A DNA stretch of 64,000 bases from Iphione sp. A-MEVVRFRX5 (Eukaryota). Each line of letters starts with the position of its first letter. The first letter of the stretch is position 1. The stretch covers positions 81,964,001 to 82,028,000 of the forward strand of contig OZ320316.1 in assembly GCA_976226885.1 (NCBI GenBank). Reading direction: 5' to 3'. Positions 1 through 64,000 of the stretch are shown piece after piece. Under the pieces are notes generated by a model. The model was not told where the DNA came from. It saw only the letters and a list, made by a program, of their open reading frames with translations, and did no database searches. The position numbers and the translations under genes are program-made.

Positions 1-1151
1 ATAAAGAGTATATATAGGCGCATCTCTTCATTTCTTGTTTCCTTATTACTTTTTGTGGTAATTGATTCTCGTTAAAACATGTTCCACGATAGAAAATGAT
101 GGCGAGCAGTACATACATTTACATTGATGTCTTACATGGATGATGGTTTCGGGCATTTTGAGGCTCATGGATTTTTGGGGTCATTAAACGGTTTAGTACC
201 TAAACGAACTAGTTTAGTAGCTTAACGAAATAAACCGAAAATGAGTGCGAATCGGACGCAAGAATGTATAGTGTTCAAAAGATAAAGAATTTTTCGAGTG
301 ATAAATTTCATCTATTAAGTTTGGGTCACGAAGGTGAGAAGAACTGTCTTCATAAATTCCCTACGTTCCTCCTTTTTCTAGCTCTACAAAGTATCCATTA
401 GAAGGTAAAATATAAATGCGTCCTATTTTCTACATTTCCTGGATGCCCTCTGCAGAGAGGCGGCAGCATAGGTCAGATCATTCTTTTCCTTCTGCCCCAC
501 CTGCTTCTGCCCCTCCTCATCCGTCTCCATTCCCCCCAAGGAGAGGACAGCCTCTCTGTCCAGTTCTTGACCAGCCGCTCCCCTGACCAAGACACTTATT
601 TTCATCGCACTTGCAAACTGACCAGTGGCGCAGTGTATCTTTATAGGAATGAGTAACTGTTGAGACCTTTGTATATAGGAATTCGGCCTACATCACAGGC
701 CCTGACATGGAGGTCTCTCATTTTCAGACCCAGCGAGCATAATCTCACCAACGGCGAAAAGAGGGGAAAAACGTTCAGAGAGAGGCACGTCCTCGTAGCC
801 TGCGGGTTGTAGCCCCTCTCTTAGTCCTCTGTAATACTCCTCAATGCTTGCCCTTAGAATATTAAGAACATAGGTCCCCTCGGCCTTCTTTGATTCCCCC
901 GCAAGTTTTAGATGAGCCATACACATTTAATTGCTCTTTGGGATTGTTCCTTTTAGTTACTGTAAAGTATAAGCGATAACAGCGAATAGTGAACTAAAGG
1001 CACCCGTTAATAAGATAAAGGCGATCACATTTCCCAAGTTTGTTCGGGAAGGCCTTTTGGGAAGAAAGTGTAGAGGGAACATCATGTTGGGCTCCAATGC
1101 TCTCAGTTGGCCTTCTCTGTCAACCCATCTCGATAATTTGTACATATACCA

Positions 1152-1575
1152 TGAACATTTTAATACCAGGCTAGTTTGGTCCCCATGATGGACTGGTCTC
1201 TCCTCTGGGTTATTGGGAAGTAGATTGGTCTCTGCTCAGTGAATGTACACATAAATTCATGAAAATGTACATGCACATTTATTGATTAAATATTAAATGG
1301 GTAAATAGCAATAACCATATAAAATTGTTTTAATGGAAAGCATTAAATATTTGAGCCCGCCTTCATAATTTGCCCATACACTGTGAACATTTTAATACCA
1401 GGCTAGTTTGGTCCCCATGATGCACTGGTCTCTCCCATGGGTTATTTGGAAGCAGTTCAGTCTCTGCTCAATGATTGTACACATAAATTCATGAACATGT
1501 ACATGCTTATATATTTGATTAAATATTAGATGTGTAACTAGCAATAATGATTTTAAATTGTTCAAAAGGAAAGTG
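1152..1575. repeat. Diverged tandem duplication, ~232-bp unit, about 2 copies
   Basis: tgaacattttaataccaggctagtttggtccccatgatg occurs at 1152 and 1384, with continued similarity after it. Confidence 0.9.
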
Positions 1576-1728
1576 TTGGCATTTAAATTTTGTCAATCCT
1601 GGTCAACTGTAGTATATTTCATTCGTACATTTACCATACATAGTGCTGCCATGTACGAATCACTTACGACAAATAGTTTATTATATATGTATGAATATTT
1701 ATGGATTTGGTTGGGTTAAATGTTTCCA

Positions 1729-2233
1729 CCATTGTCTTGTTTACGACAAAAGGATCACTGCTTTAAAACAGCATTTTCATCCGCTATTTTGATTGCCCTG
1801 TTCTAAAGACCGTTATTCTGAAGTACTCCCAGAAAAACATTTGCATGTGTTGCTGTTCATATTTATCCCGTATTTATTGTGTGTAAATTGCAAACCCACC
1901 CTGGAACAGCAATATGTCCGATAGTCGGTCAGTCTTTAACCTCTGCTATCACACTGGAGGCGCCTAGCAGTGGTGATGTCGCCATTGTCTTGTTTACGAC
2001 AAAAGGATCACTGCTTTAAAACAGCATTTTCATCCGCTATTTTGATTGCCCTGTTCTAAAGACCGTTATTCTGAAGTACTCCCAGAAAACCATTTGCATG
2101 TGTTGCTGTTCATATTTATCCCATATTTATTGTGTGTAAATTGCAAACCCACCCTGGAACAGCAATATGTCCGATAGTCGGTCAGTCTTTAACCTCTGCT
2201 ATCACACTGGAGGCGCCTAGCAGTGGTGATGTC
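1729..2233. repeat. Near-identical tandem duplication, 253-bp unit x2
   Basis: ccattgtcttgtttacgacaaaagg...ggtgatgtc starts at 1729 and at 1982. Only a few substitutions were seen. Confidence 0.97.
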
Positions 2234-2454
2234 ACGTTGGCCTGCCTGTTTACAGGCGTTAACCTTAATAAAGTCTTCGTTTGTCAATGAGTATTTTTCA
2301 CTTACTGATGCGAACATTTGGTCCACTGTCCACTGTCCACACAGCCACTGGAAGTAGACCACTACGGAGGCCGATGGGTTGGGGGGATACCATTAGCAGT
2401 ACGCTTGTTTGTCCGACCTTTCTCAAGTTACCCGAAACGCGCGCCTCTTGGAGC

Positions 2455-2546
2455 CCCTCCCTCCCTCCCTCCCTCCCTCCCTCCCTCCCTCCCTCCCTCC
2501 CTCCCTCCCTCCCTCCCTCCCTCCCTCCCTCCCTCCCTCCCTCCCT
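2455..2546. repeat. (CCCT)n microsatellite
   Basis: About 23 perfect copies. Confidence 0.99.
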
Positions 2547-5499
2547 GCTGGACCTACCCCCGTAGCATTGAGAAGGTCCATTGGAGACTTATTGCTAACA
2601 TAAGAAGATGGTCATTAGCCACAAGACACGTGAACGTGTGCGTGTGGGAAGCCGCGGATCCGCCACTATTGACTGACCAACAATAGTCGTGTTACGGTGC
2701 CTTGGGCTTAGCCATCGACAAAGGACACCCCGCTCAGGGTTTACTTGGGTGGACAGCGGCAAAAACCGCTCGCTCCTGCGCCTTCCCGGGCTCCATAGAG
2801 CCTTCGGTTGCTTGTCAAGCAGTGGGTTTTCCTTCACGCCGGCTCGTGTCCATTGAGCACATCGGCGAGCCCTGCCTCCGGTACTCGACCGAACTAAGAG
2901 ACGTAATGGGTAGGATGCACCCATAGAACAGGCGCATCCGCCGATTTTGTCGCTTTTTCGCAGAAGGATGCGCCACCCCCGTGCAGTTCGGCCTGTTTAC
3001 CCACCAGTAGCTGGCGTCTTTTAAAAGAGACCGCTTGAGTTGTCGCAATTCCCTCCCGTTCTTCAATCAGGAAGTTGCTGTGCGTTTGCCAGGCAGCAAA
3101 GCCTGCAGTTAAGTATCTTGGTGAACTTAGAGTACATAGTGAAGTCAAAAAGGTTCTCTCATGTATCCTTCGTTATACGTTTACTATTTACAAGAACCTT
3201 TACCTTGCACGTGTACCTTCGTTGAGGAAGGTAATGTTAGTTGCGCGATAAGGATAAGGTTCATTGATGGAGCATTTTCTTGCACCTTGCATGAGTGCAT
3301 TGTATCTGGCTGAAGCGAGGCGGAAGACAAACGATGCTTCCGTGCAAGCTCACTCAGCTGGCTGATAGCGCCGCGCCCCCTGCAGGCTCGAGAGGGAAGC
3401 TGGCCAACGCCGCACAGCCAGGAGGTGACTGTGACAGGTATTCACCAGACGAATTAGCCAGCGCGTCCTTGGGGGTCAGTTTGAAATATGGCTTCCTACC
3501 AGGCCGCGGAGAAGTCTGGGATTATATGCTTCAGCTGGTCGCTGGCCCGACTGCCCAATAGATTGGACAGGCGGGCGCATTTACTGAGGACCACGACGGC
3601 CGCGTGTCGACCGGGTCACGCAGCGGTCCTCCCCCGGATCGCATGCTGACCATGAAGTAGCGCTGGACAAATGGACGGATCGCCGTTAGGCGGCCACGGC
3701 CCCCAATGGCGCCCACTGCGGTGACACTTGCAGTGAGATCCATCAGCTGAAGCGAGAGAGTTGCTCGCGTTAAAGCGAGGTGCTCAAGAACATGGGGAAG
3801 GCCCCGCTGAGCCGGTACTCCCCAGGCTCAATTGCAGTGGGAGGGACGGCGACGCTAAAAGAAGCCCCTTTTGCCGGTAGAAAGGTTGGCCATGTCCAGA
3901 GTGCTGGGAAAGAATGAGCAACATGACACTGGTGTTGTGAAAGTGGCAGGTCGAAGGAAGGTATTCCCTCAGGGCTGTTGACAGTTCCAGGTGTCTGTAC
4001 AGCCTCGCTCCACCCCCAGGCGTGTTGCCCGTGCGCCAGCAGTGGAAGCCGTCCGTCAATTAGTCACCTCACCAGGAAACGCCGTCGGAAATTGATGGTG
4101 CATGCTACTTTTTATCAGACACTGGCCAAAGAAACTCTACTCGAAGCAGAAAAAGTGAAGTGATGCTGGACGAAGACGGTAGTAATCTCACTCCAGAATC
4201 TCTTTCTTGTGTGTTGCTAAGCGGAAATTAGATCCAAATGTATTAGGCTTTATCTTTAAAACACAATGCTGATGGAAGCTTAAATCCCGGAGATATGAGA
4301 ACTGATCAGTGATTTCAGGGTCTGGCGTTACTGAAACCAGACGTGCGTGATTTTCATCTCGGGAAAAGCACGGACAATTAAAATGAAGTCATTTTTAAAA
4401 CGTAAAACCTTATCAGAAGCATCAGGTCGGTAGTAGCCTCATTACTGTTGCTGATACTCCCTTCAGTGCTTAAGCTTCATTCTTACTGAGGCAAAAATAC
4501 AATACAGTGATTGTGATTGATGATAGTGTGTAGCATGTTGCTAAGCCGTGTCCGACGTTTAAAAAATCTGATAAAGAAGAAAACAAATCTACCATCAGAT
4601 ACGCACTCAGTGATAAAGCCATAGTCAAATTACTTGCTTCAACAATTGAGCAGGCCTTGAACCCCTCACCTGTCTAAATTAAAGACGGTTCCTTTTCGCA
4701 TCATTTGAACGCAGTCTGTATTGGAAAGAATCTGAGAATCTTTCACACCCATGGGCACTATGTTCAGATAGGCCTAATGATGACAATCCTGTTTCTGCCG
4801 TACCTTTTATTTTGTAGTAAAACTTTTTTTATCAGATTGGATAGAATGATTATAAAAATCATCGGTACCGTACGACATCCCATTCTCAAGGAAGAAGGCA
4901 GACTCTCATTTGGCTTAGATTCCCTTGGAATACGAAGAGTGCCTAAAGTAATGAGAATAACACATAGTTGAGTTATGACAAGTGAAAATATTTCGATGCA
5001 AAGGCCAACGTCTAGAAGATAACATTCAACATTAGTACACGTAATGTTATGAAAAGTAAGCACAGTATTCACTTTAGTGGCCCACAAGTAGGGTCGCCTA
5101 GGGCGCACAAAGCTAGTTTCAATCCTGAGTATCGAGCGTTGCGTTAAGGACAGAGGAAGACAGCTCCCTTCTGACATCGAAGACAGCATTAACATCTACG
5201 GTGGCACCTCTGTGAAAGAAGACCCCCTCTATCAAAGGCCGCGTTTCTTTCAGAATAGTATGAATTGCTGTACACATACTGTAAGATCCACTCTCCAAAG
5301 CCCCCTTCTTATATATAAAGCCTTTTTTAATAAAGAACTATTGGTGCTCTTTGCAGAGCGATTCTATGATAGTTACGATTGAGTTTCCTGGGCGTTATGT
5401 TACTGTTGTATTGTATTTTCGGTTAACGCTTATACAGAAGTATTTTTTTCGAAAAATCATAAGTGGACAACATGTGTACATCATGGCAGAAGTAATACA

Positions 5500-5676
5500 G
5501 TGGAGACTCAGTTAAAGATCAAATCACTCGGGAGACCGAACCGGGGGGAAAACCCGATATTTCAAAGGCCAAGTCAGGTTTATTCCTCTTTAATCATGTT
5601 TTGCCTAATGAGACCAAACCAAGGGAGAGACCAGAACCATCCACTCCCTGGCTTGGTCTCCAAAGCGGGTCTCCAC
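5500..5676. mobile_element. Small palindromic MITE-like element
   Basis: Terminal inverted repeat gtggagac/gtctccac, plus an inner inverted pair gagaccaaaccaaggga/tccctggcttggtctc. Confidence 0.4.
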
Positions 5677-8301
5677 TTATTCCTATGTTTATGATTAGCT
5701 GTTACATTGACATAATCCATTAGCTTTCATTTATTAGGGTTGAGGAAGCAGGTGAAATGACGTTGACAGCCATCGTAGCTGCCTCACTGCCTTAGTACAG
5801 GTTCATAACTCCGCTGTTACATGTCTGTCCACAACTACGTCATTTCATCATGTCAACAGACTTCACCATAGGCATCTATACATGTACATAGGTACTCTTC
5901 AGACCGACGGTACCGGAATCATTTCACTCGTGTATTCAGTTGATATCCACGACCACGACCAATGAAATCCTAAAAATGTGTTTGGAGCAGTTTATCGAGT
6001 TCACTTAGGAACAAGTTTGCTTTGCCATCGATTGGTTTTGAACAAAGTCCTACACACTGATACAAGGACGAAGGAGCTTGATTTATGGAGGAATATTACT
6101 GTTTCCTTCGTTTGGTACAGGGGTTTAGCATGTTCGGCCGCAGTAAGCCCGCGAGGCTAGCAAATCTGTCAACACTACTGCCCGTCATTCTCGATTTGCC
6201 CGCATACAAGACGACAACATGTACATAAAAGGATAAAAGTGATACATTGGGAATATATATTTCATCTCGGCGACGATACGCCGTGACGTGCTCTAGTAAA
6301 ACCCACTGGACGGACACTGGAATTCGATTTAAGTGGCGATATCGGAAGGCAGCATCATAAGAAACCATCAAGTGTCGTAGCGAACACAGATGACATTAAG
6401 AGGTAAGGTTGGTGCTAGCTGATGCGGCAGTAGCCATTCGCCGCGAGGGTGGTCCAGCCAGCGCCAACGCATAATTGGCTGTGCTGCTGCAAAGAGCTTG
6501 CGGATCGGATAATGATCAGTGCTAACCTAATGTAGCCCGTCAGTTTCATCTCGGCCAATTGAGGCGTTTCCCACGGGCCGGAAGGTGGTCTTTGCCTTAA
6601 CAGACGGGAAACGGGCGCTGCGACCCGCCTGAAGCCGTGGCCTTGCCAGCTCGCCCGGTTTATCACTGTCGGCTGGCTGGTCCGTCCTGCCCCAGCAGCC
6701 GGCAGCCAGCGTGCGCTAATGAGCCGTATTTCACATGCAAGGGGCTTGCCGTTACCCACCGTCTGCCACTCGCCACCACATAATTAGCGCTATCATTAGG
6801 CGTCTAGTCAACAGGCTAGAATGCCGATCATTCCCGTCAGGCCGAGACAGGGGCCTATTGGCTGGCTTGTTGACGGCCAGCAGGCGTCTCTCATAGGCTC
6901 CCACAATTCGCTGCTACGTATGTGGCTATATTACCAGTCTACTAAGGCCTCCGGAAGGGGGCTCACTCCCGCCCACCCACCTACCTACCCTCCCTCTGTT
7001 GCCCAGCTTGACCGCCGGGCCCAGTCGCTTGGAAGCCACCTGCAGCCGGATACGCCGGGAGTGACCATAGTTAGAAGCCACTACCAACGCTGGCGACAGC
7101 TACTGACGGTTTGGCAAGGTAGATCTGGATATCTAGCTTCACAGGCCGGCATTTCCATTGTTTGCCTAAAGGCGGTAGACAAGAACCGCATGCAGCATGC
7201 AAGTGACATTGGAACTTCCTTTGGATAATATTACCTCTGTGTGGACTCAAATACATTGATTTTTTTCGCCATTGTCTTTGGCCCTAAAAACGAACGCTCG
7301 TACGTAAACTTTCGACCCTGGCGACTGCCTGAAAGAATTACTGACAAAGAATCATATGTGTGGAGTACCTTGTTTCTTATTTGAAGGTTAGTTCATGCTT
7401 TGAAAGAACCTTATGAAATGGCTTTGGAATCCCCTGGTTATCTTAGTTGGCAGTGTCTAATTCAAATTGCCGCAATGTAAGTAGCTTTTCCATTACGACA
7501 ACGTTTTGTTTCGTCACCAAGTGTGACCACAACAGATTAGAACGGAGTATAAAGACCACTTTCGCCAATATTTGTGTAACATATCTTGGTATAAAACACC
7601 TCAAGGCAGATCTGATTCTCCCTCCTAACAAATATGAATAAAAAGCAGTTGGGTGTACCGTCACACATACAGCCGCTGCTCTTTTAGAAAATGATGCCAA
7701 TCACAACTTTTTATTCGCAGAGGTAACGTTGAGATAACAGCCATTTGCTTGAATGGCCGCTGCGTCTGCCGCACAGATGTGACCATTTGGACGGAAAAAA
7801 GTGGGCGGAAGGCTTGTCAAGGCCGCAGCCTGAAGCACACAGTGGTGCCAGTGGCGCCGCCCAGCGTCCTCAGACTCAGAAGTGTCACTTGTAAATTGTG
7901 GTCCACTCGAGGGTAAGCCGGCGGGTGCCTCCTGCTACGAACACATCATCGACTGTGGTCCGAAGCAATCAGAGGGCCTTCCGGGCTGTGCGGCCGTCTG
8001 CCACCAAGAAGGCAATTTATGCACGTTTAAGTGGATGCTGGAGTGCAGAAGTCATAGCTAACTAGACCAAATAAGACCCAAAATACAGCAGTGATTGCCG
8101 GAGATAAGCCCGGCGTCCATACCCCATTACACGACTGAGGAGAGCCTTTGGAAGGTTGTAAGAAACTATTAGCGATGCAGCTGTATTTTTGTTGGGCATA
8201 CGCTTGTATGAACATGGTTGTCATGGATACTGCAAAGATAGATATTTTGTATTTAAAATGATCAAGATGAGAATGTAGTGTAGTGTTTTTCTTTTCTGCA
8301 G

Positions 8302-8329
8302 ATATAGACCACTGACCTACTTTGGCGAG
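8302..8329 (+). CDS. MGAT1: Probable MGAT1 28-nt micro-exon, (x)YRPLTYFGE
   Basis: Strong acceptor gtttttcttttctgcag and donor GAG|gtaata. It is open in one register and ends in phase 0, matching both stem exons. There is no homology proof beyond the phase fit and splice signals. Confidence 0.6.
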
Positions 8330-11300
8330 GTAATAGATTGCTAGCGATGTTCTCTACCGCATACAGTTTCATACGTGCGTGGGTAGATCTCCGACAGCAA
8401 AGAAGCTGATATTCATTGTTCTGTAATTATCCATGCTGTTTGATGTGTTTGCACGGTGTTTCAGACCGCTGTTTTTATGAGCCAAATTCAGAGGCCATCT
8501 CCGAACAGCATGAGCAAATCTAGTTGATCTCGGATGACGAAAAATGTAGTCAGTACTTCAATACCGAAGCCTATTAATATTCAATAGTCTTTTACAGTTC
8601 ACCATTGTAAATTAATGATGTGTCAGTCCAGCCTGGAATACAAAACGAACAGGCTAATGTGGAAAACGTGAATGGATTCTTCCTTTTCACTTCATCGCTT
8701 CGACACCAGCGCTTCCTCATTTGAAAGTCAGCTGTAGAATTCAAGCCATTCCTTTTTGCTGTTTTCCCAACCGGATAGCAAGATATAGTTATACATGATA
8801 TGAGCTAGTTTGCTTAAGATTCCCTCACCTCCGAGCTTATGCACTGCTAAGTAGGCTCAATGTATAATAAAAAAAATCATACAAAAGGGTTTTTTATATT
8901 GATGACCTAAGCATCTTCACAATGTGCATGTTTCAAGAGTTAACAAAGAGGACATTTCATGTAACCTTGATAACTTACTTCCCAAGTTAGTAGAACCATG
9001 ATATGAATGGATGGGGCCAATGCATTCGTATTTTCCCTAGCCAAAGGCAAGTGAAGCGTATCATTAGAGTAGCTCATTCACTCAAGTCTGACATAATTAG
9101 CATTCGTTTCTTTCTCCCTAACGAATCATATGCGAGTACATACTGAACACCCGAAACCCGTAGTGAAGAAAGCTCATGTCTGCCCCACGTATAGGCGAGT
9201 TATATTTTTTTCTTGTTCGAAGCTGCTACTCCAGCGTACTCCCAACTGACTAGACTGCGACGGTAGAAAAAAAAGTAATTCAGACCTCATTCGTCCTTAC
9301 TTTGTCCTATCAGGAAAACTAAATAAAGTCCGTTTATTTCTCTTGGCACCCGTGCCGCGCTGCCTGAGGGCCTCATGGCCACTTAATATGTGAATAGAGT
9401 CATGCGCCAGCTCGCCGTGGGAGGGCGTCTGCATCGAGGCGATGACGGCGGTTATTTTCCGCGCGGCTGGCCGCTGGATGTAGAGCGCCCACCCGACACA
9501 GTCTTCAAGGGCGATTTGCTGGACCGGCAGGGGCTCACACTAAAGAGATAACTCAAGAACGTTTACGAGGCTGTCCTGTGGTTGACGACCTAGTTGGATA
9601 GGATGGGATGGCATGAGAGTTCCGTATCCTCTCCACCTCCAATGGCCTTGGACTGCGCCTTTGGTCCCCAGTGCTTTGTGCCACGAGCAAACAGAGGGGA
9701 AAAGCACAGAAATAAGGGATGCAAACCGTTAGCTTCTTGGCTTCTCCAGCGAGAAATGACACGCAGCTGTTTTGCATTACGAGCGTTCTATCCAAAGCGA
9801 AGTCGTCTGGATCGGTACTTGTCATTAGCCTCTCTGAAATCGCACCGCCTTAAAACCTGTTCAGACTTTCCTTTGAATATCACGAGCACCAAAAAGGATC
9901 GTTATCTGCCATTGATGCTGGATTGTCCTGTCCGGTCGCAACCTCGCGGAAAAACTCCGAATGCATTGACAATTTTGTTTGTTCTCCTCACAAGAATTCC
10001 TCCACAGAACCTGTGCTTTTATTGATTCTTCAAGGTTCACAAATGAATGCGTTAAAGGAGATCGGCCTTAATGTTATCATGCAAATTAGGAGGGTATAAT
10101 GAACTAGGTTATCCTTGAGGCGTTCTCCGGCTGCCCTCCCTTGACGCTGGGCTCCACTCGCTAGTAGCTGTTGCCCCCTCATTTAAATACTAATGACACC
10201 ACTGTGATATTTCAAGCGCAGCGCAAAACGGATCAGAGACGGATATAACTTGTGGATCTCCCATCAAATATCGTCGGCGATTACCGCCCGCCACATTTTC
10301 CGGGGATGATAACCGTGACGCCTCTCGTTATCATGATATATTCTACTTTAGTTAGACTGTAAGGAAGGGAGTGAAATTGGACTCGTCGCCTCTCGAGTGG
10401 GCGTGGCTCACTTCATGGCAAAAACCTCAACAAGTTGCTGCATGCCAAAGAAAGTTGGTCTAACAGTACTCATTTAAACACATTCTCTATAGTTAGAAAA
10501 CACAAACTGCAATTCCACCACACAGACAGATACGTTTAACCAGTACCACCAAGATATCGCTCAAGCAGTGACTCATCAAAAACTATTTTGTTAAAAGCCG
10601 AACACATACACTTCTGTCCTGTGTTGTTGTGGCTTTTGTATGACGTCTACTGTCGAGATAGGCCATGCAGACAATGGTGCATCCACATTGGTTATTACCA
10701 TAAGATTACGTTACGATTTGTCAAATCGGATGGCCTATATTTCAGAAGTATTCATTCGTCCCACAATTCTTATTATTCTGTCTATATTCAATGCTAGGTA
10801 TATCTCTTCTGTTTTCTCCGCGAGAGTTTCTTGTTTCCAGGTACATTTATTATGATAGTACATGTCCAATGTGTACATTTTGTATTCCTAAAATGTTTCC
10901 ACATACATGTGTATATATCTCTATAGATACTGATTTAACTGATAGTTCCTAGCCGAGACTTAGTTGCCTTCAAAGCTAGACCAACAAGAGGAACTGTTTG
11001 TTCCTGCTTTTGAAACAGACAGTGTCGTATTCCAATTTTTGAAAAAACAGGCGAAAGCCTCTCTTAATGATGCGACCGTGGGCTTCTGGCTTCAGGTGGT
11101 TGCTGCCAATAAAAAAAGTGTCATATTCCATGTAAGTGGTTATGACAATAGAACAATAGTTAGGTTGTAAATACCCAAGTACGTGGCTTGCAAAGCATGA
11201 GACAGACTGAAAGACAGACGGACAGGCACGCGACATATTGTGGCCTTTCTTCATTAAAAAGTTTTAGAAAACTTAAGTAGGAGTAAAATTCCAGTTTTAG

Positions 11301-14300
11301 TTCTGAATATCACTTGACGCGCCAAAAACAATATACATATATGTATTTCTCACATGAACGTATTGCATAGCAATGTCTTGAATAAGTTGTTGAAAGAAAT
11401 AAACATGTTAATCGTATCGTGCACGTGAAAAATATTTTTAAATATTGTGTTAATACTATTTGAATTACCATTCCTTGTACACATTTTATTTCAGCTCTTA
11501 ACCTTTTAGGTGATCCAGTAATGAATTATATTTTCTTCATGGTGTTTTTCCCAGTCCCTACTTTCATAATAGATTGTCTTGTCATTTGCAGTTGAGAGAA
11601 TATTATGTCCCTTTTCAACATTCAATCCAGATTAGGTGTCATGTACTGGTCTTCTGTTAACGATCATGGCCATCAGCTGCCGAGAACGTTCCTTGCAATA
11701 CGGTCACATAGATTACAGTCCTATGTGTTTAATGATTAATTTATCTTGCAGTTATCAAGAGAAAGATGCTCATGTATGGATTTGCATTTCCAGGTTTCTA
11801 CAGAGACTGGTCATTGTCAGTGCACATAGTTAGCTAAAAGGTGTTTTCGTTTCTCACCGTGAAGCATGCTGCAGTATCTCATTGTCCCTAGTCCTGCTTT
11901 CTTTTTATTTGTCCCTCGTAAAGGATTTCTGTAATGTGTTTGAATATTGTTTATTGGTTGTGCTGTTTGTGGCTAACGGCATGCTGTTTGGTATCTCCAT
12001 ATATATATACATGTAACTTCTATTCACGCTTTCGTCATCTTATCATCCAGAGTTCGGTGTAAATCATTATATTCTAGCCCTTCCTTATATCCACCCAAAA
12101 ATAGTTCCGTTGGTAGATAATCAAGGAAGCCCCCCACCCCACAAATAGGATATTACCCAAAGCTTTGAGACCAATGTTGGCCCGGCAGAAGTGTTTTAGG
12201 CCTTCCACACAGCCCTGTCAGATCAAACACATAGCCATGCCAACTGCGCAGTGAAGAGCTTTTGCCATGGCCCGTACTCGGCATGATGCAAGTCAGTAAT
12301 CGGCGGCTGATGAATCCCGCTGTTTGTCCGCAGACCGACAGTGATGTCATCCAGCGCCATCTGGAGGAGCTTGAGAATCGCATCAGTGAACAGGTCGCTG
12401 AGCACGAGCGCCTCCTGCGCGAGCTTGAGTCAGTCCGCGAGAACTTCCAAAGCCAAATTTTCAAGGTCTCTACGAAAAGTGAGTTATGCCTACTTTTCCT
12501 CTACCATACCATTCCACGTGACAATTTTTCTGTTTTGTGCTGTTTTGTTTTTTAAGTGTAATGTTTTGTAAACATGGGCATTAAAGCGGTCACGAGGTGA
12601 GTACTTCTGAAATGGAATGCATGATCAGATTCATGCTAGTACGTAACTGAAATAGTACGGCAAGTTACGTGTTTCTCGCTCCCGTCAGAACAGGTGAGTG
12701 TTCGGAATGCCGTTGTATCACACCATTTTACTATTTCAAGTCAGTTTTGCTTACGTTGTCATGATGACACTGAGGCATGTCAACCCCGTCTTGATGGTTT
12801 TGTTATGCTAGTTCCAAGCGTTTTTGTTATGTTGCTGACGTGTTGTCGGTCCTGCTCCCTGCATTATCACTGCCATGAAAAAAATGCCTTGCTAGCAGTT
12901 CACAGTGGCGGTGTTTAGGAAAATGAAGCCACACGTTTCAGCATTTTCTTCTTTGCCAGGCATTTCAAACGGATTGCCAAAGTGTTATGAGATCGATTGG
13001 CCGCTGCAAATCACAGCCCCACTGTTGCCAGCTTTTATCACATGCAAAACTGCCGCCGGTGCTATTTCAGATTGAATGCATTTTGCTTCCCAGTAGGGAT
13101 GAGAGCCTGACACCTGGAACATTGAATGCGGGATTCACAGCGAGCGCATCGGAACATGGAGATGTATGGCACTTAAGCATGCTGTTTGGTTGTGAGTTGA
13201 ATTCAGCGTCAGCTGGTGCGTGTTGCTGACGATGTTTCCTCTCTGTCATCCTGTCAATGCAGCCACGGGCCCTGAACGGGGGAGATCTCCAGACTCAGCT
13301 TAACTATCTCGAGGAGAGTATACGGCAGCAGATCATTGCCAACGAGCATCTGCTCACTGACCTACAAACTTATAGGAAGCTGCTGCTTCGTGAGTAACTC
13401 CCAACCCTTATTGGTAGTACGTGTTGTTGTTCGGTGAGTTTGGACTCAAGTCGTGAGTGATGTCCGCCCCCCTCCCACTCCATCTCCGTTTCAATTGATC
13501 TTGTTTCAGCCAGCTTTCTTTCTCATTCAAGTATGTTCCACCAAATGTTAGTAGTCGTGTTTCGTCTTGTGAGATCTTGTTGAAAGGTGATGACTCGATT
13601 TACTGTGCGTTTTTTTGTTCTGTAGCATGAGTCGTATCTGTTAGACAGCTTACACAATATAATTATACATTTATCTTTAATTAAAACTTCTTCAGATTAC
13701 CTTGGCCTTTGCCGCAGATTGTATCCCTCCCATGCAAGTGTTTTCCCACGAATACCTTCCACCTTGAGCAGTTCTAAATAGATGTACGTGTAAATAAATG
13801 TAGGTTATCTAAAAAGTCTTTCTTCTCTTCAGTAGATGTCTGTAATAGAGATTAGTGTTCTATGGTTTTAAATTGCGGCTTATTGTAGACATCAGCACCC
13901 GTCCTGCGGCCCCAGCCCAATCGGCAGCTTGCATGCTACTGCCCGCTAATCTAGTCTTCCTCGCGCCATCTTTCTCAGGCGGCCGTCTCGGCTTACAAAT
14001 ACATCGCGCCGCGTCCTGACGGCGTCCTTTTTAACACTGGACGCCGCCACTTTAGGGCGAGTGTTGATGGCAGCAGCCTCCATTAAACGTCGACCAATCA
14101 GCGGTGCAACTTTTGCTGGGTGGGGCCATGACAGATGAGTGCAGCTCCTGCCTGCTCAAATAATTACAGTCTGTCGTGCCCGGTGCTGATTGATTCATTC
14201 CTCTCGTTTGCCAAAAGTCGCTCGTCAAAAGTTTGTGAAGCATATTTTTTTTATTTTATTCTCTCGGACTCTCCTGTCCCTCGCTAAACCTTGGGCATCG

Positions 14301-17300
14301 ACAGACAGGTTGTGGTGGGAGCGTTACCCCTCTGTTGAAGCCGCGTGCAAGCTTTGATTAACAGAACATGAAGAGGTTATTCCTTTTTGCTTTAGTCCCA
14401 GGGTGAACACAGCTAATAGGTTACCGGTTAGCTTACTGACCCTCGGAAAAGGCACTTGACGGGAATCCAGAGGCCAGTCCCCGTTGGGAGATGGCGTTTA
14501 GAGTAGTAGTTGTCCTGGATGACATGGTACGGGTACCTTATATGTTTATGTCACATCAAACAATTACCCTACATTTTTGTCGTCACAATGTCATGATCTA
14601 AGGAGAACATTCATCGAAGCTTGTGGCCGTATGAAAGGTATGTGGACACAAGTCTTTAGGTCTAATCAAACTAGTGCCTCAAACAACCTTTACATTGTCG
14701 TTAAATTCTTTTATCAGATAAAGAGCTTTTGTGTACATTAATTTAGATAGTTTTCCTCATTTCAAAAAACCAGTATTAATTTTAATTTATCTGATTTTGT
14801 CTTGATTTCGTTGCCTATCTATCGATTATATATGTTAAGTCTCTTTTTTCAATCCCATCGCTTTCTACTTTAGCTGGGTATTCCATCAGATCACACACTA
14901 AAGCGCTGTTCGCGGTTAATCTGTGACCAGTCATGAGCTAATATCTACTCAGGAAAGGCGAAATACGGTCGCCTGTGTACACAGACACACAACCGGGTCA
15001 AAGTTCTACCATCCATCCATCCATCTATCTTGTGAATGGCCATTCAGTTCCAATTATCATGTGATGGTCATACGTCTGTATGGCACACCTCCCTTATTGT
15101 TACCATGATAAAAGACGCGTAGCGTGCATCCAGCCTTGTGGATGCTGGAAGTATTAGCTACTACAGTCCTTGCCATTTCTCAATATCCGTTGGTCGGATG
15201 CTCGGGCAGAAGAGGCCTATTAAATAAATGATAATTGACGACCGCCTTTTCAAAGGAGGCGTCCAGCCACATGTAATGTAGTTTGCGTATATAAAGAATT
15301 GGGTTATCCCCAGGGAAGGAATAGGTTCCTGGCAGCTCTATTGTCGTATTCCCGTCCGTACTTCACAGTGGGGTAATTAAGAAGTTGCATGCGTCCCTCT
15401 AGCGGAACCAGTGAACCACCTTTTTATGTTTGACTGCACAAAAGAGGGACTGCATTAATCTATCATAAAGCCATGGTAAAGATGATGTGCAAAAGTAACA
15501 AAATATTTTCCACGCAGTGTGGATTTGATACGATTATGGAAAGAAAATTCAATTTAAAAGCGATAGAAAAACACGCGTCTCTTATAGGCTTTCTCGGATG
15601 CTGATTGAAATACAGTTGTTTTACCTTACCGTAGCCAACTGTTCGCTTGAGGAAAAACTCATGTAATCAATAGTAGCATTTCTTACAGGCAATGTGGTAT
15701 TTCTTATGTGTGATTGAATGTTCGTGTGGTCCTATAGCCATATGATTTCCTGAACAAAACATGTCTGTCCGTTCCCTTTTTGCCATTGCTACTTTCCTAG
15801 AGACGTATTCGGGCCTTTGAAGAATAATTACACATTTGATACTAAAACGTGATGACAGAATTCAACGGAGAAAGCAAGCAAAAATCCCAATAGGCAAAGT
15901 TAATGATTGTGGACGACAAGAAAGCTTACGGGCTCTCTTTGTACGCCCTTTTCCCATCATGCGGAGACTCTTTTGTCGAGACGGTGGAATCTTTGTCGCA
16001 GCGCACCGTGTCCTGGTCTTTGAAATCACTCTTCCGGCTGCGGCATTATTCAAGTCAGCCGCCGCCGCCGCAGTGGCTTCGTTCTGCGGCGGTTCACTTT
16101 GAAGCCTCATGGCTTCACCTTTCCCATCACTGTTGTCATTGCTGACGGCGTCCCCGGGACATTGCACAAACCCGAGTTCAAAGTGGCCAGAAGCCCCGCG
16201 CTGTCTGAGCGCCTGGCGTTGGGGGGAAGGGGGGGGGGCTACTTTCCTTTTTCGGCGGTGGCGGGCTTGGTGGGCCTACCTCTTGGGCGCTTGCTTCAGC
16301 TCATTTTGTCTTCCGGTATGCGCATACGGCAGCAGAGACCATCAACATCAAAGGCGACACAGCTAGATGGCTGGATGTTTGGGTTGTTTTTTGTTGTTGT
16401 TCTCACTCAAGACGTGATGGGCATTTGAGCAAATCCTAGAAGAGTTTGAATGCTCTAACATATGGTACCCTCCTTTCCCTCGTGCTGATACCGCCGTGCA
16501 TTTTTTTATGTACTCAAAGCAGCTCTGTGACAGTTTTTGGACATACCACGTTCAGGTACACTTTTCAGCTTCGTGACTGTCCCTTCCAGGCATACATGAA
16601 ACTAATTGAGAACTCGGCATTGCATGGTAACATTTATTGCTTAGCGGGCGTACAATAAGGAAAACCCGGCGCCAGCAAACGCCGTTCACACGAGAATGCT
16701 ATTTATCCCTATCCCATATCATGCTGTCAAGGACATTCGTTATGCTTAACTATATATATATGATACCAGTGAGTGTCAAAGGCTGAGGTCTGAATGAGTT
16801 ACCCTTTGCCTGAGATATGTTACGGCCTGCTGATAGATACGGTTTACACCCGACTTGCTGGCTTAGTGCTGGAAGGTGTCAATGTGACGGATCGCCTTCG
16901 GTTGAGTTTCCGCCATCCGATCAGACGGCACCGCGGAATTCTTTTGTAGTGTTCAAGGTGACGCGCTTCTTACCGAGCTGACGACCGCTCCGCCACGGCG
17001 GCTCCCTCTGATCAACGCCGTGCATCGCTCCTTTCATCTCCCTGTGAAGATCTATTAAGCTTCTGCCTACACGCCACTCAGCATATCCAACCAATCGCTC
17101 CGCCTCCGCGGCTGCCGTCTCCCGCGGCCCTTTCATGTACGTGGTGGCCCGCTGTGAGTTGCTCGAGTGATGTGTCCTACTGTCTCTGAATAATTTCCAT
17201 GTGGGGTTGCCCTCCCCTACACTCATCACCTCACCTTTCATTCGTCTGCGATAGAAGTTGCGACCAACACTCCAAAGATGCTGTTTGCCATAACCCTCCT

Positions 17301-20300
17301 TCAAAAGCGAATAGTTGAATGCAGGACATTGTTGTTCATTTGTATGATTTCTTAGCGCAGTGTCCTCAGGGATGGAGTTCTACACTACAGCCACCAGCCT
17401 GCTTTCACAAACCCACGTCTATTTTCAAATGAAATCAGGAGTGTTGTCTGGGCCAGTCGTTTTTATCAGCCTGATTAACAAAGCACTCGGTGTCATTAGG
17501 ACTTTCCCTGAAATGAAAGGAAAAGAAAGGCTTAATACCAATTGACTAAATTCATAATGCGGCAATTTCTTGTCTTCGTGTTTCCTGCAATCAACGACGA
17601 TAGTTTGTTCAAATCTGCAATTTTTCTTCGGCGAAAATAAAACCTTTTATTTTGCTGGAAATTTCAACTGTATTTTTAGTGTACTGAGCTCCTTTACTGA
17701 AAGGATAATAATGAAGGATAAATGCGTTAATGTCTAGCATAACTAATCTCACAGATGGCTATAAAGATCAAATTATATGGATAATAGTATTTTGAATCAT
17801 AAGTATTTATATATCCGCTCTTTAAAATTGTTCCAATACATTCAGACTTAAGACCATATTTGTTGAGTGCTCATACTTTTTCTGAGCCGTGTATACCAAA
17901 GTGGAAAACTTTACGTTCGATATACACTGCATACCCTCAGAGTCCATTTGTGCTATACTTCCCGCCATAATGTAGCCTAGGCATGATATATTTAATAGAG
18001 GTGATGTCGGGTGTGATGTTGTCTTCATTTATCAGGTCTTTGGATTGTGTAGAATACCATCCCGTGCTGGCCTGCCTCCTCTTCCCTTCGCCAGCGCCCT
18101 TCCGCCAATTACACAGCAGAAACTTCAATGGCCGCTGGAGTGCCGCGCCAAGCACCAACAGCAATCTACCAAGGGGAAACTTAAGGAGGCGAGATCCGCG
18201 CGCTGGCTTCCAGCTAAGAAAATCGCAGCTAACATAGTTTGCTGTGCTAAGGCTGCCTTGCGTTTGTGTCTCCTGAGAGAGGAGGAATGGCTCGGCGTAG
18301 AGTGGGAACGGCCTTTACTTAAATCTGTTGTGTCGAGTTTTACAAAAGCAAGACATGCATACTGCGGTCAGACAAAGCCGCTTCCTAACGGCTTTCATTT
18401 GCATTCGAATCACTGTGTACCAAGCACAGCATCAGCTTCATCAGCATGGCCTCCAGTCATTACCTAATTGCTGATGAATGGTTGTAGAATATTTTACAGA
18501 AGACGTATATGTTATTTTAACGTATTTACTTTTGGAGGAAATGCCACCACACCCTCTTCTAAAAGAACATGCATTCTAATGCCTCGTTCTGCCGGTAGTC
18601 CATGTACCATGAGAGCCTTTTTAATAGTATAGCCAAGTCTTTGGTCGATCCGTTGGAGCGCAGTTTTGTGATGGTGCCCTCCGCTTCCCAGGTCGATGCA
18701 CAGATGATGTCTTGCCTGTTTGACATTCAAGCTACCTCGATAGAAATTGCTGTGAGCATGCAAAGCATAAATGGCGGGTTTCTTTTTCAGATGGCAAAGA
18801 ATAGTCGGTTCCCAGTGTAGACGTACGTGTCTCTCTACCTGTACTTGTTCGTCTCTCCGAGGAGAAAGAAGGCCCAGGCTTTAATTCGCGTGCGGCATAG
18901 TTTCTTGCCATCTATCCCCCGACCTCGCCCAGTCATGACGCACATATTCATTACCCCCAATGGCATCACGGGAATAAGCATATTCAGTGACCAATCAGCA
19001 TTTCACCTCAGTGGTCGTCGCGACTTCGCCCGAATATTACCGGTTCATGCATTTTCGGCAGTAATATGCTTTAATGGATTTTGTTATCACACGGACACAT
19101 GCCAGCGCGTGTACAATTTATCCTTTTATGGCCATGGCGTGAGAGCGATTCGGAGCTCTGCCCGCCTGATAAGGCCTGTCACCTCACAACTGCACAGTCT
19201 GAAAGCCTCCAGTTAAGCAAAGCCGACGAAAGACGCTTAGGAGGAGGTTTATAACTTTATTGAAACTGTAGTCAGTCCCCCTCCCCTTTCATCTAAATGA
19301 CTCAACAGCTATGGCGCCACGCCCCGAATGTGAACTAGCTTCCGCCGAAAGCTGTCGGTTTTGCTCAACCAGCAGCGAAATGCACACGAGAACAAACAGA
19401 TTGGAAGTTTCTGCTTTAAGTGAGAGCGACTGGCGCGTCCAAAGTCATGATACGATGTCTGCAGCAGTTGTCATGCAAAGGATTTCTCAGAAGTCGTCTG
19501 ACAACGGCCCGTCACATACCTAGTTATGGTCGACTGAAAGGGTCGATAGTATTAGGTGCCACTGCTACCTGCTCTGCCTGTTTTGCTTTGCCTTTCAGTA
19601 TCGAATTACCCGAATACATTCATGTTTTATCAGTACGTTGCAAATAATTCATAGCTATATCACTGCCGAGTCCATGAATTAGCTGTAGAAATTTCTTCTG
19701 AATTGCAAAGTATTTGCAAACAGATGTTCAGTGCTCTGTTATGCAACATAATTGGATGCCATGCCGGGAGTTTGCAATAGTCTGCTTGTGTTAGGTTTTC
19801 GCAGGGAATTGTTCTCTGTAGTGCTGTGAACATTCAGGGATAAGAATGTAAAGAGAACTAGACGACAGTCTGAGTATGTGTGTATGCATATCGATGGTTG
19901 GGAACCATATTGCACAAGGCTGAGTGTTACTGTACTAGTTTGGTTTTTATTCTGGTTTAACACGATAGGTATTTGAAATGATAATCAACCTTACTGGAAA
20001 TGTCGTTTAGCCTGCATAAGTTGCCATCTTGGATTTCTAGTTTCTCATGCATCATAAATTCTAATGAATATTTTAAAAGTAATTGGTCTGTGCAGTGCTT
20101 CTAAATCATGTCAGAACAGGCGTACAATAAATGCGTATTCGCTGTAGGCAAAGAAGTACAAAGGTTATCTGGGTAATGGGTATAAATGGCATATGTCAAA
20201 TACAAAACAGGGAACTGCTGATTAGTGTGGATTATCTTGAAATATTTCCCGCTTCCTAATGACAGATGAAGAGGAACCAGAGCGGCCTTTCGGGTCCGTA

Positions 20301-23300
20301 TTTCCCCTTGTATGACATTCACGCCCAAGGGGTTCAGACGAAGACTTCGTGCAAGCTTCTTTCCATTACTGATATTAAATTTCAGTGCGAATAGCAACCG
20401 TAATCTCTTTGCGTTTTGTTGGCCGGGCTTCTTTGTTTATGGGTGGTGTCTGATAGCGAACACGAGGCACCGCACTGCATTAGATTCGAACATGGAGCAT
20501 CGCTCCCGCACCACTCGTTCCACTGAATCTCTCCCCATTCATTTGTCAATTTTTGTCAAAGGCGTCAATATCATTCGTCTTGCTCGGTGGAGGATAAGTG
20601 CAGGAAATTGCATTGCTAGACATGTCTTGATCACTTGCAATTACGCGATGCCTTCTGGTAATCAGTCAGATTCTTTGGGGAATCCTGCCTAAATAGTCCC
20701 TTTCACATAGCAATCTAGCACCCACTAGTGATGACCTATGTGGTGATCTTCAGATGCCTTCATTCACACATTTGTGCGGATTTTGAAATGAAACGATTAC
20801 ATTTTACCCGGAGCAAAGAAAACCTCTGTCTGTGACGACGTTTGATCAGGTAATTAGAATAGACTGAAACAAAGGTGAATGACACCAATTCCAAAACGGT
20901 TACGTCTGCGCGCAGGCAGTAAGTATAGGAATTCGATACGGCGTGTACAATGCAGAAAATTAAGGGAATGAATTGCCAAGAAAAGTTTATTCCGTTTCCC
21001 ACATTGCACTCGATCGCAGGCGGTTGCTCGGGAGATGTTCTTTCTCTTGTGCGCAGATGAAAGCAAATATCCGATTAGCTCTGTGCTTTGTTAATAATTT
21101 CAAGCAGATGAGTTGTTTTGTTTATGAAAAGCTTCCCTCCATGGGAACATATCCAGGTGGCGCGGATACACCTTGAAGGGCAGCATGTACACTCAGGAGA
21201 CACGGCCGTGAGCGCTGCACACAAATTTTCTCTCCTCGGTGAGGTTTCTATGTGCCCATGGTTTACTATAAGGTATCACTGTAACCTCATCGGCTGATTG
21301 CATGTTACGGCTTCACATGAAGAGCAACTGTCACAGGACCTGAACGAAATGTTGTCGGTGGTGGTGGCTGGTTGGTTTCAGGAGGCAGGGGGACCTCCAG
21401 GGAAAACCGGGCCTAACCCTTTCCACCCCGAGCCGTCTGTCCCTTTTCACTGGAGGTAACCAGGTTGCTGAGGCCCCTCCAACTGCCTGTGCGGGAGCAT
21501 GCTTCGGGATGAATGAGTCAATAAGGCGGCCGCCCTCTCAGGAGAGGAAAAAGGATGGCGCCCGTGCCTGACGTCACCCATTACTTCCAGCAGGGTATGA
21601 AAACGCACTGCCCACCACCTCATCACCCATTAAATCAGGTTTTATCAGTGGAATTATAACAGCCGGTCGTCTTTTTTAAAGAGAGAGCAGGCAGAGGCTG
21701 CACAGATGTAGAAATCCTCTTTTTTGCTCTCTGACACCTCCACAATCGTACATACACGACAAAAACTTGAACGAATGCCACCTAAAAAGGCAAGGGGTTG
21801 TCGTGGATTTGCTTCATGACACATGCTTGAATTACAGTGTGAAAATGATAGGAAACCCTCCAAGATCCGGTTAATTTCTTTTTTGTCTATATTATTCATG
21901 AAACGTGTGCAAAATTAAAGATAAAACGGTTCAAAGTAATCCTTTCACTGTGGAAATCAGAGATAGTGCGTCTAGGGGGAGCTCACTTACTCTTGATTTT
22001 CTTCTTGTTTTCTACATTTTTAACAGTAAAATTCTTTGTAAAGAAACGTGTTTCTCTGGGTCGTTACAAAAGAAATGGCACATGGAATTCTTGTGTTTGT
22101 GTCCTAGAAAGGATCGTGCTTTTTTGTGATCCTATCACGTCCCCAACGGAACTACTGCCATGGATTTATTTTCAAAGCGCGTGAAAAGAGTGCTTTGAAG
22201 GTGAAACTGGCGTACAGTTTCTTGCCTGTTGGATTCTCATTACCTACCTGTACAGTACTGTTCTTGTAAGGACTTAGGATGGGACGGCAAAAAAGGTCAT
22301 AAAGCTCGTTTTTACACATCGCTCCGGCACAAAGGTCTTACGTTGTAGCGGCGTTAAGTGAAGCAAGCTCGCAACCTTTCCCGTCCGTAAAAATATGACA
22401 GGCATCCTAGAGTGAAGTATCTTTGTATCGAACTAAAATACATGTCCGCCATGACCGTCGTTCTGTTGAAAAGGAGCAGCGTCACTTCGCTGAAGAGAAT
22501 AATGATAGAGACGTTGAAAGAAAATATTGAATTACAACCACCTTAGTTGCTGTTAAGTTAGAAAGAAGCCTCTCCTCGCCAGCATCAGATCAATGTTAAT
22601 TAATATGGAGAAAACATATACATGTACGTTATTGTGTGTAGTATTTCATGAAAGATAAGGTATGGAAGGCAGTGTTATATTTCGTCACTGACATGTGCCG
22701 GCAGAAATTTAACTTAAAGCCAACGAAATTCACAGACGTTTTGTAGATTGGTACGGATGACGTTGCTAACGTTCTCCGTAAAATACGTCGCAATGACTAA
22801 TGATTAGAGCTCCATTCCTTTTTTTAGTATGATATTTCCTTGTGGAAAATAACTTGAATAAGGAAGTGCTATCAATTCACATTCAATTCATAACAGTAGG
22901 AACATGAATTTACTATCAAAATTATCGAACGTTTTGATAAAGACCATTCCCTTGCGTCTCGTCTCAAGTATCCGGCGTTCTGGCACATACCGACAATCAT
23001 CATACGTCATTGGTTTGAAGTTGTGTGAAATTCATGCCGCTGACCTCTTACATATCCGGCATTTTAAGAATGAATTATGTATTTCTATGTTGCCAAGCCT
23101 TCAGACATATGTGACAACAGGGGTCCTCTTATTCAGTGCTTAGGGCGTTTACCTTGTGAGCCCCATTTATTAATGCTGCCCTGTAAAGGTGCGCCATATC
23201 ATAATACGTGTAGTGAGCACATGTACATGTACATGCTGGTAGGATTCAGCTTTGCTTTTCAATGAATTGTTTTGAATGAATGTCCGTTTAATGATAGCGA

Positions 23301-37000: not shown

Positions 37001-38465
37001 AAATTCGTCCTTTCACACAGGTTACTTCCAAATGACAAGGTTTGCGCCTCGCTTGTAGCTTATGCCCAAAGCGAGCTTTTTCGAATGAGCGGCATCAAAC
37101 GATGGCTGCTAAGACACGAAATGTTGAGTGTGTAAACCTCTGACCCAGTCACATTCCAGTTATTAGTTATCATACCTTCTATGTGTTTATGTATGTTGTT
37201 TTTCCTATATATTCGCACAAAAAGGTGCATGTAAATTCTTGCAAAAGTCATGTTGCTTTTAAAAAAGCCTATTGCATCTTATTAAAACTTTTTTGTCGAC
37301 GAAGGTATGGTTAATATTCCAACGAAATAATTCGTCTTTCCTTTCGTTTCAGGGGTCAGTTCTACGAGAAGCATCTCAAATTCATCAAACTTAATGACAA
37401 ATTCGTGCCTTTTACCCAGAGAGATCTTTCATACCTCAAGAAGGTAAGGTATATTCTGTATACTTGCACTATCAATTAAATGGACAAAACCGGCAATAAG
37501 ATAACAGGTGTGATACATATATATTCCATCTTTCGTCCTGATTTTGACGTTTTCCAGAGTGGACGACAGTTATGGAACAAATGGCAATCTTCTGACTTGT
37601 AAAACGATCAATTTTTTTCTCATCTTTATGCTGATCTCATACCATAATCAAGCCACTCGGCTAGTTCAGCTTAGACGCCTATGAAATATTATAATGTACT
37701 TGATTTATCAGCAATATTACTGGTGATATACTCCCCATACCAACTAATTATCGGTTTTCCTTACATAACATCCTTATGCTTTTGGTGTTTGGGTTTTTTG
37801 TAGGAAAACTATGATGAAAGTTTTGTACGGACGGTGTACAGTGCGCCACTGTTGACGGTGAACCAGGTGCTCTCAGGTGCTATATCGGAGCACCGAGTCG
37901 TGCGGGTACACTACAGCGACAAACAGGCCTTCAAGACACAAGCCAAGCAGCTTGGTATCATGGACGACCTGAAAGTAAGCATGATTAGCTCGGGCCGGAG
38001 CACATGTGCCCACAGGGAGCACTCTCACGGCGACATACATGATTGATACAGCTAGGACGCCTGTGCAACAACGGACATTCATTTCGAGATATGTAGCATG
38101 TCTCCTAGGTGTTTTGGGTGCAACAAGGTGCTCCTGGGGTAAAGCGGATGGTTCGAAGGCACATCGACCACTACGACAGATTAACACACGGAAATCGAAC
38201 AGACCTGCTAAATTTGTCTATCTCACATGCGTGCAGCTATATACCCTAGTGTAGTAATGAACGATTAAGAGTTGATGTAATAGATAATGAAATTTGGTGC
38301 AGTAGAATTGCTTCCATGGTGATAACCTGTTGCGGTTTGCTTGACTTGCAGTCGGGCGTCCCGCGCGCGGGCTACCGTGGTGTGGTCAGCTTCATGTTCA
38401 ACGGCCGGCGGGTCTTCTTCGCCCCGCCCCCCGATTGGAAGGGCTACGACAAGAGCTGGAACTAG
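8302..38465 (+). CDS. MGAT1: MGAT1 alpha-1,3-mannosyl-glycoprotein 2-beta-N-acetylglucosaminyltransferase (GnT-I, GT13), multi-exon, 5'-partial. Join: 8302-8329, [12334-12478 OR 13263-13389], 23443-23620, 24927-25035, 25777-25915, 27680-27814, 30039-30129, 31800-31904, 37353-37443, 37804-37974, 38352-38465
   Basis: The hand-spliced translation gives [12 protein letters not shown]...[18 protein letters not shown]...[15 protein letters not shown]...[16 protein letters not shown]...[10 protein letters not shown]...[13 protein letters not shown]...WPKTFWDDWMR...[11 protein letters not shown]...[14 protein letters not shown]...[17 protein letters not shown]...GYDKSWN*, which is collinear with the known GnT-I sequence. 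All introns are GT-AG and the phases are consistent. Confidence 0.97.
12334..12478 (+). CDS. MGAT1: MGAT1 stem exon A (coiled coil [48 protein letters not shown])
   Basis: Acceptor tgtttgtccgcag, donor AAAA|gtgagt. 145 nt, phase 0 to 1, with a heptad pattern and GC3-rich codons like the catalytic exons. Joins 23443 in frame (A+GG = Arg). Confidence 0.85.
13263..13389 (+). CDS. MGAT1: MGAT1 stem exon B (coiled coil [42 protein letters not shown])
   Basis: Branch-like gctgac, pyrimidine tract, acceptor tgcag and donor CTTC|gtgagt. 127 nt, phase 0 to 1, paralogous to exon A. Joins 23443 in frame (C+GG = Arg). Confidence 0.8.
23443..23620 (+). CDS. MGAT1: MGAT1 exon: end of stem and start of catalytic domain ([24 protein letters not shown])
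   Basis: tttgacag acceptor, AA|gtgcgt donor. Matches GnT-I IPILVIACDRSTVRRCLDKLL. Confidence 0.95.
24927..25035 (+). CDS. MGAT1: MGAT1 exon ([36 protein letters not shown])
   Basis: ttgcag acceptor, CAG|gtaact donor, SQDCGH motif. Confidence 0.96.
25777..25915 (+). CDS. MGAT1: MGAT1 exon ([46 protein letters not shown])
   Basis: tgttag acceptor, GAAG|gtaaga donor, [12 protein letters not shown] motif. Confidence 0.96.
26633..26788. other. Assembly gap (N run)
   Basis: Run of N. Confidence 0.99.
27265..27306. repeat. (TATG)n microsatellite
   Basis: Imperfect tatg repeats. Confidence 0.9.
27680..27814 (+). CDS. MGAT1: MGAT1 exon ([45 protein letters not shown])
   Basis: tttcag acceptor, CCAG|gtacgg donor. 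Completes the EDD (DxD-type) motif and contains CVSAWNDNG. Confidence 0.97.
30039..30129 (+). CDS. MGAT1: MGAT1 exon ([30 protein letters not shown])
   Basis: ttttcag acceptor, AAAC|gtgagt donor, [10 protein letters not shown] motif. Confidence 0.97.
30940..31024. repeat. (TA)n microsatellite
   Basis: Pure TA run from about 30978 to 31024, with a degenerate left flank. Confidence 0.97.
31800..31904 (+). CDS. MGAT1: MGAT1 exon ([34 protein letters not shown])
   Basis: ctttcag acceptor, GCAA|gtaagg donor, WDDWMR and CIRPEISRT motifs. Confidence 0.97.
32238..32256 (+). promoter_or_regulatory. CTCF-like motif
   Basis: TGCCCACCAGGGGGCACGC versus the consensus TGGCCACCAGGGGGCGC. Motif match only. 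Confidence 0.45.
37353..37443 (+). CDS. MGAT1: MGAT1 exon ([30 protein letters not shown])
   Basis: cgtttcag acceptor, AAG|gtaagg donor. Matches [14 protein letters not shown]. Confidence 0.96.
37804..37974 (+). CDS. MGAT1: MGAT1 exon ([15 protein letters not shown]...[10 protein letters not shown])
   Basis: ttttgtag acceptor, AAA|gtaagc donor, GIMDDLK motif. Confidence 0.95.
38352..38465 (+). CDS. MGAT1: MGAT1 last coding exon ([37 protein letters not shown])
   Basis: cttgcag acceptor, TAG stop at 38463-38465. The C-terminus is nearly identical to that of GnT-I. Confidence 0.97.
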   Translation, partial: SGVPRAGYRGVVSFMFNGRRVFFAPPPDWKGYDKSWN

Positions 38466-39716
38466 TTGGTCCGTAACTGACGGACAGGCAGATATTCTTT
38501 GGACAGGAGGGATGTCAGTAGCGGACGACGGTTTAAAATGAGATACACTGCTGTCCGGGGACGACACTAGACCCCGCCAGGCCGCCTGGTCTGGTGCTTC
38601 CCTTCTGAGTCTCTCACGGTAATGATGCTGGAGGATTGATGCTGCTGTGCCGCCGTGGTCGCCCATGTATGAACGTGGCTACTACCCCCAACGTGCTGTG
38701 GTAGTGATGCTTATCTTGGACATCCTTTACTCCAGAACGCACTTCATGACGGTATGGAAGGAGATTGATGATAGACACTTCTGGTCAACTCCACATTTGT
38801 ACAAAGATACATCAAAATGTAAATCTATCAGTATAGTGTATGGATATTTTCTATAGAGCTCAGTGGACACGATTGAGCCGCATGAACTGACTTTATATCA
38901 GCATTTCATAGGGTTGTTTCCGGTTCACCTACAGCAACAGAAACCATATAGAGTTCATCCGTCACTGACGCCACAAAGAACCTGTCGCATGTAAAAAATG
39001 CCGCTTAGTCGGTTCACCCTCTTGTCAAGCGTGGCAAGCAGACGACTTTGCGCGTAGAATCCGACGAAGGCCGCCAGCGACCGCCCAGCCATCAACAGGC
39101 ATTTCATCGCGGACCCCATTTCATGATTCCATCATGCCATCAGCTCATGTCCACATCGTCTCTGATTTGGGACTTTTTCGGCGTTTCGTGCACAGGGAAG
39201 GGTTTGCGTCAACTAAAGTATATGGTCTCCAGTACCAGGATATTTGTAGTAATTACAGTGGTGAGGCAACACTGACAAAGAATCTTCAGTCACATAAATG
39301 CTTTGTTTCTATTGACAGGCCACCAAATATTCCATTAGTGTAAAACCTTGTAAATAGTTACCTTATTTTGCGTTAAATACTATGGGGCTGAAAAAAATGC
39401 CCTTAGCATCAGAATGTGCCCCTTTCATTGAGGCCCACAATGTACATATATTCGTGGCTTTTCAATCGCTGTGATAATGAACTGGCCATTTCGAAAGTAT
39501 ATGTCTCTCTCTTTGTGCGTGTTTTTTTGGCCATGGCGAACTGTGGTGGTCCCAGGCCTGTCAGGTCAGACAGATTCTGTTATTACCACCCTGTTGCTTC
39601 AACTAAGATTGCTGCTGAGAACATCACAGTGCTTCAAAGCAGAGCGTAGTTTTAGGTGTTGCTCACTGAAGTGCAGTTTGCGGAATTTCTGAATTCTTTG
39701 AGATATTTCGTCGTGA

Positions 39717-39919
39717 NNNNNNNNNNNNNNNNNNNNNNNNNNNNNNNNNNNNNNNNNNNNNNNNNNNNNNNNNNNNNNNNNNNNNNNNNNNNNNNNNNNN
39801 NNNNNNNNNNNNNNNNNNNNNNNNNNNNNNNNNNNNNNNNNNNNNNNNNNNNNNNNNNNNNNNNNNNNNNNNNNNNNNNNNNNNNNNNNNNNNNNNNNNN
39901 NNNNNNNNNNNNNNNNNNN
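39717..39919. other. Assembly gap (N run)
   Basis: Run of N. Confidence 0.99.
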
Positions 39920-41927
39920 TCTTTCTGTCTTTGTACATGTTTATATAATAATTCTCTTAGGACCGGTTTCTTCATAAAAACTCCGTGTTGCAGGAGTGCA
40001 GAAACAGCAATCATATATATACACACCCGTTTCATTACGCCATTTTCTCCATCAATTCCAGAACTACGCGAATTCCACTTCGGTGTATGACCTAGGTACA
40101 TATGTGTATTTAACAGCCACCTGGTTGGATACCTTGTTGAGCTATGTCTGAGATATATGGGATATTGGTAATAGATATGTGCGTTAGCTACCATCCAGGC
40201 GTCTGATCGATAGGTGCTTTAACAGTGACCAGCTTTCTGTGTTAAACCCGATGGACTTCTCTGGGCAGTCTACTAACTGCAAATGTGTCGCATTTTGATG
40301 CACATTATCCAGTCAGGTTTTAGGCCGAGTGTTACTTCTGACTTGTGGCATGACCACCTAAGTCCATGACAGTTGTGAGGACAAAAATTGTTGGACCTCG
40401 AACGACGTTGACAGTGTAGATGCATGTATTGGAAGATGTATACCAGGGTTTCTGTACATGCCATGTATTCCCTGCCCCCCCCCCCCAATCCAACATTGCG
40501 TTTTTATCCAACCCTCCATTATTCACACCAATACTCTTCTTGGACTTAATTTACACAGGGAGAATGTCTGAATGCGTATAAGAAAGAACACGAGAAAATA
40601 AGCTGTGATTTTACGCGTACAAGAAACGGAGCGCACGAAGACTTTCTGTAGCACCCAAGGAGTCGTCGCATCCATGTAGAAGAGGTATTTGTCGATGCCT
40701 CTTGAAATGTAGACCTTAAATCGCTCAATGTACAGAGGCCGCGGACAATCTTTTAGTTCTCCCAAACACCACCTTTGTGAAAGTGTTACTTCGTGTTTTT
40801 TCATTTTATGAAAATGTGTGTCTTGCCTTCAATTTTGTTTGCGAACATTATATGATGAAAGGGACAGAACACACCAGTTTACCTGCAGTGGAAGGGCACA
40901 GCTGAGGAGATAGTGGGTAGAGGTGTATCCAGTGTAGATAGGATGTGTATTTAGGGGGGGGGGAGATTATTTCGGAAGTTACCAGGGATATGCTCACTAT
41001 TGTGTGGAGAAGCATCTTTTAGCCGAAAATAGACTAAAGACTTATTTTATATATGTCAGTGAAAGGACGGTGCAATGCTTGTTCCACACGGTAGAAAATC
41101 ATGTATGTAATATGAACATAACAGTACAGTATTTTACTCAGAATAAGCAAAGGTATTATTGAAAAGCCCTGCGTCTTTGTGGCACGAACATTATCTAGTG
41201 TTGTATTCCTTCAAAACGTTATTTCCTTATAGTTATTTTTCCGAAGGATTTTGTTCCTAATGGGCTTCGGAAAGACATTCTATATTGCATGTATACCAAG
41301 AAATGTTCCATGGAGGGTACTATTGGCCTCGTCATAGTGCTGTACACCTTTGGTGCGTCAGGACCATGTCTCAAAAATGCCCAATAAGCACTTCATAAAA
41401 GGGCCTCGCACTCCTCTTAGGAGGCCACACCTCTGAGCTTTGCGCGTTGCTGATGGCAAGTTAGGGACAGTGGCGGATGCCTGTGAGTACATGTAACGTG
41501 CATTATCGCGTCCTCCAACATCGCCTAGACCCCCGCTAGCTGAGAACTCTCTTGGCCGCCAGGGAGATCGCCTCATGGCGACCGGAGGTGTAGCGTTAAG
41601 CGCCGCGCGGGTCCTTTATTATCGTCCATTTACGGATGCGCCTGCTGCGTCTAATGAGCCATCTCTGGAAGTCTTCAGCCCGGCGGGTTGCTGAGGGAGG
41701 ACGGCGCCTGGTAGCTAGGTACGCCGCTGCTGGCCGCCTAATCACCGACCGTCGCTGGCAGACACACGACCATTTGGGGCCTGTCTCTTCTCACTGGCGG
41801 TGCTTGCCAGGGCCACCCACATCCTAGCGGCATCAAGCCTTCCGTACGACTGCCCTTGACGGGAGGGCGACGTACTTCTAGGCTTGCCGTTATGGCCAAG
41901 CATGTTACCTGATTTACGGATTTCTCT

Positions 41928-42183
41928 NNNNNNNNNNNNNNNNNNNNNNNNNNNNNNNNNNNNNNNNNNNNNNNNNNNNNNNNNNNNNNNNNNNNNNNNN
42001 NNNNNNNNNNNNNNNNNNNNNNNNNNNNNNNNNNNNNNNNNNNNNNNNNNNNNNNNNNNNNNNNNNNNNNNNNNNNNNNNNNNNNNNNNNNNNNNNNNNN
42101 NNNNNNNNNNNNNNNNNNNNNNNNNNNNNNNNNNNNNNNNNNNNNNNNNNNNNNNNNNNNNNNNNNNNNNNNNNNNNNNNNNN
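41928..42183. other. Assembly gap (N run)
   Basis: Run of N. Confidence 0.99.
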
Positions 42184-43009
42184 TACATTGACAGGTACAT
42201 GTATGTTTCTCCTGGTATCTGAAAGCCTTTCAGCTAGGTCAAGTGAAAACATTGCAAGTAGATAACGACAGATGTCGCGTTACTCTATCAGAACTGGCTA
42301 CTCACACGATTTACGGGGAATTTTTATTGGTTCATGTTCACATTTATTGTATTTTAACTTTAATTAGGGATATCTACAAGTCCGGGTGAAAGAGAATTCA
42401 TATGTATGGTTATTGTATGTGTATATATGGATTTGGGATTATTTTTCTCGTAACGATAATTTAGTTTGGGTTCCTTGATAATTGGTCATATGTTCTTCCT
42501 ACGACTAGGAATATGGCTGGTCACTTATTGTTTATAGTTTCATGACATAACAGTACATGACCGAATAAGCCTTGTTGTTCTTAAGGCGGTTCACGATATA
42601 AAAAGCCTTTGTTTGCTAATGAAAAAAAATCAAAGATATTTGCAGCACATTTTCCACAAGTAAACCTGCGACTGAGAATAATCATGTTTCTCATACTGAC
42701 GTCAAAACAGCATGCAATTTGTCACCGTTCATACTATATATTATATCGAGATACCGCGAATAAAGTGTTTGTGATATTTCTATGAATTGTAATCTTTCTT
42801 CGTGACATCTTTGAGGAACATGGGAAACAGATTTAGAAAGACGGATGTTTTCATCAATGTTTTTCATCAGAAGACTTTTAGACAAAACGCTCACCTTAAT
42901 CCATGTTGAATCCATCTATTTGTCAGACTCATAGATATAGAGAAGTAATATTTGCACACATAGTCGCTCAATACAGTAACAGATCAATCTAGAGAACCAA
43001 AAGAGCGAC

Positions 43010-43190
43010 TCTTTGCTGGGCGAATCAACGTTATGAGATTCGCTGATCTGTTTCCATTTCCAATCTTTCAATAATTTCCGGTCCATTCTCCATAGTTCAT
43101 CCAGTGGATCTGTATGCGATACCGAATCAAACGCCTTGGAGTAATCAACATTATGACAAACTGCAATCCGTAGGTTTTCATGCTCTGTAT
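43010..43190 (-). mobile_element. Non-LTR retrotransposon RT fragment (degraded)
   Basis: The minus strand reads AVCHNVDYSKAFDSVSH, resembling the RT motif F.D..KAFD.V.H. Confidence 0.5.
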
Positions 43191-44977
43191 TAATTAAATG
43201 ATAGGTAGTCTGTATACACGTAATTTAGGTGGTGGACTTAGTGCATTAATAGTGCCTCAGGATGCGCAGGATATCTTCTCGCATGTCCTGCACTTCATGA
43301 ACAATAAATCAGGTACTCGAAGAACGAATTCAGGCAAAATATCTCAATATAATTACATTTGTAGATGTGTGCACAGACATCTGATTTGTGAGCCAGTTCT
43401 TCGGGGATCGATTAAACACACCCTCTCCCAATACACAGCTCAACTGTAATCTTTAAAAAAAGTCTTCTTACCTTTTTTTCGCCAGAGCAGCTTAGGGAAG
43501 AGAGGTAATGCTCATTCTAAGTTGCACTTGAAGGTTAATTGCAAGTTACTCTATTCCCTGAAATGAGAGAGTGCCCTGTATTTTGTTTGATAGTAGTAGA
43601 AGACCAACTTCGTCCAGTTCTCTTGACATTAGAGCGTGCCACTGACGGAATCATACTGCAAAACCTCCCCCCCTTCTCCTCCAGGAAAGAATACATATCG
43701 CACAGTGTGGTAGCTGCTGCACTTACAAATTCCCATCGGTGCCTCGTGAGATCATCAGAATAAAATACTGCAACCCCCCATTCCACTTTTAGTGCATGAA
43801 AGCAAAAATAGTAGGGTTCAACTGACAAGTGGAGAGGACCATTTACCAGGAAACTATCAGGCGGAATTCATATTCGCATCCTTACCACGCATAACTGAAA
43901 TTGGAATCTAGTACGTAGGAAAAAATGCACATCATAGAAAATAAAATACGGACAAAGAAGAGTAAGGTGGCCGGTGTTAATAAAGTATATATAATGTGAG
44001 ATAAGCGCGTGCTATTTCCTGCTAGAGTGAGAGTAAGATAGAGCTTTTTGAACGTACATGTATGTGTAAGAGCAATTGCTTTTTTGATTTTTTACATTGG
44101 CTTTTTGATAGTTTCCCTCAATGCTCTCAGCGCGTTAATGGTGGCCCTCTGGTGATTGAAGCATGATGCTGTCTGTCACATCATATCATTGTAATTGCAT
44201 CTTTAAGATGACAATTAATTGTCCATTTGAACCTTGAGGACAGGATAGCTCTATGCATTTTAGAAATATATAAAATTTTGTCAGTTAATAACCAATGGTA
44301 GGCCCTTGGTACAGTACAAATATGGTTAGGGGTGATGAAATATTTTTACGTCATACGTTTTTTTTCGCAAAGTCATGGACTTATGGTCTTTGGTAGATAA
44401 CAGGTGCTTGGTACAGTGAAAATTTGGTTAAGTTTGGCAAATACATGTACATGTAGTCCTTATTGTAGAGTGTTGATAGCTGTCTAGTGGGTTCTGTCAG
44501 ATTTACTCCATTCAGATTAGGTGAGACTCTGCATCTTTAATTGGAGTAGGGAAGACAAGTTACTGTGATTTCTATATTGGACTTATCTTGCCCACTGGCC
44601 CGTCCTGAGGCTACACTCGAGGCACACACTCGCTGGAAATTAAACCTCACCCCCAATCTCGACAGCCTTTTATTCTCAGTAGCAGCTGGCGAATCGGCAG
44701 CAATCTATGTCATCAAGAATTAAGGCGCTTGGAGCCCTGCTCTCGAGGGGATTACCGTGTATTAGTGTTAATACTACTCTGTATTTCAGCCTGTATAGGC
44801 ACTCTAGTATCATAGGACGTACTGTGTGTCTCCCGATCAAGTTTGATTCAAACTAGACCTCATTTGTCAGTGACTTTACAGCCAAATAAAGTCAGATTCC
44901 TTGAGAGACAACCAGACTGGGTGACCCAGTACACAGGTAAAATAGCAACCCACTGTATGGGTAACTCAACCACGAGG

Positions 44978-45099
44978 GCAACTCAGAATTCAAGGCAAGT
45001 TTGACTGGTCCCTATAATATTACCAACTCGGGTTGCAGGAAAACTCACAGTTAAGGGTAAAATTGTCTGGTCCGCTCGGTGGCCTTAATTCTGAGTTGC
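44978..45099. repeat. Short inverted-repeat (MITE-like) element
   Basis: gcaactcagaattcaagg ... ccttaattctgagttgc, a 17-18 bp inverted repeat with one bulge. Confidence 0.45.
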
Positions 45100-45439
45100 G
45101 TTCAAAGTTAATTGTCATTCGTGTAATAATTATAGGCCCGTTCATGAGATATAAGTGAACACCAGTATGGTACCGTACTGAATAATATAGATGGTCATAT
45201 CACTCAGTAACTAGTTAGAAAATAAACAGCATACATCTAGAGGTATTAGGACAGAATAATGGCGGTCACAATTAAAACATAGCTATTTATAATCTTTAGA
45301 TACTCAGCACTTTTTTTATGTTTTTTATGCATTCCATGTTTCTAATTTTTGTTTATGCATTCCATACATGTATGTATGTTTCCAGAACTTACATGGAATG
45401 CATAATTGCTCCTGATCTTGTTACATTTTGCAGTTTGTC

Positions 45440-48230
45440 CATGGGTATTACGTTTACGAGATCAAAATATTTAAATAGTGGTGGTATAAAACATGTTTAG
45501 TTTCTTGACATTCACAAGCGCACCAGGGTCATTTCGTTTACCAATAGAAGTCCTTTCTACTAGAAGACCATGTTTTATAAACTCCACTAAATGCTGTCTC
45601 TACAGTATGTGGTAGGAAGGAACACACGGAGTATATTGTACTCCTTGAATTGAGGTGTCTCAGATCAGAGACCATTTTACCAGTGATTTCTTTCAGTGGC
45701 ACAGAGTCTGACAGGTTAACAGGTGTTTCTTCAGAATCATGAGGTCCTTGCTCCTTTTGATCTCCACTGCAGGTTCTCACTCCGCTTTTTTCTAGCATGT
45801 ACATGATAAATAGTCGAAGACTGGGACCACAAACACCTTAAAGAGCCTCACTGTGTCCCTACAGGGTAACAATGGGGTGAGTCTGGCTAGGCCCAAGGAA
45901 CGCTGCCTGGCCTTCCTTTTCACCCCCATCACCATTGGTTTCCAGTTTAGGCTATCGTCGTCTTTAATATAGCCAAGGAAAGCAGCCACACTGAGTTTCT
46001 TTATTTTGGTCATCGAGATTGACAGATCAAGATCAAGGCAACGTGCCTTCCCAGATACCATGTAGAACATCTTATCAGGGTCAAGGATGAGGCCAAGTTC
46101 AGCACACCAATTGGTTACATCATTTAAGCCCCTCTGCAGCTTCAACTTTAGACTTAATATGTTTGTAGCTTGATACTAAATGGTAGTCATCTGCATACAT
46201 TGAAGTTTGGGAACTGACAAGGTTTGGGGGCATTGTGTTCATCACTAGAGTGAACTCCAGGGCGCATACGAAGCTTCCTTATGGAACCCCCTGCTTCACA
46301 GGTTTGGTATCTGAGGAAGTGCCATTACATGCTGCAAAGCTGGTGTCTTCCCCGCAGCTAGCAGCTTGCCCAATCAACAGCCGGAGTACCAACACCATAG
46401 GCGATTGACCACTAGATCATGATTTACAGCAGCAAATGCCTTGCTCAGATTCAGGAAGACGGCACCAAAGTGTCTATCATGATTAAGGGCATCATAGCAA
46501 TCCCTCAAGATTACCGCTACTGCAGTGTTGGTCCCTCTATCGCTGTGGAAACCGTGTTGTTCAGCTACCATCTGTGCATGGATCTCGAGATGGCTAGTGA
46601 GGTGTATATGTACAAAAATTTCCACAAATTTACTCATACCATGAAGAATCGTTATGGGGTGGTAGTTCTTATTCATATATGTTGGCTTTTTCTTACTAAC
46701 TGGGTTAACCCTGCAGGTTTTCTAGACAGCAAGGAAGACACTATTTTGAAGCGATTGGTTTAAAATCGACCACACAAGGTCAATGCAAACAATGAGAGAG
46801 TCTCCGAAAACAACCATTGGAACTCCCCGAATACCTGAGGACTTACGGGGGTCTATTTGATTAATGAGCTTTCTAAGCTCTGTAGGAGTAAGCATGGGAA
46901 GCTCCCAACCACTATCCATGGGCAAATTGACCAGGGCATCTGATTGGACATCAGACCTCAGCCTTGTCATAAAACCAGCTGTTAAGCACAGTCAGGTAGT
47001 CTGTCACTGATAACCACTGGTCCCCCTCCTTAAGGATTACATCGGTGGGAGTGAATTTTTGCCCAAAACATTACTGCCGTCACATTCTAGTAAACCCTGG
47101 AACCCTTGAAGTGATGTAATTTGGCCTTAATGAGGTTGCTTTTCGCGTTCCTAACTAGGGTCCAAACCACTTTCCTGTAGAACACTCCTATGTAAAAAAA
47201 CAACACAGCCCATTCGCTTGTGAACTTTGAAAACGTATTTACGATTGTAATAGCTTCCACTCATTTGTGGTGTTGACTCGCCCTTTTCTTACAGGGCACA
47301 GTGTCCCGGCCGCTACTCTCATCCCTTCTTCCATTTCACTCCAGCATTCAGTGGCAATAGTACGTTAGAAAGGACTGGCAGCCCATACCCCCTGTACGAT
47401 CTCTCTTCATACTCCAGTATGTGGTGACTCTTCCTTGAATTTTTTTCCTAATGAACACGGGGCAATGATCACTGGCAAAGACGTCTAGGACACCAGAGTC
47501 ACAAACATACATTAATTTAGAAAAAAATAAAATCAGTACATGACTTGCAGGTTTTGCGTACCAGTGTTGGCTGTTCAAAATACTGACCCAATCCTGGGAG
47601 GCGCAAGCTGGATTCAAGCTTACCTTTGTTACGACCATTATTAACCCTCCAGTTGATGTTCAGGTCGCCACCAATCACAATATCACATCCAGATGGAATA
47701 ACACCACGACATCCCTGAAAATAATCACATACAATGTCAACCTTTATTGGAGGAGGACAATACCATACACACATGGATACATGTAAGATTTACGTATGAA
47801 CCAAGAAAATAAACTACATAATAATATGTATGATAACTCTAATCGTATTTGATTTAAGAGACATGTTGATAATTGAGCCAAACGGTTCATATGTCTGTTT
47901 CAACTGAGTTAAATAAGATAATGGATTGCGATGATTGCTATATAGCTCTCTACATACTCTCTATCTCATCACAATCCAACTTACGATCACATAGTTCCTC
48001 ATTCGTACAGGCTTTGTCCACATACACGGCTGTACCAACGCCTCTTACTTTTGCGCTAGAGAATTTGTCATTCCTGTGTAGTGCACCAGAGGGTAGCTGT
48101 GGCAAATCAGAGTCAATCGACGGCGATAGCCACATCTTAGACACTCTTCTGGCGAGAGACCATGAGGGTCTGGACATCACCTAGCTTCGGTAGCAAGCTC
48201 CTAGAATTCCAGAAGATGATCTCACGTCTC
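45440..48230 (-). mobile_element. Degraded CR1/L2-type LINE ORF2 (APE endonuclease + reverse transcriptase)
   Basis: Motifs occur in the expected order on the minus strand: NSRSLLPK, WLSPSIDSD, RGVGTAVYV, YCPP, GGDLNINW, SDHCPVF, KSSGIRG, NYHPITIL, EQHGF, FLNLSKAF, GVP*GS, YADD (46185-46200), NWCAELGL, FLGY. Many stops and frameshifts. Confidence 0.92.
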
Positions 48231-50957
48231 CTCATGGCCAATAAAGACAGGACAGGGGTTAGTAAAACCTATGGATGGCCTCGTGCTAATAGAGTCAAAC
48301 AGCGTTCATCATCATTATAATAAAAAGTAGGACTGCAAGTCACAATTACGAGTTGGTGTTCTGACTAGGGATAATTGCTCTATTGACAATTAGACATTAC
48401 GATAGCACAGAGAATTCAATATCCCTCTTCCTTGCTTCCCTTCATTCTCCAGTACGGCTCCATATCCGTTTTCCAGGCCAGGGGCGGTGTAGGATATGTC
48501 TATTACGAAGCCCACACCCAGCACTGAGGAATTCATCATGTCAAGCCTCAGCCAAGTACCTGTCACCAGTACTCACCAAAACATTTCTAAGTGCATCAGA
48601 CTGTCGTACATTACAGAGAGAAATATCCATTACTTAAATTTATATGTCGCGAACGAGCAGACTCTTAACTACACTATGTCTAATTGTCGGCAACCAGTAC
48701 CATTTACACTGTGTACTCTGTATATTTGGATTACATTTATATTAACATGATCCCTGTTACATTACAAAGGTTCATCAATCCCAATCCCCCTACCAAAAAG
48801 TTGTCATTGCATTTAAAAAAAAGGCAATCCCGCTACTTACACGTATACGCATGGGCTGATAAATGTAGCCAGTGTTTTAAACACGATTTTTGTCTTTTAC
48901 ATGCTTGGATAAAGGTAGAGCTGAAAGTCAGGCATTACAGTATAGCGTCTAGGGCCGGCACCCTTACCTCCATTAAATCGATAACAGACTTTCTTCGACA
49001 GACTCTTCCCGAGGCACCTCATTCCTATAGCTTCTGGGCTGTGAAACGGCTACCCTATCATTAACAAGGGATTGAGAGTAGTTTATCTCCATAAGAAATA
49101 CTGGACGGGTCACTTATTACAAGGCCCTCTCTTCTTGATTATCAGCGAGTGATTTTGGAATATGTAAGATCGGAGCAGCTTTCCACACCAACGAAAAGAG
49201 ATGTTCAGCATGTACAATTGTATACGCCTATGGGGCCTTTCTTCTTTGATAGCAAGTTTTTTTACCTCATCGAATCAAGATTGTCGGTGACAACTCCTAA
49301 TAGAATGCAATCTTTTCGACCTAAAAAACATCTCTAAACGTAATGTCTTCAACGATTTATCTTTTAGTTGAGCTTTGTTTGTTCGGTTCCGTGTTATTAT
49401 GATGATAATGTCCTGATCTTATTATGTACTCCACTCGGGAAACTTGATTTAGAGATTGGTGGATGATGGATGTCTCCCGGACGCATTTTCGATGGAAATT
49501 GTGACAAGAAAAGGTCTTGTATAAGGCCTTGTTGTCAGAAGAACAATATTAATTGTTTTCATTTGTGTTTTACCTGTCGTGTGACCTTCTTTCTCGTAGG
49601 CCGATTGGTTGCTTGTGTTCCAGCGTGATTTGTCAAGATAACCGTCCAGAAGGACGCCGATATGCAACTGCTCTGTACTATTGTAACGGTCGGACTGAGC
49701 TTCCAGACAATGTCTCTTTTCACACACAATCAGTCACAGTCTATTACTTCCTAAATCACTTTAAGAGCACCAGGGTCTTTGCCTCGTTTTATGCTTACAC
49801 AGGAAAGCCTCGTCCACACTTAAAGTTTTGAATTAATTCTATAGGCCTCATTCACTACTTTTTCCAGATAATAACGGAACTGCAAATATACTTTAATAGC
49901 ATGTTAACTTTTACTTGAGGCATCAATTCGATCATCATGCACACCCTAGCTACGATTCCTGACATTTTCTATCATGCTGTCTGTCACAGACTGTTCTCCA
50001 ATTCCCCTTTTCTTCCCTATGAGGTTTCTCCGAAAAGCTACGTGATACATGTCGCATTCTCCGGTCAGCGGAGGTAGTAGCTTCGCCATTATGAAATTGC
50101 TAAAAATTTGTTGACAGGAGAGATATTCTCACGCGCATGCCAGAGATATCATAGGTTTATGTACAACCTATACAGTTACCATAGACCAAATCTCTATTCT
50201 AAAACCATATGAACGTCCACATAAGAACGTTATTATATACATATAATGCATTGACATATTTGCCTTAACAGTAATGAGTGCTGAGGACATTAATAAAATA
50301 GGCACAGACATGGGAGATAAAACTACTTAGTACATTTCTATAGTTGTAATAAGCATGTTTAATTTCCCACTTGGTGGTATCCAGCTATGGCTACTATATT
50401 CCTGGCTTAGTTACTCCACCAGTATTGCCCAGTCAGGTAATCCCTAAGCCCACCCTTAAAGTTGCTCCGAGTGGTTTTGTGTTCCTAAGGTTCTCTGGAG
50501 AGACAAGAGCCACGACATAATTCAAGTGCAGATTAACTTTATTTGCCATACTGGACCCTATTTATAGCAATCCACAGTGTCATGTGATTTGGTGATGTAT
50601 TAATGCATGGAATAAAAGTGATACAACATATTCAGTGTTGTTCTATTTCACCAATCAGTGCACTAGCAAATGCTACAAGGTAGCAGGGGCCTGGATAACA
50701 AGGGGCCAAAGTCACCTCTAACATATGCCCTTATCACAACCAACCACGGTTTGTCTTATCCAAGTACAGGGGAAAGCCGAAATCTGAACACTCGATAACC
50801 AAATTTTTCAAAAAACCGAATGATATTTGTGGGAATGAAACATTTCTCTCTATGTAGCTACTCATAAAATTGAAATATTCAATTTCCAAATCTGAACACT
50901 GTTATTTTGTTAAAATGCATTAAAATACATTGAAATTATATTCAAAGACCATATGAT

Positions 50958-51312
50958 CACTCTCCCCTAAGTTTGTTATAAATCAAAGGGAGGTCAACTC
51001 ACACCTTGGCAAACTTACGGCGAGTCCGGGTCACTCTCCCCCATGTTCATTATGTATCAAAAGTTTATACTACTCATTGAAGGGCTTGCACCTTGGTGAG
51101 CTGACGGTGAGCCCAGGTCGCTCTCCCCCATGTTTGTTTTGTATCAAAGGTTTATACTACTCATTGAATGGCTCACACCTCGGCAGGCTGATGGCAAGAC
51201 CAGGTCGCTCTCCCCCAAGTTCCTTATAATTCAAAGGGAACTGCTACCATTTGATGGGCTTGCACCTTGGTGAGCTGACTGCAGGCCGGGCCACTCTCTC
51301 CACAGTTAGTTA
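50958..51312. repeat. Tandem array, ~87-bp unit, about 4.3 copies (inside MITE 1)
   Basis: c(a/g)ctctcccc anchors at 50958, 51032, 51119, 51206 and 51292. Confidence 0.9.
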
Positions 51313-51319
51313 TAATTTG

Positions 51320-51440
51320 GATGAATTTGCCTTAGTTTTGCCGATTTTTGGACGAATTTGGCGTAGTTTTGCCGATTTTTGAACGAATTTGGCTTAGTTT
51401 TGCCGATTTTCAGACAAGTTTGGCTGTGTTTTGATGATTT
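51320..51440. repeat. Tandem array, 31-bp unit x4 (inside MITE 1)
   Basis: gacgaatttggcgtagttttgccgattttt-like units. Confidence 0.92.
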
Positions 51441-51543
51441 TCAGTACAATTTGTCATTATTCAAAATCCAAATTTTCCAAAATCCGAACAATTTGGCAGA
51501 AATGGCAATCGTTTCGTTTTGGAGTGTTATCTGTACCTTAAAA

Positions 51544-52470
51544 CCAGTCCCAGGGTCACCAAGTGCACCTCTTCAAACCGTGGCACCATGATTTCTCCTA
51601 TTTAACCATGGTATTAGGGTCACCAAGTATATCTTAACAGACTGTGGCACCACAACTTAATACCAGTGCCAGGGTTACGTAAGTACATCTCACCAAACCG
51701 TGGCACCACAACTTCTTATACTCAACTATAGTACCAGGGTCACTAAGTACAGAGGAAAGTTGAAATCCGAACACTCGAAATCCGAATTTTCCCAAAACCG
51801 AACAATATTTCCAGGAACCAAACGTTTTTCTCTATCTAGACACTCATGTATCCGAAATATGCAATTTCCGAGTCCGAACGTTGGTATTTCATTAAAATTA
51901 GTTAAAATTGTACTCAAAAACCGAATGCTTTGTCTTCCTCGGAGGTTACAAGTAGAATACAGATGTGCGAAACAATTACATAACAATGATATGCGGGCTG
52001 TGAGGAGTAACAGAACAAAGTGCAGAGCAACTAACATAGAGTGAAAGTCAAATACAGACGTGCAAAACAATTACATAACAGCAATATGCTGGCCAGAGTG
52101 ACCTAAAGTAAGAGAACAAAGAGTGACAAACAAGGGTTTATGCACACTTTCTCCCTGAAATTTGCCGTTTTTCGGCACTGTCTCCATGGAATTTGCCACA
52201 ATCTCCATGAAATATTCATTTTTTGGCACTTTCTCCATGGAATTTGCCACAGTCTCCATAAAATAGTTGTTTTTCGGCACTTTGGCCTGAGTGATTGAAA
52301 GTAACACCCACTATTCAAAATCTGAATTTTCCCAAAACTGAACGATTTGGGGGGAAACGGCAATCGTTCAGATTTTGAATATCCTCTGTACATCCTATCA
52401 GACCATGGCACCATGACTTCATACCAGTACCAGAGTCACTTAAGTATACTTGTCAGACTGTGGCACCACG
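51544..52470. repeat. Tandem array of ~57-65 bp units (ccagggtcaccaagta...gtggcacc), interrupted by MITE 2
   Basis: Units at 51544-51749 resume at 52389-52470 after the insertion. Confidence 0.8.
51750..52388. mobile_element. Non-autonomous pogo/Tc1-like MITE copy 2 with TA target-site duplication
   Basis: Left end TA|CAGAGGAAAGTTGAAATCCGAAC versus reverse complement of the right end TA|CAGAGGATATTCAAAATCTGAAC. Contains internal 51-bp repeats at 52169-52290. Confidence 0.8.
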
Positions 52471-53299
52471 ACTCCCTACATAGTGCTAAAATGGATCGTT
52501 GATTCACTTTAAAAATGCACCTTTCCAGGATGCTTCCACCAAAACATTCCTTTTGATATACCAGCGGAACACTGTTTCAACGAAGGCTACATAATGACCT
52601 AGCCTATGATGAGTTGGCAGGAATAAAGTTTGTGTATCACCCATGTTGTTTGCTGTTTCAACTTTTAGGACATAGTTGAGACTTTGGAGGAGGGGGGCAG
52701 TGTTGCTGTGGCATGTGGCATGTGGCATATGGCACAGTGGACCATGCTTTGGAGTGCAGCACATGGGTGGCAATGACAATGACGATTTTATTCTCTACTT
52801 CCCACTTTCGGGGTATAAGAGCGTACAGAATAAGATGAAGAGTAAGCAAAAACAAACATCAAACAAAACATATTAACAAGGTTGGTTAGCATCAGTAGTC
52901 ACCAGATTGGTTGTATGCGCCACACTTCGACATATAAAGACTAGAAGCATCATTTTTACTAATGTTTCATGTTCAATATAGCCTGTTCAATATGATGTAA
53001 ATAATTGTTTAATAACTCTTTGGAAATTGGGCCATGATGATTTTGATCACTTTGGCAAGACTTCTTAATTATTTAATGTTTTTAGTGTTAACAAGCGCCT
53101 TCAGCACTTGCAGAGAGAGAGAGAGAGGGGGGGTTAAAGGTGACAGCCCCTGGCTCTTTGTTTATATTCATGGTCAAGGTTAAGTCATTGGTGTATTCCT
53201 ACACCCAACTAAACAGTAGTGCCAGAATTTTGCTGTTCTTTCTTTTATATTCGGTTTTCTAGCACAAAATGTGTCTTTGTCATCACCTGTTCTAAAGAC

Positions 53300-54350
53300 A
53301 TTTCCAAAATACATGTGTAAATAAAATAAATAATGTCTATTTCTAAAATCACACCACTGAGATGAGACTTCACTGGGGACAGACTACTTTCAGGTGCCAT
53401 CTTTAATAAGGAGTGTAAACAGTTGAGACATTTTAATAGCATTGGGTCTGCACCTGTAATGTTCCTTAACGTATTTTGCCATATGCTCCTTTATGGGTGG
53501 ACATACAAAAGAGTAATTGAAATTATCTCCCTGCTCTTTTAGTGTGCAGTGATTCCACAGTTGAATACTATATTTAGCACTAAATCTATCATTCTTTACT
53601 GGCAAGTTATGGTTTCCACAGCAGAATTTGCTTAATATTACTCTGTTTCCTACATCAAAGTCAAGGAGGTAGTTTTCAAGACTGATTTCTTGCTTAAACA
53701 TTCTATAATTGGTACATAGCTTATTTCTGTGGGTTCTACTCTTCCAATTTTGACTATGTCTCTGATTCTTAGGTCTATTTGCATTCTTGGAACTAGACTG
53801 CAGATAGACCACATTGGTCTAGTGTACCTTTGATTTCAGACATCCACTTAGATTTGAATTTTCACTTATCATGTAGTTGGTGTAACATTTTGTATAGAAT
53901 GTATGAAGCCTGGTTTCTTTACCCATAGGTATGTATCCTGGTCCAGAAGTTCACTATTCTCATATCAATCTGACCTGCAAGGCTGAAGCATCCGAGTTCT
54001 CCATATGTCATACAGTTCACTGATCCCCTATGAATTTTTCATAAATTCTTCATGAAAAATCTTTTATGAAACATTTAATTTGGTGTGTGTTTTGAAAGTC
54101 CCAGATTTCACATCCATATGTCAGAATAGGTGTTACTACCTGGTCAAAAAGCTCTGTTTGAATATCCATTTTGGAGACAGATTTCTTGCATTGATATTGA
54201 GACTGAACATAGCTCACTTTTTCCCAGGTAACCTGTTTGTTTATGGCTTTGCTAAACTGACCATTATAGCTGAAGGGTGTGCCTAGGTATGGTTATTTAT
54301 CAATAACTTCTAGGACCTTATCACTAAATCTCAAGTCTGGCCGGGGCATT
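53300..54350 (-). mobile_element. Degraded LINE ORF2 3' part (RT thumb and C-terminal Cys/His region; clade uncertain, RTEX/L2-like)
   Basis: The minus strand reads LEVIDK*PYLG..FSYNG, ELFDQVVTPILTYGCEIW, GELGCFSL...IVNFW, SKFCCGNHNLP, and C...GDNFNYSFVC...PNAIK. Confidence 0.8.
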
Positions 54351-55960
54351 GAACACATTCTTGTAAAAAGCTGGCCCCTGGGGTCATTCATGTCACTTCT
54401 GCTCTGGTTCAGTAGTAAATCTTCACTATTGCATCATGTCTTACGTAGTGGCTGCTACAACAAACGTCTGAGTGGATTGCAACTGTTTTCATTATCTAAA
54501 CAGGCCGATGATGGTACTGGCAGGTGACACGTTCAGGCTGCATTTCCATGTTAGCACAACTCCCATTTGTGTTTGCACTTAGACCACAAAGAATCCATAC
54601 TCCTCTTATCAGGACACGTCCCAATCGAAAGAATATGGATTTCATGTTGTTTAGAGCGTCCACAGACAAGGAACCCGTGTGTGTGAAGTTGAGACCTTAT
54701 TCTGTCCCTAGTTTCACCAGGTCAAATAAACATTTACGAATTAAATAAATAAACAGTGTTCTCTTCGTTTGTTATTGTTACAGTGAATTAATATTGCTAT
54801 AGTGCTGATCCAAGAAATCACTCTGCTATCTCGCCTTGTACTCCACTTATTCAATGAAATTTGTCGCAGAAAACAACGTGCATGTAAGTACAAAGGTGGT
54901 TTCCCAAGGGACCTCTATCGAATTAACATGTATATCAAAATCTCACTGTCTGGATCGTCTTGAACAGGAAAAGGATGTAGTACAAATACTCATCTAGCAA
55001 TGTATCTATATTAGTCTACTGTACAAATTGCCCCCGATTTGATCTTAAAGACGGATGGATATCTGATACAAATCCTACACACTTCATAGGCTGATCTCCA
55101 CCTCCAATTCTATGCCACTGTACATATATTTGTTCTATGTCTGGTTCGGTGTCATTTGCATTAAATGATATTGTTTCGAGATGGTGGAAACCGGACTAAA
55201 TCATTTTCACTCCAATCTCAACCTCCCTCAGATAGAAACATTGTTGAAAAACGTTTGAATCGACAGTTCCTACTTGGACATTTTTTGTTATCAGATGAAC
55301 GACCGTATCTGTAAAGTTTAACCGCACCACTGGATGTATAATAAAAAGATATGTAATATTAACCAATTCTGTATCTAATTGATCTCAAACCATTGTTGTT
55401 GTACATGTACTTTTGTATGCACAGATATTTGTATATCGACATATAAATGCTTGTCTGTGAACCTAACGTGAAATTCTACCATATCTTTCGATCATCTGTT
55501 TGCAATCGTCTCATGAAACTGGTGTATCACAGGGATGCCCCTGTTGTAATTCTGGTGTCATAATATAGTCTCTCAGACTATGCTGTAGATTCACTTCGTT
55601 ATGGTAGGAAAGAGGTGACAAATTGAAGGATACGCAATGCATCTTAAATCACCCTCGACAACTACTTGTGCTTTGCATCCTACCGGGAAATCGAATAAGG
55701 CACCTTATGGTACAATCCACGCGACTTCATCTGTCGTGCCATATCAAACACTAATCACTAAGATGCATCCCTAGGGTCATCATCAAAGTGTTCTGTGGAG
55801 CTACAATCCACGCGATTACATCCTTGATTAAATAACACGTGTGCTCTGGAGCTGCAAATATCCGTACCGCAAGTAATCGATCCTACCTTAGACAGCTCAT
55901 ATACTCAATCAAACATGCATATTTTATGTATGCTTCTTATTGTCGACCTTATGCATATAG

Positions 55961-56016
55961 CAGTACAGTATGATGCATATACCAGTACAGTATGATGCAT
56001 ATACCAGTACAGTATG
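55961..56016. repeat. 22-bp tandem repeat x2.5
   Basis: cagtacagtatgatgcatatac units at 55961, 55983 and 56005. Confidence 0.92.
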
Positions 56017-56749
56017 CTTAACCATGCGGCATAAGATCGAATGAAACTGTTCAGTTTACGTTTTTGGAATGATTGTAAACGGGGCGCTTAGAGCAGAGAG
56101 TACTGAATATCTATGATGTACATGTATAGTGCTAAACGCCCAACAAAATAACTTCTTTTGAGTATACTCATTGGTCTCTAAACGTGTGGATACAACGAAA
56201 CTAAAGCGACAGGGAAATGTGACAAGTACAAACACATATACATGTACATGTGTATGAAAATAATATGCTTTTTCATTTATGCGCTTAATCATAGCACTGC
56301 AGGCATACAAGTGTGACAAGTTCTCTTTCGTCACCCCTTGCTCCAAGTCATTTTAGGCTCTTTCCCCCTTTTTTCGACCCTTTTTCCTATACCGTAGGGG
56401 CTGTAACTTTGCTCCAGACTATGTGGTCCTCTAGAACAAAATGTACCGACTTCTGTGTAAAACGAGAGGGCCGCCTTTTGTAATGAACGAAATCCTGCGG
56501 GGCCATCCCACGCACGCGCCGATGGACCGACAAACGATGTCGCTACTGACTGCGAATGACCCGTCCGGCCCAATCCTGTCCACGGCCCAGCACTGCAGCT
56601 CGAAGCGCAGACCAATTTTCCAGTCAAACCCACCCGGGCCATTGCCTGCCGCCCCGTTGGGAATCGATGGACTAGCCAGGCCGTTTTGAGCTGGTTCTTT
56701 CCAATGTGAAACATTAGGGAAATGTCAATATACATGCAAGAGAAATATT

Positions 56750-57650
56750 TTTATCTCCCAGATGGCTGTGTCGGACTACCAGGATGGATCCCATTGGCGA
56801 AACAAGTGATCCATTTCAATTTCAAGTATACGCCTAAGGAATATATTTGGATTGAAAATGATGGATCTACTTCGGTTCCATAGAGGTACCTGACCTCATA
56901 TCCTGATGCGGCATTCCGCCTTATGGAATATTCAGTCAATGTTTACAAGAACTAGGAAACCCTTGTCTGACTGTAGAAATTCTTTATCCAACCTGGCGGT
57001 GCGTTAGCCTCTTGTGAATGTTTACATTTTGAAAAGAAGGGGTCCTGCATTTACTGTCTACTTGCATTATCAATTCTTGATCTAATCTGCATTTATCTAC
57101 CATAATAGGTATTCTGGTTCTTCTTAAATATACGGCCAGGTTTTGTGTATAAGGATGCATGTTACTCAATCCTTGCCTTAAGGGACCCATAAATATAGAG
57201 ATACTTGGGTTAAAACCCTTAGCGTCCTTCGCAGTTATAAAGATGGATATGCTTTAAAGATTTAGAATAGAAGAACCGTTGTTCTTTTTGGTAACATACA
57301 ACCCCTTCTTTGGCATATCTGATTTAGCTCACCTCATATATTCTAATCAGAGAGATTTCCTTTGTAATCATGTTTCATGTAATGCAATCTTGTACCAAGA
57401 GTCTTCGGGTCTTCACGAACATTAATGTAAAAATGTAGATTGATAACCCTTTGTCAGCGCAGTGTATCCTTAGAGATAACTGCTTTTCGGCTAAATTCCA
57501 AAGAAGCAAACAAATTGCTGAAGAAGCATTTGCAAACGTGATGTGATGTTGCGATCGCATCTGAAGTATTTTATTTGTTCATTGAAAATATGCGAAGATT
57601 GTGTTTATATGCATCACATAATCATTATCACGTGCCATATCAACCGTACT
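56750..57650 (-). mobile_element. Highly degraded LINE RT fragment
   Basis: Weak motifs in plausible order: IYIFTL (DHIFTL-like), GPLRQG and YSLGVYL..KW. Confidence 0.35.
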
Positions 57651-59019
57651 TAGCCACCCTGTCTATCTTTGATTCTATCTCTCATCCAAATATTATGTCA
57701 CAAACTTTAAAAAAACTTTTCTTGAGATTTTACATGTATGGCACAGTTGATTTGATGTATAAATGAGCCTGGCCTAGTCAGTTCATACCACAACCCTTGC
57801 AACATTAATGCCCTGCACTTCATAATCGATTTCTCTTGTTTGTTTTGGACCCCACAAAATATGCCTGTGTAACCTGTTGGTGACAGAATTCCAAACATAA
57901 CCACCTACACCAATATGTTGTAGTAAATGTTACCTCAAATACAAAGGATTGTTGATTTATTTGGTGGGACTAACTGCAACTTGTAACTATAGAATGTACA
58001 CCACACCTGTAGGTTTGATTAGTAGGCTTTATTCTTCACAGTGCTACAGTACAGCATCAGCATCAGCATGGGCAAGTGCAATGAGAGTGTCAGAACAACT
58101 ATCTTATATACTCAAATCCCTTTGACAAACTTTGTGCACAAACATTGCGTGATCTGGATATAACAATTAATTTAAGGTAGCTACACAATAATTGCCATAT
58201 TTTACCATTGTGACATCACAACACCACATACCCAGGGTACCTCGTAAGATGTAAATGATAAGACTACCTTGTTCACTTGCAACTCAATACAAAAGACAAT
58301 GTTATTACACTTGTTCAACAAGAACGGTTTCTGATTAGCGCTGGTTCCAAGAACATGAGTACTCTAGATGAAAAATTTTGTTTACACACTTAGTTGTACT
58401 TCATACAAGGCTTCTCTTAGTAACTTATAACTGTAAACTATACAATTCACAGCACTTTAGAGCAATATTTCAAACATCATACTCTCTATCACAAACAGTA
58501 CTGTGTTGAAAACTCAATGTTTTGCTTGTTGCCCTGTGAAGACAGTCATGTAACAACTATATGATTCCATAATGTGACATGCAATGTCTATATCATTAAA
58601 GCATGGCTGCCATCTTTAACTCTCTATGTACCTATTTAGGAAAGTGTGGTAACATCATACATTTTGAACTGTCACCTGTCAATGATTATATGGATTATAG
58701 CCAGCAAAATTAATGCTCTTAAAACAGACACAGACAAGTGTATACATACAAGATGTTTATTTCTGAAGCAGAAAGGCATGCTTGGCAGTGAAATGACATC
58801 AGTAAACTTTTGAAAATTACTGAAGATATACATACTTCAATTCTAATGAATTAACATCAAAGCAATCAATATCTATACAGGTTGCGAGATGGACTCAAAC
58901 TTATTTTATTGATAGAATAGAGCTGTACAATAATTACTTTTTTGCTGTCTTTCAAAAGAATGAAAATACCTGTATCAATCTAGTCAATCATGCTTTTGTG
59001 ATTCAGCAGCAATTGAAGA

Positions 59020-60460
59020 TCAAACAGCAGAATTATATGCAGAAGACGCTTGAGGTTAGACTTTAGAAGAGGAGGTTGCAAACTATCACTAATTTTGTGC
59101 TTTGGGGCTGCATAAGGCCTTTTATGAGCTCTAACAGCAATGGATTTATGTCCACTTCTAGATGTTATTGCCTGTTTGTCAAACTCATTGTCATAGAGTG
59201 TTGTACAACAGATGACTTTTCCAGAATGACCAGTAGTCACTCTCCCTTCCATTGAAAAAGAGATCATGTCTTTCATAATTTATTTATGCCCATGCTTTGA
59301 GAACTGAACATGATTTTTCCATAAACATTTGACAAAGGCCTTTTGTAGAATCGACCATTCTGAGGAATAGACTGGAGGTATTTGTCAAAGATTTTAACAA
59401 CACAGCATGGGTTTTCTGGTTATGAATAATGTTTAACCTGTCTTGGTGTACAATCAGAATTGAATTTTATGGTAATCATCTTAGCTAAATTACCATTATA
59501 GAAAATATATCTGCCACCATCTTGATCGTGACCAAATGTGTATTCTACAGCCATTAGACTGCTGTGCTCATCTTTTGTTCTAAATCTAAATATTTTGCAA
59601 TTATAGAAATACACTGCATATGAAAGGGATAAGGCATCTCTGAAAACAATGATCTCACTATCCCATAGTCTACCTTTATCATAAGCAGACACTGGATCAG
59701 CACAAGAGGGTGTAGTGCCCACTCCTTTGGCCTTAATCACCTCTCTCTGGCATCGAGGTTATCATGAAACATCTTGAAATTCTTGTTATCTTTCTTCAGT
59801 AGCCAGATGTTGGGGCCTATGGGGAGAATCATGCTTTACCTCTGAAGTCCAGCCAAAATATTCATCAACATTCCTGAAAAATATGAGGAGGACATATTAA
59901 GAATGTAATTCAATAAGAAAGCCTTAAACCTATAAAAATTAATGAAAAACAAGTGAAAATATACACACCTGGTAGATATTGTGAATTGTCTTTTTTCCTT
60001 ATTAACGTGATGAAGCACACCAACCAATAGTCAAGCCCAGGGAGGTCAGCACTATTCAGAGACAGAATCAGTCACTGGTAATCCTGCTTAGAATCTTTGG
60101 CCCAATTACGTAACATACACCATTCCTTGAATAATGAAAATGCCTATTTTGATGCCAATTGAGTATTTTTCAGAATGTGTTGATCCAATGTAGATTGAAA
60201 TTTGTGAGGCAACAACACAGGGTCAGACCTGGCTTTGAGATGAGAATAATCAACAGCAGCTGACTGGGGGAGAGTAATCAACAGCAGCTGACTGGAGAGT
60301 CTCTGGAGGAGTTTCCGAAACAGCAGAAGCAGTTGTCAGCATAGTATACATTTGTCAGAAGAATCCTCCTGTGTATTCTCAGCATATGTGCCTTCTAATG
60401 CCTCCACATGAGAGAGGAGATCCAGATCTAAGTCAAACATTTATTAATCCATCTTCCAGT
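59020..60460 (-). mobile_element. Crypton-type DNA transposon relic (DUF3504 tyrosine recombinase), pseudogenised
   Basis: The minus strand reads KNTQ..SK*AFSLFKEW..RN, CFITLIRKKDNSQY, ILAGLQR, NFKMFHDNLD, KGVG...ADPVS..LWD, AVYFYNCKIFRFRTKDEHSSL, CVVKIFDKYL..P...FYKRPL, MGINKL, TGHSGK..CTTLYD..FDKQAITSRSGHKSIAVRAHKRP. This motif order matches DUF3504/CryptonA. Confidence 0.88.
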
Positions 60461-63400
60461 CTGTATAGATGACATGGGAGCTTTTGCCAAATATATAAAC
60501 AAACAGGACAGCTGGCAATATATGTGCATATCAGGTCTATGGTAATTATGCTAGGCATACTGGTAGGTGTAATTATCACTAATAGATAATGAATTGATTT
60601 CATTTATCTTTTTTTTGTTTGTTTTGTCTTCAACAGCACTTGGCATTTGTTGGGAAAATGATGACCTTTATACAAGCACTCTCTACTAGGACCCCTTGGT
60701 CAGGATACAGTTTCTCTATGCACAGACTCTGCCCGATCTATCACTACCTGCCATGGTGTAAGCAGGTGAGGCTTGGTACTTCAGCTGGGTTTATATCCTA
60801 TCGATGTTGAAGGCAGCTCGCACCTAACGAAGATCGGGAGGAAGTCTAGAATTTGGCAGCCATAAGGGCGGGCTCTAGATAAGGAAACGTTAAATTTTCT
60901 CAGTTCATTGATACAATATCACACATCTGAACGATCGGTACATATCATGGGAGTGGGTGGTCAGAATACCTGTTCAAACCAAATGAAGGCTTCTATTGGT
61001 ACCGTTAACATGGCAGTTGGTTATTAATGTGTTTGCCATATGGCATCAGTATTATTACCTTTGGAGTGTTCTAGAGAGGTTCTTATTTGACTGACAAAAT
61101 TGCAATAAAAATGTGTAATTTTTCATGTACAGGCTAAGAGACCGATTGTTTGCCTGAAAAACTGTGACAGTATTTGGCCAACAGAAAAATTATAATAAAA
61201 CCAATTTGAAAAATTCTGATCATGTAGTCAGGAAAACTTGTGACATTTTAACTGTGCTGTCCCCGGTGTCCATGCGTAAAGATTAATCGTTATTTTAAAG
61301 AATCCTGATGTTATTTTATAAAAAAAATCGTCAACAGTAACACTGTATTGACACAACCCTTGCCGTCCTAGGGATCTTCTGCAAAGATACATACACAAAC
61401 AAAATGACATAAATGGAGCTATCACAAATTTAAATAATTGCTCAAATACCTAGGGTACAGTAATATTAGTCATGTACCATCAGAAACACGGGTAATTAAA
61501 TTTCTGCTAATTAGCATTTGAAGATTTAAAATAGAAGCAATCAACGCCATGGTATCCCAGGATGGAAACATATGCTCTTCCAGCAAAAAAAAGGAATTAA
61601 AGATCTTGGTCAGCACAACCCTGCTTATTCATTGACAGACAAATCACTTTAGTCATTTAATTGAAGACTGTACAAAAATATCATGTATGCCGTGTTGACG
61701 GAGAGGAAAAGCCTTGAACATATCCACTTCATGTAAAAACCTAGCCACTATTTTCTATTAGTAAACACTGTACAACCGCTTTGCTTAAATTTGGAAATAG
61801 ACTGATGTAATTCTTAAGCAAAACAGATTACTTTATAGTGATTTATGCAAGATTCTCAGTGTAAAAGAGTGCCAAAACCTTTTCAAATACAAATCTGAAT
61901 GAATATTATTATACCTACATTAAAAAGCAAAAACAACTTTGTAGTTCAAAAGTTTAAACAAATATGTCCATAGTTTTACCGTTTCAAAATACATGTAGGT
62001 TACAACCAGGGAGTGTGCCTCATAAAACCTAAAAAGAAATACCTTCCTTAATGAAATATGTAGGGAGTTCAATACTCTTGTTCAAAGAGAACAAATTGTT
62101 CATGGATAGTGTACGTTAAGCTGGGTTACCCCAGTTGCAGACTAAGCAAGGAACAACATCCACAAAGTAGTTCCAAATGCAAACTGGTTTATTGACCACA
62201 CAGGGCCCATACTTATAGTCAAGGATCATCTGATGCTTAGTCAATCATAATAAAGCATGGAACAAAAGTGTTACAGTGTTCAACCAAATGGAATATTTTG
62301 CACCTATCAGTTGTCAATCCTCTAGGTACAAAAAACAGGCACCTGGATGACAGGGGTCTCTATGACATAATGTATCTGGAGAATCCGTAGCGTGGAAGTT
62401 CATAGACTACTCTTTAACGCAGGCTTGGTAATGGTGCCATAACCGAGACCACAGGGAAGAGTTCACATGGTAAATTCACACAGCAAACCTAATTACAATG
62501 TCGGGACCTATACTACAATACATTGAACAATGTCTTACAACAATCTTTGCAAACCCTCGTAAAAACCTAAGGCCTACCTTCCAAATAGATAGCAATGATG
62601 TTTCGTACTGACGTACTGTAGCAGCTCAGAATTAACACCGTCCCTGATACAAGAAAATTTTGCCCTTAGCTGTGAGTTGCCCTCCAACATAAGTTACAGA
62701 AAATAAACTAGTAAGACCAGCCATACCCAATGTTGATTTGCCCGTCTGGTTGAGTTGCCAACAAGATGAGTTGCTACTGTATATCTGTACTGTCCTTGTT
62801 TTATTCAAAATATTCATGCCGCACCTAACACAACCCGACAACTTTTCGTTGGTCGTTATGTGTTATTAATATTTTTTATGCTTTTGCTACATGCATCTTA
62901 TTCTTCACGCCAAGGTCATTTTCTGTTAGTGCGACAATGGCGCCGCCACATAGTTTACTCCTTTCTCCACCAGATGTCAGATACAAAAGGGAGGAATTGG
63001 CGATAACATAAATGCAGAAGTACAAAAATACATATAAATAGATAGTATTCCGAAATCCTTTAGTTCTCATAGAACTATAATGCCGCAAAAGAGAGAATTA
63101 ATCATCGCTATTGGTTTTAATCTAAAACCTCGAAATTACCTCGTCATTCTTATTTGAATGTTCCTCCGAGTTCCGATTTATTTTATTTCGTTTACTGAAA
63201 CATTTGTTGAAAAAGTATTCTATGAATTCAGCCACCGTGATGATGCTTGCTCCAAGGAATAATCCCATTTGTCCTCCAATATCACCTACAATATCAAGGG
63301 TCGGTTAGGCATGAGATATTCTTCATAGTGTTGTAGTATATGAATATAGAACATTTTTATATCAGTCAAAATACTAGTGTTGTGGAATACCACTAGTCAG

Positions 63401-63834
63401 CTTTTCATTCTAATAATGCAAGTGTACTCCAATACTCAAACAAAAATCACTTTGTAGTCATTTAATCCAATACTAATGTTAAGCTTTGCTACCTGCTACC
63501 TGCTAGAATACCAGACCAGACACCTCTTAAGCTATCATAAAATATTAAATTACACAGCAAATTTCACTAAGATTCTCAAATCAAACCTTACAATTTGAGC
63601 GTATCCAAGCGAAATTATATTTCTGATGATGCAAACGTCAAATAGCAAAAACAATTAGGTAATATTGCTCGGTCAGTATTATACATTCATCAACACTTTT
63701 CAAAAGGGTTCCAGTTTAATTTGTAAATATAGTTATATGGACTTGATATTCAATGTTGCTCTTATTATTTGTATTATGTATGTAACGCGTATTCAAGGAT
63801 TTGATTGGCGTGTTACTGATATTCTGTTTGGTTT

Positions 63835-63876
<42 letters not shown>
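63835..63876. repeat. (ATC)n microsatellite
   Basis: About 14 perfect copies. Confidence 0.98.
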
Positions 63877-63880
<4 letters not shown>

Positions 63881-64000
63881 AAGCATTTTTCTAATAAACA
63901 CATTTCATGAAGCGTTTCTGTTTCACAAAGACTAATTATCTATGAATACTTAGTCCTGTCAGAATATGGTACTATGTGGTAGATAAATACCGAGTGGAGC

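Follow-up and report, generated by a model that had tools for sequence, protein, structure and literature searches.

The question raised by this locus is why an MGAT1 gene should carry two versions of the exon for the stem of its enzyme, GnT-I, and whether the two are used one at a time. GnT-I gates the conversion of oligomannose N-glycans to hybrid and complex forms, and the part played by its stalk in retention, complex formation and placement within the Golgi stack has been debated for decades by means of artificial chimeras and deletions. The locus lies in a stretch of 64,000 nucleotides of DNA from Iphione sp. (hereafter the window), and all of the exons described below are on its forward strand.

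The pair of exons is real. Stem exon A (positions 12334 to 12478; 145 nt, or 48 codons plus 1 nt) and stem exon B (13263 to 13389; 127 nt, or 42 codons plus 1 nt) are separated by an intron of 784 nt (12479 to 13262). Each is open in frame 1, has a length of 1 mod 3 and runs from phase 0 to phase 1, and each is flanked by an AG acceptor with a pyrimidine tract and by a GTGAGT donor (cgcag/ACC...AAA/gtgagt for A and tgcag/CCA...TTC/gtgagt for B), exactly as the original prediction had placed them. The proposal that A and B are paralogues is borne out by a gapless alignment over 31 amino acids with a BLOSUM62 score of 54, compared with 21.9 +/- 4.3 for shuffled sequences (0 of 5000 reached 54). 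The two exons are each other's best match among the 1345 ORF chunks of the window, the next best match scoring 38, and the profile of A orthologues matches the profile of B orthologues with a probability of 96% (E = 1.7e-9).

The reading frame accommodates one stem exon and no other arrangement. Inclusion of both A and B leads to a TAA at 13301-13303, 39 nt into B, skipping of both causes the exon at 23443 to be read in phase 0 and to meet a TGA at 23551, and either A or B by itself leaves the frame open through nine GnT-I exons to the stop at 38465, with Arg as the junction codon to exon 3 in both cases. We recomputed the frames and recovered the logic that had been claimed for them. Since the double-inclusion transcript stops in B and the transcript with neither exon stops in exon 3, only single-inclusion mRNAs encode the enzyme. 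As for how one exon might be chosen over the other, the 784-nt intron is too long for the two splice sites to exclude each other sterically. A search of positions 11334-14389 for RNA structure that could choose between A and B yielded an AT-rich 24-nt pair with 71% complementarity as the sole inverted repeat, and an Rfam scan of 8000-24000 returned zero matches. The introns are too diverged between species for covariation testing.

Judged by its sequence, the gene that contains the two exons is GnT-I/MGAT1, a member of glycosyltransferase family 13, and is nearer to GnT-I than to the paralogue POMGNT1. Constitutive exon 3 (23443 to 23620) is entered in phase 1 and encodes a linker followed by the first part of the catalytic domain (PVLVIACNR). 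It is followed by catalytic exons at 24927 to 25035 (Pfam PF03071, E = 4.4e-9), 25777 to 25915 (E = 6e-16), 27680 to 27814 (E = 1.6e-19), 30039 to 30129, 31800 to 31904, 37353 to 37443 and 37804 to 37974 (E = 1.3e-9), and by the last coding exon, which includes the stop codon, at 38352 to 38465. PF03071 is matched by five of the tested exons, four of which pass the gathering score on their own. The exon at 27680 to 27814 matches rabbit GnT-I (1FO8, 2AM3) with E = 4.5e-19 versus 9.5e-9 for POMGNT1. The E-D-D (DxD-type) motif for binding metal and nucleotide sugar reads VVE/DDLD across the junction 25915/27680, at the end of the exon at 25777 to 25915, and corresponds to DDLEV in an alignment with the rabbit enzyme. 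With the MGAT1 homologues P0005, P0151 and P0152, all of which have PF03071, the nine catalytic exon pieces share an identity of about 72-74%, and the window sequence falls among annelid MGAT1 sequences in a tree. An NCBIfam scan of two homologues found nothing, as expected of a library built for bacteria and archaea.

The claim that either exon alone gives a full GnT-I stands for the downstream part of the protein, which is open to 38465 through canonical splice sites, and is not confirmed for the N-terminus, as the exon for the initiator Met and the membrane anchor (Met/TM exon) was not found in the window. The downstream frame comprises 425 codons with A or 419 codons with B, to which the missing exon 1 would be added; the proteins of relatives have 452-456 amino acids. 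In relatives the Met/TM exon is a separate exon of 96 nt that lies 2-11 kb upstream of exon A and ends in phase 0. Within the window, no exon for a type II topology, that is, a short basic N-terminus followed by a membrane anchor, was found: tblastn (PAM30) with the N-termini of nine relatives and a hydropathy scan gave nothing significant, and an HMM built from 26 exon-1 peptides and run against all six-frame ORFs gave E = 0.73 for its best upstream match on the plus strand. An upstream exon of 28 nt at 8302 to 8329, with a junction at 8329, had been proposed earlier and is probably wrong, as the sole fitting upstream ATG (7418) leads to an N-terminus without a hydrophobic membrane span. The Met/TM exon probably lies beyond the start of the window, and the absence of the membrane anchor thus reflects an incomplete window and is no argument against membership in the GnT-I family.

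Both stem exons are conserved in related genomes. The pair, with A followed by B, is intact in five genomes from three phyla: Owenia (locus L002; A at 21352-21502 and B at 22917-23046), Ridgeia (L003; 12330-12516 and 13767-13893), Paralvinella (L005; 11246-11393 and 13403-13532), Lineus (L006; 8011-8161 and 9867-9996) and Lingula (L004; 8537-8696 and 9350-9434). In these five genomes A is always upstream of B with a gap of 0.65-2.0 kb, both exons run from phase 0 to phase 1, and the splice sites are canonical, with donors that resemble GTAAGT or GTGAGT; the acceptor of the Ridgeia B exon has a poor pyrimidine tract. The amino-acid sequences of orthologous exons have diverged to 25-59% identity, too far for synonymous rates to be informative. 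Exon lengths fall into classes that have been kept (127-130 nt for B in five genomes and 145-187 nt for A), and in Lingula exon B has been reduced to 85 nt. With position as the sole criterion for exon type, the observed statistic of the orthology test was reached by 4 of 64 label swaps, two of them trivially, and the addition of three transcripts labelled by similarity brought the count to 2 of 512 swaps. These sequence comparisons give moderate support to the view that the exon types are orthologous from phylum to phylum.

Transcripts and gene models from relatives point to the use of one stem at a time on a single catalytic domain, as the original prediction had it. Isoforms X1 and X2 of Lineus (P0270 and P0161; XP_064645732.1 and XP_064645733.1) are identical except for the stem exon, as are isoforms X1 and X2 of Lingula anatina (P0271 and P0175; XP_013415076.1 and XP_013415077.1). 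These RefSeq X isoforms are computed models, and the two pairs are orthologous to the pair in the window in exon position, order and phases. In addition, four transcript proteins from four annelid-like species have one stem each, A in P0005 and P0152 and B in P0151 and P0160, and each of the four is about 72-74% identical to the catalytic exons of the window. P0094 comes from an intron-less transcript contig. No same-species isoform pairs were found inside ten further 90% clusters. By comparison with these relatives, mutually exclusive use of A and B is predicted for the window species, in which both exons would be used and the wrong forms would be lost to nonsense-mediated decay. That the same pair is found in further annelids, in a ribbon worm and in a lamp shell argues that the switch between isoforms is old.

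A likely origin of the pair is suggested by genomes that have a single stem exon. In the molluscs Patella and Saccostrea and in the amphioxus Branchiostoma, the one stem exon is B-like and runs from phase 0 to phase 1, and B is the shorter, ancestral-looking stem. Given these phases, any tandem copy of the stem exon would have been frame-exclusive from the start. The explanation that we favour, and consider very probable, is that the stem exons arose long ago by tandem duplication of the one MGAT1 stem exon, are spliced exclusively and most likely alter the pairing of the stalk. Exon 1, which encodes the cytoplasmic tail and membrane anchor, would be joined to either A or B, and the chosen exon would then be spliced to exon 3 at 23443, leaving mRNAs with both exons or with neither as substrates for nonsense-mediated decay. 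The outcome would be two enzymes that have the same anchor and catalytic domain and stalk helices that are unlike in length and core. The most likely consequence would be that the stalks differ in how they pair, with themselves or with further enzymes of the early or medial Golgi, and such a difference would shift the assembly of the enzyme or its position in the Golgi stack while its chemistry stays unchanged.

The predicted structures of the stem peptides bear on whether A and B might instead be functionally equivalent, with the pair persisting because expression is divided between the two exons, for instance through splicing regulators that are specific to a tissue or stage. AlphaFold2 (AF2) predicts a single helix for each peptide (residues 2-47 for A, pLDDT 96; residues 5-41 for B, pLDDT 91), and the two stems have a common heptad core (L, L, I/L, Q, L, L), as would be expected if they were interchangeable; molluscs and amphioxus also do with only one stem. 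The helices differ in length, however, with 48 residues for A versus 42 for B, and in two positions of the core. At the core 'a' position A most often has His where B has Asn, and at the 'd' position ten residues further on A has an aliphatic residue where B has Tyr. These type-specific residues have been kept across phyla, with Asn in all five full-length B exons, Tyr in 5 of 5 B exons and no A exon, and His in 4 of the 6 genomic A exons (the exceptions are Paralvinella with Asn and Ridgeia with Gln). Together with the maintenance of the two length classes, this pattern makes equivalence of the two stems unlikely.

Far less probable is that only one of the exons is used in the window species, its duplicate being silent or in decay. 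The genome annotations of Owenia and Ridgeia could be taken in this way, as each lists just one of the two exons. Inspection of the loci shows instead that these public models each lack an exon and need correction, as does the Paralvinella model, which wrongly fuses both. Both exons of the window have open frames and the expected splice signals (AG acceptor, pyrimidine tract and GTGAGT donor). Exon B of the window reaches a score of 86 with its Paralvinella counterpart and 65 with that of Ridgeia, exon A reaches 78 with the A exon of Paralvinella, and both exon types occur in the transcripts of relatives. Such conservation of A and B would be unexpected for an unused exon. Splicing of only one exon together with loss of the other in relatives was to count against the original prediction, and both are kept in all five genomes. 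The weakest alternative, to which we give practically no weight, is that A and B are usually joined into a tandem double stem through a weak phase-0 donor inside exon A (AAG/gtctct, 12463 to 12471, cut at 12465/12466), which is present as claimed and would fuse the two exons in an open frame, but lacks the consensus +3 purine, +4 A and +5 G and has the GTGAGT donor 13 nt downstream, and the A-type transcripts of relatives retain the tail of exon A past the position of 12465. No natural tandem stem occurs among 150 full-length homologues; the only two with two stem motifs are gene models, one from amphioxus in which the N-terminus is duplicated and one from Paralvinella that is ab initio, has no membrane-anchor exon and includes a filler exon.

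If the stalks differ in function, as the favoured explanation proposes, what might the difference be? In mammals, 'kin recognition' is described between GnT-I and mannosidase II. We infer that the A and B isoforms differ in their pairing or in their Golgi partners, and it is possible, although we regard this more specific version as tentative, that the two stalks are orthogonal coiled coils, in which the buried core 'a' residue (His in A, Asn in B) and the 'd'-position Tyr confined to B would lead each isoform to pair preferentially with its own kind or with a distinct group of Golgi enzymes. A precedent for a stem with such a role comes from tobacco, where a nine-residue stem motif in the predicted coiled-coil part of GNTI is required for GNTI-GNTI complexes, and where over-expression of the CTS region (tail, membrane and stem) alone blocks N-glycan processing (PMC10715278). 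The tobacco and worm stems are the same region of the same enzyme, both are predicted coiled coils, and the region is tied to complexes between enzymes. Within that coiled coil the tobacco motif is short and probably disordered, and it may not be homologous to residues of the worm stem. Unlike tobacco GNTI and mammalian GnT-I, each of which has one fixed stem, the worm MGAT1 would have its stem chosen by splicing.

The arrangement itself is familiar from other genes. Exons IIIb and IIIc of FGFR2 are tandem duplicates that the reading frame keeps mutually exclusive, nonsense-mediated decay removing the wrong forms, and the MGAT1 pair resembles such pairs in having adjacent homologous exons of equal phases for which double inclusion or skipping breaks the frame. 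Whereas pairs of the FGFR2 type exchange a ligand-binding or channel segment, MGAT1 would exchange the luminal coiled-coil stalk of a Golgi glycosyltransferase. Literature searches found no description of a swapped luminal stalk in a Golgi glycosyltransferase, nor any paper on the MGAT1-like isoforms of Lineus and Lingula, which are known as database models only, and the old isoform switch described here thus appears without an earlier description in those searches.

Animals have diversified GnT-I in different ways. In vertebrates the whole MGAT1 coding sequence lies in one exon, and Caenorhabditis elegans has three GnT-I genes (gly-12, gly-13 and gly-14). The enzyme and its type II architecture are common to these animals and to the worm studied here, yet vertebrate MGAT1 cannot be spliced within its coding region, whereas worm MGAT1 would swap its stem exon, and whereas the nematode duplicated the whole gene, annelids, a nemertean and a brachiopod diversified the stalk alone through duplication of one exon. 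Should the stalks prove to be orthogonal, splicing would send one catalytic domain into two assemblies or cisternae, and entry into hybrid and complex N-glycans would be set by RNA processing, a form of kin recognition programmed by splicing that would predate the divergence of annelids, nemerteans and brachiopods. More generally, with this pair the old exon pairs of lophotrochozoans come to include one in a Golgi enzyme. It presents two natural stalks on an identical enzyme that have stayed distinct for hundreds of millions of years, and such a pair would make possible a clean test of what the stalk of GnT-I does.

Exons A (12334-12478, 145 nt; acceptor ending in tgtccgcag, donor gtgagt) and B (13263-13389, 127 nt; acceptor ending in tcaatgcag, donor gtgagt), the two candidate alternative stem exons of MGAT1, were recovered with exactly the coordinates and splice sites of the original prediction. 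Each is open in frame from its own first base and ends one base into a codon. The two had been read as paralogues, and this is borne out: a gap-free alignment of the two peptides spans 31 residues (11 identities in 34) and has a BLOSUM62 local score of 54 against 21.9 +/- 4.3 for shuffled B (0 of 5000 shuffles reach 54). When 1345 stop-free chunks from all six frames of the window are compared, each exon has the other as its best match (the runner-up scores 38), and a profile of A orthologues matches a profile of B orthologues at 96% probability (E = 1.7e-9).

An obvious question is how inclusion of the two exons is kept exclusive. With an A-B intron of 784 nt in the window and of 653-2009 nt in relatives, steric hindrance between their splice sites is unlikely. 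The two donors are ordinary U2-type sites, and neither a convincing inverted repeat nor a known RNA family was found around the exon pair. The reading-frame rule alone suffices for mutually exclusive protein products. Recomputing the frame gave the same outcome as originally predicted for double inclusion, double skipping and single inclusion: A spliced to B runs into a TAA at 13301-13303, the constitutive exon that follows the stem (exon 3, 23443-23620) reads into a TGA at 23551 when entered in phase 0, and either exon by itself leaves the frame open, with Arg at the junction codon. The mechanism, a frame-enforced exon pair, is an ordinary one. A weak donor at 12465 would, if used, give an in-frame A+B form, and we found nothing in support of its use.

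Both stem exons are conserved in related genomes. The MGAT1 loci of relatives were fetched and searched with the stem peptides, and the pair, with A upstream of B, was found in five genomes: Owenia fusiformis (L002; A 21352-21502, 151 nt; B 22917-23046, 130 nt), Ridgeia piscesae (L003; A 12330-12516, 187 nt; B 13767-13893, 127 nt, its 5' boundary uncertain because the acceptor has a weak pyrimidine tract), Paralvinella palmiformis (L005; A 11246-11393, 148 nt; B 13403-13532, 130 nt), Lineus (L006; A 8011-8161, 151 nt; B 9867-9996, 130 nt) and Lingula anatina (L004; A 8537-8696, 160 nt; B 9350-9434, 85 nt). All of these exons run from phase 0 to phase 1 with lengths of 1 mod 3, and their donors are GTAAGT- or GTGAGT-like, that of Paralvinella A being GTAGGT. 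Public annotation of Owenia holds B without A (L002:21352-21502) and that of Ridgeia A without B (L003:13767-13893); the exons left out have open frames and usable splice sites.

Several lines of evidence indicate that proteins of relatives carry one stem at a time. NCBI computed isoforms X1 and X2 of both Lineus and Lingula are identical except for having the A exon or the B exon. Among 150 full-length homologues, the stem motif occurs twice in only two. One is a Paralvinella model (P0294; L005:10001-13532) that starts inside intron 1 and joins A, a 42-nt filler (13234-13275) and B; it is an annotation artefact, since the membrane-anchor exon, located ~7 kb before the start of the model near L005:2613-2663, is missing from it. 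The other is an amphioxus model (P0121, 516 aa) in which the entire N-terminus, anchor plus stem (~105 residues), is doubled, probably through an assembly or haplotype duplication rather than in a real protein.

An exhaustive search with one catalytic exon and a word-index search with the closest full-length match retrieved several hundred MGAT1 homologues, including four transcript-derived proteins (P0005, P0152, P0151 and P0160), each sharing ~72-74% identity with the catalytic exons of the window. Their mutual identity is 68-84%, and they therefore represent four distinct species. One of them, P0160, shares at least 90% identity with a protein of Paralvinella palmiformis. The stem is A-type in P0005 (scoring 91 with A and 54 with B) and P0152 (101 with A and 67 with B), and B-type in P0151 (109 with B and 62 with A) and P0160 (86 with B and 51 with A). 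In a maximum-likelihood tree of the catalytic domain the window groups with these four, Owenia and Paralvinella, with weak support for the annelids (82/82), and molluscs, nemerteans and a brachiopod fall in separate groups. We infer that both A and B are used in the window's own species.

Judged by similarity scores, A is clearly orthologous to A, and B to B, within annelids. Window B scores 86 and 65 against Paralvinella and Ridgeia B and 44 and 31 against their A exons, and for window A the scores are 78 with the A exon of Paralvinella and 51 with its B exon. It is possible that the stem exon was duplicated independently in separate lineages. In comparisons across phyla, the A exons of the window, Owenia, Lineus and Lingula give pairwise scores of 56-69. 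In a label-swap test on nine species, including three transcripts whose type was assigned by similarity, 2 of 512 labellings reach the observed statistic, both trivial; in a cleaner test with the six genomic pairs typed by position alone, 4 of 64 do (2 trivial), which is moderate support for cross-phylum orthology. Discrete characters agree with a single origin of the pair: one heptad 'a' position holds Asn in 5/5 full-length B exons and 3/3 single-exon outgroups and His in 4/6 genomic A exons and three further A-type transcript proteins, Tyr stands ten residues later in 5/5 B exons and in no A exon, and A is consistently longer than B. The simplest history is that a B-like exon was duplicated once, ahead of the divergence of annelids, nemerteans and brachiopods.

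Patella vulgata (121 nt), Saccostrea (121 or 94 nt) and Branchiostoma (115 nt) have a single stem exon, with no second stem-like ORF within the gene. On the single-duplication history, molluscs either lost the copy or had already split off when the duplication took place. Since these single exons also run from phase 0 to 1, that phase is ancestral, and any tandem copy is exclusive by frame as soon as it forms. Bivalves alter the same stem in another way, through twin donors (phase-1 donors 3270 and 3297 in Saccostrea L009, 27 nt apart) or an 8-residue insert that change the length of the coiled-coil end; isoforms of Dreissena and Mya (P0183/P0277 and P0195/P0278) are examples.

In AlphaFold2 predictions from small orthologue alignments, each stem peptide forms one continuous helix (A, residues 2-47, pLDDT 96; B, residues 5-41, pLDDT 91). 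In a common register, the a/d positions read L/I/V, L, L, I/L/V, Q, His or Asn, L, L and then an aliphatic residue (A) or Tyr (B), a coiled-coil pattern of five to six heptads in which two core positions are polar. A buried Asn at a coiled-coil 'a' position, such as Asn16 of GCN4, governs register and partner choice, and the differences between A and B therefore fall where coiled-coil specificity is usually encoded. Solved GnT-I structures begin after the stem. In tobacco, GNTI-GNTI complexes require a nine-residue motif within a segment of the GNTI stem predicted to be coiled-coil, and the stem region by itself is dominant negative for N-glycan processing (PMC10715278).

Downstream of the stem, the exons match Pfam GNT-I and rabbit GnT-I structures, the latter at E = 4.5e-19 compared with 9.5e-9 for POMGNT1. 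With splice sites picked by reading frame and fit to four homologues, nine exons with AG and GT boundaries throughout follow: 23443-23620, 24927-25035, 25777-25915, 27680-27814, 30039-30129, 31800-31904, 37353-37443, 37804-37974 and 38352-38465. Without the first coding exon, the frame comprises 425 codons with A and 419 with B. In Owenia, Ridgeia, Lineus, Lingula and Saccostrea that first exon is exactly 96 nt, encodes Met, a basic tail and the membrane anchor, ends in phase 0 and sits 1-11 kb 5' of the first stem exon. Tblastn, hydropathy and HMM searches of the 12.3 kb upstream of exon A did not find it, and it is probably located upstream of the window. The 28-nt upstream exon originally proposed at 8302-8329 is unsupported: even when joined to the one upstream ATG that fits, it yields no membrane span.

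Other features were seen in these loci. In Ridgeia, the 3' end of the gene contains ~15-20 copies of the beginning of the last coding exon (SGVGRVSYRGVITFMYN) at ~64 nt spacing (L003:26434-27689), either a tandem array or an artefact of assembly. In Lineus, the end of exon 3 recurs as a degenerate copy (LGVLVFSYSRVTVKRSMTQLI; L006:11329-11391), 62% identical and ~130 nt downstream of the real exon. Downstream of MGAT1 in the window, several broken ORFs on the minus strand (45795-47789), one matching reverse transcriptase RVT_1 just under the Pfam cut-off (E = 1.9e-6), are probably a decayed non-LTR retrotransposon. A simple repeat at 2400-2560 translates to (PPSL)n in two frames of the plus strand and to (GREG)n on the minus strand.

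A full-text literature search found no description of mutually exclusive or alternatively spliced stem exons in MGAT1/GnT-I or in glycosyltransferases; RefSeq already contains computed models of the Lineus and Lingula isoforms. Two things commend the exon pair for a bench test: the part it affects, which is the stalk of the enzyme gating complex N-glycans, and the depth of its conservation.
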